DNA from: Heteronotia binoei
Taxonomy: Eukaryota
Direction of reading: 5' to 3'
DNA length: 64,000 nucleotides
NCBI RefSeq assembly: GCF_032191835.1
Contig: NC_083225.1
Span: forward strand, 39,432,001-39,496,000
The notes under the pieces were generated by a model. The model was not told the DNA's origin. It made no database searches and saw only the letters and a list, made by a program, of their open reading frames with translations. This document shows, one piece after another, positions 1 through 64,000 of this stretch (the first letter of the stretch is position 1; each line of letters begins with the position of its first letter). The position numbers were made by a program, and so were the translations under genes.

Positions 1-116
1 TACTAATCATGGCTATTCAGCATGCTGTAGTGCTTAAAGTGCAACAGTAGAAGGCCCAAGTGCAAATCCCCATTTTGCCATGGAAGCTCATTAGGTTATC
101 TTGGGCCAGTCATTCT

Positions 117-307
117 TAGGGTTGCCAGCCTCCAGGTGGGACCTGGAGATCTCCTGCTTTTACAGCTGATCTCCAGCTGCAGAAATTAGCTCCCCTACAG
201 AAAATGGCTGCTTTGAAGGGTGGACTCTATGGCATTGCACCATGCTGAGGCCCCTCCCCTCCCCAAACCCCACCCTCTCCCAAGGTCTCCAGGTCTTTTC
301 CAACACA
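117..307. mobile_element. hAT-type MITE, TAGGGTTGCCA family (truncated by a SINE)
   Basis: Starts TAGGGTTGCCA; its body (GAAAATGGCTGCTTTGAAGGGTGGACTCTATGGCATT) recurs at ~9.6, 11.8, 24.6, 31.4, 46.8, 47.8 and 62.0 kb. Confidence 0.75.
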
Positions 308-580
308 GAGAGCCAGTTTGATGTACTGGTTAAGAGTGCAGACTCTTATCTGGGAGAACCGGGCTTGACTCCCCACTCCTCCACTTGTAGCTGCTGGAAT
401 GCCTTGGATCAGCCATAGCTCTGGCAGAGCTATCTTTGAAAGGGCAGCTTCTGAGAGAGCCCTCTCAGCCCCACCCACCTCACAGGGTGTCTGTTTTGAG
501 GAGAGGAAGGGAAGTTGATTGTAAACCATTTTGAGACCCCTTTGGGTAGTAAAAAGTGGGCTATAAAAAAGCTCTTCTTC
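308..580 (+). mobile_element. tRNA-derived SINE, gecko Squam3-like
   Basis: tRNA-like head with A/B boxes, body CAGCCCCACCCACCTCACAGGGTG and (CTT)n-like tail; at least four more copies in the window. Confidence 0.8.
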
Positions 581-1269
581 TGTCACATACCAAAGAACTG
601 AATCCATCCCTTTATCATTAGTGGTTATCTGAATAATGACTGGTTTTTGTATGTTCTTATACAGCAGCTGATGCTTTCTCTAAAGATTGACGATGAGCAC
701 TTTCACACAAACCATATAATGCACTTTCAATCCACTGTCAATGCACTTTCATGTCAAGCATGGTAAAAGCTCAATGGTAATCTATGGTTTTAGGGCCCTC
801 CATAAAGCTGGTCTGTGCAACATCATGGAGAGTCAGTGTAGTATGGCTCTGTTATTCTTCCCCCACCCCTCTTGCTTTATTGCTTTGTGTAGTAGAATAG
901 TGAGAAACGAAACTAGCAGCGGGAAAAAAAGAATGAACACCTTCCCATCCATTCCTACATGGAAGTGTAAGCCATCTGGGAAAGCAAGGACAAGACACTG
1001 ATAACATTGTGGGAACATAGACATTTATGATAGTTTATGTGTTGGCTGGCATTCCTTACCCCCTCCTTTGAGGATCCTTTGAAGTATGCCTTAAAAGAAT
1101 TGTATCAATGTATTTCCAGTATCACTCTCAAGGTCCTGAACCAAGAGAGCATCTCGATTTAGCAATAAGCGTAGTTTTGTATCTACTTGACTCGTTCTTT
1201 TGAAAATTGCATGCTTGACATTTCAATCCACTGTCAAAATTGCACTTTGCAACTGCATTGTACAGTGTG

Positions 1270-1352
1270 GAATAATAATAAATAATAATAACAATACTTT
1301 TTATTTATATCCCGCCCTCTCCGCCGAAGCAGGCTCAGGGCGGCTCACAACA
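1270..1352 (-). mobile_element. L2-type LINE 3' tail with (AAT)n microsatellite
   Basis: TTTATATCCCGCCCT...GCTCAGGGCGGCTCACA; related tails at ~10565-10625 and ~57650-57710 on the + strand. Confidence 0.55.
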
Positions 1353-1690
1353 TATTAGTTCAATGCAATACAGTACAATACAATACAAAATCCACTTGCA
1401 AACTGTCACTGAAGTTGATTGAAACTGCATTATTTGGCATAATGAAAATGAACATTTGTTGGTTATTGCAATTCATTGTCACTCATTGGGCATGATCCAG
1501 ACACGCTTATGCAAATGCAAGTCCCACTGATTTCAGTAGGAGATAATGAAACATGTACTAAAGTCTTGAAAAGCCTAATAGGGCCACAATAAATTGGCTG
1601 CGACTTAACAGCACTTTACACATACAAATTCTTTCAATAAATGCATGAGAGTTAAAGGCTGTGATCACACAAACTAAATAATGCACTTTC

Positions 1691-3883
1691 GACTTCCAGA
1701 CTTTAGTCATGGAGGATTGAGCTGCTTCTCCGCCGAGGAACAGACCAGAGCCTCTGTTCTGGGCAGAGAAGGTGATCTTAACACCTGCTGCCTACTTCTT
1801 CCAGGCAGGAAGAAGGCCAAGACATGCATATGAAATTATGAGGGGATTTACTTTGGCTGACGAGGAATTTCAGTGGGGTTCCTTTTTGGCTTTGAAGAGA
1901 CCCCGGAGAAGGATTGCATTCAAACGTCTACAGAGGATTTCTGCGGTCATTAAATTGACTTAAATTCACCAGGATTCAAGGCTTCTTTGGAACTGATTAA
2001 CATCTATCTTTGAAAAGAGCAGTGTTCAGAAAGATAGCAGCTTTAAAGGTAAAAGATCTTTATCTATCACTCCGGGACTAATATAAGATTAATTTAAAAT
2101 AAAAACAAAGGTCTGGATCCAACTACGTCATCCTAAATTAAGGAAGATAAAGGAGAGGGTAATTTTGGGACTAATGAAATTGGAGAAATAAGGTTAAAAG
2201 AGGAAAAACAAACTTTGTTTTGAATACCTGTGGTCGGGTCAGACAACCCCCTACGAAATAGAACTGCTGACTTGGTGAAGACGTCACAGGAAATGGCGTC
2301 ACAGAAACAACGCGAGACTTCTTAACCATTGAAAACAAGACTTTGTGGCAAGAAAGGAAGGAAGAAGCCATTAAGAGAAGGGAAAATTGCAAGCCTCCCA
2401 GCCCTCTCTAGGACTATAAATCATAGAGAAGTAAAAGGAGGTCAAAATTTTAAAAATTAATTAAAAGAAAACGGGACTTTAAAAAATAGTGGAGCTGGCA
2501 GATATCATCATTAAAAGGTGAAATCTATTGGATTATATGCTTTGAATCAATTTTGGTGCAGTCCAGGAGAAAAAAGGAAAAACGTCTTAAAAGGGACAGA
2601 AAAGCCGCGGATGCCATTTTGAAGAAATTAAAACTTTAAAAAATTAATATCTGGACTTAGGAGCCTCAGGGAACGGCGATTTTGGGCTCATATAAAAGGG
2701 CATGGTCCAATCTACAAGGCTGTGTAACTGAAAATTAGATTCGTGAGGTCAACTTTGGAGCCTATTTAAGCAATGGGCAGGCAGTGATGTCTTTGGAAAA
2801 ATCAGGAGCAAAGCAGATTCGAACGAGGGCTGGATCACTTGAAGAAGCAAAAATGGCTAAATGGCAGGAGGCAATGGATGCTATGGAGGCAAGATTGGTA
2901 AAAATAATAAAGGAATCATTAACAGAAAGTAAGAAGGAAATAAAAAAGACATTGAGTCCAGTGCAGAAGTTAAAAAAGAAATTAAAAAAGAAATTGAAGA
3001 TCTCAGAAAAGACTCAAGCAGTGTTAAAGAAAGTTCAGGAGGTGGAAGAAAAGGTGAAAGGCCAAGATTTAAGAATAGACACAGTGGATTCCACTATTCA
3101 AAAAATGCAGGAGAAAGCATTGCTACAAGACTGTAAACTAATGGAAAATCAGATACGGTTGAGATGGGTGCCTGAATCTGCTGAGTCTGATTTAAGGAAA
3201 ATGTTGGGATATAATATCAAGAAGGCACAAGACATTTTTTTTGTTGGGATTACAAATGGAAAAATTTCCAAAACAAGATAGAACGATAATTTGGTATATG
3301 CTTTCAGCTGCTCAGACATTATATTCGCAGATGTGGAAGCAAGACAAAATACCAGAAAAGTGGGAATGAACTCTAAAAGTTATGCATTGGAGTGAAATGG
3401 ACAAGCTTACAAGAATCTTAAAAGAACATGATTTAGAGAAGTTTAAAAATGAGTGGGGAAAATTCTAAAAGTATGTTGAAAAACAATGGAATGTTAAGGG
3501 ATATTTGGCGATCTTTGACAATGATTAAATTCTAAAGAAACGTTAAATGGATTATAGTAAAAAAGTAAGACTATTGGAATATATCTTTTTTTGTTCTTTT
3601 GACAATGACTAAAGGACTACTATGAAGATGGATTACAATTATAATATATGGCTTTGCTTTCCTTTTCTCTTTTTGCTTTATGATGCTTTCTTTTTTATGA
3701 AGATTCTTTAATAGATTAAATTGATTATGTACCTTTTTTTAGCAATTTAATTAAAATACACTGCCGGGGGTCACCAAAAGGGGGAGAGGGGGGAGAAAAT
3801 GTTATGTATATGTAATAATTTTTAATAACAAATGATAAGTGTTATTACTATATATTACAGTATAATAAATTGTTTTAAACAAA
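1691..3883 (+). mobile_element. Internally deleted L1-type LINE (5' UTR, ORF1 N-terminus, ORF2 C-terminal end, 3' UTR)
   Basis: Flanked by a ~15-bp TSD (AAATAATGCACTTTC 1676-1690 / AAATAATTTACTTTC 3884-3898); coiled-coil ORF1 remnant, decayed ORF2 C-terminus, AATAAA and A-rich end. Confidence 0.75.
2784..3281 (+). pseudogene. L1 ORF1 coiled-coil remnant fused to L1 ORF2 C-terminal sequence
   Basis: Lys/Glu-rich heptad sequence ending RLRWVPES (ORF1-like), then NIKKAQDIFFVGIT (ORF2 C-terminus-like). Confidence 0.6.
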
Positions 3884-4067
3884 AAATAATTTACTTTCAA
3901 TCTATTTTCAATGCACTTTCCAATGGGATGTTGCCAGTTCACACAGTAAAATCCAGTTGCAAAGTGCATTGAAAGTGCATTATTTAGTGTGTGTGATCAC
4001 AGCCCTTAATATTCAACTGACTGGACTTTGGCTAGTGTGAAATGTGAGTTACTATCCTACTAAGCAA

Positions 4068-4205
4068 GCGGAAGAGCCATGGCTCCAGTGGTAGAGCATT
4101 AGCTTCATCGTTTCAATGTCTAGCATCTCCAGTTAAAACGATCAAGTAGTAGATGATTTCAAAAACCTACTCTGAACATCCTGGAGAGCTGCCACCAGTT
4201 ATGTA
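4068..4205 (+). mobile_element. tRNA-derived SINE, Squam2-like (decayed)
   Basis: GGCTCCAGTGGTAGAGCAT head and CTGGAGAGCTGCCACCAGT body, similar to the copy at 49364. Confidence 0.6.
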
Positions 4206-4218
4206 AGTCACTTATGTC

Positions 4219-4407
4219 CAATTCTCCCTCTAAGCTGTGGAGTCTTGTGAGCAAAAATTCTAGTTTGTGAGCTACTGGCATTCAAATTGTGAGTTGCTAC
4301 ATGAATTCATTTGCTCTGGGGCTATTTTTCCTGAGCTAAGACAAAAATGTGTGAGCTGGAGGCTAAAAAACTGTGAGCTAGCTCACACTAACTCAGAGAG
4401 AACACTG
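4219..4407. mobile_element. hAT-type MITE, CAGTGTTCCCTCTAAGCTG family
   Basis: Same sequence as 18451-18642, 23873-24083 and 52795-52988. Confidence 0.8.
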
Positions 4408-4879
4408 CTCATGAGCTGTGGGGTTCTCCTCAGTTTCCAAGAGCACAATGCCCACTTCAGAATATGACTGTGATATGCATAGAGAAGGGCATAAGCTCCA
4501 TCCCCATGCCACTTTTCCAAGGTGCACCATTTGGCCCATTGGGAAACCCCACATGTACAATTATGGGGCTTCTCATACAGACGAAAGAGCACCCCCACCA
4601 TGAACTGCTTTGGATCAGGAAAATGGTGAGGGAGAAGGCTTAAACCATTTCTCCTCTCCTGCTTCGGTCACAATCAGAAACAGGTAGTGCATGTAGAGGA
4701 GCTGAAGAAAACCTACAGTGCATGTGTTACATTTTAAAAAGCGGTAGAAGAAAGGTTGAACTCAGGGTAAGACAGCTTCGAGGGCTCAAGACTGCAGTGC
4801 TTTCTCCCAATCTCATTTCTCCTTTTGAAAAGGATGAAATTTCCTACTAAGACCTCCTGCTTGGGTAATATCCCTTAGC

Positions 4880-5760
4880 CAGGGCTTTTTTTTTTTTTTA
4901 GCAGGAACACACAGGAATGCAGTTCCAGCTGGCTTGGCATCAGGGGGTGTGGCCTAATATGCAAATGAATTCTTGCTGGGCTTTTTCTACAAAAAAGCCC
5001 TGTGTGAAACAATGGTGACATCAGGCCCGTGGCCAGAAGTTTGATGGGGGGACAGCGGGTAAATTTTTAGGTGGGGGGGCTGTAAAACTCTGCTGCAGTG
5101 GCTGCCGCCCCTTCTGCTCTGCCCCCCCACCTCCCCCGCCCGGTGGCGCCTCCTCCTCCTCCCTTCTTCACACTTTTAAGGCCCAGGGAAGGGGTGGCGA
5201 AGCACTGCTATGGGCTCTTTAAAAGATTACCCTGCCCCGTTGATCAGCTGATTGGTGGGAAAACCCACACAGAAAGCTGGGCACTCAGCTCCTATGCCCC
5301 TTTGGTGCACTCACGATCAGCCTTGGGGGTGAGTGCTGATGCCCCCAGTGCTGATCGTGAGCACACCAGAGGGGCATAGGAGCTGAGCACCCAGCCTTCT
5401 GCGTGGGTTTTCCCACCAATCAGCTGATCAATGGGGGGGGTCATCTTTTAAAGAGCCCGGAGCAGCCGCCCCTTCTCTGGGCCTTAAAAATGTGAAAGAG
5501 GGAGGAGGAGGCGCCGCAGGGAGGGGAGGGGTGGAGCCGCAGGAGGGGAGGGGGTGGCAGCCACTGCAGCAGTGTTTTACCCACCAATCAACCAATCGAC
5601 AGGGGTCTGCCTGGGGTCTCGGTCCAGTAGAGGGGCCACAGGGCTTTAAGGGGGGTTGGATGGGGTGGCCATGTCCCCCCCCCGTGGCTATGGGCCTGCA
5701 TAGGGTGTGGCCTAATATGCAAAGGAGTTCCCGCTGGGCTTTTTTTTAAAAAAAGCCCTG
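4880..5760. mobile_element. Long hAT-type MITE, CAGGGCTTTTT family, with internal hairpin
   Basis: TIRs CAGGGCTTTTTT / AAAAAAGCCCTG; degenerate TSD CCCTTAGC / TCCCTAGC; internal inverted repeat ~5215-5460. Confidence 0.75.
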
Positions 5761-6658
5761 TCCCTAGCATTTTTTAAATTTGCTGGCACAAGTCAGCCAG
5801 CCATGAGTGAGAGAATATAGCAGTCCAACTGTCAACATAACCTATCCTTTGGGTTGGATCCTGTCTAAATTCCATGCATATGACTCCCCACCTTCCCCCT
5901 CCCATTGCAGCCTGAAATGCTTCTTCTTGGAGGGACAGTAAACCCCTAAGAGCAGCATTGGGGTGGGGTGGGGGCTGAATATCATATTGGAGGGACGCTG
6001 GCAAAAATAACCTCCTCCTTGTGTATGCAGATCTTTTCCATAGCATCCAACCCTTATTTGCAGGCATACAGGATCTTGCTACTAAGTGATGAACAAAGCC
6101 AACCTGGGTTCTTTAGGAAACCTGGCTACAAGCAAAACAGAGCCACTGAGTTTGCAATCAAAAGCAGCATGAAGTGCTGAAGTGCACTTTCATTATTTGT
6201 ATATTAAGGATTTTCAACATAGGTACTTCTTCCTTGCATTTGAGAAATCTAAGCATCTTGCTGTCTCTCACAGTTTTTACTCAAAAGCAAAGTCAGTCCA
6301 GGAGCTAGACTTTGGGTCATCCATATCTGAGGAATGAAGGCCTGGGAAGAAACAGAAGGATCAGATGGTCGATATCAGAATTTTCAAGGGTGAAAATAAC
6401 AAGTTCTTCCACTGTGAAGATGTCTTTGAAAGCGTTGGCCTCTGATGAGGTGGTCTTGTAAAAGTGGTGGGGGGGGAATAATTCTTTTTTAGAGGCATAA
6501 GTCTGTAAAGACCACCTCCCCTCCTGTTTTAATTGACTTATCAATGCTCCTCAGATATTGTGGAAGAGAAAGTTTCTACAGATGACAATGGATTGGCAAA
6601 AAAGGCTACACTTTTTTATCTCCTGAGGTGTTGTTAAAGGATTAAGGCAAGCCCAATT

Positions 6659-7060
6659 TAGGGCTGCCAAGCCCCCGGTCCAGGCAGGTGTTCCCCCGCC
6701 CAAGAGGCTCCCAACCCACCAGCCCACATTGGACCGGTAGGGGGAACCTCCCCCAACGTCACCAGCACAACGCTGTCACCAAGATGTGACATCATCGTGC
6801 CGGTGCACAGTGGCTACTCTAGGCATGTTTTTTCCTGGATGCTCTAGCCATTTGGATGGGAAAACTCTATGGTACAATAGGTACCATAGAGTTTTTCCCT
6901 CCCAAATGGCTAAAGCATCTGGGAAAACAATAGAGTTTTACCGGAAACACCTAGAGCGGCTGCACACGACATCATCTGCGTGATGACATTCCGGGTGATG
7001 TCATTGTGTCACATGCACGCACGTCCCTCACTGGAGAATGTAGAGGATTTGGCAACCCTA
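6659..7060. mobile_element. hAT-type MITE, TAGGGTTGCCA family
   Basis: TAGGGCTGCCA...TGGCAACCCTA; TSD GCCCAATT / GCCCAAAT. Confidence 0.85.
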
Positions 7061-7345
7061 GCCCAAATATTAGAAAATTCAAGCATGGTAATCCCTTTTC
7101 CTTCCTTCCATATGCTCATTCTTTAAAGAAACAGATATGGAATAATACAGAAAAGTGCTTCTGTTCATCTACAGAATGCTTTCCTCATCCTCATAGATCA
7201 TATGCTGGTAGTCTGTATTTGTTTAGAACTCTCACTTTCAGGACCAGATAAAATCAAGGAACATCATAACAGAAAAAGATCAGAGGTCTTGCTATTTTCC
7301 ATAGCAAGAAAATGGCCAGTGTATTCAATCTGATATTGTTCCCCT

Positions 7346-7555
7346 GACCTGGGTAGCCCAGCCTAGCCTGATCTAGTCAGATCTCGGAAGCTAAGCAGGG
7401 GTGGCTCTGGTCAGTATTTGAGTGGGAGACCACCAAGGAATACCAGGGTTATGGCATCTAGGTAGGCAGCAGCAATTGTCTCTGAACATCTCTTGCCTTG
7501 AAACCCTACAGGACTGCCATAAGTTAGCTGTGACTTGATAACCTAAAATAAAATA
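7346..7555 (+). mobile_element. 5S rRNA-derived SINE
   Basis: GCCTGATCTAGTCAGATCTCGGAAGCTAAGCAGGG...GGGAGACCACCAAGGAATACC matches 5S rRNA boxes A/C, followed by a non-5S body. Confidence 0.75.
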
Positions 7556-8829
7556 AAATCCTCATCATTAAACTGGATAAATCAAGCTTTATAGGATAAA
7601 AATGGAGGAGATGAGAACAACATAAGCTGCTTTGAGTTCCCACTGGGGAGAAAGGCAGAGTATAAATGAAGTAAATAAAATAGAATAATTTATGCTATTC
7701 TATTTAGTCCTTCCCTCATCTCTCCCTTGCACCCAGAAACACTGCTCATGAGTACTAATATTGCAAAGTCTTTTTTAAAAAAAATCCCAAGTAATCAGCT
7801 GCTACTGTTCAAACTATCTTGATAATTGGGTAACAGCCACAGGCAGCAAGAGCTAATTTTAACCTAATGAACCATGACATATTTAGACCATTCCTCTCCA
7901 TGTCCTAATTTAGGCTATCATTAAAAGAACAACCAGAGTTATTTTTTCCCCAGAAAAAGACAGTGACCTGGGAGAAGGAACCATTCAGTAGTTGACACAT
8001 CTAATTTGCCTTTAAACACTAAAGCTTTGCAAAGGATAAAACTCAGAGGAAAAATCAGCAAATGCATTTCAAATAATATATTGTATGTCAGCTTCTTTGC
8101 TCAGCCAAGTAAGAACTCGCATCCTTATGTGATCTACTGTAAGTTTTTCACCTGTGACGTCTCCAGTATTAAAAATGCAGAGATATTAGTTTGATGTGAT
8201 GATTTCCAGATGGAAGGGGGGGGGATACAATTTCCACCAGTTCCCTCCTGTTGTGACAAACCTCCTACTCCTTCCTTCATGCTTTGGGGGGCTCCCTTGC
8301 CCCCAGGAATGGCATTTTAGGAGGCCTTTTGGGGCTGCAGCCAAGAGAAGTGCAGAAACCATACTCCCTTCCATTTAGTTATAGTAAGTGAAACACTAAG
8401 ATACTCCATTAAGATTCAGATCTTTGGAGATTAGATAGGGTTTTGAACAGCAAGACTGTCCTCTGAAGCCAGACAGTTAGATGATACTGTCTGAACCTCC
8501 ATAAGTTCAGCTGGAAAAATCCATCTCTGTACCATTCTTTTATCATCAACCTTCCATTACCATAAGCAGTGCTTGAATTCAGCAGCAGCTCACAGGAGCA
8601 CAGCTCCTGAACCTCCAGCCAGAGTCTTCATACAGTGGGGAGTTCTCTCCCCACTCCACACAGATCCCAGGACAAATGCAAATGAGATATGCTACTGAGC
8701 TCCTGCACCTTTTCCCCTACAAAACGACCCCTGCCAAGAAGTAAAATATATCCAGCAGTCAGTAACACTGTATGGATGAAGCTATTTTCTCAAGGTGTAT
8801 GTCTCTTTAGGTAAGCTATGACTATTGGA

Positions 8830-9010
8830 TATCCACCGCCATATTATCTTTGTTGCGGCAAGGTCCCTCTCTATTGCTGTGAGGGTTAGAGAATACAAAG
8901 TTAAAGCTCTGTTGGGGTGACTGTATATTTTAAATTTATGGTCAGTCATTATGATGTATTCTTTTTATTCTATGCCAATAAAGGTTCTGATTGATTGATT
9001 GGTTGGTTGA
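8830..9010 (+). mobile_element. LINE 3' end with (TGAT)n-like tail
   Basis: TATGCCAATAAAGG followed by TGATTGATTGATTGGTTGG; family not determined. Confidence 0.45.
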
Positions 9011-9304
9011 CTTCTGGATACATTTGTTTTCATTAGTCTGTTTTCTTACTTTGTTTTCACCTGCCAGTTTTAGGATTTTTTTTTTTTTTAGGATGGGATC
9101 ACACCCAGCCTTGCCGCCAATGCATGTAGAAAGGTCAGCTCAAAACAGCTGACAAATAAATTGTCCATCTGTTTGTATGACTCTGCACGACCTCAGGGAT
9201 AAGGCATGACATAGAATGGAAGGGATTGTTTGGGTTTGGTCAGCTGCGTGTGTTTGAACAAGGATTGTATCAGAGTTCCTTTCCTGTTGCTGTTTGTCCA
9301 TTCT

Positions 9305-10045
9305 GGGCGCAGTGTCTGCCGTCAGTGAGAACTGGTAATATTGTCTGGAAGGGTTACTTCACATTTTCTAACATAAGATCCAGTCTCCACCTCCCAAATC
9401 TCCAGGTGGTTGGAAGCAATGCTAGAGGGCCTCTAAGCTTTATTGGCTTTGCTTTTAGATGGAGGAAACAGCCCAATGCCATCTACCTTCAGATTTCCAA
9501 GTAATTTGCCAGGCAAACCCAAAATCAAGCTAGGATTGCCATCTCTGAGTTGGGATATGCCCAGAGATTTGGGAAGTGGAGGCTGAGGAGGACAGGGTTT
9601 GGAGAGAGGAAGGACTTTAATGGGGTATAGTGCCATAGAGTCCTCCTTCCAAAACGGCCCCTGTTTCTCCAGGTGAACTGATCTCTGTCACCTGGAGATC
9701 AGTTGCAATCTCCAGTCACCACCTTGTGGTTTGCAACCCTAACAGTGGAGCAGAAAAGGGGAAACTATGACGACACCAGATTCATGGTATATCATGAGTG
9801 ATGCAGGGGGTTAAGACCTCTTTCTCCTGAACAACAAATGGGAGGTTCCAGGTCAATTCACACCAACACAGGTATCTCTGCATTCTTGTAAAGCAAAGCC
9901 AATAAAGCCTAAAAGCAAAGCCAATAAAGCTTAGAGGCTATCTAGCATTGCTTCCAACCACTTGGAAATGTTATGTTAGAAAATGTGAAGTAACCCTCCC
10001 AGACAATATTATCAGTTCTCACTGACGACAGACACTGGGTCCGAT
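9305..10045. repeat. Long inverted repeat (~140-bp arms) enclosing a MITE
   Basis: 9305-9458 is the reverse complement of ~9907-10041 apart from a ~25-bp insertion; a TAGGGTTGCC-family MITE sits at 9531-9741. Confidence 0.7.
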
Positions 10046-10194
10046 GAACTTGGCTTAGGCAGTATCCAATATCCACATAGCCCAACCCTAAATCCTTTGC
10101 AGCACATAATAATTCTACGACTGGCACACCAGGATTCCCAATCTAATAGACTGATGGTGGAATGGTATTCATATGAACAGGAAGCTAGGAGACT

Positions 10195-10470
10195 GCTGCC
10201 TACTTACAGACTATCTGACCAACTCACCTTATGTCACTCTCACATTCCTCTACTCAGCAAGGCTTCCTTCCAACCTGCCCCGGGGCTGCATGTAACGTCA
10301 GCGTTTTTGCATAGCAAACATAAACTGGTTTTTAGAGGTCTCTGTTTGCTGTGTGAAAATGCCGAAGTTACTTGTAGTCCCAGGGCAGATAGTGAGAAAT
10401 TGGAAGGAAGCCCCACTGAGAAGAGGAACGTGAGAGCAGCGTAAGGTGAGTGGGAAATCGGTCTCTGTGT
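10195..10470. mobile_element. Foldback MITE (~270 bp)
   Basis: Self-complementary around CAGCAAAC..AAACTGGTTTTTAG..GTTTGCTG; further copies at 17588-17862 and 28125-28375. Confidence 0.7.
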
Positions 10471-10869
10471 TATAGATACTCCCTAGAACACAGCAATGGA
10501 GGAGAAAATCTCTGTGCTGTGATTTAAACCAGCAAAAATTCACCTTAATTGTTGAAGTTTTTATGTTGTGAGCCACCCTGAGACTGCTTTGGCAGGGAGG
10601 GCAGAATATAAATTAATTATTATTATTAAATATTATTATTAAATTTAATCACCCATTGATTTCAACAAGAGAGAAATGTACTGTGCAATCCTGAGCATAG
10701 TAGTACCCTTCTAAGGCCATTAACTTCAATGGACTTGGAAAGGTATAATTTTACTTAGGATTGCATTGTTAAGCATGTTCTTAACTCTTCCACTGAATCA
10801 ACAACGTTTAGCAGTATAGTCGAAACACAGTTCTGCACTTCTAAATCTACTGAAGGGAATAGGCTTAGA

Positions 10870-11216
10870 CAGGACCTTTTTTTGTAGAAAAAGCCTAGCA
10901 GGAACTCGTTTGCATATTAGGCCACACCCCTGACACCAAGCCAGCCAGAACTGCAGTCATGTGCATTCCCGCTCTGAAAAAGCCTTGGGCTTAGACAGGT
11001 ATAAGTCTTCTTAGCATAGCACTGAAAAAGCACGTAGTTTTGGCCAGGGGTGGAATTCTAGCAGGAGCTTCTTTGCATATTAGACCACACCCCTCTGATG
11101 AAGCTAATCCTCCAAGAGTTTACCAAAAAAGAGCCTTGTAAACTCCTGGAATATTGGCTACATCAGGGGTGTGTGGCCTAAAATGCAAAGGAACTCCAGC
11201 TAGAATTCCACCTCTG
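10870..11216. mobile_element. Two adjacent hAT-type MITEs (CAGGGCTTTTT and CAGGGGTGGAATTC types)
   Basis: Both carry the TTTGCATATTAG(G/A)CCACACCCC core. Confidence 0.7.
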
Positions 11217-11742
11217 GTTTTGGTTGTACGATGTCCAAGTCTTTCCTTACATAGCATTATAAACTTTTGTACTGCACACAATCTAGGGATTTCATGTTAA
11301 ATAAGGATGGCCTTTAGGTTATATCCAGGAATGTGGGGAAATGTGCAAGAAGTTAGGACAAGTCACATATTACTCAGCCTTGGCAGATATGAAGCAGCCA
11401 TCAGTAAACAAATTAATGACTGTATACTGCCCTCCCCCTCAGTATTTAAGATGTTACATCTGCCTTTGAAAACAAGAGGATGTTGTTTTAATGATATTCT
11501 AGTTTTCAAATTGAAATGTTTTCGAACTGTGAGATTGTGCCTTCATTCTGTCTAAATTTCCATGATTTGTGACATTTTGAGAAACAATGGTTCAGGATGT
11601 TCAAACATCTTACATTCCAGAACACAATCAATTGATCCATGTACTCTGAGGGGGGGGGGGGGAGCAATTTCCATAAATAAATCTGGGCTTCCATGCTGAG
11701 CTGCAAGTTGTCATTGGAGCAACCAAGTACAGCAGATATCAA

Positions 11743-12075
11743 AGCTAGGGTTCCCACCCTCCAGATGGCGGCTGGAGATCTCCTCAGATTACACTCAATC
11801 TCCAGGCAATGGAGATCAGTTCACCTGGAGAAAACGGCTGCCTTGGAAGGTGGACTCTATGGCATTATATTCCTCACTGAAGTCCATCTCCTCCCAAGAT
11901 TCTACCCTCCTCAGGCTCCACCCCCAAATCTCCAGGCACTTCTCAGCTTGCAGCTGGCAACAGGATTGTTGGCTCCCAGGTCGGGGGAGGGAATCCCTGG
12001 TTTTGCAGGCTCCTCCCCATGGCCAGCCAGCTGGGCAGCAGGGGGAAGCCCTACCCAACAGCCATTATGTGCCTT
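11743..12075. mobile_element. hAT-type MITE plus left end of the TAGGCTTCCCAA family
   Basis: TAGGGTTCCCA...TGGCAAC, then sequence similar to 55443-55560. Confidence 0.65.
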
Positions 12076-14570
12076 TTGATTTTTAGAAGCTTGAAAACTT
12101 CTATTTTGGAACATGTGTGTGCCTTTAAATTTCAACAAAAGTAAAGCTGGGATGGAGCAGCAGAGCCATGTGGCTTTTTCCCATGAGTGCGTGAGAGAGG
12201 GAGATAACCCAGTCCCTCTGTTTATTTTGCATTTATACTATAGTATAATGAATAGTAAAGAGTTAACTAGAACTTGATTATAGGATGGAGGAAAACTCCA
12301 CCCCCTAGACTTCTCTCTCTTACTTTTGTTTTCCTGAGTTAGTCTGAAGAAGTTGGTTGAAATAGCATATTGTTACATTCAGCAACTCCCGTGAGTAAAG
12401 TGCAAGTCACAGTTGGGGGCAGAGCTCCCCGGACAGCAGCTCTGGAAGCTCTAATCAGACCCTCCAAGCAAATGACTATTGTCTGCTTCCTTCTCCCTTG
12501 CTTGCTTCAATCGTCATTTTTTTCCTCTCCCCTATGAGGAGGCACCAGAGCAAAACAGCCTCTTGCTCTTTCACTTTTCTCCCTCCTTCTTCTCAAAGGG
12601 AGGAGGAGGCTCAGCCAATGGAAGGGCTTGGCTCTGTAGTGCTGCTGTGTGGTTGAATTTGCCAGGGTTGCCAGGCATTCTCAATCACACTGCAGAGCTA
12701 CAGAGCCAAGCCTCTCTTCCTTCTGTTCACTGAGGCTCTTCACCCTCCTCATCCCCTGGGTAGGAAGAGGAAAGGGGAGAATTTCCTTTGCCTAGTTCCC
12801 TCTATCAATTGCATTGGAGAGAGACAAAGAAAGCACTTTTTAAGATCAGCAATGTCTTATTCAAGGTATGAGCTTTTTACCTTGCTACAGAGAGAGAGAA
12901 AGGATGTATTTTGTTGGTTTGTTATGCCTGGACTTTCCTGGGTGCATCTGGATTTGCCTTCCCCTTTTCACTGTATTAATGCCTTCACAATCTGCACCTT
13001 CATTATCCAGAAGAGGAATAATAACAAGCCAGGATTAGGCTGAGAGTGTGTGTCCAGACCAAGTTCACCCAACATGTTTTCTTTTATTTTTCTTTCACAT
13101 TTCCCATTTTCCTTTTATTTCCTTTGATTGATTGGGGATTTTGAACTTAGACTTCCCAGATTGTAGGCTGATAATGACCACTATACTTGGCTAGCTCTCT
13201 ATTATTGCACTGCCTCATAGGACCAGAGCATCAAAAAAAAAACCTCACACACAACCAGAAGTAGGCCTGAAGTAGGTCTAAAACTGGAAGTAGGCCTGAA
13301 ACTGGATGCAGGCCTGAAATGATCAGTTGGGGGCAGGATTTCCTGAAAAGTGAGGGTTCCCCTGCTCCTACTGGGGGTCTGACAACCCTAGCAGGCAGTC
13401 CTAATCAAATGCCAGAATATATGCAGAATTTGAAAAGTAATATTTGTCCAAATGAATATTCATTTCTTAAGGCAGCATCTTTTAGGTCATTGGACCTGCA
13501 CAATCACTTTGTAACCAGTTTTGTATAATTATCCCCCTCACGCACATCCACAATATCTAGCAATATTTACTTTCAAAGTTAGCAAAATCGAGCTTAGCTA
13601 CAGCTGATGGCAATATTTATACATATGCTATTCCAAAAATCAGATTCCATGATGGAATAACAGTGGATACTGTTATCTCGGCCACCTAATACCTAAGCAC
13701 TGACGTCCAAAGATAATGCACAAATGGGCTTTAACTTGTTTATCTTTGCTCTCCAAATTTATTTCTCTACAAGATAAGTTCATCTAAGTTCACAGTTCTG
13801 TTTTTTTGTGTTTTTTGGCAAGTTCTGTTATGCACAATCCGACACATGTGGTCATTTATATCCCAAGCATGCTGAACACTATTATGCAGCATTAAACTAT
13901 AATAATTTCCTGAAATATCCAGGCACGCAAAGTGCACTTGATTTTCTTATCTGGTGTTTAAGTTGGCATCACTTAAGACGCCACCAAGGGCTCTGCAAAC
14001 CTGCCTTCTTACATCTCCTTCCATTACAGTTCCACTTTAATTTCCTTGAATCAACATAACAGGGCAGAATAGAAATGGAATGAACCTCCCTCAGTCCACA
14101 TCTACCAATAGCAGAGCCTACGGGCAACAGGCAGTTTTAATTTGTTTAAGGGTGTGTCCGGGAGACAATTTCCTGTGCTCAATGTATGCACAATAAAAAG
14201 AAAAGCGAAAGAAATGAAGAAAAAAGAGGCCACTGTGAAAAACCCAGTACCTCTCTTTTGGGCATTTATCATGCAAGACCCACCAAGTAAATTAAGATGA
14301 AGCTTTGTAGCCACCACTGTCTGCAGTGTGTTCCAGTAGGGAGTAAACAGCTATCTAGAATGGGATGGAATTCCAGGCATGCATAATGGTAGGGATAGCA
14401 GGACCACTGAAGTCACACTCATCCTCCTCTCACTCTATGCTTGCCAGGTCCTCCCTGGTGTGGAATGGGGGCCCTTCATTCCCCCAGCCACCCATCTTCA
14501 AAACAAAAAGCCACCCACTTCAAGACAAGCCTGGAGCAGGTCTCTGGAGAAGTTGGCATACAAATTCTCT

Positions 14571-14771
14571 CAGGGCTTTTTTTGTAGAAAAAGCCCAGCA
14601 GGAGCTCATTTGCATATTAGGCCATTCTCCCTGATGTCACCATTGTTTCACACGGGGCTTTTTTTGTAGAAAAAGCCCAGCATGGACTCATTTGTATATT
14701 AGGCCACACACCCTGACACCAAACCAGCCAAAACTGCATCCCTGTGCATTCCTGCTCAAAAAAAAGCCCTG
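14571..14771. mobile_element. hAT-type MITE, CAGGGCTTTTT family (dimeric)
   Basis: TIRs present; two internal octamer/CACACCC modules. Confidence 0.8.
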
Positions 14772-15511
14772 ATTCGCTACAAAAAATAAATAGACAAGAG
14801 AGATGGTGGACGAAAGGTAATGGGTTGGGATAATACAGTGTTTCAAATATTATGCTAGTATTAATGCTACTCCACAAGTCTCACTGATCTTCTGGTAACT
14901 GGAGACTCTCATTACAAAGAAAAATGTTTTTTTGATTCCAGCCCAAATTCCCAAAAGCAGCTGCTCATCTTAGCAATTACTTTCATTTATTTACACATTT
15001 ATATCCCACCTTTCCTCATGTCTCAAGATGGCTTGCTAGACATAATTTTTAAAATAACCAAGTAACAATAAAACCATAGTTCTTCCTACCCCCCCCCCCT
15101 TCCTAATAAAATGCCTGCAACATACATTCCATTAAAAGCTCTAGCTTGGGGAAGGCAATCCCCAGCATGCGTGCTGACAGCAGCACCCCATATGATGTTG
15201 TGATCTGCCCTGCGCCCCTTACGGGAAAGGGCAGAATATAAGCCTGCTAAATAAATAAATGTCACCTGGTGCTCTGGGCCAAAGCAACTGAGCCAGTGGT
15301 ATCACCGCTGGGACCAGTGGTGCAGGAGAAGGCAGCAGGAATGGCTTATGCCCATCACTGCCTCCAAGACCTCACCAACCAAGTTCCAAAAGGAATCTCT
15401 GAGATGCCGGCAGAGCCACTGGGATTTGGCTTACTCCAAGTGTGTGGCCAAGCATAGCCCTCACTCCATATTATTGTTGGCACATTAACTGTCAGCTGAT
15501 TGAGCTGCTTT

Positions 15512-15784
15512 AGAAGAACAACTGCAGATTTATACCACGACCTTCTCTCTGAATCAGGGACTCAGAGCGGTTTATAATCTCCTTTATCTTCTTCCCCCAC
15601 AACAGGCACCCTGTGAGGTGGGTGGGGCTGAGAGGGCTCTCACAGCAGCTGCCCTTTCAAGGACAACTCCTGCAATAGCTATGGCTGACCCAAGGCCATT
15701 CCAGCAGCTGCAAGGAGTGGGTATCAAACCCGGCTCTCACAGATAAGAACCCACGCACTTAAACACTACACCAAACTGGGTCTC
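15512..15784 (-). mobile_element. Squam3-like SINE
   Basis: Reverse complement of the 308-580 family. Confidence 0.8.
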
Positions 15785-18060
15785 AATAAAACAATAAAAA
15801 TAAGCAAGATAAAAATAAAATTTAATTATTTAAAAATTTTATTTAAAAATAAAAAGAATTTGTTTATTTAAAATTTATTTTAAACAGGCAAGACATGTTA
15901 TCAGAGGCCAGTCCTAACAACAGTTGGGTTTCCACCTTCTAAACCACTTGGCTGCCTTGAAGGGTGGACACTATGGCATCGTACTATGTTGAGGCCCCTC
16001 CCCTCCCCGGACTCTGCCCATTCCCAGATCCACCCCCAAAGTCTCCAGGTATTTCCCAACACAGACCTGGCAACCCTACCCTTTTCATACCTAAAGGTGC
16101 ATCCAGCAAGTTTAATAGGGCCGTATTGAACAACATGATACGGACAGAGATCTACCTCCAGATGTACATTTCCATCCATATTGGCAACGCACCAAGAAAA
16201 TGACTTATCTGCACATATTTCTCCGGAAGATCAGAGCAAATGTTTACTCTCTGCTGATGGAGATGCATTGGTCTATGAATTTAATTTCAGGCCTTCGTAT
16301 ATAGAACCACAGAGGCATTCTAATTTCATATACATTCCTGCTTAAATCTGGCAGAGGAAGGCTTGAAGGCAATGAAGGGGAACAGAAACTGGCTGAATTT
16401 TTAACCCTAAATTCCACTTCCTTGGGAAAAGATAAGATTCCTTCATGCGCAAGACGTTCACAAGGAGTGGTTTGATAAATTACACAACCTTTCGCCCCCA
16501 GAGATGTATTTGGTACAGACAATAAAATGTAAAGATGGCTTTTTATAGTGAGGTATTTCAATAAAAGTTTCAAAAGGTCAAAAATGTACAGTCAGTGCTT
16601 CACAAGCTTTTAGGCCCAGCTGAAATGCTGTATGGTGGCTGCGGTTAACCTGATGGAAAGATGCCCATCCAGGACACACAGTGCTAGCTTTTCAGCCAAA
16701 CCACTCAAACTGATAGCTTGGAGAGGCATGGGGAAAAGGGCACCAATGCCAGTCATCAGCAGCAAAAAAGGTGGCTGGCATCCCCTCCTGGGTCCATGCT
16801 GCAGCCAACACTGCAGTGCCTTCACTTCCCAGCTGAGAGAGGTATGAGCCCAGGAGGACAAGGTTGTCTCTTGCTCGGGTCAAGAAAATACCTTGAACTC
16901 GTCCTAGGGTTGCCAATCCCAGTTGGGGGCAGAGGATCCCCCAGTCTGGATGCCCTCCCCCCCCCTTCAGGGTTATCAGAAAGCCGGGGGTGGGGAAATG
17001 TCTGCTTGGCACTCCATCATATCCTATGGAGATTGATTCTCATATGGTATAATGGAGAAATGATCTGTGGGTATCTGAAGCTCTAGAGAGGCTATTTTTT
17101 GAGGTAGATGCACCAAATTTTCAGCATAGCATGTGGTGCCTCTCCTCAAAATACTTTCCAGGTTTCAAAAAGATTGGACCAGGGGGTCCAATTCTATGAA
17201 CCCCAAAAGAACAGCCTTCAAAGGGTCTCCCACTTCCCTAGTACAGGCATTTGCTCTCTGCTGCTGACTCACCCATCCTCCCTGGGGGCAACATGTGACT
17301 AGCTGGTTATTACAGGGCTGAGCAGGAGTTGTTGGGTTTCTTATGATTGGCTTTTCAAGGGGCCATCTTTCATGTTGCTTCATGTTGCCTCAGGAGGGAA
17401 CGGATCTAGTCTTGTGACTGGTTAGGCCCCAACTAAGAATGGCAAGAGGAAGGTGGGCTGTTCATGATACGCAGGGCTAATTGGCAAGCATCCTGAGGCG
17501 TCATGCACTGACAGAGGGCTATTTCTGTAACAGCCCATCATTTGTTCTACAGTGGGGTGGGGGTGGGAGGGAACACCCTCGGTGCCAAGCAGCCTCAATC
17601 AAACACTGAGACCAATTTCACACTCAGCTTACCCCACTGCCATGTTCCTCTTCTCCGCGCAGCATCCTTCGGATTTCCCACTATCTGCTCCAGAGCTGCA
17701 GCAAACATCACAGTTTTCGTGGGGCAAACAGAAACTGGTTTTTAGTGGTTTCCATTCGCCTGCAGCTCCAGAGCAGATAGTGGAAAATCCAAAGGACACT
17801 GCGCGGAGAAGAGTAACGTGACAGCGGGGTAAGCTGTGTGTGAAATCGGTCTGTGTTATCCATGCAGCACACTGGAAGAAGGAGATGAAGCCTGGCCCCT
17901 CTTAGCACAGCTCATGTGCAAGAGAGGATAAACAAAGCCAGCAATTAACAGCTGCTACCTCCGGAGCCAGAATGGAGTAGCCCAAATGACAGTAGCCAAT
18001 GGCTACTTAGCACACCCCATTTTAAAAATAGGTTAAGAGCCTATAACCTAGATAGATAAT

Positions 18061-18352
18061 TAGGGTTCCAGGGCCTGGGGGAACAGAGATGGTCGACAGG
18101 GGGAGCCCTGCCCCTGAAGAGCTCCACTATTGCCCGACATGCCCAACATGATGACATCATCCGGAAGTGGTGTCATCATGCAGGGGAGGCTCCGGCATTT
18201 GGGTTAAAAACTCTTTGGTGCCCTAGAGTTTTTACCCATATCCTAGAGCATCCTACGTGACGTGCCTACCCAATGATGTCACTTCCGGGTTACATCATAG
18301 CATGTGCAAAAAAAGTCCCCTGCCAGCAGCAATGTAAGACCTGGCAACCCTA
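18061..18352. mobile_element. hAT-type MITE, TAGGGTTGCCA family
   Basis: Perfect 8-bp TSD TAGATAAT on both sides. Confidence 0.85.
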
Positions 18353-18450
18353 TAGATAATTTACATAAACTAGTTAACCCAAGTATAGATGTTCCAAGTC
18401 TTTCTTTGGGGATGACACTGGGGATAATTCACAAACAACATGGGCATGAT

Positions 18451-18642
18451 CAGTGTTCCCTCTAAGCTGAGTTAGTAGGAGCTAGCTCAGTTTTTTAGCC
18501 TCCAGCTCACATGTTTTTGTCTTAGCTCAGGAAAAATGGGCCCAGATCAAGCTAATTTATGCAGTAGCTCGCAACTTTAATGCTAGTAGCTCACAAAGTA
18601 GAATTTCTGCTCACAAGACTCCACAGCTTAGAGGGAACATTG
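18451..18642. mobile_element. hAT-type MITE, CAGTGTTCCCTCTAAGCTG family
   Basis: TIRs and perfect TSD GGCATGAT. Confidence 0.9.
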
Positions 18643-18749
18643 GGCATGATATAGCCAATGTCAAACACTTTTGAGAGCCGTTTATTTCAGCAGTGGAGTT
18701 AAATACATCCTTAAACTGATATCTTGTGCACATGTTCTTAATTACTTAA

Positions 18750-19719
18750 TTTAAAACAATGCTATGCTGCCTTTCCAACCAAATAGAGTCTGCACAGTGG
18801 CAAACATCATAATATATTAAATAAACAATTCAGTAAAACCAAATAAACACACAAAAACACACAACACAATAAGGAGAGAGGGCCAATAATAGTTACTAGC
18901 AGTACACCAGACAAACAAAAAAAATCTTCAACCACTGGCAGAAGACAACAGTGGAAGGAGAAAGGCATATCTCCCTAGGGAGGTAGTTCTAAAATTTTGG
19001 TGTCACAGCTGTAGAAAGCCCTTTCTTGCGCTGCCACCCATCTGGACTCAGATGGCAGGGTAGCCAAAGCAGGGCCTCTGAGATGACCTAAGTGAGCAGG
19101 CAGGTTCATAATGTATATTAATGTGTATTGTGGTCCTTAATGTATATTGGTCTCTGGCTGCACAGGACTTTAAAGGTGAACATAAACTCCTTGAATTGAG
19201 CCTGGAAGCAAACTAGAAACCAATCTGGACTGATGTGGTCCCTAAAACCCACTCCAGTCAACACTCTGGGCATAGCATTCTGTATCAGTTGTAGTTTCCC
19301 AACAGTCTTCAAGAATAGCCCCAAGTAGGGCACACTGCAGTAATCTAACCTAGATCTTACCAGGGCATGTATCACAGTGTTGCAGTCTTTCCTACCCAGG
19401 AAGGGCTGCAGCTGGCTCACTAGGAAAAGCTGATAAAAGGTACCCCTGGCACCACTGCCACCTGCTTATCCAACAGGAGTGCTGGTTCCAACACCCCCAA
19501 GCTACAAAAATGTTTGGGGGGAGAGTGCAACCCCATCCATAACAGGGGATATCCCAGTTCCTGGACTAAACCTTCCTCTACCAGAAGCATCTCTGTTTTA
19601 TGGAGATTTCAGTTGATTAGCCTTCATCCATTCCAAAACTTCCTCCAAGCACCCATTCATGGTTGCCGCAACCTCCCTGGAATCTTCTCCAAGAGTGAGA
19701 TAAAACTGAGTGATCTACT
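18750..19719 (-). mobile_element. L2-type LINE 3' fragment (RT C-terminus), right part of a split element
   Basis: Translates to TVIHALVRSRLDYCS and KLQLIQNAMPRVLTG, typical of L2-clade ORF2. Confidence 0.8.
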
Positions 19720-19959
19720 TAGGGTGGCCAGACCGTCCCGGTCTCCCGGGACTTTCCCGGTTCTGGCCCCCAATTCCCGGCTCCCGGGCTGGGTATACCG
19801 GGACCATTAAGAGGTCCCGGTTTAGCCAGCCAGAGAGCCGGGGGCCGCGCGCCCGGGCGGGGAAGGCGGCGAGTGAGGGAGGGAGCGACCCTGCGCACGC
19901 GCAGGGACGCTCCCTCACTCACTCGCCGCCTTCCCCGCCCGCGCACGGGGCCGGGCGGT

Positions 19960-21010
19960 GGCGGCGGAGGCCCGGGAGGGCGTCGGAAAGGCCCGCGGGG
20001 GTCGCTGGAGGCCCTCCAGCGACCCCCGCGGGCCTTTCCGAGGCTTCCCGGGGCTGGAAACCCCCACCCCCCGTCCTCCTCCCCCCGGGAGGGCGTCGGA
20101 AAGGCTCGCGGGGGTCGCTGGAGGCCCTCCAGCGACCCCCGCGGGCCTTTCCGACGCTTCCCAGGGCTGGAAACCCCCACCCCCCGTCCTCCTCCCCCCG
20201 GGAGGACGTCGGAAAGGCCCGCGGGGGTCGCTGGAGGCCCTCCAGCGACCCCCGCGGGCCTTTCCAAGGCTTCCCGGGGCTGGAAACCCCCACCCCCCCG
20301 TCCTCCTCCCCCCGGGAGGCCGTCGGAAAGGCCCGCGGGGGTCGCTGGAGGCCCTCCAGCGACCCCCGCGGGCCTTTCCGAGGCTTCCCGGGGCTGGAAA
20401 CCCCCACCCCCCCCGTCCTCCTCCGCCGGGGAGGGCGTCGGAAAGGCCCGCGGGGGTCGCTGGAGGCCCTCCAGCGACCCCCGCGGGCCTTTCCGAGGCT
20501 TCCCGGGGCTGGAAACCCCCACCCCCCGTCCTCCTCCCTCCGGGAGGACGTCGGAAAGGCCCGCGGGGGTCGCTGGAGGCCCTCCAGCGACCCCCGTGGG
20601 CCTTTCCGAGGCTTCCCGGGGCTGGAAACCCCCACCCCCCCATCCTCCTCCGCCGGGGAGGGCGTCGGAAAGGCCCGCGGGGGTCGCTGGAGGCCCTCCA
20701 GCGACCCCCGCGGGCCTTTCCGAGGCTTCCCGGGGCTGGAAACCCCCACCCCCCGTCCTCCTCCGCCCGGGAGGGCGTCGGAAAGGCCCGCGGGGGTCGC
20801 TGGAGGCCCTCCAGCGACCCCCGCGGGCCTTTCCGACGCTTCCCGGGGCTGGAAACCCCCACCCCCCGTCCTCCTCCGCCCGGGAGGGCGTCGGAAAGGC
20901 CTGCGGTGGTCGCTGGAGGCCCTCCAGCGACCCCCGCGGGCCTTTCCGACGCTTCCCCGGCCTCTACCACCCCCCCCCGTGCTGGCGGAGGCCCGGGAGG
21001 GCATCGGAAA
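19960..21010. repeat. GC-rich tandem array, 9 units of 113-115 bp, each with a ~59-bp palindrome
   Basis: GTCGCTGGAGGCCCTCCAGCGAC begins at 20001, 20114, 20227, 20341, 20456, 20569, 20683, 20796 and 20909. Confidence 0.95.
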
Positions 21011-21102
21011 GGCCTCTCCGCCGCCGCCGGACTCGCCGCCGCTGCCGCCGCCGCTGGACTCGCCGCCGCCGGTAAGGGGGCCGCCGAAAGCGGGGGGGGC
21101 TG

Positions 21103-21306
21103 NNNNNNNNNNNNNNNNNNNNNNNNNNNNNNNNNNNNNNNNNNNNNNNNNNNNNNNNNNNNNNNNNNNNNNNNNNNNNNNNNNNNNNNNNNNNNNNNNN
21201 NNNNNNNNNNNNNNNNNNNNNNNNNNNNNNNNNNNNNNNNNNNNNNNNNNNNNNNNNNNNNNNNNNNNNNNNNNNNNNNNNNNNNNNNNNNNNNNNNNNN
21301 NNNNNN
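21103..21306. other. Assembly gap
   Basis: Run of N. Confidence 1.
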
Positions 21307-21772
21307 GAGTGTTGGACTGGATGGGCCACTGGCCTGATCCAACAGGGCTTCTCTTATGTTCTTATGTGACGCAGAGTGTTGGACTGGATGGGCCACTGGC
21401 CTGATCCAACAGGGCTTCTGTTATGTTCTTATGTGACGCAGAGTGTTGGACTGGATGGGCCACTGGCCTGATCCAACAGGGCTTCTGTTATGTTCTTATG
21501 TGACACAGAGTGTTGGACTGGATGGGCCACTGGCCTGATCCAACAGGGCTTCTCTTATGTTCTTATGTGACGCAGAGTGTTGGACTGGATGGGCCACTGG
21601 CCTGATCCAACAGGGCTTCTCTTATGTTCTTATGTGATGCAGAGTGTTGGACTGGATGGGCCACTGGCCTGATCCAACAGGGCTTCTGTTATGTTCTTAT
21701 GTGACGCAGAGTGTTGGACTGGATGGGCCATTGGCCTGATCCAACATGGCTTCTCTTATGTTCTTATGTGAC
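21307..21772 (+). repeat. Tandem array of at least 7 x 67 bp CR1-type 3' tail
   Basis: GAGTGTTGGACTGGATGGGCCA...TTATGTTCTTATG starts at 21307, 21374, 21441, 21508, 21575, 21642 and 21709. Confidence 0.92.
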
Positions 21773-21840
21773 AATACTGACTTTGGTGGACCCAAGCACT
21801 GATTCAGTGTAAGGGAGCTTTGTGTTTGTGTCTTCTGGTG

Positions 21841-22748
21841 CAATTTTGTTCTCAGATCCTGTATTTACTTCATCAGTATATGGGATAAGGCACTTTCTCA
21901 ACTGTGCTGCATAATGCAGCCTATTTATTTTGTCCTGTTTGCTCTGTTGGCTCTATCTGCGCCACCTTCATCACTTTCGGGGTGCGGATCCCCCAGTGGG
22001 GTGGTCTCCCGACTCCCTCCGCCGGCTGTTTCTGATAGCCCTGCGCCCCCTCTTTCATTTGATATGTGTCCCGTGCGGGTGCCACCCTCCCGCCGGGAGA
22101 TGCAGCAAAATGAGCCCCCTTGAGGCTTATGGCGGCAGGGCTCGGGGGAAGCGAGCTAGACTGCTGTTCTTTTGAGGGGTTATAGAGTGTTTCGAGCCCG
22201 TCCCTGTGGCATCGGTCCCATCGTTGTAGGGCCCAGGGGGCCGGCGCAGCGGCCTGCTGAAGCAGCCTGTCGGTCACTTCCGGGTTCCTGTCCTGCATCT
22301 CGACCTGTGTTATTAGTGACAGGCTGCTTCGGCGGGCCGCTGCGCCGGCCCCCTGGGTCCCACAACGATGAGACCGATGCCACAGGGACGGGCTCGAAAC
22401 ACTCTATAACCCCTCAAAAGAACAGCAGTCTAGCTCGCTTCCCCCGAGCCCTGCCGCCATAAGCCTCAAGGGGGCTCATTTTGCGGCATCTCCCGGCGGG
22501 AGGGTGGCACCCGCACGGGACACATATCAAATGAAAGAGGGGGCGCAGGGCTATCAGAAACAGCCGGCGGAGGGAGTCGGGAGACCACCCCACTGGGGGA
22601 TCCACACCCCGAAAGTGATGAAGGTGGCGCAGATAGAGCCAACAGAGCAAACAGGACAAAATAAATAGGCTGCATTATGCAGCACAGTTGAGAAAGTGCC
22701 TTATCCCATATACTGATGAAGTATATACAGGATTTGAGAACAAAATTG
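21841..22748. repeat. Near-perfect inverted repeat, 431-bp arms, 46-bp spacer
   Basis: 21841-22271 is the reverse complement of 22318-22748; the ORF track shows mirror peptides on the two strands. Confidence 0.95.
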
Positions 22749-22779
22749 TTTCCGGCGGTGATATTTGGGGGATTTTTGG

Positions 22780-23010
22780 GGACGTCACAGGAAGTGCTGT
22801 GAAGTCACTTCCTGTTTCCGGCAGTGGCATTTGGGGGAAATGATGTCATTTGGGGGAAGTGATGTCAGAGGAAGTGATGTCACTTCCCGTTTCCGGCAGG
22901 TGACACGGGGAAATGATGTCACAGGAAGTGGTGTCACTTCCTGCTTCCGGCGGTGGCATGACATCACCGGAAGTGACGTCACCGGAAGTGACGTCACTTC
23001 CTGTTTCCGG
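22780..23010. promoter_or_regulatory. Cluster of GGAAGTGA(C/T)GTCAC (ETS-CRE-like) motifs in the element's subterminal region
   Basis: Two perfect CCGGAAGTGACGTCA copies at 22967-22996 plus several degenerate copies; function not shown. Confidence 0.4.
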
Positions 23011-23097
23011 CGGCGCGCGCGCTTCGCGCGCGCACACCCCTACCTTCCCCCCCCCCCAGGTGTCCCTGGCTGGCCTTCAGACATTATGGTCACCCTA

Positions 23098-23540
23098 GAT
23101 CTACTTTCAAGGTAGGACTGAAACCACTGCAGAACAGCACCTTGCAGTCCCAACCCTGAAAGGCAGGCCAGAAGGATACCATGACTGATGGTATTAAAAG
23201 CCACCAAGTTGTCCAGGAGAATTAACAGGGTCATACTCCCACTGTCCATCTCTTGGTACAGATCATGCACTAAAGTGGCCAAGGCTGCTTCAGTTCCATA
23301 ACCAGGCATGAAAATAAGGTTACACTCCCACTGTCCATCTCTTGATGCAGGTCATCCACCAGGGCAGCCATGGCTATTTCAGTCCAACAACCAGGCTCAT
23401 AACTGGGCCTGAAAGCAGAGTAGCAGATCCAAACAATCCATTTCAATTAGGAATCCTTGAAGATGGCCAGCCACCATTCATTCAGTCACCTTGCTCAAGA
23501 ATGGAACATTTCACAAACAGATACCGACACTCCCTCTTCT
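23098..23540 (-). mobile_element. L2-type LINE RT fragment, left part of the split element
   Basis: Translates to PGYGTEAAL...LLILLDNLVAFNTISHGILL...LQWFQSYLE. Confidence 0.85.
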
Positions 23541-23605
23541 ACTTATGTAAGTATTTGGTCCCCAGTTGTTTCCTTTATTGCTAGTAATCCAAAGTTATTT
23601 GATAG

Positions 23606-24178
23606 TTGGGTTGCCAAGTCCTAGGCCTCCGGCCAGGAAGAGTTTCATGCATGCCAGTGTGATGTCATCACCCAGATGTGACATCTTTGCACCAGGCATG
23701 TCACACATGGGACGCTCTAGCATTTAGGTAAAGAACTCTGTGGTGCCATAGAGTTTTTACCTGAACGCTAGAGCATCCAGTGTGTGATGTGCTTGATGCA
23801 ATGACATCACTTCTAGGTAATGTTATCACACTGAGCATGTCAAGCAGCAATGGAGTTTTGGGGGGTGGGGATCAGTGTTCCCTCTAAGCTGCAGAGTCTT
23901 GTGAGCAAAAGTTCTACTTTGTGAGCTACTGTTATTAAAGTTGTGAGCTACAGGCATTAAAGTTGTGAGGTACTGCATAAATCATTGTGCTCCGGGGTCA
24001 TCCTTCCTGAGCTAAGACAAAAATGTGTGAGTTGGAGGCTAAAAAACTGTGAGCTAGCTCACACTAACTCAGAGGGAAAACTGGTGGGGATCCACCCCGC
24101 TGGCCAGCTCCATGCCCATGAGTTGGGGGCCCCCAAACTGCAGGAAAACTCACCCCCAGTGGGAGACTAGAAATCCTA
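23606..24178. mobile_element. hAT-type MITE containing a nested CAGTGTT MITE (23873-24083)
   Basis: Outer TSD TTTGATAG; inner TSD GTGGGGAT. Confidence 0.85.
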
Positions 24179-24189
24179 TTTGATAGTAA

Positions 24190-24460
24190 TTCCTCTCTAG
24201 ATGTTTTATTATGCTAAACAGTATGATTGCTTGTGTACTGTTATCTCCTCCTCTTCCGTTTCTTTCTGTGTTTCATGTTAGAATATTGCAATACCCGTAA
24301 GTGTTAAGTGATATAATTTCTCCCAACTCTGTATACCATTTATACTTTATGGTTATTCAATGACTATTTGACTATTTATTTCAATTATACTTGAGTTGTA
24401 TTTTGTATCATTACGTACTTTTCAATAAAATTATGTATTTATTTATTTATTTTAAAAAGA
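24190..24460 (+). mobile_element. L1-like 3' UTR fragment
   Basis: T-rich sequence ending CAATAAAA then (TATT)n. Confidence 0.4.
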
Positions 24461-26187
24461 ATGGAACATTAAAGACTGGATGGTAGCTATTCAGCTGTCC
24501 CAGATCCAGGGTACATTTCTTTAGAAACGGGTATAGTACTGCTGCGGTTGCCAGGTCTGTGTTGGAAAATATCTGGAGACTGGGGGTGAATCTGGGAGAG
24601 AGGCAGGGTTTGGGGAGGGGAGAGGGCTCAGCATGGTACAATGCCATCGAGTCCACCCTTCAAAGCAGCCATTTTCTCCAGAGGAACTGACCTCTGCCAG
24701 TTGGGAATCAGTTGTAAAAGCAGGAGATTTCCAGGTCCCACCTGGAGGCTGGTAACCCTTTCCACTGCCCACTTCAAGGCAGAGGTGACCACTCCCTCTG
24801 TCAGGGGGGCATTTAATGTCTTCCCGACCAGATCCAGCGCTTTTCTGGCAGATTTAAACACCCAGAGACAGGCGGCAAGACTCATACAAGCAGTCAGTAA
24901 GTCTTAAACTTCCAAGAATCCTGCCCTTATCCTTAGATTGGACAAGTTGAAAGGTATCCCACACAACTGGACAAATTGGACTGCATTTTAAAATGTCTTG
25001 CATGTTTCAGTTTGTGGTAAGCCAGCAGAGCATACTGTTCCTCCACTCAGCCGTAAACACCAGCATGATATCCTTGATACCAAAGTACAGAATCAGTCTT
25101 CCAGCCTAGTAAGAGCCAGGTAGCTCACGATACCACTAGATTCCAATGAGAATCAATTCACGCCCAGTTTGTCTACATGTCCGGTCTCACACTCATTGTT
25201 GATCTACCTCCTGACAATACTAATCAGCCTTCCTCCACAGCTTCTGAATTGTTACTCCACAATTCCCATTTGAGAACAAACAGGAGCTCACACAAAAGGG
25301 ATACTCCAGCCTTAGAAAAGCAGAGGTGTCCAGTATCACATCACCCTGACAGATCTCAAGCCAACTCCTCCCACCCAATTAGCCCTATTGAAATCCACAG
25401 GACGCTCCGTTCGTGATTTTGTCATGATTTTTTGCTTAGAAGAATGCAAATTGTACTCGGAAAGTAAACTGAAACATTTTGATTTATTCAGCTAGCTTTG
25501 GCAGCCGAAATGTGGGAATCATGTTTCAGGCAGATGTTCAGCGACGGCTTCCAACTGCTCATAGGATGAGGTCAGGCTCTTATAAAATGCACAGATATTT
25601 GTTCCAGCCTTGTGTGCAGGGTACGTATTAGCATATGAAGTCCTCCTAGGGGCTGATGCATCAATATCATCATTTACATCTTGGCCTCTGACCCGCGTGA
25701 CCTTTACATGCTTCTGCTTTGGTTCAATGAGAACAGCAGAGGTCTTGAAGAAGCAGTAATATGATGAGCAGGTAAGAATGCTGTTGAGGTACCTTGGCTA
25801 TCAAGATGCAATGCTAGTCTGAAAGTCAGTTGCTTGTTTGGCTTGAATTCATGGTATTTGGCTTGCTTGGAAATAAATGCCAGGGCTTATTCAAGATGGA
25901 GTTTTTTTTCTCAAAGCGGGTTGGTCCATCTAAGTTTCTTTCAGACACACTAAGCAACACACACACAAAACCCACCACAACTCATGAAGTCATAGTGAGG
26001 AAGCCACAAGATTGATTGAATTAAGACAACATCAAGTTTGCTACTACCTCTACAGAAAAATGGTATTAAGAATTCTATTACATTACACCTGACCACTCTG
26101 TATCCTCCTAGATGTCCCCTTGGAAACATTTAGAGAGGATGGGGGGAAGTCCACATTTCTCCAAGGTAACTGATCATTTGTTCTTAC

Positions 26188-26385
26188 CAGGGCTTTTTTT
26201 GTAGAAAAAGCCCTGCGGGAACTCATTTGCATATTAGGTTCCACCCCCTGACATCACCATTGTTCCACACAGGACTTTTTGTAGAAAAAGCCCAGCAGGA
26301 ACTTATTTGCATATTAGGCCACACACCTTGCCACTAAGTCAGCTGGAACTGCGCTCCTGTGCGTTCCAGCTCAAAAAACGCCCTG
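26188..26385. mobile_element. hAT-type MITE, CAGGGCTTTTT family (dimeric)
   Basis: Perfect TSD GTTCTTAC. Confidence 0.9.
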
Positions 26386-29300
26386 GTTCTTACATGTGTT
26401 TCTCAACTACTGGAAAAGGAAGCCAGAAAATTATTATATTGTGACTTTGGCTTTTTAAAAAAAAAAACAAATAAATTTATTTTAAAATTCCAAGTTGTAC
26501 ATAGCCTTGTAAAATGAATTAGTACCAAATAAAATTGATTCAACACATAACAAAATGCTACTGCACATATAGAAGGTACAATACAGTATATACAGCCTTG
26601 TAGATCATTTTATATAGAATTTACAGTAAATAAAATCCAGTCTGCCAATAAATAAATAAATATCCTATTAAGGGTAAATTAAATGACAATTGGGCCAAAA
26701 GTATTGACTTTTGTTGTTTGTATGTTAAAGGAAAAAGAACTTCCAGAGAACTGGCAAAGTGCACTGAAAATGCATTATCAATGTGTGTGAAAGCAGTGGT
26801 CGAAGGGAACGCAAGGGAAAGCTGGTTGGATCGAAACCAGTGTTGACAAGCTCCTTTTGCACTTACAGCAAAATGGGATATGGTTTCAGCTTCTGACCCA
26901 GCCCTCTATTTCCTTGACATGGCAATGGGGCAGAGATCTCTCCTATATCTCTAAAGGCATTAGCTTGGCTGTCTGCCAGTATTGTTTTGTCATAATGGTA
27001 AGGGAGATTTATTTGAGGAAGGCATTCCAAACTCCAAAACTTAGCCAGGCCTAGAGCCTGGGAAGTTGGTCCTGAAGTTAAATATAACCCTAACCCACCC
27101 ATCTCTACTTTGTCAACAAGTTTAAGCCATACAATTCATTGATAAAGTCTGACCTGAAGGTTAGATTGCTAAAAATTAAGACCAATAGTGTATTTCCTTA
27201 ATAAGTAATTTGGAAGTAGTAATTTTTTGAGATGTCAGTAATGAGAAATCCTTTAGAACCAAGGTAAGTTTTAAATTAATTATTTAAATATAAATGTAAA
27301 ATGATAACACACCCCTGAAATACTGCATTCTAGATGGATTGCAACCCAGTTTAAAAGTTTGGCATCCAAACTGTATGAGGATCCTGCCCCCTCCTCCAGC
27401 CAAGACCCCCTTGGTTAGTGGGGTCACCATCTTATTTTGAACTTAGTTGTTTTAAGAGACACCTCCTGTTAGAGCATAAGTGCCAGGGGATCTGGAACTA
27501 AGTTGCATAAAGGGTGCATCCATGAAAACCCTTGAAAGAGGTAGAGGAGTGCTGGCATTACAAACCAATTAAGTGCAATCTCCCCCAGCTCAGGGTTCTC
27601 AATACAACCTCACTTCATTCTCAATACCAAAAGACTTTTCAACACTGAAATATCTGGGCATATCCCAGAGGTGTCTGCCCAGCCCAAGGAAATTGCTATT
27701 TTCTCTTCTCTTTTTTTGTCCAGTTCCTCTTTTTTAAAAACTCAAGAAAGGCACTCAATTTATGCTCCATCCTGTTTCAGGAGCTATCTTGACTCACCCA
27801 AGTTTCTGTGTCAATGCAGATCTGGCTCATTTCAACTTAATTATGGTACGTTAATCATGTTGCCTCACCCAGGCTCTACGCACTCATGCAGATTTGGCTC
27901 ATGACAGGCTAATCTAGGTAATTTTCCCACTTTTTCCTACCAGAGTTTGACGGCAGTTGATATTAAACCAGCCAGTGAGATTCAAACTTCACATCTTGGA
28001 CCAATCAAATTCTTAGGAAAATTAGTTCCCATGTCCAGCTATGGGACTCTTCCCCGCAGGGCTTATTTCATAGAAAAGAAGACGACTGTGGATTTATACC
28101 CCACCCTTCTCTCTGAATCAAAGGTCAATTTAGCACTCACCTTACTCTGAGTCTGTCTTCTCTGCACGGCGTCCTCCTGATTTCCCACTATTTGTGCCTG
28201 GGCTGCAGCAAATATCACGGTTTTCATGCAGCAAATGGAAACTGCTAAAAAAAACAGTTTCCATTTGCTGCACAAAAACCGCAATGTTTGCTGCAGCCCT
28301 GACGCAAATAGTAGGAAATCGGGAGGGCGCCACGCTGAGAAGATGGACATGAGGGCGGAGTAAGGTGAGTGCAAAATCAGCCAGCGTCTCAGCAGTTTAC
28401 AATCTCCTTTTTCTTCTTCTCCCACAACAGAAAAGGCCCAGCAGGATCTCATTTGCATATTAGGTCACACCTTCTGACACCAAGCCAGCTGGAACTGCAT
28501 TCCTGCTCAAAAAGAACCTGCTTCCCCATAAAAAGACCATCCCAAGTCCATGAAATGTGTGGCAAGTATCCAGTATCTGAGCACCTCTGTGATGCAGGCT
28601 CCTCCCCAGTCCTCAGTCCCAGGATTTCAGGTGGTATTTCCCTTCCTAAAAATTTCCAAATTTTCTTCCTTTTCATTTTTATCAAGTGCACCCCACCCAT
28701 GGGGGGGGGGGGTAATCCAGGGAATTCGGTGCTTAATGTAGGTTTTTTACATTTTTCTCCTTTTATTTTGCATACAATAAAGCTTGGTTTGTGTTTACAG
28801 TCACTCTCTCATTCTCTTTCTTCATAATATTGTTGTGGGGTGCCCTTACCAAGATCCACCTTGGTATACACCGACCAAGGTCCTGCGTTATTCCTTTCTG
28901 GAACCCTTTTAAAGCTAATTTCTCCTCCTTTGAGTTCAGTTTGGATAACAACTGGAGCAGATTTTTCTGGTGCATCTGCATGAAATCATAACCTAATCAT
29001 CTACTTTCTGGGATTTTCCTTGCTTTGCTCCGGTCATCTCCAAACCTGGCTTGATACAAGGGGTGGGGAGGGGTGAGCAGTCAAAGTGTATACGGTCAAA
29101 GTGTATATTTGCATACCACTGGGACAGGAAGGTGAGCATTTCTGAAGCTCCTGCCCACATTAGTGTTATTTTCCATGCCTTGGCATCTCAAAGTCATTCC
29201 CCTCTTGCATCCAGATGGCTTTTTCAGACTTTAAAAAGGTAATTGATAGATCATTATAGCACCACAGCAATTTATTGCCAGCTTCTATTAGTCCCTCTAA

Positions 29301-29763
29301 ATTCCCAGTGTAACTGGAAAATAATCTCTAGCCCTTTTTGTTGCAGAGATCTATCTTTCCTCCTACATCTCCCTAACAAAACAGGCTAGAAAGTTACCTC
29401 TTTTATAATGAATGCTGGGAATTCAGAGAAACTAGTGGCAACAGACAGACAGAAAGATAGAAAGATTAGATAGAAAGATTAGCAATAGAACTTTATAATT
29501 ATTATAAGGCTTCAGCAGAATAACAATACTGATTTCTCCCCCAAAGGCCAAGAAAAGCTAGAGGGAGCCTCCAAAAAGCCCTGCAGTGGCTCCATGTGGG
29601 GGGGGGGGGGGAGGAGCCAGGGAAAATAGCAGTGGACAAAGCAAAACGGGTACAAAACTCCTGTGTAGACACTCCACTGCCTATCTGAATGCCTCTGCCT
29701 GAATATGGGACAATCCTTGCAGAATGAATGCACCTGTATATGTGCTGCACACTCAGACAAGAT

Positions 29764-29946
29764 CAGGGCTTTTTTGTAGCAGGAACTCATTTGCATATTA
29801 GGCCACACCTCCCTTATGTAGCCAATCCTCCAAGAGCTTACAGGGCTCTTCTTACAGGGCCTACTGTAAGTTCTTGGAGGATTGCCTACATCAGGGAGGT
29901 GTGGCCTAATATGCAAAGGAGTACCTGCTACCAAAACAAAGCCCTG
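29764..29946. mobile_element. hAT-type palindromic MITE, CAGGGCTTTTT family
   Basis: Internal GTAGCCAATCCTCCAAGAG...CTTGGAGGATTGCCTAC inverted repeat; relatives at ~45805-45950, 50538-50721 and 54540-54718. Confidence 0.8.
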
Positions 29947-30379
29947 GGAAAAGTAGAATAAACCTTCCTGAGAATCTGAGTTTTCTTTTTTCTTTTTTTT
30001 TTCTAGACCTACTGTGTGTGCATCTCCTGCCTCCTTAGAAACCAGAAGGCAGGTGAAGATTGCCAGTAACGAGATCTTCAGTGGCCTGTTAGCATTGGTT
30101 AACGGATCTCAAATAAATTATGCAAAGGGGTTTCAAATTTCTGAACATTGCTGAAATGGGGGGGGGGGGTGGACCAAGAGCAGTTGCTAAAGTTGTGTGG
30201 TTTATACAAGTCACAGAATTTAATTTTCTGTGGCCTTGGTGCAGAATTTAAAAATTTTTAGCACAGAGCTGACACTGAGCATGGCACGGCAATGATTCTC
30301 AGAGACAGAAATGGCAACAAGGAAAAATTTCTAGGTGGCATTTTAGGACACTGGGGATCCTCTTTGGAAAATTATAGGC

Positions 30380-30830
30380 CAATAGCGCTGCTCAAATTTA
30401 CTGTAACTCAAGGAAGGGCCCCCCTCTGTTGCCTTTGTGTCTTTAGAGCTCCTTCTCCTTCTGCAAATGGTTGTTAAAAGAACACAAATTAATGCACCTG
30501 CCTTTTAAATTGTTCTCAATATAAACAAAGAAGGCCATAAATGGCCCAATGATTTCCAAGGCAAAGACGGCATCTGCAATTTGCTGACATACCCGAGAAC
30601 CTTTACTGGCTATATTCTTTTTTTATGACTGCGATCTAATGGGGTGTTTGTTTATATTAGACATGAGATAATACATTTTTTTCCCCCATCAGAAAGCCAT
30701 AAATGTGAATTTAAAACGTATAATGGCCTAACTAGAGGAAATCTGGAATAAATGGCATACCCTTCGTTGATCAAAGCACAGCACAGGGTGCCATTAAGGA
30801 GCTGAAGAAAACTCCATTCCCAAGTGCTCT
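30380..30830. promoter_or_regulatory. Candidate conserved enhancer-like element
   Basis: No recognisable repeat; clustered posterior HOX/CDX, FOX and TCF motif matches. Motif evidence only. Confidence 0.3.
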
Positions 30831-30861
30831 GGTGTTTGGGTATCTATTTTTTAAAAATCCA

Positions 30862-31605
30862 GTAGGGATGCGAGCCTCCAGGTGGGACCTGGGGATCCCC
30901 TGGAATTAGGGTTGCCAAGTCCAACTCAGGCAATATCTGTGGACTTTGAGGATGGAGCCAGGAGCAAGGGTGTGACAAGCACGATTGAACTCCAAAAGGA
31001 GTTTTGGCAATCACATTTAAAGAGACCGTGCTCCTTTTAAATGCCTTTCTTCCATAGGAAATAATGGAGGGATAGCAGCATCTTCTTTGGGGGCTCATAG
31101 AATCGGACCCCCTGGTTCATTCTTTTTGAAACTTGGGAAGTGATTTGAGGAGACACGATGGATGCTATGCTGAAATTTTGGTGCTTTTACCTCAAAAAAA
31201 ACCGCCAGCCTCTCTGGATCCCCAGATATCCACAGATCGATTCTCCATTATACCCTATGGGAATCAGTCTCCATAGGGAATAATGAAGTGGCCAGAAGAT
31301 ATTTCCCTCCCCTCCCCCCGCTTTCTGATGACCCTGAAGCAGGGAAAGGACCTCCAAACCAGGGGATCCCCTGCCCCCAACTGGGGATTGGCAACCCTAC
31401 CTGGAATTACAGCTCATAGAGAGATCTGTTCCCCTAGAGAAGATGGTTGCTTTGGAGGATAGTCTTTATGGCACTGTACCCAGCTGAGATCCCTGTCCTT
31501 CCCAGGATCCATTAAAAAAATATCCAGGAGTTTCCCAACCTGGATCTAGAAAGCCTACCTCCATCCCCCACCAGTGGCCAAGGGAGACCTGAAACCCTAA
31601 ATTCA
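30862..31605. mobile_element. MITE containing a nested ~490-bp hAT-type element (30907-31399)
   Basis: Inner TIRs TAGGGTTGCCAA / TTGGCAACCCTA with perfect TSD CCTGGAAT. Confidence 0.85.
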
Positions 31606-34155
31606 AGTTTTATGAGGGGTTTTCACCATAGCGGTGAAATAACCAAATATCTTCCAACCTAGCAATATGTTTTTGTACATTATTTCATGCATATGTCTAT
31701 CTAGTTATGTTTTTATTCTTCCCTTCATCCCTAAAAAAATTCAGAGAAGCATCCAGGATTCTCTCTTCCTCTGTTTTAACCTCACAACAAGGTGTGAGGT
31801 AGGTTCGTCTGAGATCATGGAACTGGCCCAAGATCACCCAGAAAGCGTCCACATCAGAGCAAGGTTTTAAAACCAGATCTCCCAAATCCTAGTCCGACAC
31901 TCTTTACCTCTTCACCAAACTGATCACAGAGAACACAAATCAGCCAAAGTTTAAGCACTTTAAGTCCATCTGATAAAAACAGGAGAGAAGCCCATACATG
32001 GTTAACTTTTCCACTGAAATTAACTGGGAGGCATGCTCCTTAACTTTGGCTGGATCATACTTACTATTCATATATGGAATAAATAATGGCATCTTCGGTT
32101 ATTGTAGTGTCTGTTAAGTGTTAACTCTTAACATAAATGACCCGATCCAGTAAAGGGCTACACATAAATGGTGGCAGATTTCCAACCACATTTCTTGAGC
32201 TGGATGAGAAACTCAAACATGTTACGTACAGTTTCCCTCCTGGATCTAGGTATGTATAGGGCCTGACTTCAAAAGCTAGACTCCCAATGACAAGCTGTTT
32301 AGGAAAGAGAGCCAACAGCTGCATTCATTCCCCTTTTCCTCTTTCCTGCCAAACAGATGATTGGTTAGACTGTAAAAAAGGTTTCACACAGAAACCAACA
32401 TGATCAAGTACATTTATCTCATACCTGTTTATGTTCTAGAAATTGATAAATTGAATCCAGCCATCTTTCTTCCAAATCCTACCTATGGAATCAAATTTCT
32501 TCATAGCTTTAAGTTTCAGATCACATCCAATGTCGCTTGCACAATGATGTGTGTGTATTCTTGATGCTCAGGGCTCACCATACAAAGGGTCATAGTATGC
32601 TGAATGTCTGAACTAGCCTGTTATGTAATGGTGGCTGATACCTGTTGGGGCTGGTGGGGCAGAGAAGTCAACAGTTGGCAGAGCAAGCACTAGACGGAGC
32701 CAATTAATTTTGGTTTTGTCCTCTTCCATTGCAATTATAATTTTAAAAAAAACAAAATTCAGCACTGCACTATAGTTCCTTAACTGATCTCTATGCTGGC
32801 ACAGTTTATTGCTCCTGAATAACAACAGACAGGCCTCATTTGGGGCAGGAGTTCACAGGAGCAGAGCTCTGGAAACTCTAAATTTTATTGTGATCTTTCT
32901 TTCTTACCCCCTCCCCCAATCAAATACTTGCTTCTGGGCTCCATTGTTCAAACCCCCTGTGAGAATTTTACTGAACTCTAAGATTTGACAACCTTTCTAA
33001 TATTTCCCCCCACAAAAAAATGGGAAAATAACCAAAACATATAAAGCAGACAGGTGGAAATCTTTGCCATGCCAATATGGCCACATAGGAGAAAGTAATT
33101 TTAAAAGTATGATGGAAATAAGGCTTTATTATGACAATTATAATTCAAGAAGCATTTTAAGGTAGATGCTGAGCTGATATAATTTAGAACACCATCCGGT
33201 GATGTCAGGGGTGTGTGGCATATGCAAATGAGTTGTTCAAATGAATTGTGCTAATGAGCAGTGCCAGATTAAACCCAGTGGAGGCCCCTACGCAGTCAAA
33301 ATCTCGGGGGCCCCCTCACAAATTATCCTGCAGGCACCTTCTCAAAAGCCCCTTTGACAAAGCTGCAGGGGAGAGGCAGAGAGAGGCAAACTTAAGCTGC
33401 TCTGAGACTCCTTTGGGTAGTGAAGGGTGGGGTATAAATTCAATATATTCTCCTCCTCCTGGAAATGATGTCATGCCATTGCTGCTCTGCATTTCTGTCT
33501 CCCTGGTTACTCTAAATGTGTCCAGGCACCTGCGTTGGAGTGTCAAAGAGCATGTGTGTTCAAGACCTTCAGTTTACCGCTAAGGGTCAACCCTATGCAT
33601 ACTTAATCAGAAGTCATATTCAACAAGACTCACACTCAAGCAGTAATACATAGGAGTGCAGAGTGTGGTGAAGGATATTTGGCTTCCTTTGGGCACTGAA
33701 GTTTACACTTCAGGGGTGGGGGGGGAACACTCCTTTCCATTCAACAACTTACTGAAGATGTTACCTTCCATCACTGTTCTTGGAACCAGGAAAAAAGCTG
33801 AACAATAATATTTCCCTCCTCGCTCTAAAAGAGAAGTTGCTGCTGTAACAACATTTCGGTTCTGAGACTTTTCCTCTCCTGGGCTTTCTCTCTTACTTAA
33901 ACAAAATGGCTGCCTCCTCATTGGAAAGGGAAGGGCTAAGGCTGCAATCCTGAAGATGATTTACTGGGAGTAAGCATGCTTTCCTGGGAGCAGACCTACT
34001 TCAGATTGCTCTCTAATCCTAAGTGAAATGGGCACATGTAAAAAAAACCATATAATGGATTCATTCGTTTGTATCCATCTTTAAAAAATGGAGGCAAACA
34101 GGTTGGAAGGGCTGGAAGCTTTAGAGACAGTACACTCATACATTGGGGATTTCTT

Positions 34156-34616
34156 CGGATTGCCAAGTCCAATTCAAGAAATACCTGGGGACTTTGGGGG
34201 GGGTGGAGCCAGGAGACAATGGGGGGAAGCCAGGAGCAAAGTGTGACAAACATGTGACAAGCATAATTGAACCTTTTAAATGCCTTCCCTCCATTGGAAA
34301 TAGGGACACCTTCTTTGGGAACTCATAGAATTGGTGCAATATTTTTGAAACTTAGAGGGTGTTTTGAGGAGAGGCACCAGATGCTATGCAGAAAATTTGG
34401 TGCCTCTACCTCAAAAAACAGCCCCCCCCCCAAAGCCCCAGATACCCACAGATCAATTCTCCATTATCTCCTATGGAAATCGGTCTCCATAGGGAATAAT
34501 GGAGTCCTCAGTAGACATTTCCCTCCCCCACCCCCGATTTCTGATGATCCTGAAGTGGGGGAAGGGCCTTCAAACGGAGGGACCCCCTGCCTCCACCTGG
34601 GGATTGGCAACTCTAG
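34156..34616. mobile_element. hAT-type ~460-bp element, same family as 30907-31399
   Basis: Shared internal sequence and TIR remnants. Confidence 0.8.
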
Positions 34617-35719
34617 AATTTCTCCATCTGAGAAAGTCCTAGGCCGGTCATTTTTCTCCCTCTCCCTGGGAAAGGATAGGCCAATATGGGACTCAGAAGG
34701 AGCCAGAGGGACAGCTCTCTGCCCAGCTGGGATGCTAAAGGGACGGGGGGGGGGGGACAGCCAGAATTGATGGGGTATTGAGCTAAGTGTCTTGAAGGTT
34801 ATTATATTTTGGACTTTCTCTAAGGGTTAAAAACTCTTCTAAAAGTTAGCAGAATCCTTCTTTTATTACTCTAATTCTAATATTCACTCAGTTTTCTTTT
34901 AATGGAAACTCAGTTTTCTGACCTGGTTTGTATATGTTTTATTTAGCAACAAAAAAATCTCGGGGGGGGGGGAGTGTTCTAATTCACTGGTTTCTTTTCA
35001 ATCAGTAATGAACTTTTAAAACTGATTTTTGCAGGTAGCTCAGTTAAATAGCATCCTAGTAATAAAATACATAAAGTTCTCTGATGGATTGCTTATTTGG
35101 GAAAGGCTTGTATGGTTCCTGAACACCTGCAGAGCTGCAGTTACGTAGACCACAACAAAGTTCAAAACACCACACAGTTTCTTCAAGGACGCAGGACTGC
35201 TGGGAATCTAAACACAGCATACTGCTTTGGAGGAGTAAACACACAAGCACAACACAATGTCACGGATAGATCTGGACCACAGCCTAGCTTGAAACCCCAC
35301 TTTAGCCAAAGAAGCAATAGATGTCCTTGAACAAGTCAGTCCTACTTAACTTTGGGTGAAGGGACAGGAAACACACCAAGCAAAGCACACCTGATTATAA
35401 ATCCATCTGTGAATTAAAATGGAAAGTTACAGCCTGTTTAATTGTGCAGTTGACTGCAGTTGAAAAGACTGGCAGTTGCCATTTTAAAGACATAATGCCT
35501 ACATTTAGCCTACTTTATATATGCTCCTTTTAGATGTTATGACAAATCTCTCCCTGCCACATGTGCATAGTGTGACAGAAAACTTCCTGTCTTGGAAAGC
35601 CTTCCATTAAACTCTGATTTGCCATGACACTCCAACGCAGGTGCTTGGACACATTTAGGGAGACCTGGGAGACAGAAATGCAGAGCAGCTAGCAGCAGCA
35701 ATGGCATGACATCACTTCC

Positions 35720-36003
35720 AGGAGGAGGAGAATATATTGGATCTATACCCCACCCTTCACTACCGAAAGGAGTCTTAGAGCATTTTACAATCTCCTTTCC
35801 CTTCCCCTCCTCACAACAGACACCTGTGAGGTAGGTGGAGCTAACAGAACTCTCCCGAAACTGTTCTTGAGAGCAACAGCTCTGTGAGAACTTGTGACTG
35901 ACCCAAGATCACATCAGCAGGTGCATGTCGAGAAGTGGGGAATCAAACCCGATTCTCCTAGATAAGAGTGTGCACACTTAACCACTACACCAAATTGGTT
36001 CTC
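35720..36003 (-). mobile_element. Squam3-like SINE
   Basis: Reverse complement of the 308-580 family. Confidence 0.75.
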
Positions 36004-36897
36004 AGACATAATGTCACACGTATCTAGGGGTCACCAGAAACTCTATGGTAAAACCATACATCTTGAAGTCACTCCAGGTTTCCCTAGAAAGTTCTGTCTT
36101 GAAGCCAGGAAAACTCCAGAAGTAATGTCATGCCATCACTAACAGTATTTTTCTTTATTTTTCTTCTGCTGGCACTCGAGTGTAAGTGAGCATATGGCAA
36201 CCCTAGACATATTGGAGCTTATTTACTTGTCACAAGAGAGGATTCTAAACTAGCAATAAACAGCGCTTTAGATTCTAGTTACAGATTCTAGCCTCCGCGT
36301 AGCACCTAGAGTTTCCCCAGAATCACAACTGATCTCCAAACTACAGAGATCAGTTGCCCTGAGAAAGGGAGAGCTTTGGAGGCCGGACTCAATGGCGGGA
36401 GTGGCCAAACTGTGGCTCAGGAGCCACATGTGGCTGTTTCACACATATTGTGTGACTCTCAAAGCCTCCACTGCCCTGCTGGCCAGCTTGGAGAATGCAT
36501 TTAAAGTTGCTTTTTTCCACATTTCCCTCCCTCCCTGGCTCTCAAACCTCTGATGTCCATGTCTTACGGCTCTCAATCATCTGACGTTAATTCCATGTGA
36601 CTCTTACGTTAAGCGAGTCCGGCCATCCCTGCTCTATGGTATGCCATAGATTCCAGGTGAAATCCCTCTCCGAACTCCCCCCTCCACAGGCACTGCCCCC
36701 AAATCCCCAGAATTTCCCAGGCGAGAGCTGGCAACCGTAATTCCATTTTGTGCAGAAGAAACAAATGCCAGGTGCCAACACACCTGCATTCAAAGATCAC
36801 AGCACACTGCAGCGTGACTGAAGACTTCCCAGCCTAGGAAGCTTTCCATTGCACTGTGTGTGAAAGGAACAAGCAGGGAGTACAGAGAGGTTTACTG

Positions 36898-37049
36898 TTA
36901 TTCTGAATGCACTAATAGGTGGATTCTGAGAATAATGTCAGTTGTTACAGAGATTATACGTGACAGGGTCTTTCCCCCTCTCGTAGGAGAGATTCTTTGC
37001 TCATCAGGAGAGGAAATATCTAAGTCCTCAGTGTCTGAAGATGCTAGTT
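36898..37049 (-). CDS. Putative terminal coding exon of an unidentified gene
   Basis: Branch-point-like CTAAT, pyrimidine tract and CAG acceptor; phase-1 start reads LASSDTEDLDISSPDEQRISPT...HSE*; in phase with 42756-42853. Confidence 0.35.
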
Positions 37050-39339
37050 CTGGCAAAGACAACCAGAAATATCCTATTAGGGATCACAAGTAGGAGGCTA
37101 TAAAGAAAATTCCTAAGCAGCAGGTGTCATTACTGTAACAATAATGGCCCGTCAGGAAGAAGCCTTGAGCTGAACAGGCTGCTAGCACAAGCCAAATTGA
37201 ACTGGAAGTCCAAAGTGAAACTGCTCTGCCAAGAGATGGAATTGACATGCCAGGGTGGCCAATACTTTTCTGTCCCACATAATTCTGGCTGTTGGTGAGA
37301 AAGGAGCAGAGATAAGCAGCCAAGAAACCTGGGCTTTTTTTTTTAGCAGGGACATACAGGAACGCTTTTCCAGATGACTTGATGTCAGGGGGTGTGCCTA
37401 ATATGCAAATGAGTTCCTGCTGGACTTTTTTGTGGGGGAAACCCCGCATGAAACAATGGTGGCATCAGGGGTGTGGCCTAATATACAAATGACTTCCTGC
37501 TGGGATTTTTCTACCCTGCAAGAAGCCATTGTCATATTGGATGCCAGCTCGAGCTATCATAGCGATTCCAGCAGGGAGAGACACATAGAGCATAAATGAA
37601 CTTTGTGCTATAGTGGACCCAGTTAGGGTAACATCTAGAAATAGGACTTGTCTATTTTAAAAAGGACTTGCATTTTTAAAAAGCAAGATCCAGCAGCAGC
37701 CCAGTCTGCACAAACAGCTGATTGCTGATGCAGCCTTTTTATGAATTAAAACTGGACACACAATTCACTCTTACATTCAAACAAATGTTTGTTTTAAAGG
37801 CCAAATTTTTGCTTTTGCGGGATGAAGTCTGCAGGTTTATATTATTCCACTGTTGTGTTGGGTTTTTTCAGATGCACTAAAAAAGTTTTTAACTTTGGCT
37901 GCCACACTGTATAGTTTAATGTTGGTTTTAATGTTTTCACTTGGCTGTTGCTTGTTTTACAGTGTAACTCTTCAAGAACCATTGGCTGAAACTACAGTTT
38001 CCAAGTTTTAAATAAATGAAAAAACAAAATGAGAACCAGACATGAAATGGCAGCTCCCTAAGGTCTAATTCAATTCATTCATAACGGGTGGCATCCAGAC
38101 AGCTTTTTCACTCAGTCTCACTGAGCTCCCCACCTTGCTAAACGCCCATTCCATATGCCTTTTGTGCAGGGTTTATTGCATACTAGGCCACACCCCCTGA
38201 CATCAAGCCAGCCGGAATTGTGTTCCTGTGTATTCCTGCTCAAAAAAAAGCCCTGCTTTTGTCTATGCAGGTTCCATAATATTTAACATAGACTTTTTTG
38301 CGTGGTCAAGGAGGATAACGCCTACATTTTCACCAGCAGCAAAGACCCGTTGGATCCAACCCAGTATGTTGTTCTTTGGCCAATGGTTGCACTGTCCCCA
38401 CCTCAAATCATTGGCGGGTAGGGGTAAGGACAGAGATGCATCTTGTGATGATGTCATGGCCAGGGGCAAATCGGTATGAAGAAAAGCCTGGGAAAAGGAC
38501 CCCAAGGAAGCAAGGGGAGGGAGAGAAAAGCCTGCAAAGATAGTTCCACTCTCAGCTCAGCCAAGCGCTTCCTACCACACCCTGCATGAAGCAAGGTCCA
38601 CCCATCGCTTGGGGTTGGGGTGGAGGGTGGCTCCCAGGCTGTCTGCCCACTAGGGATTTTTCCCCTGTAGATTAGGGTGTCAGCTGACCCTTGGTCATGT
38701 TGCACATTGTTTCTGTTAGATGTGTTTCTGCATTAATCACAATTCTGGGCATGCCTTCTCTGAGGGGCAGTAACTCTCATTAGTGATGTCAAAGTTTGGA
38801 AATAATCATCTCCATATACTCAACAGCTTGTAGTAATTAGCAGAAGTTTAAGCTAAGTTTCTTTGCTCTATTAATGGTCTTGTGCTCATGATTTAAACTG
38901 GAAATAATATGCACAATTAAAAATATAGATAATCACTTGAAAATTGTGCAGGAACACTTGCACGCTCTTGTAGATTTTTTTTTTTAAGAGGATAAAAATA
39001 CATGAAAATCTGTCAAACCCGAAGTAGGGCTTTAGTACTACGATTGCAAAATAGAAATAATAATAATAGCTGCATATATTCAGAAAGGAACATGTTGGGG
39101 TTGAAGGCGTTGCTTTTAAATTTGAACAACAAAAAATGCAGTACAGTGCAGATCTCTCAGGCTTTCCGCTCCCCCTCCCCCACAAAGCATCTGCAAGCAC
39201 TTTTTCACATTCCCAAGATGTTGAAAATTCAAGATGAGGAATATTCATTCATGTCTTTCTGTTGAATTTTTGCACGGGGAACAAGGGAATCATCTTATCA
39301 CAGCTGATGCATGAACTTTGCAGCATTATTTGACCCAGG

Positions 39340-39856
39340 AGAGATTGATTGGCACAAAGAAGTCCAGAACTGGTAACACACAAAGATTCAACGACTAGCA
39401 AGGATGTCAGCCTTGCAACCAAATGCAGGTTAGTCTGTGCTACTGTGTTCCCCATAGCAACCTATAGCTGCAAAATCTGGACCATGAAGAAGCAAGACCA
39501 ATTCATTTGAGCTGTGGTGTTGGAGAAGGCTCCTGCACCTTCCTTGGACAGCAAAGGTGACAAACAAGCAAATATTGGACAACATAAAACCAGACATGCC
39601 ATTGGAAGGAAAAATCACAAAACTGTGACTGACATTTCGGCCATGTTGTGTGGAAAAACTGACTAGAAAAAGCAATTATGCTTGGATGGGTTAGCGGCAA
39701 AAGGAAACCAGGCCACCAAAGAACATAATGGCTAGACACCATAAAAGTCAACACAAGCCTGAGCATGGAACAACTCAAAGAAAAAGTACAAGACGACATG
39801 GAGAGCTGGCACATAGAATCGCCAAGAGTCAGACATGACTGAATGGTTAACAACAA
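39340..39856 (+). mobile_element. RTE-BovB LINE 3' fragment
   Basis: TTTGAGCTGTGGTGTTGGAGAAGGCTCCTG and the end ...AAGAGTCAGACATGACTGAATGGTTAACAACAA are BovB-like. Confidence 0.8.
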
Positions 39857-40149
39857 GCAGTCTGAGAACTTTGGGGGGGCACCACAATTTAAGAAGTATA
39901 TAGACAAGCTGGAACATGTCCAGAGGAGGGCAACAAAGATGATGAGGGATCTGGAGACCAAGTCCTATGAGGAAAGGTTGAGGGAGCTGGATATATTTAG
40001 CCTGGAGAGGAGACAGCTGAGAGTTGATATGATAACCATCTTCAATTACTTAAAGGGATGTCATATAGAGGATGGTGTGGAATTGTTTTCTGTGGTCCCA
40101 GAAACCAATGGATTGAAATTAAATCAAAAGAGTTTCTGATGCAACATTA

Positions 40150-40364
40150 NNNNNNNNNNNNNNNNNNNNNNNNNNNNNNNNNNNNNNNNNNNNNNNNNNN
40201 NNNNNNNNNNNNNNNNNNNNNNNNNNNNNNNNNNNNNNNNNNNNNNNNNNNNNNNNNNNNNNNNNNNNNNNNNNNNNNNNNNNNNNNNNNNNNNNNNNNN
40301 NNNNNNNNNNNNNNNNNNNNNNNNNNNNNNNNNNNNNNNNNNNNNNNNNNNNNNNNNNNNNNNN
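40150..40364. other. Assembly gap
   Basis: Run of N. Confidence 1.
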
Positions 40365-40598
40365 CCCGCCCTTCAGAGACTCAGAGCGGCTTACAATCTC
40401 CTATATCTTCTCCCCCACAACAGACACCCTGTGAGGTGGGTGGGGTTGAGGGCTCTTACAGCAGCTGCCCTTTCAAGGACAACCTCTGTCAGAGCTATGG
40501 CTGACCCAAGGCCATTCCAGCAGCTGCAGGTGGACGAGTGGGGAATCAAACCCAGTTCTCCCAGATAAGAGTCCACACACTTCACCACTACACCAAAC
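40365..40598 (-). mobile_element. Squam3-like SINE
   Basis: Little-diverged reverse copy of the 308-580 family. Confidence 0.85.
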
Positions 40599-42755
40599 TT
40601 AGTGGTTCCTCAGTGGAACAGGCTTCCTCAGGAGATGGTCAGCTCTCCTTCATTGGAGGTTTTTAAACAGAGGCTAGATGGCCATCTGACAGCAATGAAG
40701 ATCCTGTGAATTTAGGGGGAGGTACTTGTGAGTTTCCTGCATTGTGCAGGGGGTTGGACTAGATGACCCTGAAGGTATCTTCCAACTCTGTGATTCTATG
40801 AGATGGATTGACTCGATAAAGGAAGCCACAGCCCTCAGTTTGCAAGTAAAGCTGTCAATGATAGGACATCTTAGAGGGCATTCATTCCTAGGCTTGCCAT
40901 AAGTTGGAATCACCATTGCCAAGTACTTGAAGGGCTGTCATATAGAGGATGGCGTGAAGTTGTTTTTTGTTGCCCCAAAAGGCCAGACCAGAACCAACAG
41001 ATTGAAATTAAATCAAAAGAGTTTTTGACAAAACATTAGGAAGAATTTCCTGACAGAGCAGTTCATCAGGGGAACAGGCTTCCTTGGGCAGCAGTGGGCT
41101 CTCCTTCTTTGGAGGTTTTTAAACAAAGGCTAGATGGCCATCTGACAGCAATGCTGATTCTGTGAAGTTAGGCAGATCATGAGAAGGAGAGCTGGGGGAG
41201 GTACTTGTGAATTTCCTATATTGTGCAGGGGGATGGACTAGATGACCCTGGAGATCCCTTCCAACTCTATGATTCTAAGGCAAGGGGGCACACAAAGCAG
41301 AGGGGTGCAGAAAAAGTATATAATGACTACAATCAGTGTCATATTATTATTACTCTGGTTATTTATGTATTTGCTTTTTTGCCAAAATAACTATTATGAA
41401 AGGGGGGAATATTTTTATATTCTTGCCTTAGGCTCAAAAGTAGTGAGTTACAGCTGTGCTTGGGAATGCTACTTCCAGAGCCATTCTCACCACTCCTCCT
41501 AGGATAATACTTAGTAGCTATTTCCAAGTCTCACATGGATTTGTGCACACAGAGAAAAGCTTGACGAACGTTTGTTTAGCTTCTCTCAACTACGTAAGTT
41601 GAGGAGGAGGCTTTAAAGGAAGCAGCTGTACAAACTTAGATAATGAGGTGGTGTTGCCCACCTCTTCCTACAAAGTGCTTTAATCCTGTCCTACTAAGCA
41701 AGGAAAACAGTGCTCTCCACAATAGATTTTCATTCCTTGCTTTGACACTTGAAAGAGGAAACAAAACAACTTCAAATGCAGAATGCTTCCTCTGGAGCTG
41801 TTTCATTTCATTGTGTATCCCTGATTTCTGGGAAAGTATGATAGTTTGACCAACCTGGTGACTTTAAAGAATTTTGACCCATAGTTTGGTGTCCTACCTG
41901 ACACGTTCTGATCCAAGAAAATGACTGCTAGGTGCGACTTTGAAGCATGAGAAGAATATTCAACTTTGAAGCATGCAAAGAATATTCCAAGAGGATTCAG
42001 ACTCTTATTTGCTTTGAATGGCACTCTGTCTTCTGTTTCAAGAGGCTTCATTACACACACTCTCTTTCTTTGTTGACCTATTTCTTTTATATTTTAAGAG
42101 GAGGGAATCAGAGAGGTCAAGCAGCCAACAAAGCATGGGGCTAAAGGGAGAGTGTGGGAATTTTGTGGCTAAAGTAATCCCTGGTTCATATCTCATCTCA
42201 GCCATAAAGTCTCTAGATGGCCTTAGGCAAATCACTGCTCCTTCAGCCTCAGTCCATGCTATCAGCAATATGGGACTAACAATAGATTGTCTTAAGGATT
42301 GTGGTAAGGTTTTCAGAGACACTATACATGAAGTGCTTTGGACATCGTGAATGTTAAGCATTACTGTTATATTGTTCTGAAAATGTCTCATCCAAATTTT
42401 TCACAAAAGTTAATGTGAATCATGTTTATCTGTAACATCTTTATCCCACCCTTTTTCTAAGGAGCTCTGGGCATTCCTCATCCAATTTTTTGTTTCAGAC
42501 AATGAGCTCATCTACTTCTCTGACTATAGAGTTCTGTTTTCCCTTAAGCGAGGACAAATTATATCATAGTCATACAAGAGCGCTTCCACATACACAATCC
42601 CTAAATTCCAAAGGGAATACTCCTGCATAAATGACTCTTTATGACATGTCAATGAGTAAGAGAAGGAATCAGAATCAGATTAACCATTTAAATTATATAT
42701 AAATGAATATTAATTGTGTTTATTGAATTGGATTCTGTGGTTCCCTTCCACTTAC

Positions 42756-42853
42756 TGATGACTTCCTCTACTGCAGAAAAACTTGCTGTTGGAGAAGGCT
42801 TCCTCTGGTAGTCATACTTTGTTTTATGGAGGTCTGTTTCTGTTGGAGGAAGA
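42756..42853 (-). CDS. Putative internal coding exon (98 bp; alternative acceptor gives 42756-42839)
   Basis: GTAAGT donor at 42755-42750, pyrimidine-rich acceptor, open frame LPPTETDLHKTKYDYQRKPSPTASFSAVEEVI. Confidence 0.42.
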
Positions 42854-43181
42854 CTTGATGGAAGAGAATCATAGGCTCCAATCCAATATTTATTCATTGA
42901 GCATTTTAGGGGTGCACAAAAAGAAAGTCTTATTTAGGTTTGGGTCTGGCACATCCAATGAGCTGGTTACAAGCAGAATAAACGGCAAATCTCAAGAATG
43001 CTTTGGAACAGTTTGTGCTCATCTTTAACATCTTAGAATATATGCACACACTGAAATGCGCTCACAAGACTGGAGTTGTCCATTCACCAAGTGGCAATTT
43101 GCCCCAGTATGGATGCAACCACTAGGAAAATCAGAGATGTAGAATGTTCTGCCATGCAGAAAATGGAATTTTCCCACTTAC

Positions 43182-43243
43182 CTCCTTCTCCAGTTCAAAT
43201 GTACGCTAAAAGTTCTCTCTTTATCTAACAGGATGTTATCATC
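43182..43243 (-). CDS. Putative internal coding exon (62 bp)
   Basis: TAG acceptor, AG|GTAAGT donor, only one open frame (DDNILLDKERTFSVHLNWRR). Confidence 0.42.
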
Positions 43244-44466
43244 CTAGCGGATAGATGTACACTATATTAAATTACCATTAGTAACCCATCATCTGTATTC
43301 ATTGGAAAATGTCCTTTGTGAAGATGTAACTATGAACGTTTGTCCCCCCTGGCTTGAATGGACTTTACTTGAACATGAATGCAGGATCACAAAATGGCAG
43401 CTCTATATACCCATAGAATACAATGAACAGACTTTGACATTTCTGACCTGATGTTGACTAAAGTGGATTAGACACTGTGTGTTGCTTGCTGAGCTCTCAC
43501 AAATGAGACAGCTACATCCCCCGTGAAATGATTAGATGATTGCTCAAGGGGAAATTCTCCCATCCCATGATATATAGCCTCTCTTTTCTATTGACAAAGA
43601 ATTCCTGTCTCTTCTCTCCACTTGTATAACACAGAGCCATACATGATAGTTTTATGGCTCTCATAAATATTATGGTGTATTGGAGTTTTGGTTCCCTGTC
43701 GTTACTTTTTTCCAGCTTGCAACAGGAAAGGGGGATGACATTAACACAGAACACTGTAGATAACACGGGAAAAATCAATATTCTGAAAAATATTCTTCTC
43801 AAAGGAAAGAGGTATTTAACATTGTATAAAAATAGCTCACAAGATTGTATAAAAATAGATCACATTTTCCCTAGTTCCATAATCCTAGTCCTATTGCATT
43901 CCTTAGTAGATATTTTTAGGATATCCCACTGAATTGATTTCTATATTTTGTAATCCTCTTTGTATCCCAGTGAAAAAGAAGGGCTATAAATGAAGTAAAT
44001 GAAGATTAATTTGGCAAATGACTCCTAATAAAACCTTGAGATATTATATAACTTTTGAATAAATTATTCAAAAGGGAAAAAATGTTTCTATTGTGTTATC
44101 TATATCGGACCATCTGTGTACACTAAGCATTTTACAGAGGTGTGCATAAAAAAGAGAGATGGAAAAACAGACCATCTAATTCTTGACAGCAGAGTAGAGT
44201 TGCAAGTTCTGGCTTGGGGAATACCTGGAGATTCTGAGGGTAGAACCTAAGAAGGGCGGGGTTTGAAGAAGGGAAGGATTCCAAAGGGGTATAAAGCCAC
44301 AGAGGCCATTTTCTCCAGGTGAATCTCTGTCACTTGGAGATCAGTTGTAATAGTGGAAGATTTCCAGCCACCACCCAGAGGTTGGCAACTCTACAACAGC
44401 AGCAACAACAGAAGTGAGAATGGAATGACTATAGGCAAATGAAATTACATTCAGTTGGGTTGCATT

Positions 44467-44666
44467 TAGGGTTGCCAAGTTCCCAGTGTTTTCCCTCCCA
44501 AATTGCTAGAGCGTCCGGGAAAACCATAGAGTTTTCCCGAGAATGCCTAGAGTGGCCACCGCATGACATTGCCAGCGGGATGACATCATTTCCCAATGTG
44601 GGCCAGTGGGTTGGGAACCTCCCAGGCAGGGGAACCCCCACCGAGACTGGGGGCTTGGCAGCCCTT
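44467..44666. mobile_element. hAT-type MITE, TAGGGTTGCCA family
   Basis: TSD GTTGCATT / GTTGTATT. Confidence 0.8.
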
Positions 44667-44797
44667 GTTGTATTATTACAGGAACAGAAGGTGCTCGTGA
44701 ATGTGGACAGTCCCCACCTCTCCCTTCCCACAGCTGCCCTCTGAAAAAGTCACTGGGCACAGGGGACAAAATCAGAAAACCAGCAAAACTGCCACAC

Positions 44798-44927
44798 CTC
44801 TTTCTTCCTGAACAAGCTTTCCATTAACACCGAGGTAGAAATTCTGTCCAGTTCCCACTCTTCACGGCTGTCAATTATTGTCTTTCCACCTTCATCAATG
44901 TCTTTGTAGATGCTACAGCAGGCTGCT
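44798..44927 (-). CDS. Putative internal coding exon (130 bp)
   Basis: Pyrimidine tract and TAG acceptor, GAG|GTGTGG donor, open frame AACCSIYKDIDEGGKTIIDSREEWELDRISTSVLMESLFRKKE. Confidence 0.4.
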
Positions 44928-46739
44928 CTAGCACAGGGAAGGTGGGGAAAGGGCTCCTTCTGCTTGTGCAGTTGTAGTAGACAGCCCCATTGTATTTATG
45001 CTTCTTTTTAAAATATTTATATGCTGGGTACATCAGCATTGCTACCTCAGGGGCTGCTGATAAACCAGAGTTTACCATCAAAGTTGCATAAAATCAGTAA
45101 AAGATAGGAAAATGGTGCAACAATGCAGAACAAATGAAAGAATGAATGTTTAAGCAGTTAAGATATGAAAATTGGTATCTTAAAACATAATTTCAATACT
45201 AACAGCATTTACTAAAAACAACTAAAATAGAAGGACAAGACCTTGTACCAAAAACCTCAATCCCAAACCAGTTATCAACAAAACTGATTAAAAATCCAGG
45301 ACAATCTAAACATCTTTCACCCTGCCTCAGCCAAATTAACAGTCTAGTCATACCAGGTGACTCCTGGTGCAGAGAGAGAGAGAAAGACAGAGAGATTCAT
45401 AATCTGGGCACCAGAACAACAAAAAAAAAAAGGTCATATTTCTGATGCTCACACACCTTCCCTTGGCATCCTGGGCTTTTTCGTATGGCTTTGTTTCAGT
45501 TCAAAGGTTTAAGCCAAAGGCTTGATAGAATAGATTGTTCTAGGGAAGGATCTGAAGGAAGAGAGAGAGCAAAGGAGCTGGTATTCTAAGAAATGGACTA
45601 TAGCTAGATCTGACATACACACACTCTCTCTCTGAAATCAGTAGGGCAGAAAATTGCTTTACTTTGGATCATGTCTAATATTATTTGATAATTGAAAGTA
45701 TGGTCTAAACTCAGTGAAAATTAAAAAAGAGGATTAAAACTGGTAGAGAGTAATTGATTTGATCAAAGGGGCACCAACAACAGTTATATATCTTGATATA
45801 AGCAGGCTTTTTTTGTAGCAGGAATATTGGGCCACACACCCCTGATGTAGCCAATCCTCCAAGAGCTTGCAGTAGGCCCTGTAAGAAGAGCCCTGCAAGC
45901 TCTTGGAGGATTGGCTACATCAGAGGTGTGTGGCCCAATATACCAAAAAAGCCCCGTATCAAATAAGTACCAGTTATAGCGCTCCCTGTTCAAGGGCATC
46001 TGACTGGTATCCTTTCTACTTGCAGGAGGCAGATGGAAGTAATCGCATTCTTGTCTTCAGTGTGATCACTTGTGGTTCAGTTGGAGTATTCCAGAGAGCT
46101 TTTAATTCAGTGTTAAACTGGAGAATTGTTATTTCTATGGGGGTGGGGGTTCGCCTGATTTTGTTTATTCATGGAACTATTAGGCAACGACTTTTTACGT
46201 TTTATTGCTTGCTTCCTTTTTTAATTTTGTATTTTTATTCCAGATGATTCAGCAAGCTTGTTGCTACAGACCAGTATAGTAAATGTAATACATTACACTG
46301 AGTAAACAGTAAATAAAACATGACAGTTGTGTTGCCTGCATTTTTTTCAGCAACGATAGTGCTTTGTGGTCAGTGCTTCTCACAAGCACAGCTGAGTTCA
46401 AATAGTTTCACTGCAGTTTTGCATCTAAATGAGTGCTCTCAGGCAGCTGCATTACAGCAACAGCAGCATCTCAAGAACTCAGGCGTGAACAAACTAAGCT
46501 AAAAGACCAGCAAAGTGTTTGGTTATTTTAGATTGGACTGTAACTTTGGGCTCTGATCTTCTAAATCAATTTCATAGCCACTAAATTTGGAGTTATTCCA
46601 ACGGTTTGCGCTGTTCTCACAACCCATTTCAGTAACTGCACAAATCTAGTGCATTACCACTATTGCTCATTTTGTGCAACTGTCCAATCTGTCCCAGGAG
46701 AAGCAGCTACACTACTGTTATATTCACATATCCTGCATT

Positions 46740-46950
46740 TAGGGTTGCCAGATCCTAGTTGGGAAACTCTTGGAGATTTGGGGATGGAGCCTGGGGAAGG
46801 CAGGGACCTCAGTGGGATACAATGCCATAGAGTCCACCCTCCAACCCTCCAAAGCATCCATTTTCTCCAGAAGAGGAATTGACCTCTGTAGTCTGGAGAT
46901 GAGCTGTAATTCCAGGGGATCCCCATTCCAACTGGAGGCTGGCATCTCTA
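46740..46950. mobile_element. hAT-type MITE, TAGGGTTGCCA family
   Basis: TIRs present; degenerate TSD CCTGCATT / CCTGCACC. Confidence 0.75.
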
Positions 46951-47339
46951 CCTGCACCAGTAAGCTTATGAAGTTCCACCTTCCAGGTGGTGATCCCCTG
47001 CAACCATGCCCACACACCTGCCACTGTTGATGTTTATAGCAAGAAAAAATGGATCTTATTTGGAAGTGACATCACTTTCAGGATATGCTCTAGGAATCCC
47101 CCCTAGAGACCGGGGGGATTCCTAAAGCATTGTATGGTTATATCACTTCCTGTTCCCAGGCCTTCCCCCAGAAATCTCTCAGGTTTTGCTGGCAGAGGCC
47201 TGCCAGCCCTATCCGTCACACATATTAAAGCAGTAGGCCTCAACCTTTCTGGCTCTAGGACCCGTTAAGCAAGGTATGACCAGTGCCTCAGTCTTTCCAG
47301 ATCCAGGACCCATTAAGCATGGGATGACAAAGTCACGTG

Positions 47340-47500
47340 ACACCTCCTTCCTTGGAGGTTTTTAAACAGAAGCTAGATGGCCATCTGACAGCAATGAAGA
47401 TCCTGTAAATTTAGGGGGAGGTGTTTGTGAGTTTCCTGCATTGTGCTGGGGATTGGACTAGATGACCCTAGAGGCCCCTTCCAACTCTATGATTCTATGA
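47340..47500 (+). mobile_element. CR1 LINE 3' end
   Basis: Near-identical to 40640-40800. Confidence 0.85.
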
Positions 47501-48099
47501 AAAGGAGGCGCTGCAATTATAACCTCACTGGTGTCAAAACTGGGATTATAAACAGATGAAGGAACTAGGCAAGGATTAGTGCTATGGAAGAATGCCTGAT
47601 GCCACTGAGTGACTTTGCCTCACTATCTTCCTCTTGCTTTGCCTGCAAAGGGAGGCAAAAGACATAGGTTGCCAGGTCTGTGTTGGAAAATACCTGGAGA
47701 CTTCAGGGGAGGATCCAGGAGAGGGCAGGGATTGGGGAGGGGAGGGGCCTCAGTATGGTGCAATGCCATAGACTCCACCCTTCAAAACAGCCATTTTCTC
47801 CAGGGGAACTGATCTTTGCAAGTTGGAGATCAGTTGTAAAAGCAGGAGCTCTCCAGGCCCAACTTTGAAGACATGCAACCTGCATGTGCAATAGCCACAC
47901 ACTCTTTCCAAACAGCAGCAAAAAACAAGGAAGCCGTATGGGTACTGGAAGCTCTGCAATTTGGTTACAGGTTGCAACCCATTGGTTGAACACCACTGTA
48001 TCAGAACAAATGTATTGGGTGGTGGAGACAGCCTCATTCTTCATATTTCAGTTTCAGGAGATAACTGGGCCACCATTGTACAGCATCATATCTGACTAG

Positions 48100-48284
48100 C
48101 AGAGGTTTTTTTGTAGAAAAAGCCTAGCAGGGACTCCTTTGCATATAAGGCCACACCCTATGGCATCACCATTGTTTCACACAGGTTTTTTTTGTAGAAA
48201 AAGCCCAGCATATTAGGCCACACCCTCTGACACCAAGGCAGCCAAAACTACATTCTGGAGTGTTCCTGCTCAAAAAAAGCCCTG
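48100..48284. mobile_element. hAT-type MITE, CAGGGCTTTTT family
   Basis: Perfect TSD CTGACTAG. Confidence 0.85.
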
Positions 48285-48479
48285 CTGACTAGTGACAGCA
48301 TATCCGGCTGTTAAAACTTGGCCATTTGGCCACACTCAGGCACTGACTTTTAAGTTTCCATTCAATATTCCCTTTTTTAGGATCTCGTATCTGCTGCCTC
48401 AGAGACCACACAAATCCAGCTCCTCGGCAATGTTTTAACTCTCCCAGCACAGAATTTCACAATATAAATATAGTGTATC

Positions 48480-50076
48480 TAGGCTTCCCAACCCTCCCAC
48501 CCTGGCGGGGGACCCCAGGATTTCCAGCCTCTTCCCCGCTCCCCAAAAAAACGGAAGTGGGGGGAGGGGGAAACGGCGCCAAGAAGCGTGGCGAGCCGCC
48601 CCATCTCGGAGCGGGCGACACCGCTGGGCAGCTGCCGCCTCTTCTCCACTTCACCGTAGCTGCTCCTCCGAGATGGGCTCAGGCTGAGCCCATCTCGGAG
48701 GAGCAGCTACGGAGAAGAGGCGGCAGCGCAGTGGCGTCGCCCGCTCCGCTCCGCCTTTGAGGTGAAATCTTGGGGTGAAATTCTCTGAGGTGAAATCTGA
48801 GGTGAATTCTTGGGGGCTCAGGGCTGAATTTGTCAGGCACGGTGTAGGCAGCCCTATGAATGGCAGGAGGGGACCTTTACCCGGGACGGTCGGTCAAGCG
48901 ACTGTTTCCTCTTCCTTCCTGGGGAAGCGTTGGCGCCTCAGAGCCCGGTCGGGCCTTGGCGTTCTCGGAGCACCAATGCATAGTGGACGATGGTAAGACG
49001 TGAGGAGGGAGCTTCTTCTCTCTTCTGAGGATGCCGATTCCCGGGCGGGGCCGATCTCACCTTCCCTCGTCCGCTGCCCAAAGGCAAAATCTCCTGAAAT
49101 CCCGCTGCCTGGGTTTTTTTGGGGGGAGGGGGGCTTGCAGGCGGCTTTTCTGCCTCCCCACCCTCACAAATTCCACCCTGCGTTTTATATACCGCCCTTT
49201 CCCTCTTTAGTCCCTTTGAGGGAGGGCAGCGCATCCTTGATGACTCGGTTCGCACCAAGGGGCAGCGACTGTATGTTCCCTGGGCTAACACCGCTGTGCT
49301 TTTGTGAGAGGAGGCAGAGTCAGGCTCTCAAAGAACAAGTATTCTTATGTTCGAGTATTCGAGGGAGGACGCTGGCTCAGTGGTAGAGCATCTGCTTGGG
49401 AAGCAGAAGGTCCCAGGTTCAATCCCTGGCATCTCCAAAAAAGGGTCCAGGCAAATAGGTGTGAAAAACCTCAGCTTGAGACCCTGGAGAGCCGCTGCCA
49501 GTCTGAGAAGACAATACTGACTTTGATGGACCAAAGGTCTGATTCTGTATAAGGCAGCTTCATATGTTCATATGTTCAAGGGGAGGGTGGAGGCAGGCCA
49601 GGAGCGTGGCAAGCCGCACGTCTGGGTCCTAGAAGGACCCAGATTCGCGGCTCGCCATGCTCCTGGCCTGCCTCCACCCTTCCCTTCTCTGATTTCACCT
49701 CAGAGGCGGAGCGGGTGACGCTGCTGCGCTGCCGCCTCTTCTCCGTAGCTGCTCCTCCGAGATGGGCTCAGCTTGAGCCCATCTCGGAGGAGCAGCTACA
49801 GTGAAGCGGAGAAGAGGCAGCAGCGCAGCGGCGTCGCCCGCTCCACTCCGCCTCTGAGGTGAAATCAGAGAAGGGGAGAGTGGAGGGAAGAAAGGCATTT
49901 AAAAAGGTGTGCCGTCCCTTTAATTGTGATGGACAGAACTCCCTTTGGAGTTCAATTGTGCTTGACACACCCTTGCTCCTAGCTCCACCCCAGTGTCTCC
50001 TGGCTCCACCCCCAAAGTCTCCTGGCTCCACCCCCAAAGTCCCCAGATATTTCTGGAATTGGACTTGGCAACCCTA
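48480..50076. mobile_element. Composite non-autonomous hAT-type element (1.6 kb) with hairpin cassettes and an internal SINE
   Basis: Termini TAGGCTTCCCAA / TTGGCAACCCTA; perfect TSD AGTGTATC. Confidence 0.88.
49364..49578 (+). mobile_element. tRNA-derived SINE, Squam2-like, little diverged
   Basis: GGCTCAGTGGTAGAGCA A box, GGTTCAATCCC B box and (TTCATATG)n tail. Confidence 0.85.
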
Positions 50077-50786
50077 AGTGTATCCACAGAAGAGCTAAAC
50101 TCTTTTGTATTCTGCTTTATTAGATTGCATTTTCTTGGCACACCACACTACTATATTGTGTACTCTCATTTAGTCCAAAAGGAAGGAAGGAAAGAGAGAG
50201 TTTACAATATCATGGCTGTTGGTGGCATGAGTATTTTAATTAGCAAAACAGAAGAAAGCCAAAGAATGTGAAATATGAACTAGGCTATATTCTCAATCTC
50301 CCTATATCCAAATAAAATAGAATCCCATGTTTCAATTGCAGCACAAGCCTCTCACAAAAATAATTTAGGCAGATTTTTCAAGGCTTGCAACTTTTAATTG
50401 GTAAATTAATCAACTAAAGCTTCAGTTCACTAATCAGGAAGTGCAAATTGAAATCAATGGGATTCTGCCTTAAGGGCAGTCTTGTTTTTATTTTTGATGT
50501 ATTATAACAGGAAATGAACCTTAATTTTGTTTATTTGCAGGGCTTTTTTGTAGCAGGAACTCCTTTGCATATTAGACTACACACCCCCCCCAATGCAAAC
50601 AGTCCTCTAAGAATTTACAGTAGGCCCTGTACAAAGAACCCTGTAAGCCCTTGGAGGATTGGCTACATCTGGGGGGTGTAGCCTAATATGCAAAGGAGTT
50701 CCTGCTACAAAAAAAGCCCTGTATTAAAGTATAACTAAACTTCCTGCAACATATCAGTAAAAGTATCTGTACTTTAGTTTGATAAT

Positions 50787-51547
50787 TGATGTAACTTAAA
50801 TGGATGGAACCACAGTCCAAGTTCTAGATATGATTGTCTTGAGGAAGTCAATGAGGGCACTACGGTATTTGAAAAAGGAACGCATGAGTGTTACTATCAG
50901 AGTCGAGATGCCAGCCAAATTAGAATCCAAAGTCAGAGTCAAGATTCAGTTCAAAAAGCTACCAGAGAGCAGAGCCCAAAAACATGATCCAGCAGTCCAA
51001 AGTCACTCACAGAAGTAGAGAGAGAGAGAATCCAAGATCAAAATCAGGAGCCAGTCTAAAGATCACAGGAGGAACGCAGAACCTAGAGCTGTTGTCCAGT
51101 CACTGAGTCAAACCCTCATTGCTTCTATATCCAGCAGTCTCCCTTGAATGGCTTTTATGGGCATCTGCTGAAATGGTCTTACTTGAAGCCAGCTGTTTGG
51201 GAGTAACCCTGCAACTACTCATCATCAGCAAATAGCTGGAGACATGCACTTTGTCTTCTCTCCTGGAGCTCCATTCTAAACCTTCATCTCCAGTGCTCAA
51301 AGGGTGTGGGTGAAGCCGGAGGGCTGACCACCTGGGCTTCCTCTGTTGGAACAGGGCTGGAAGGTGCAGGTGGCTCTCCATCAGCTGTCCACTGTGAACT
51401 CTTACAAGCCTGTAGCTCATCTTCTTGCTTACTGTTTTCTGCCAGTTCAGAGCTGATGTCCTGAGCCTCTCTTTCTTCCAAGGAGTCCTCTTCTCCCGAG
51501 TAGTCCTTGCTGTTGCTGAGTCCTTACTCTCTACCTTCTCCAACACA
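50787..51547 (-). mobile_element. Probable solo LTR (Gypsy-like)
   Basis: On the minus strand it starts TG(TG)TTGG and has an acidic/Pro-rich pseudo-ORF, CATAAAAG and a T-rich repetitive U5-like end in CA; TSD not confirmed. Confidence 0.45.
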
Positions 51548-52694
51548 AATTTATTTCTAATTGTTCCACTCCCAACATTCTCAGACCACAATTTTAAAAA
51601 AAGATAGATAGGGATACTTAGAACTCACGTTCCCCCTTAAAACATTCATCTGGTTCCAAACAGCCAGCTGTGAGAGGGAAGCTGGTCAAATCTGGCAGCA
51701 GTATAACACAATAATAAAATACAGGAGTTTTCACTTCAGTTTTTAAAAATAGCAATTTGGATGTACAATTTACCTATATGAATTGTATACAAATGATACC
51801 AATATCTCTCCCTTTTTTTGTATTTTTGTGTGTTTGCTTATTTTTCTGTTTATATCCCGCCCCCACCCCACCCCACCAGTAGGCTCAGCCCCAAATTTTT
51901 TTGAATATACTACTTATTACAAATGCTCTCACACTGATCTTTATTTCTCTAACTAAATAAAACTTTTCTAATAAAATAAAATCCCACTATCTGTAGCAGT
52001 TTGCTATTTCTCTGGACCGGAATATTTCCACAAACTTCCATTATTCAAAGTCCATTTTTATTCCTCAAATTCAGCCTGCTCTTTGACACACTTTGACAAT
52101 ACACATATCCATCCCTCTGATGTCATCCACACATCATGAAAGAACTTCTCCTGTTCAGTACATGACAGTTAAAGAAATATTGCAGATTCCAATGTAGGCG
52201 AGCAACCGGAGTTCTCCACCATCTGACAGAAAGAGACAGAGGCATGAAGGCTGTGTATGTGCAGCCATTGTCAGCTGCAGGTTAGAAAGTTCACCCTACA
52301 AGACTTCTATAGAAACCAGTTTGAACCCTCATGACTGTCTAGACTTGAAGGAGTCTTTGAGACTGACATACTTCAGAGCAGCAGCTGGGCAGCGCGGAAT
52401 GAATAGGCAAATGGAAATCAGGCAGTGAGATCTGCTCCCACTTAATCTAATCCATGGCACAAGCAAACACACACCAATGTTCCATTGATAAATGGTAAAC
52501 CAAAGCATCTGTCTCTAACCAAGGGAAAAAATCAGTTATGTTTATTTCACATCCTAACCATCAGCATGGTTTGCTAATGGTTTTCTCCCTTACTGAGAAC
52601 CTACATGGCTGTTCTATATAAGCCATAGGGATAAGCACATATTTTTTGGCCCAAGCACCAAAAATATACAACATCTTCTTGCAAAGAGCCCTGG

Positions 52695-53060
52695 TTTGGA
52701 TGGCCCAGGCTAGCCTGATCTCATCAGATCAGGGAGGCTAAACAGAGTTGGACTTGGTTAGCAATTGGATGGAGGAACCCCTAAGGATGACTAGCAGTGT
52801 TCCCTCTAAGCTGAGTTAGCGTGAGCTGGCTCACAGCTTTTTAGCCTCCAGCTCCCACATTTTTGTCTTAGCTCAGAAAGGATGACCCCAGAGCACACCA
52901 ATTTATGCAGTAGCTCACAACTTTAAGGCCAGTAGCTCACAAAGTAGAATTTTTGCTCATAAGACTCTGCAGCTTAGAGGGAACATTGATGACCATGGTT
53001 GCTATGCAAAGCCAAGCAATGGAAAACCACCTTGAAACATCTCTTGTCCTGAAAACAAGA
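52695..53060 (+). mobile_element. 5S-derived SINE split by a CAGTGTT MITE (52795-52988)
   Basis: GCCTGATCTCATCAGATC head; body resumes after the MITE (partial TSD ATGAC). Confidence 0.7.
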
Positions 53061-54798
53061 GCTTGTGATGTGGCTGGTATGCCAATGAACTGAACGGGGG
53101 AGACAAGGGTTGTATTTGGCAAGACATTCTTGGAGCAAGCCAAGAGGCACTGCCAACATGTCCAAGATTCATCTTGGACTTGGCCGATGGCTGTGCAGGT
53201 CTGGGAGGAGATGACAGGCAGAGGCATGCCAGTTTCTTTCTCTCACACTGCTGGCCCCAACAGCGATGCCAATGCCTGGCAAAGTCAGCACACATGCTGG
53301 GGGCTGCCTACCCTTGATAGAACCACTTCCTTTACCACTACAGCATGCAAGACATTATAACGAGAGACCGATCCACATGTTCCATAGAAGCATCCATCGT
53401 CTCTGTCCTGCAAGGGGCTTCTGTTCCAATCTGAAAGAGGCCTCCGTTGCACTCCAAGCCAATTTCCTCCTTTGTGTGCCCCATGCAACCCATGAGAGAA
53501 TGGATTGAAGACAGCTCTGCACCAGAAATGGAATAAAGAGAAAGATCCATAAAGTAATGTGTGTTGTTCAAAATGCCACATTATAGTAATGCTTAGCATT
53601 TTTACACTCAAAGCATTTCACGCACATCTTTATAACCACCATCTCAGGTGGTTCACTTTCACTATGCCCATATCAGAAACAGGAGATTGAGGCCAAGAAA
53701 TGGCACAGCTAGCTTAACACCATCTAGTGAACTCATCAGAGAGATAAGATTTGAACAAGAGTCTTCTTGAGCTGCAGATCAGCCTCTTAGCCTCTGCGCT
53801 GCACCAGCTGCTACGTAGTCTTTAGTAGTGATAAAGTGGCATTACAGAGTGCAATGCTTAAAACTTCTCGCAGAATACAATACAAATGCAATATAAATTA
53901 ATGACAGCAAAGTAAGTCAATCAGTTCTCCTTTCTCCCCCAAGGGAAGGCGCCAGGAACGCTAATTCTGTGATGGATTACTGAGTACACTGTGAAGAGCT
54001 AAACAAATAAAAGCAGCTTTCCCAAGTCAAGCCATTGACTGGGCAACAATTGACTCATTCATGCTAATCAAAAGCAATCCTAGTGTTACAGCAAGAGAGA
54101 GGTTGCATTATACAAAGAAACTTTCAGCTCAGCGCCTGGGATGGAAATAACAAACAAACCAGAATTAGCAAAGACATTTTAGCATTCTCCAAAGACTTTA
54201 GTAAATATTCAGTCTTTTAAACATTCGGACTCCAAAGGATGGACACTGCACAGCCAAATGTTCTGCGCTTTGTAATGTATCTCTAGTTTCAGTAAGAGAG
54301 ATTTAACCACCACTCTCATTTTTTTCCTGAGATTTTAAAATGCTTGTTGACTAGATCTTGCCCCCACCCAATCCTATTTGTAGAGCTGCCGCCAACCTCC
54401 AGATGGTGGCTGAAGATCTTTTGGAATTACAACTGGTCACCAGACAACAGAGGTTAGCTCCCCTGGAGAAAATGGAAGGTGGACTTAATGCTGAGGTCCC
54501 TCCTCTTCCCAAACCCCAGTCTCCCCAAACTCCACCCCCAGGGCTTTTTGTAGCAGGAGCTCCTCTGAATATTAGGCCACGCCCCTTTGATGTAGCCAAT
54601 CCTCCAAGAGCTTAGAGGGCTCTTACCACAGGGCCTGCTGTAAGCTCCAGGAGGATTGGCTACATCAGGGGGCATGGCCAAATATGCAAAGGAGCTCCTG
54701 CTAGAAAAAGAGCCCTGTGACCCCCCAAAATCTCCAGGTATTTCCCAACTCAGAGCTCACAGCCCTACATTTGCCTCCTTTAAATACTTTATATGCAG

Positions 54799-54799
<1 letters not shown>

Positions 54800-54840
<41 letters not shown>
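54800..54840. repeat. (AT)n microsatellite
   Basis: About 20 AT units. Confidence 0.95.
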
Positions 54841-54843
<3 letters not shown>

Positions 54844-54902
54844 AAAAGGACAATGTACTAAGTTCTGAGGAGAGGGTTCTATGTCAGAATTCTATACAAT
54901 TA

Positions 54903-55200
54903 GGAGCCCTGTGGTGCAGAGTGGTAAAGCTGCAGTACTGCAGCCCAAGCTCTGCTCATGATCTGAGTTCAATCCCAGTGGAAGCTGGGTTCAGGTAGCC
55001 AGATCGAGATTGACTCAGCCTTCCATCCTTCTGGAGTCAGTAAATGAGTACCCAGCTTGCTGGGGGGAAAGTGTAGATGATTGGGGAAGGCAATGGCAAA
55101 CCACCTCATAAAAATGTCTCCCATGAAAACGTTGTGATACAACAGTCACCCCAGAGTAGGAAATGACTGGAGCTTGCACAGAGGACTATCTTTACCTTTA
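54903..55200 (+). mobile_element. Sauria SINE, full length
   Basis: tRNA head, GACTCAGCCTTCCATCCT core, GGCAATGGCAAACCACC and an ACCTTT-type tail. Confidence 0.85.
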
Positions 55201-55442
55201 AACAATTTCTACAACAGTTTTCTAAAAGTCCTAAGCAAGTCAAAAGTCCTATGTTTTCAACAGGGCATACTTACAATAAATTGTTCATTTATTTTTTTTT
55301 AAATTATATTTTTAGACCGTCCTTCCCAGAGGATACAAAGCACCCTTAAAACTTTGCAACATTAAGTAACTTGGCAAAGATTAGTGGTGTTCTTTGGAAA
55401 CGTTATTTAAAACTGACTAATTTCGGCACTCTTCATCTTTCA

Positions 55443-55961
55443 TAGGCTTCCCAATCCCCAGGTCCCAGCTGGGGATCCCCCGGTTTTACAGGCTTCCCCC
55501 CTCCCCCAGCCAGCTGGCTGGCGGGGGAAGCCCCACCTCCACAGCCATTATGCACCTCCATGAACAATTCCCATAAAGAATGATGGGGAATTGATCCGCG
55601 GGTATCGGGGGCTCTGGGGGGGCTGTTTTTTGAGGTAGAGGTGCCAAATTTTCAGTATAGCATCCAGTGCCTCTTCCCAAAATGCCCCCCAAGTTTCAAA
55701 AGTATTGGACCAGGGGGTCCAATTCTACGAGCCCCAAAAGAAGGTGCCCCTATCCTTCATTATTTTCTATGGAAGGAAGGCATTTTAAAAGGTGTGCTGT
55801 CCCTTTAAATGTGATGGCCAGAACTCCCTTGGAGTTCAATTCTGCTTGTCACACCCGTGCTCCTGGCTCTGCCCCCAATGTCTCCTGGCTCCACCCCCAA
55901 AGTCTCCTGGCCCCACCCCCAAAGTCCCCAGATATTTCTTGAATTGGACTTGGCAACCCTA
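55443..55961. mobile_element. hAT-type element, short member of the TAGGCTTCCCAA family
   Basis: Perfect TSD ATCTTTCA; ends shared with 48480-50076. Confidence 0.88.
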
Positions 55962-56436
55962 ATCTTTCATAATTTTCTGTTTCATGCTGTTTTTTAAAAA
56001 TGGTATCCTGAGAATGAATTGTGATTTTGCAAGGATTTTAAGCTGCTTTGGTTTGCAAAAATAAATTGAATCGAAAAGATTAGTCATATGGCTAAGCCAC
56101 ACAGAAGGGAAAGTATGAATATTCCCAAATTAGGTTGTAGTGTAGTTCCTTTTGAGGGGATTTGTATCCTGCTTTCCCACTTTCTAACAGGATCATGTTG
56201 ATTTTGGGATGTCGTGAAAATAGCAGAGCTGAATAGCCCTTAAATACATAGGGTTACAGTTTACAGTTTTTCTGTTATTTTGCTTATTCACAGAAATGAG
56301 AATCCAGACACATCTCCCAAACTATTGCATCCCCTTTTCTACTCATGTGTCATCCTGGGCGGGGGGGGGGGGCGTTGGGTTGTTTTTAATTGGTGGTTTT
56401 AGTTATTTTTATTGATAATGTAACAATACCTTTGTT

Positions 56437-56552
56437 CAGGGCTTTTTTGTAGAAAAAGCCCAGCAGGAATGCATTTGCAGATTAGGCCACACCCCCAACA
56501 CCAAGCCAGCCAGAACTGTGTTCCTGTGCGTTCCTGCTCAATAAAAGCCCTG
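56437..56552. mobile_element. hAT-type MITE, CAGGGCTTTTT family (monomeric)
   Basis: Perfect TSD CCTTTGTT. Confidence 0.9.
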
Positions 56553-56557
56553 CCTTT

Positions 56558-56640
56558 GTTCAAGTCCAGTGGCAGCTTTATGACCAACAAGTTTAATTCT
56601 GGGTATAAGCTTTTGTGTGCATGCACATTTCTTCAGATAC
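56558..56640 (-). mobile_element. Penelope-like element fragment
   Basis: AAGTCCAGTGGCAGCTTTATGACCAACAAG...GGTATAAGCTTT; a related + strand fragment lies at ~62155-62240. Confidence 0.5.
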
Positions 56641-58454
56641 TTCTTCAGATACTTCTGTAGAAATACTGTTGCAGGAATTAACTGTTTTTGTTTGATTGAT
56701 GTTAAAAAAACAACAATGAAATCCAAAATTTTCCATGATATTTTGAAGTGGTAACCTAAACTATAGAATGGATTCAACTAACCAGTGGAACCAGAAGTTG
56801 AACTCCAAAATCTAGTAACAAATGCATCTGTAGAAGTCATCTAGTTTTAATTGGTGGTTTTAGTTAAGGACCAATTCAAACACTATCATGAAATTGGAAA
56901 ACCAGATGTAGAAGTCGACTCTCAGTCACAGGAGTTGTCTGCACACATATGCAAGCACATGAATGACTTATCACATCTCTGAAAAAGCAATACGAGACTC
57001 ACTCCTAAATCCTGGCGATCATATGTTTAAGGGATTAGTCTAATGTGCCTCTCAGGTATCATATAGTAATGTTGATTTAGCATATTTAATTTATTGCACT
57101 AACTTGGCATTCTAGTATCTTATAAACTACAGCAGCTCACTCTGGCAGAAGGTCAAAGTGATATTTCATGATCTTGTAGAGGGGTTTTTTTTTCCTTCTG
57201 GGGTCTCTTTTAAAGCACAGTATTAGATTTTTCTGGTCTGGTGGTCCATTATCTTCTGTTTACAGAGCAACTCTACCCCTGATTTATGCCCACTGGGAAA
57301 GGACAGGGCTGCTACTCAATTCCGCTACACTGAGAGAATTCAAGACAATATTAAGCTCCATCCTGGCACATAAGGATCTAGGCAGTGTTGTGATGTGGAA
57401 GGAAAGGGAAGTACAGCATATTTATTCATGTGCAGTGCTCAGTCCTTCAGTCCCATTGAAGACATGAAGCTGCCTTATACAGAATAAGACCACTGCTCCA
57501 TCACAGTCAATATCGCAGTACTAACTGCCTAGGATCTGTACGCGCTGAGAAAGGAAAATATTATATGATCCGCCTGAAGTAGCACCATTGCAATTTATTT
57601 TATTGTTTTATTATTTTAATATTGCTTATTGTTTATTGCGTATTTTATGCTGTTAGCCGCCTTGAGTCTGCATAGATGGGCGGGATATAAATATAACGTA
57701 AATAAGTAAATTAAATAAATATTGTCTACTCAGAGTAGCAGGTGTTCTCTCTCAGGCAGAGGTTTTTCATATCACCTATTACCTGATCCTTTTAGCTGGA
57801 GATGCTGAGAATTGAACCTGGGACTTTCTGCATGCCAAGCAAATGCTCTACCATTGAGCCATTGCCCCTCCCAATTTCAACCATACTTCAGTTCTATTCC
57901 TGCAGAAGAGCTGTCAAAGAAAAAATGCTCCCGCTGAAGTCAAGGAGGCATCTCAGCAGAATGCCTGTCCAACTTTCTTCCATTCCACAGCTACATCAGA
58001 AGTCTGATATGAGAAGAGCCAATCACAACATAAAATCATAAGGATTTAAGCCCCAGAAAGGAACACAGAATCCATGGAATGGAAGAGGGGGCTATTCCCA
58101 TGTCCACAAACTGTGATTATATAATTGCGCAAGGGAGCGCTTTGTAGAAATTCTGCACAAGCAATAAATAGCTGAGTTAACAACAAAACAGAAGAGGAGA
58201 TTAGATTAGATTAGATGATGTGTGGGTGCTCAGGATCTTTAAAGGGAGTCTGCAGCAGGACTCCAGATAAACATTATAAGGATATAAGCCCCAGAAAGGG
58301 ACATAGATCTCATATTATAAAATGGAATGGGACAGGGGGCTATTCCCATGTCCACAAACCACAAGAAACTGCAACTCTGCTCCTGCACTTATGTTGCAAA
58401 AAAAAGAAAAGAAAGGGTACTCTGTATTGATAAGCTAAGTAAAGGTCCTCATTA

Positions 58455-58720
58455 GGAGGAGCATCCCCTACCTGGGAGAACTGGGTTTGATTCCGCACTC
58501 CTCCACGTGCACCTGCTGATGTGATCTTGAGTCAGTCACATGTTGTCACAGAGCTGTTCCTCTCAAGAGCAGTTTCTGTTAGAGCTCTCTCAGCTCCACC
58601 TACCTCACAAGGTGTCTGTTGTGAGGAGGGGAACGGAAAGGAGATTGTAAGCCACTCTAAGACTCCTTCAGGTAGTGAAGGGTAAAGTATGGATCCAATC
58701 TCCTCCTCTTCTTCTTCTTC
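58455..58720 (+). mobile_element. Squam3-like SINE
   Basis: Same family as 308-580, with a (CTT)n tail. Confidence 0.75.
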
Positions 58721-60270
58721 TTCTACCTCATGTTTCCCAACCTGTGGGTTGGGACCCAGAAGTGGGTCACAAAAAACCTCTGAAAGTGGGTCACAGAGCA
58801 GCCCTCCCTAATGGCATCTCCTGTCCACTGCACCCCTCCTCTTTCTTTCCTCATCCTTGTCAGTTTCTCACATTCTTGTCTCCCTCTCTCTTTTCAACAA
58901 TAAAGGGGGGGGGGGGACACTATCCAGAAATGATTAACTTTGTGGTAGCAGCTGGAAGAAAAGGAAAGAAGGCTGGAGAGTAGGTGGGAGTTGTTCAAGA
59001 TGCCAAGGAAAAACCAAAGGAGAAAAAGAGATGTGTCCAAAACAACTGTCGAGTAGCATCTACCCTGCCATATGGTGGTTCTTACCCAGTAGTAAAGGAA
59101 TGTCTTATGGAAACTAGAGGTCTTTCACAGTTTGTACCATGCTAAGCCCCTGGAATCATAGTGCAGTTGGAAACACACAATTTACCAACATTGGTATTTC
59201 TGCTTTGTAAATGAAAGAATATATGTTGTGATTGACGCATCCAATTTTGCCATCTCAATAAGGAAACTATGACATTAGACTACAATTGATAGGTCTATAC
59301 ACACTTTCCTAACAGCTCTATGGAAAAATCACCCTGTGTGAAGCGACTCTTAGAGGAACCAAAATCAGTGCTTACTTTGAGGCAAAGCTTTGATCTGTAT
59401 TTTTGACCTAACACTGGAACAATATCTTCCATCTCACATATTAGATGGGGGGGGGGGTTTCTTTGCTGCATATGCATGTTAACTGATAAAGAATCTAATA
59501 AAACATGCCCTGATAGTTACTAGAACCAGTCTCTGAGAATCTTAGGGCAGATAGGGTGATTAACAGAGAATGACAAGGTGGTCAAACATAACCTCCACAT
59601 GTAATGTAGCTGCCACATGTACAGGTTGTGTACTTCAGAATGCCACTTGCTTGGGGTTTATAGTGGGGGCAGCTGTGCCCTTTCTGTGATGTTTGTTGGT
59701 TTCTCAAAAACATCTGGTCATACACTCTAGAAAACAGAATGTTGGAACAGATAGGAGACAAGGTCACCTAGGGTATTAAAAATACCTTGGCCCAGCCTTG
59801 AATGAGTCAACAAATGAACTGAATTCAGATTTGTGGGTCACCATATCAAAAAGTTTGATATGCCCTACCTGAAATACGAATACTGATTATTCTTCATCCT
59901 TCTTCCTGTCATTTCAAGGTGCACAAGGCACATGAGCCCATGGCCACAGAGTATCTTGCTGCCAGTGCCACCTTGCCACACGTAATTGTGAAGTGGGGGA
60001 ACATGCTTCCTTTTACTCTATAGGTTGTGACATTCTCTCACAAACAGTGACAATGTTTAGTTTTCATTAAGGGGAACTCACTGGCCCCAAACCTCCAAAC
60101 TTGAGAGAATTCCCACTGTGATTCGGGGAAGGCCCTTCCTACCTCTTGCACTCTGAAGGGATTGCTTTCTCTGAACATCTGAATCTGCTAATCCCAAACT
60201 ACCTTCGTGCTCGCAAATATTCTAAGCACCCTTATGGATCATGTTCACAAATCAGGACCTTTCCTCTCTC

Positions 60271-60602
60271 ACAGGCCAGTTCCGCACTAGACCTGGTTCA
60301 GCCCTGTCCCCAAACTGATTTTCTACACTAGAACCATAGAATCATAGACTCATAGGGTTGGTTTCTATAATTCTATGGCTGCAATCACACGTACTAAATA
60401 ATTCACTTTCAATCCACTTTCAATGCACTTTCCAGTTGGATCTTGTAGTTCACACAGTAAAACCCAGTAGAAAAGTGCATTGAAAGGGGATTGAAAGTGC
60501 ATTATTTAATGTGTGTGGTCACAACCTATGATTCTAGTGTAGAATGTCAGTTTTGGGGACAGGGTTGAACCAGGATTAAAGGTCTAGTGCAGAACTGGCC
60601 TG
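60271..60602. mobile_element. Foldback element with a palindromic MITE (60376-60524) in its centre
   Basis: Outer arms CAGGCCAGTTCCGCACTAGACC...CTACACTAGAA / TTCTAGTGTAG...GGTCTAGTGCAGAACTGGCCTG. Confidence 0.75.
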
Positions 60603-61934
60603 TGGAGAGCCTCTGCCTTTGCACACATAGCAGATTTTTTGATACCTATTAGACATTTTCTAGGTATAAATCTCAAAACTTGAATTCCCTAGCTCATAAT
60701 GGCAAAAAAAAAATCCAATTCAAATACAATATGATGCACTTATGCATTTTCAACTGTTCTAGCATATTAAGCTGGTTTTGTGGATAGGCAGGTATACAGT
60801 ATTTATCTGCCATGAACTAGAAAGTCTTCTCAAAACCAGTTGAAACAAGACAAGACTCTATCAAGACTTCTATACAAAGCCCACCAGCCTCGGCTTGAAT
60901 TTCTAGACAATGAAGGAGTGAACTCTTTCACTGAACACTGAAAAGTTCAATAAATTGATGCCAGAATTCCAGGCTAAACTAAATCACTAGAAACACAGGC
61001 GCATTCTGTGTGCTGCTGAGAAAGTGTGTGCCTTTGAAAACAAGAACTTTCACCGAAACGATGAGTTAAAGAAACGTGATGTTCTGTTTTCAGGAAAGAA
61101 TTTCTCTAAAGGCTGGCTGGTTACTAAGTGTATACATTTTTATAGTATAAGAAAATAATTTTATGCTCTGATGTCAAACCCCGAGGCTATTAGGTACAGG
61201 AACAAATGAGACATGAGCAATTAAGTTCTTTGAGCCTGACAGATAAGATTCAATTAGGGTTGACAAGCTGATGAGAATATCTGTCTTTCATCGTTCCTAT
61301 TCATGCTATATTACAAAACATAAACCCACAAGGAAATATCTCAGCCAGTACGGCTCATGATAGAGAAGAATGTGTTTGCCCTCTATTGCATATGATAATC
61401 ATGTTGGATAAACTACCACAGGGTGTACTTGTAAAAAAACTGCTATGCACTGATACTGTACATATGTCTGAAAGTCAGGCTGAAATAATCCCTCTTTTGC
61501 CAAGGGTTGCCCAGCAAAAGCTTAGCCACGGCTTTGATTTGCCTGCTGCTCAGACCCAATTTCATAACCAAATAGGGGTAAGTTTCATTGCTGCTTTCAC
61601 GTCTGCAAGGCAAAGGCCATTGTCTGGCTTTTTTTTTTTTGCTTTACATTGCTGTGTTTATGTTACTTCACTGGTATGGAAAAGTTTAAGGCTGATGTAT
61701 GTTTTAGCCTAATCCTATGCTTCTCTGAGCCATTTATGTGGAAACCAAAGATAAATAGGCTTAACAGAGCTAAGCTGTGGTCTCTTGAAGGAAGCTTCCT
61801 GAAAAGATAGCTTTACAATAAAACAAAAAAATTATGAGGGAAACCACAGATCTGAAGGACTATCTCACCCATTATGAATCTACAGAGCAATTATACTCCA
61901 CATAGCAATGCTTATTGAAGGTGTCCTCCCTTGT

Positions 61935-63430
61935 ATGGTTGCCAGCCTCCAGGCTTTTACAACTGATCTCCAGCTGGCAGAGATCAGCTCCCCTGGAGAA
62001 AATGGCTGCTTTGAAGGGTGGACTCTATGACATTGTTCCGTGCTGAGGCCCCTCCCCTCCCCTAACCCCACCCTCTTCTGGATCCACCCTCAAAGTCTCC
62101 AGGTATTTTCCAACCCAGACCTGGCAACCATGCCTTTGTTTTGGCCACCCCACTAAGTGTCTGATGAAGAGAGCTTTGATTCACGAAAGCTCCTACCCTG
62201 AAAATCTTGTCAGACTCTAAGGTGTGACTGGACTCCATTCTAACAGTTCCACTGAAGGAAGCACCAGCCCTCAGCAGGCTGCCAGCTAGACCCTTACCTA
62301 GCCAACTGGAATTTCTCTCCTGTCACCACTCTGAGCCTTGGAAGGGAACAGACATTGGATGGGGTAGGGAGAAAGGGCTTAGCCCCTAACAACAGACAGC
62401 TCAGAGTCAGCTGCCACATCCAGTCAGAAGCAACTAGGTCAACTATGGAAGCCTTGAAGGGTGAGAACGTAAGCCAGGGGGTGGGGCCTAGCTCACTCTA
62501 TAAGAAGGTCAGAGTGACTAGGACTGATTGTTGTATTCCAGGCTGGTGGCTAAGAAGTGTAGGCAACAGATACCAGTGGTAGCAAGGGGGAGATCTGAGT
62601 AATGTGGGATCTGAGCAATGCTGACAGCTAGAATTGCCAGCTCTGGGAAATACCTGAAGATTTGGGGGTGGAACCTGGGGAGGGTGGTGTTTGGGGAGGG
62701 GAGGAACCTCAGCAGTAGGGTTACCAGCCCCGAGATCTAAGCGGGAGTTCACCTGCTTTTGAGGGCTTGAACGTGTCACTGGCCAGCTAACTGGTGAGGG
62801 AAACCCCACCCCCAAACAGTGATGTCATTGTGTGACATCCCCAATGCAATTATGTCACTTCTGGGTGATGTCATCGTGCCAGGGATGTTATGTGGTGATG
62901 CTCTGGTTTTTGGGCAAAGTCTATGGTTTTGAAGTAAAAAAAAACCAGAGTTTTTGCCCCAAAACCACAGCGTTGTATGCAATGACGCCAATGCCATGAT
63001 ATCACTTCTGGATGATGTCATTGTGGCAGGGGGGTCACAACTGAAGTCCCACCCACTCCTGGAATGCCCCCCAAATCCCCCAAGGGGACCTGGCAACTGT
63101 ACTCAGCAGGGTATAATGTCATACAATCTGTCCATTGAATCTGCCAATTTTATCCAGGGAAACTGACCTCTGTCATCTGGAGATCAGTTGTAATGTTGGG
63201 AGATCTCTAGATTGGCAACCTCCAGGTGAGGCCTAGTGATTCCTCAAAATTACAATTGATCTCCAGGTGCAAGAGATCAGTTCCCCTGGTGAAAATGACT
63301 GTTTTGAGTTCTTACACCGCATAGAAATCCCTTCCCTTTCCAAACCCTGCCATTCCCAGGCTAGAGTTACTAAATTCCAGGTGGGGCGTGGAGATCTCCT
63401 GGTATTACAATTGATCTCTGGACTGGAGAT
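61935..63430. mobile_element. Cluster of TAGGGTTGCCA-family MITEs and fragments
   Basis: Copies at ~61935-62130, 62630-63110 (nested) and 63140-63430. Confidence 0.65.
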
Positions 63431-64000
63431 GTCATCTGGAGATCTTGCTTGGATGATTTGGGTAAAAGTCAGTAGGTTTAACATGTTTGGAGGTCTGTAT
63501 TCTAATCCTCTCTCAGCTTTAAACCTCTCATTGGATGACCTTGGGCCAGTCACTCTCTCTCAGCCTAGTTTGTTTTATAAGTGTTTAATAAGGATTAAAA
63601 TGGATGGAGAGAAAACTGTGTTCCCCTGACCTCCTCAGAGGAAGGGCCAGATAAAAACATGAAGACAGATTTTACCCATCAACCCCTTCCTACCTACATC
63701 ACATCTGGAGCCAACAAAAAAAATGTCTCCTTTCATCTATATTTCAGGCTATCCAGCAAGTCCATATTGAGGGACCTTGTTATTTCAATAATACAGAATG
63801 TCTTTCCCCCAGAAACTGGTTTAGCTTATGTTTCGTTTTCTCCAATTGTAATGGATTATAAATCCATTCACTAAAACAACACATATGGGAAAACAGTTTC
63901 CAAGGGAAAGATATTCTGCAGTAGTACTCTAGGCTTTTTTCTTAATTGTACTTTTTTCTTAATTGCTGCCTACACTGAATATTCCCTAGTCTTGAAGTAT

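Follow-up and report, generated by a model that had tools for sequence, protein, structure and literature searches.

Within the window, by which we mean the whole 64-kb stretch of the Heteronotia binoei genome analysed here, a fragment of a non-LTR reverse transcriptase is interrupted by an insert of 3,378 positions, a 204-N assembly gap counted in, with short inverted repeats at its ends and an exact 8-bp duplication around it (Table 1). Its interior holds a palindrome-bearing minisatellite, an array of retroposon tails, a SINE tail piece, a hairpin with 431-nt arms and a block of ETS/CRE repeats, all found as a preliminary description of this DNA had listed them.

Table 1 Features of the insert, its flanks and related elements in the window
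Feature	Positions	Strand	Remarks
Reverse-transcriptase fragment (non-LTR), C-terminal part	19121–19711	-	Aligns with residues 680–865 of P0006
Target-site duplication, copy 1, GATCTACT	19712–19719		Identical to 23098–23105
Left terminal inverted repeat, TAGGGTGGCCA	19720–19730	+	Fits YARNG; TAGGGT..CCA common to the window's other TAGG-type elements
Left subterminal region, TCCCGG/CCGGGA repeats	19731–19850	+	8 sites; contigs of other runs 19723–19839, 19781–19903
GC-rich palindrome	19851–19945		CpG observed/expected 0.97
Minisatellite, 113 bp x 8.7	19971–20957	+	96% matches; palindrome in each unit, arms roughly 30 nt
Diverged end of last unit, repeated pre-array motif, GCC-rich stretch to GGTAAG	20958–21102	+	
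Assembly gap, 204 N	21103–21306		Crossed by no read or contig
Retroposon 3′-tail array, 67 bp x 7 (7.0)	21307–21769	+	97% matches; to 21772 by repeat finding
tRNA-type SINE 3′ tail piece, 71 bp	21770–21840	+	Matches tail of whole SINE at about 49365–49575
Long inverted repeat, left arm, 431 nt	21841–22271	+	
Hairpin spacer, 46 nt	22272–22317	+	Crossed by contigs 22263–22357, 22201–22281, 22282–22388 (two other runs)
Long inverted repeat, right arm, 431 nt	22318–22748	+	Contigs 22344–22723 (1 difference), 22367–22881 (3)
ETS/CRE block, GGAAGTGAYGTCAC (ETS core plus CRE-like) and TTCCGG repeats	22749–23013	+	Contigs 22694–22858, 22907–23032
Right subterminal GC-rich stretch, (CG)n run and C-run	23014–23086	+	Contigs up to 23085
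Right terminal inverted repeat, reverse complement TAGGGTGACCA	23087–23097	-	1 mismatch in 11 against left end
Target-site duplication, copy 2, GATCTACT	23098–23105		Exact match to copy 1
Reverse-transcriptase fragment, N-terminal part	23106–23510	-	Aligns up to P0006 residue 624
Other TAGG-type elements with 8-bp duplications (n = 6)	6659–7060, 18061–18352, 30907–31399, 35656–36205, 48480–50076, 55443–55961		

Ends and target site of the element

Both ends of the insert read TAGGG, in agreement with the YARNG motif stated as the terminal rule of hAT elements (PMC3014272), and 10 of the 11 terminal positions are complementary. The duplication has the 8-bp length of the hAT superfamily and is exact on either side. 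Hexamers are enriched next to the ends, with 8 sites on the left vs 0.18 in shuffles and 7 on the right vs 0.23, the repeated word being TCCCGG at the left end and TTCCGG at the right. By these three features, the duplication, the TAGGG ends and the short subterminal repeats, the element is a hAT-type insertion. Many hAT elements favour nTnnnnAn targets, as a tendency and not a rule; neither GATCTACT nor its complement AGTAGATC fits, a single site being set here against a statistical preference. The boundaries first proposed, 11-bp repeats with one mismatch and an exact duplication, are confirmed. In an unbiased scan for exact 8-bp direct repeats around 11-bp inverted repeats, with 1 mismatch allowed and a spacing of up to 6 kb, the window gave 9 such configurations vs a mean of 0.05 in 40 block shuffles, more than chance would produce. 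Seven of the 9, this element among them, belong to the TAGG-type group.

The flanks form one colinear minus-strand fragment, whose pieces align with residues 554–624, 680–717 and 755–865 of the protein P0006; residues 507–734 of that protein match RVT_1, and the RVT_1-type order is kept across the insertion. This identity came from a full search of protein representatives, after Pfam had given no match for three flank peptides; the ESM Atlas gave only a lead of 0.85 for the C-terminal piece. The N-terminal part also contains a local tandem duplication (23303–23395). Because the ends match and the flanks are colinear, both sides of the gap belong to one insertion. The insertion splits a retroposon fragment, which the preliminary description had called L2. 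P0006 residues 625–679 (55 residues) are absent exactly at the insertion point, a loss that simple insertion does not predict. Were this loss of ~165 bp of target beside an intact duplication mechanistically tied to the insertion, which we consider unlikely, it could reflect reuse of a hot spot after imprecise excision, or non-canonical integration.

The gap, whose length is estimated and which no read crosses, lies in mid-element, and this is what would give weight to an artefact, be it chance ends, a scaffold that misjoined halves of two elements, or a hairpin made by assembly fold-back. We consider an artefact of any of these kinds very improbable. Identical duplications and matching ends face each other across the gap, the flanks are a single colinear reverse-transcriptase fragment on one strand, and the chance expectation per window is the shuffled mean given above. 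Fold-back as the source of the hairpin was rejected because contigs from independent runs cross its spacer and both of its outer junctions.

Interior of the element

The element is non-coding as far as its known letters go. No transposase-like open reading frame (ORF) was found in them, as the preliminary description had also noted, though the gap could hide sequence; all long ORFs lie across the minisatellite and are repeat-derived. No coding fragment was recognised in the interior. A 125-aa ORF of the hairpin gave no usable match in the ESM Atlas, and an 81-aa hairpin ORF is not on record in an exact-protein look-up. Within the 64-kb window, the check for an autonomous hAT partner, that is, a hAT transposase with the same ends, came back empty, and a literal literature search with the end sequence matched only unrelated primers.

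Rfam matches over 19400–23400 were limited to microRNA-like hairpins at the GC palindromes; none reached its gathering score, and we take them as chance. Beyond the minisatellite, the GCC-rich stretch (21018–21085) with GGTAAG at its end resembles a first exon with a splice donor. The unit of the 67-bp array is the 3′ tail of a very abundant retroposon; the array closes in an octamer-type microsatellite, and loose ends at 21764–21769, seen with reads and contigs, mark the 3′ end of the retroposon in other copies. When the element was compared with the rest of the window by blastn, the SINE tail was the sole match. The two arms of the long inverted repeat are 98% complementary, and the hairpin folds as single-stranded DNA at -604 kcal/mol (z = -72). 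Foldback elements have long inverted repeats as their termini; the arms here are internal, with 349 bp between them and the right end and 2.1 kb on the left side. In the adjoining block, nine GGAAGTGAYGTCAC-like sites lie within 22799–23001, vs 0.02 expected.

Copies in public sequencing runs

Reads and contigs from four public runs were searched for further copies; in these data, copies of the same species are not separable from those of other species. In all four runs depth is about zero over the unique flanks, and no run was listed as containing the unique left flank, whereas the k-mer depth of the left end, hairpin arm and ETS/CRE block ranges from tens to thousands; a run of 10.6 million letters, by guess a DNA run, gave a value of 63. 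Identity is about 99–100% where the runs cover the left end, the hairpin with its spacer, the ETS/CRE block and the right subterminal region. Contigs also cross the junction of SINE tail and left arm (21801–21895, 0 differences) and that of right arm and ETS/CRE block (22367–22881, 3 differences in 515), and the left-end contig begins at 19723, 3 nt short of the terminus. Since runs that lack the unique flanks still cover modules and junctions, the element is multi-copy, and its family appears abundant. A second full copy with another duplication was not seen directly in the runs, nor was a second insertion site read.

Of the 9 arm mismatches, 3 (22228, 22255 and 22371) are private to the present copy, and other copies are paired there; the hairpin is therefore ancestral. 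A viral source for it was considered, the hairpin being present in metatranscriptomic and faecal runs, and rejected: the same runs are full of host SINE tails, and exact-pattern scans with hairpin and left-end words found nothing in viral contigs. Scans of metagenome contigs with such words also found nothing.

The minisatellite behaves differently from the hairpin. In the other runs the internal 113-bp units hardly occur (depth 0 to 2.5), while the single last-unit arrangement is present in the same runs; the best reading is an array that expanded locally or is confined to few copies. A contig from another run covers 20908–21027 at about 91%. The retroposon tail is too abundant in the runs for depth to tell whether the 67-bp array is shared. 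The proposal that all modules move as one package is thus supported for the hairpin, the ETS/CRE block and the junction of SINE tail and hairpin, all found in other copies, but not for the 113-bp units.

These data bear on whether the element might be a short hAT MITE that was bloated in place, in which case mobility would be confined to the ends, and nested retroposition and local duplication would have built the tails, hairpin and arrays at this locus. The rarity of the internal 113-bp units would suit this account, as would the facts that retroposon tails commonly occur as nested inserts and that the window's other TAGG-type elements are mostly 300–550 bp long. Against it, runs without the flanks span the tail–arm, arm–spacer and arm–ETS/CRE junctions at 99–100% identity, the arm mismatches are private to the present copy, and the two retroposon tails are CpG-poor (observed/expected 0.14 and 0). 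On balance we judge in-place growth of the whole interior unlikely.

The two ends may also be asked whether they belong together. In the RNA run X1 the right half is present and the left end absent, and in run X5 the depths of the two ends are 3–5 fold apart; the two ends might accordingly have partly separate histories. Together with the TCCCGG and TTCCGG repeats and the one position that differs between the ends, this is what could be expected of a macro-transposon, with its left and right ends taken from two originally separate hAT elements and mobilised together with all the intervening DNA. It seems to us an improbable origin. No TAGG-type termini were found inside the element, and one contig fuses 19848 to 22433, so that the left subterminal region adjoins the right arm in what is a shorter relative with both ends. 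Dissimilar subterminal regions at the two ends are, moreover, usual in hAT elements.

The closest contigs of other runs differ from the element by about 0.3–1%, and CpG observed/expected is 0.6–0.97 inside it vs 0.04–0.11 in the flanks. By this divergence and the preserved CpG the element is fairly young, in line with the age first ascribed to it.

Proposed origin and significance

We favour, with a probability of roughly three in four, the reading of the insert as a single member of a multi-copy, non-autonomous hAT family that inherited captured filler, an array having then expanded locally in this copy or in few. Mobilisation would depend on a transposase that is encoded elsewhere and recognises the 11-bp TAGGG­TG(G/A)CCA ends together with the TCCCGG (left) and TTCCGG (right) subterminal repeats; excision followed by pasting into a staggered 8-bp cut would then have produced the duplication of GATCTACT. 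The filler (a GC-rich palindromic segment, retroposon 3′ tails, the palindrome with 431-nt arms and the CpG-rich ETS/CRE-like block) would have been acquired in an ancestor copy and inherited since, most likely having entered when repair of an excision gap switched templates. Unequal exchange or slippage may have turned the palindromic segment, which lies between short direct repeats, into the 113-bp array, either after insertion or shortly before it.

Replication can stall, and chromosomes can break, at GC-rich arrays and at long palindromes that are nearly perfect; CpG-rich ETS/CRE blocks can serve as promoters. As an instance of a vertebrate DNA transposon bringing promoter-like and structure-forming DNA to a new position, the locus is clean and can be dated, and a family that scatters such palindromes and ETS/CRE blocks could shape genome stability and gene regulation. 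It is doubtful, though conceivable, that a cargo-carrying hAT family of a reptile-like genome, active or very recently active, is spreading the near-perfect 0.9-kb palindrome and the ETS/CRE block in many copies and that the present insertion is linked to the ~165-bp target loss.

Comparison with known systems

Nearest at hand are the TAGGGTTGCCA-type hAT-like MITEs of the same window, which share the terminal TAGGGT..CCA and the 8-bp duplications with the element. They are 0.3–1.6 kb long, their ends cannot be aligned past about 11 nt, and internal similarity is limited to the SINE tail; the 1.6-kb member at 48480–50076 resembles the element in carrying GC-rich palindromes and a SINE.

Mobile elements with internal tandem arrays, which can spread these to new loci, are known from the Tetris foldback element of Drosophila virilis (PMC4079207) and from the Helentron-borne satellite-like arrays of the Pacific oyster (PMC7492417). 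They belong to other superfamilies (foldback and Helitron-like) than the hAT-type element, and the Tetris repeats are part of a long terminal structure, whereas in the present element the long inverted repeat has an internal position and the main array looks local. The Pack-TYPE transposons surveyed in plants (PMC8903248) are likewise non-autonomous, with inverted ends and captured foreign DNA inside, but are defined by captured gene fragments, of which the element has no recognised example.

The closest parallel is with the hobo-N1 to N15 elements derived from hobo_AC in Anolis carolinensis, which have 11-bp inverted repeats starting with TAGG, 8-bp duplications and lengths of 1.3–3.4 kb, and in which embedded CR1, SINE and other transposon filler was amplified along with the element, copies lying about 0.3–1.2% from the consensus (PMC3014272). 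The present element has in common with them the 8-bp duplication, the 11-bp TAGG ends, the lack of an ORF, the length range, an interior of filler amplified with the element and a divergence of similar size. It is not, by its ends, of the same family: TAGGGTGRCCA here stands against TAGGCTTGMTC or TAGGCTTGAGC in the hobo_AC group, TAGGGTGGCCA/TAGGGTGACCA agreeing with these in nothing but TAGG, a single later T and the 11-nt length, and GATCTACT does not fit the Anolis hobo target consensus NTRNNYAN (PMC3014272). Hairpins, palindromes and tandem repeats are not mentioned in that report, according to a text search. Because filler-loaded hAT elements of lizards are already published, the element is an example of an established kind; the pick-up and amplification of foreign DNA by such elements is known (PMC3014272). 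What makes it worth describing is the unusual deletion at the target and the chance to catalogue its family, rather than a new mechanism.

Ends of the element and related insertions

The element at 19712–23105 is read here as a young non-coding hAT-type insertion of a multi-copy family that carries its own hairpin and its own block of ETS-core, CRE-like and TTCCGG repeats (ETS/CRE block, 22749–23013). It is bounded by identical copies of the 8-bp duplication GATCTACT, at 19712–19719 and 23098–23105. Directly inside these lie the left terminal inverted repeat, TAGGGTGGCCA (19720–19730), and the right one (23087–23097), which is TAGGGTGACCA in reverse complement; they are complementary at 10 of 11 positions, and the 11-bp ends with one mismatch and the exact duplication of the preliminary description are thus both present. 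An unbiased scan of the whole window for an exact 8-bp direct repeat around an 11-bp inverted repeat (at most 1 mismatch, at most 6 kb apart) returned 9 configurations, against a mean of 0.05 in 40 block shuffles, and the majority follow the YARNG rule for hAT termini, beginning with CAGTG, CAGGG or TAGGG. With looser end matching, the window holds seven TAGG-type elements (hAT-like, termini TAGGGT..CCA) with 8-bp duplications, the element being by far the longest, so its ends are those of a group with demonstrated 8-bp duplications in this genome. The six others show that this group is dense in the window. Short repeats cluster at both ends: the first 100 bp from the left end contain 8 TCCCGG/CCGGGA sites (0.18 expected), and the last 350 bp before the right end contain 7 TTCCGG/CCGGAA sites (0.23 expected). 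In hAT elements, transposase-binding sites are usually arranged as subterminal repeats of this sort.

Among the other TAGG-type elements, the 1.6-kb one at 48480–50076, with an exact AGTGTATC duplication, encloses a whole tRNA-type SINE (about 49365–49575) and several GC-rich palindromes, and is therefore a second 'loaded' hAT-like element. Another two hAT-like groups, whose ends are CAGTGTTCCCT and CAGGGCTTTTT, are represented by four small MITEs, of which two flank the element at distances of up to about 1 kb. The stretch 47040–47213 may be related to the right end of the element: it contains GGAAGTGACATCAC and a run of GGGGGAAGG, and its terminus, in reverse complement, is TAGGGCTGGCAGG; neither a partner end nor a duplication for it was found in the window. 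The window has one further assembly gap, at 40150–40364 (215 N).

Features of the element, its flanks and the window, and contigs from public runs that match the element
Feature	Position	Details
Left subterminal stretch	next to left end	TCCCGG-rich
GC-rich palindrome	19851–19945	
Minisatellite	19971–20957	113-bp × 8.7, 96% matches; own palindrome in every unit
GCC-rich stretch	between minisatellite and gap	
Assembly gap	21103–21306	204 N
Retroposon 3′ tail array	21307–21772	67-bp × 7.0
SINE tail piece	between 67-bp array and hairpin	71 bp
Inverted repeat (hairpin)	21841–22271, 22318–22748	431-nt arms, 46-nt spacer; 98% complementary
Contig, left end	19723–19839	2 differences
Contig, left end to palindrome	19781–19903	about 7 differences, with gaps
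Contig, array end and beyond	20908–21027	about 91% identity
Contig, SINE tail to left arm	21801–21895	0 differences
Contigs, hairpin spacer and inner arms	22201–22281, 22263–22357, 22282–22388	1–3 differences each
Contig, right arm	22344–22723	1 difference in 380
Contig, right arm into ETS/CRE block	22367–22881	3 differences in 515
Contig, right arm end into ETS/CRE block	22694–22858	0 differences
Contig, ETS/CRE block	22907–23032	1 difference
Contig, right subterminal region	23003–23085	5 differences
Six further TAGG-type elements	6659–7060, 18061–18352, 30907–31399, 35656–36205, 48480–50076, 55443–55961	8-bp duplications; 292–1597 bp
Four small MITEs	18451–18642, 23873–24083, 26188–26385, 56437–56552	exact 8-bp duplications
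Right flank		P0006 residues 554–624; ends WFQSYLESR
Left flank	19711 downward	P0006 residues 680–717; starts TQFYL
Left flank, further on		P0006 residues 755–865

Interior modules and copies in public runs

The interior modules match those described earlier for this interval. The inverted repeat folds at −604 kcal/mol (z = −72), and the ETS/CRE block holds 9 GGAAGTGAYGTCAC-like sites where 0.02 are expected. Within the element's known letters (204 N being gap) there is no transposase-like ORF, as had been claimed, and all long ORFs traverse the minisatellite. The GCC-rich sequence at 21018–21085 reads as Ala/Gly codons with GGTAAG at its end; it resembles a first exon with splice donor and may be a captured gene start.

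Fifteen public sequencing runs contain part of 21770–23300; the corresponding listing for the unique left flank gave none. Four of the fifteen were aligned to 19500–23300 at 90% likeness or more: two sets of RNA contigs, a small run guessed to be DNA, and a set of raw RNA reads, under three organism labels. These runs give good coverage of parts of the element and leave the unique flanks bare, 19500–19626 and 23183–23300 having essentially zero depth in every one of the four. The k-mer depth of 63 on a hairpin arm in a run of 10.6 million letters is beyond the reach of a single-copy locus. The left-end contig begins 3 nt inside the terminus, which is where copies with other flanks would diverge, and a single contig linking 19848 directly to 22433 looks like a deletion derivative with both ends. 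No read or contig in the four runs crosses the gap at 21103–21306; the identical 8-bp copies, the matched ends and the flanks, which form one colinear reverse-transcriptase fragment on a shared strand and in the correct order, are indirect evidence that both sides of it are one insertion.

The hairpin arms mismatch at 9 positions. At 22228, 22255 and 22371, all other copies in the four runs carry the base that restores pairing, so the family hairpin was perfect there and the element's copy drifted afterwards; judged from these bases, the hairpin is ancestral to the family. They also exclude an assembly fold-back as its origin. Internal units of the 113-bp array have depths of 0 to 2.5 in the four runs, and the arrangement of last unit plus downstream sequence has 11–21. 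The motif GGCGGAGGCCCGGGAGGGCRTCGGAAAGGCC is repeated at both borders of the array, which could have permitted expansion by unequal exchange, and we read the array as an expansion, either local or confined to few copies, of a segment that would occur once in family members. The 67-bp tail reaches depths of about 10^5, an abundance at which array sharing is not readable. The proposal that satellites and hairpin move as one package thus stands for the hairpin, which travels with the multi-copy family as does the ETS/CRE block, but the main minisatellite looks local.

Contigs or reads in all four runs connect position 21830 of the SINE tail to 21770 through 9 additional letters; the SINE 3′ tail must therefore exist elsewhere in roughly 70-bp tandem arrays, and retroposon-tail arrays are widespread in the genome. 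The 67-bp tail has a second tail-to-tail junction with other joining letters.

A young age had also been proposed for the non-coding insertion, and it is supported by about 0.3–1% divergence from the closest contigs, by a perfect duplication with ends that differ by one base, and by kept CpG, with observed/expected ratios of 0.6–0.97 in the GC-rich modules against 0.04–0.11 in the flanks. The two retroposon tails have ratios of 0.14 and 0, as in old methylated repeats, which suggests that they were captured as already existing genomic DNA.

A deletion at the target site

The right-flank peptide has thousands of relatives in a full HMMER search, among them the reference reverse transcriptase P0006 (960 aa; residues 507–734 match Pfam RVT_1). 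Residues 625–679 of P0006, with the PQGS and YADD motifs, are missing from the flanks (55 aa, about 165 bp) and were not found anywhere else in the window. The break lies at 19711/19712, at the outer border of the left 8-bp copy. The element thus sits within a single retroelement fragment, as had been described, but that fragment is internally deleted exactly there. Coincidence is possible, with odds of roughly 1 in 80 that an insertion into a fragment of about 1.3 kb lands about 8 bp or less from a break already present; other possible readings are that an earlier element inserted into this 8-bp site and was excised imprecisely, or that the event was non-canonical. This deletion is the single feature of the element that deserves follow-up. 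About 90 bp of the flanking fragment are also locally duplicated in tandem (23303–23395 versus about 23214–23306, 65% protein identity), in which PGCWTEIAMAALVDDL... adjoins PGYGTEAALATLVHDL....

Comparison with known systems

8-bp duplications and YARNG ends characterise every hAT family among the DNA transposons that Novick and colleagues described in Anolis carolinensis (PMC3014272). One of these families, hobo_AC, with 11-bp ends (TAGGCTTGMTC), is the source of 15 non-autonomous families of 1.3–3.4 kb, about 0.3–1.2% divergent from consensus, whose centres are filler DNA with co-amplified Penelope, CR1, SINE and Chapaev fragments (PMC3014272). The element is the same kind of object, but its end sequences differ and place it outside these families. 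As a cargo-loaded lizard hAT it is of a kind already known, and its interest is modest. Searching the text of the Anolis paper for hairpins, palindromes or tandem repeats gave no match (PMC3014272). Tandem repeats are carried by transposons of other superfamilies, namely Tetris (PMC4079207) and the oyster Helentrons (PMC7492417). Pack-TYPE elements are defined by captured gene fragments (PMC8903248); no captured gene fragment was demonstrated in the element.

Follow-up and report, generated by a model that had tools for sequence, protein, structure and literature searches.

A tandem array of GC-rich palindromes within a 3.4-kb, most likely hAT-like insert of a gecko genome

Anatomy of the tandem array

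The window analyzed here—a stretch of 64,000 nucleotides from contig NC_083225.1 of the Heteronotia binoei assembly GCF_032191835.1—harbors a direct tandem array (Table 1), with units of 113–115 bp, which TRF resolved into 8.7 copies with a period of 113, 96% matches, and a score of 1798. An earlier note, made from the letters of the window, had described nine very GC-rich units of this length, separated by C-runs and each centered on a perfect palindrome with 29-nt arms and a 1-nt spacer. The array and its nine palindromes are confirmed to be present in this assembly: next to the TRF call, the 25-nt palindrome center occurs nine times from 20000 to 20908 (at spacings of 113, 113, 114, 115, 113, 114, 113, and 113; no match in 100 shuffles), and the GC content is 0.77. 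Compared with a reference 59-mer (19983–20041; 29-nt arms around a single central C), all nine cores possess the 29-nt arms and the 1-nt spacer. Perfection, on the other hand, applies to five of the nine (units 1, 4, 5, 7, and 8), the others carrying one arm mismatch (units 2, 3, and 6) or two (unit 9), all of them one-sided. Once mismatches are allowed, an inverted-repeat search extends the arms to 40–42 nt, and each unit then reads as an ~85-nt imperfect palindrome around the GC-rich center GGAGG-C-CCTCC, followed by a C-rich linker of 28–30 nt.

The linkers are the C-runs of the earlier description, and the length of these runs accounts for all indels between the units (TRF, sequence reading). 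In the unit alignment, the linker has the same orientation in eight of eight units, and each of these eight linkers contains a minus-strand G-quadruplex motif—eight motifs within the ~1-kb array versus 29 on both strands of the other 60.6 kb of the window. Under repeated fold-backs, linker orientation would alternate. Because the eight linkers are co-oriented and unit 9 forms a degenerate edge, the array is a direct tandem rather than the outcome of iterated folding back, and its units are arranged directly, not alternately. With a period of 113 and linkers running the same way round, it belongs with the minisatellites, that is, with head-to-tail units of roughly 10–100+ bp.

At its right-hand side, the array fades out. 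The linker of unit 9 has diverged, and behind it stands part of a tenth left arm (~20985–21014); local alignment of the array unit to 20958–21102 gave a z of 9.1, marking this segment as a degenerate array edge. The N run that follows begins at 21103, 145 bases past the end of the array, and hence lies near the array but does not adjoin it; the earlier note had described the two as abutting.

When folded as single-stranded DNA, each unit reaches about −57 kcal/mol on either strand (z of about −10.8 and −9.1). The proposed proneness of the units to form structures is borne out in that they are strongly hairpin-prone, but easy cruciform extrusion is not expected of arms of 29–42 nt and a GC-rich center: short arms of this kind favor single-strand hairpins instead.

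The TSD-bounded insert and related elements in the window

The array sits within a 3378-bp insert (19720–23097) that has TAGGGTG... inverted ends and is flanked by a perfect 8-bp target-site duplication (TSD; GATCTACT). Directly inside the two TSD copies, the ends read TAGGGTGGCCAG... on the left and ...TGGTCACCCTA on the right; TAGGGTGGCCAG matches TAGGGTGACCAT at 10 of 12 positions, and the start TAGGG fits the hAT-type YARNG. When the window was scanned blindly for 8-bp direct repeats accompanied by inverted ends (at least 10 of 12 positions), 13 candidates emerged, this insert among them, against ~0.45 per composition-preserving shuffle. Clusters of short subterminal repeats, which are typical of hAT elements, occur at either end: the left 141 bp contain eight TCCCGG/CCGGGA hexamers (0.3 expected) and the right 349 bp seven TTCCGG/CCGGAA hexamers (0.2 expected). 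Many hATs prefer nTnnnnAn target sites, a pattern that GATCTACT does not fit. Elsewhere in the 64-kb window we found no other copy of the insert's element family, the joined insert flanks (representing a paralogous empty site) had no other match in the window by local BLAST with 15819–15858 masked, and the tested open reading frames (ORFs) of at least 110 aa revealed no transposase domain. The insert is most likely a non-autonomous hAT-like composite element, a class call made from a single copy without transposase.

The insert also differs from its surroundings in composition. The flanks have a CpG o/e of 0.18 and 0.21, every part of the insert one of 0.65–0.93, and the jump falls exactly at the TSD. 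The earlier observation that CpGs are largely intact thus holds for the array (o/e 0.75), but it is not specific to it: CpG richness belongs to the TSD-bounded insert as a whole, every part of which shares it, and is best explained as reflecting the source and moderate age of the transposon's whole contents.

Besides the array, the insert contains several further repeats (Table 1). To the left of the array lies a separate GC-rich palindrome with a predicted DNA fold of −69.3 kcal/mol (z −13.6). Right after the N run starts a seven-copy array of a SINE tail (97% match); SINE-derived satellites have been reported in geckos, and the 67-bp concatemer is of this kind (PMC10702118). It is followed by a hairpin whose 431-nt arms differ at nine positions (2.1%), three of these nine mismatches being CpG transitions; the 125-aa ORF of this hairpin has no Pfam domain. 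The 54–60-bp palindromic repeats at 22749–23035 carry GGAAGTGA(C/T)GTCACTTCC and TTTCCGGC motifs, which could be ETS/CRE-like or else transposase-binding repeats, and the region terminates in a GCGCGCGCGCTTCGCGCGCGC palindrome.

Table 1 Features of the 3.4-kb insert and of related elements in the window
Feature	Position	Strand	Evidence or remarks
Left TSD copy GATCTACT	19712–19719	.	Junction reading, TSD+TIR scan
Left TIR (TAGGGTGGCCAG...) and subterminal region with 8 TCCCGG/CCGGGA hexamers	19720–19860	+	10/12 match to right end; hexamer count
GC-rich palindrome separate from the array; arms of 54 nt, 91% complementary, around a 2-nt spacer (2 mismatches in 43-nt arms)	19843–19952	.	Inverted-repeat search, palindrome scan
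Tandem array, 8.7 units of 113–115 bp; 59-nt near-perfect core, 1-nt spacer	19971–20957	+	TRF, core pattern, unit table and alignment, G4 scan
Degenerate array edge, then GCC-rich 27-bp × 1.9 repeat ending GGTAAG, up to N run	20958–21102	+	Local alignment; TRF 21018–21069
Run of 204 N, assembly gap or deliberate mask	21103–21306	.	Sequence
SINE 3′-tail concatemer, 67 bp × 7, ending in a further SINE-tail piece	21307–21835	+	TRF; alignment to tRNA-derived SINE 49373–49575
Hairpin, 431-nt arms, 98% complementary, 46-nt spacer	21841–22748	.	Inverted-repeat search
Right subterminal region with 7 TTCCGG/CCGGAA hexamers in 54–60-bp palindromic repeats, and right TIR (...TGGTCACCCTA)	22749–23097	-	TRF 22853–23013; hexamer count; junction
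Right TSD copy GATCTACT	23098–23105	.	Junction reading, TSD+TIR scan
Simple TAGGGTTGCCAA-ended copies	30907–31399 and 55443–55961		TSD scan
Second composite hAT-like element	48480–50076 (48472–50084 with TSD AGTGTATC)		Ends TAGGCTTCCCAA / TAGGGTTGCCAA
Hairpin-shaped MITE-like repeats, 49–93-nt arms, 10–58-nt spacers	5235–5436, 11044–11217, 17609–17852, 28168–28331, 29771–29936, 45824–45941		
8-bp-TSD MITEs, CAGTGTTCCCTC or CAGGGCTTTTTT ends	18443–18650, 23865–24091, 26180–26393, 48092–48292, 56429–56560		

A sister family with TAGGGTTGCCAA ends is represented in the window by two simple copies of ~500 bp and one composite, each with an 8-bp TSD of its own. The two simple copies (30899–31407 and 55435–55969 when their TSDs, CCTGGAAT and ATCTTTCA, are included) share ~78% identity. 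The composite retains 191 bp of the family's right end, while most of its interior has been replaced by GC-rich palindromes—two ~160-bp copies of one and another with 53-nt arms—together with a tRNA-derived SINE (49373–49575). One of the palindromes stops exactly at 49886, where the family backbone resumes, and neighboring palindromes have arm ends in common; chained arm ends and a backbone junction at this position are as serial strand switches would give. In a scan of the whole window, long palindromes with spacers of at most 3 nt were found only inside the two composites, an (AT)n run excepted. The other long hairpins of the window have spacers of 10–58 nt and are mostly MITE-like, and several of that type possess 8-bp TSDs. 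A second N run, of 215 bases, lies at 40150–40364.

Decay of the units and searches for relatives

The earlier note had taken the array to be recent or homogenized, and its intact CpGs to suggest youth or escape from methylation. Units 1–8 differ on average at 3.3 of the 96 compared positions (3.4%), similar in order to the divergence between the arms of the 431-nt hairpin, and units 5 and 7 are the sole identical pair over the 96 nt. The array is accordingly not brand new, and one identical pair amounts to little sign of ongoing homogenization; as far as the letters tell, there is no evidence that this process is strong. The 13 distinct substitutions comprise five CpG transitions, three other transitions, and five transversions. 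Per site, CpG transitions are enriched 7.5-fold (p = 0.01), which argues for some germline methylation and against the proposed escape. Five changes fall within the 59-nt cores, each hitting one arm and none being compensatory, and we see no evidence in the units of selection for pairing. The pattern points to a single amplification burst that would have been followed by ordinary decay, including methylation-type loss of CpGs.

Searches for coding, RNA, or viral relatives gave no source for the array. Although it is stop-free in several frames, its translations (400 aa and 76 aa) had no relatives in a word-indexed protein collection, and a coding array was rejected for want of any protein word match. 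Pfam detected no domain in twenty ORFs of at least 110 aa outside the array region. At gathering scores, Rfam found nothing in the region; its only hits, two tRNA-like SINE heads, lay in other parts of the window. A permissive scan of the array yielded, on both strands, sub-threshold matches to many miRNA hairpin models from unrelated families, the best of which reached 45.5 bits where the gathering score is 70. The core had no exact match in viral contigs and the arm none in metagenome contigs. A parvovirus-ITR-like or other viral hairpin origin was discarded on account of the zero exact viral matches and the lack of a T-shaped structure. A literature search with the TIR strings brought up nothing but unrelated primer sequences.

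Nor did the rest of the insert or the window provide a template. Neither subterminal region, nor the 431-nt hairpin, nor the second composite aligned locally to the unit any better than shuffles did; the shared TCCCGG/TTCCGR hexamers constitute a resemblance between unit and element parts at the hexamer level and nothing beyond. Since only the degenerate edge unit aligned, we rejected the idea that the unit derives from another part of the element. In the readable letters of the window, the 204 N aside, neither the core motif outside 20000–20932 nor an inverted partner of the array was found. Nested insertions of hairpin MITEs were likewise dismissed as a source of the palindromes, which have no flanking TSDs and are unlike the genuine MITEs of the window. 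The public runs amounted to one of 17 Mb, holding 5% of the sampled words; no RNA run contained the stretch.

Possible origins of the array

We consider it fairly probable that the array is a non-coding minisatellite and belongs to the filler inside a non-autonomous hAT-like transposon of 3.4 kb that was inserted into CpG-poor gecko DNA. Judging from its geometry—the 1-nt spacer and the chained palindromes—we infer a fold-back mechanism. A GC-rich segment of ~42 nt would have been copied back on itself, whether by priming from a fold-back or by a switch of strands in the course of repair or replication synthesis, to give a palindrome with a 1-nt center. The 113-bp block of palindrome plus C-rich linker may then have been amplified head-to-tail through slippage, unequal sister exchange, or repeated strand invasion, and the copies would have decayed independently since. 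The role of the array as filler, and the order of amplification and insertion, are read from one element copy and stay correspondingly conditional. Such events have precedents: template switching and gap filling yield filler-carrying TIR transposons in animals, multicopy Pack-TIRs favor GC-rich DNA (PMC8277862), and tandem repeats have been described inside transposons (PMC4079207).

On this reading, the array is a further example of a transposon-internal, hairpin-forming minisatellite made by repair-type rearrangement, and probably arose as a by-product of DNA repair rather than as a stand-alone functional element. No sequence-specific function is evident, and any effect is likely physical. 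Because every unit combines a hairpin that is very stable on either strand with a G-quadruplex/i-motif linker, the array is predicted to stall polymerases and should be hard to sequence; its length probably varies. Taken alone, it would be ordinary transposon-borne repeat DNA that is likely to cause trouble in sequencing and replication and might serve as a marker of variable length.

A rather different source of the GC-rich DNA would be Pack-type capture, by which the left half of the insert, and the array with it, came from the CpG-island promoter or first exon of a host gene, with the minisatellite pre-existing in, or derived from, the donor locus. This is possible, though on balance we think it unlikely. 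The insert is CpG-island-like, its GCC-rich tract at 21015–21078 ends in GGTAAG and so resembles the end of a first exon, and the preference of multicopy Pack-TIRs for GC-rich DNA (PMC8277862) would suit such a donor. However, no parent gene was recognized, with no protein matches and no Pfam domain in the tested ORFs, and capture alone leaves unexplained why near-spacerless palindromes recur in both composites. The palindromes might alternatively be excision footprints—long P-nucleotide-like tracts from hAT flank hairpins that were opened far from the tip or replicated—in which case their centers would be former hAT junctions. Formation of hairpins on flanking DNA by hAT transposases is established (PMC5499845), and the 1–3-nt spacers, the confinement of the palindromes to the hAT composites of the window, and a 6–7-nt direct repeat of center-proximal sequence past the right arm (GCTGGA... 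in the array unit; GCGCAC at 19843–19952) are all consistent with this idea. The short direct repeats are imperfect, though, and could be due to chance or to template-switch microhomology, and no residual 8-bp TSD is evident. Usual footprints, moreover, are far shorter than arms of 29–54 nt or 431 nt, and we regard this explanation as very improbable.

Two further proposals concern the reality of the array and its possible use. The repeats or their copy number could have been distorted by assembly or by gap closing beside the N run, leaving an artifact or a mis-sized array. GC-rich hairpins sequence poorly, the N run lies close by with another tandem array beginning directly past it, and the sole public run is small and shares few words with the stretch. 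Still, private and shared substitutions, C-runs of differing lengths, and a degenerate edge unit form the pattern of a real array, whereas looping in the assembly graph would yield identical units; the palindromes are also short and internal, unlike artifacts of chimeric reads. This makes a distorted array quite unlikely. As for use, the nine hairpins might form a transcribed cluster of miRNA-like or siRNA precursors, given that each unit can give a long hairpin from both strands and weakly matches many miRNA precursor models. These Rfam matches, however, lie far below gathering scores, involve unrelated families, and fall on both strands, which amounts to a generic hairpin signal; the core changes are uncompensated (0/5), and no RNA run with the stretch exists among the public runs. 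Perfect stems of 77% GC with 1–3-nt loops are also unlike Drosha or Dicer substrates, and a functional hairpin-RNA locus is hardly credible.

The array would gain in importance if it reflected a general habit of these elements. In the window the pattern is seen twice: GC-rich, near-spacerless palindromes occur only in composite hATs, where they are chained and sometimes amplified. More speculatively, and with considerable doubt, one could propose that non-autonomous hATs in this gecko genome systematically build their interiors from such palindromes via hairpin-based capture. The hairpins that hAT transposase makes on the flanks, or fold-backs primed at excision gaps, would then become heritable palindromic filler, and the palindromes may chain and sometimes amplify into minisatellites. 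Hairpin-based capture of this kind differs from the Pack type, in which gene fragments are captured linearly. Were it true, a mechanism-specific process would be at work throughout the genome, and the array would be one of its visible products; were the pattern general, it would provide a natural record of how hairpin and fold-back intermediates of cut-and-paste transposition turn into new DNA, and would scatter CpG-rich, structure-prone arrays into CpG-poor regions.

Among known systems, the insert resembles Pack-TIR and composite hAT elements, for which gap-filling and FoSTeST models exist (PMC8277862), in that TIRs and a TSD enclose an unrelated GC-rich interior, and template switching best accounts for the rearrangements and tandem duplications inside it. 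It differs from them in an interior made up mainly of near-spacerless palindromes and tandem arrays instead of a recognizable gene fragment. Tetris and foldback elements of Drosophila virilis (PMC4079207) are similarly non-autonomous DNA transposons with an internal array of ~100–200-bp units, and their repeats seed satellites. The repeats of Tetris, however, lie within long TIRs, whereas the present array is one-sided and its unit is itself palindromic; in the readable letters it has no inverted partner, so that the foldback arrangement, with the array inverted at both element ends, does not apply. The human PATRRs, which are unstable long palindromes (PMC1851657), share near-spacerless inverted repeats that are in principle capable of forming cruciforms or hairpins, but they are AT-rich and hundreds of base pairs long; arms of more than 100 bp around an AT-rich center are not a feature of the array, with its arms of 29–42 nt and its GC-rich center. 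The human minisatellite MSY1 (PMC2599865) likewise has a self-complementary unit, predicted to fold into a hairpin, for which hairpin-driven slippage or SDSA has been proposed as the mechanism of mutation. MSY1 is AT-rich, with 25-bp units and documented hypervariability, whereas the array described here combines 77% GC and 113-bp units with a G4-type linker.
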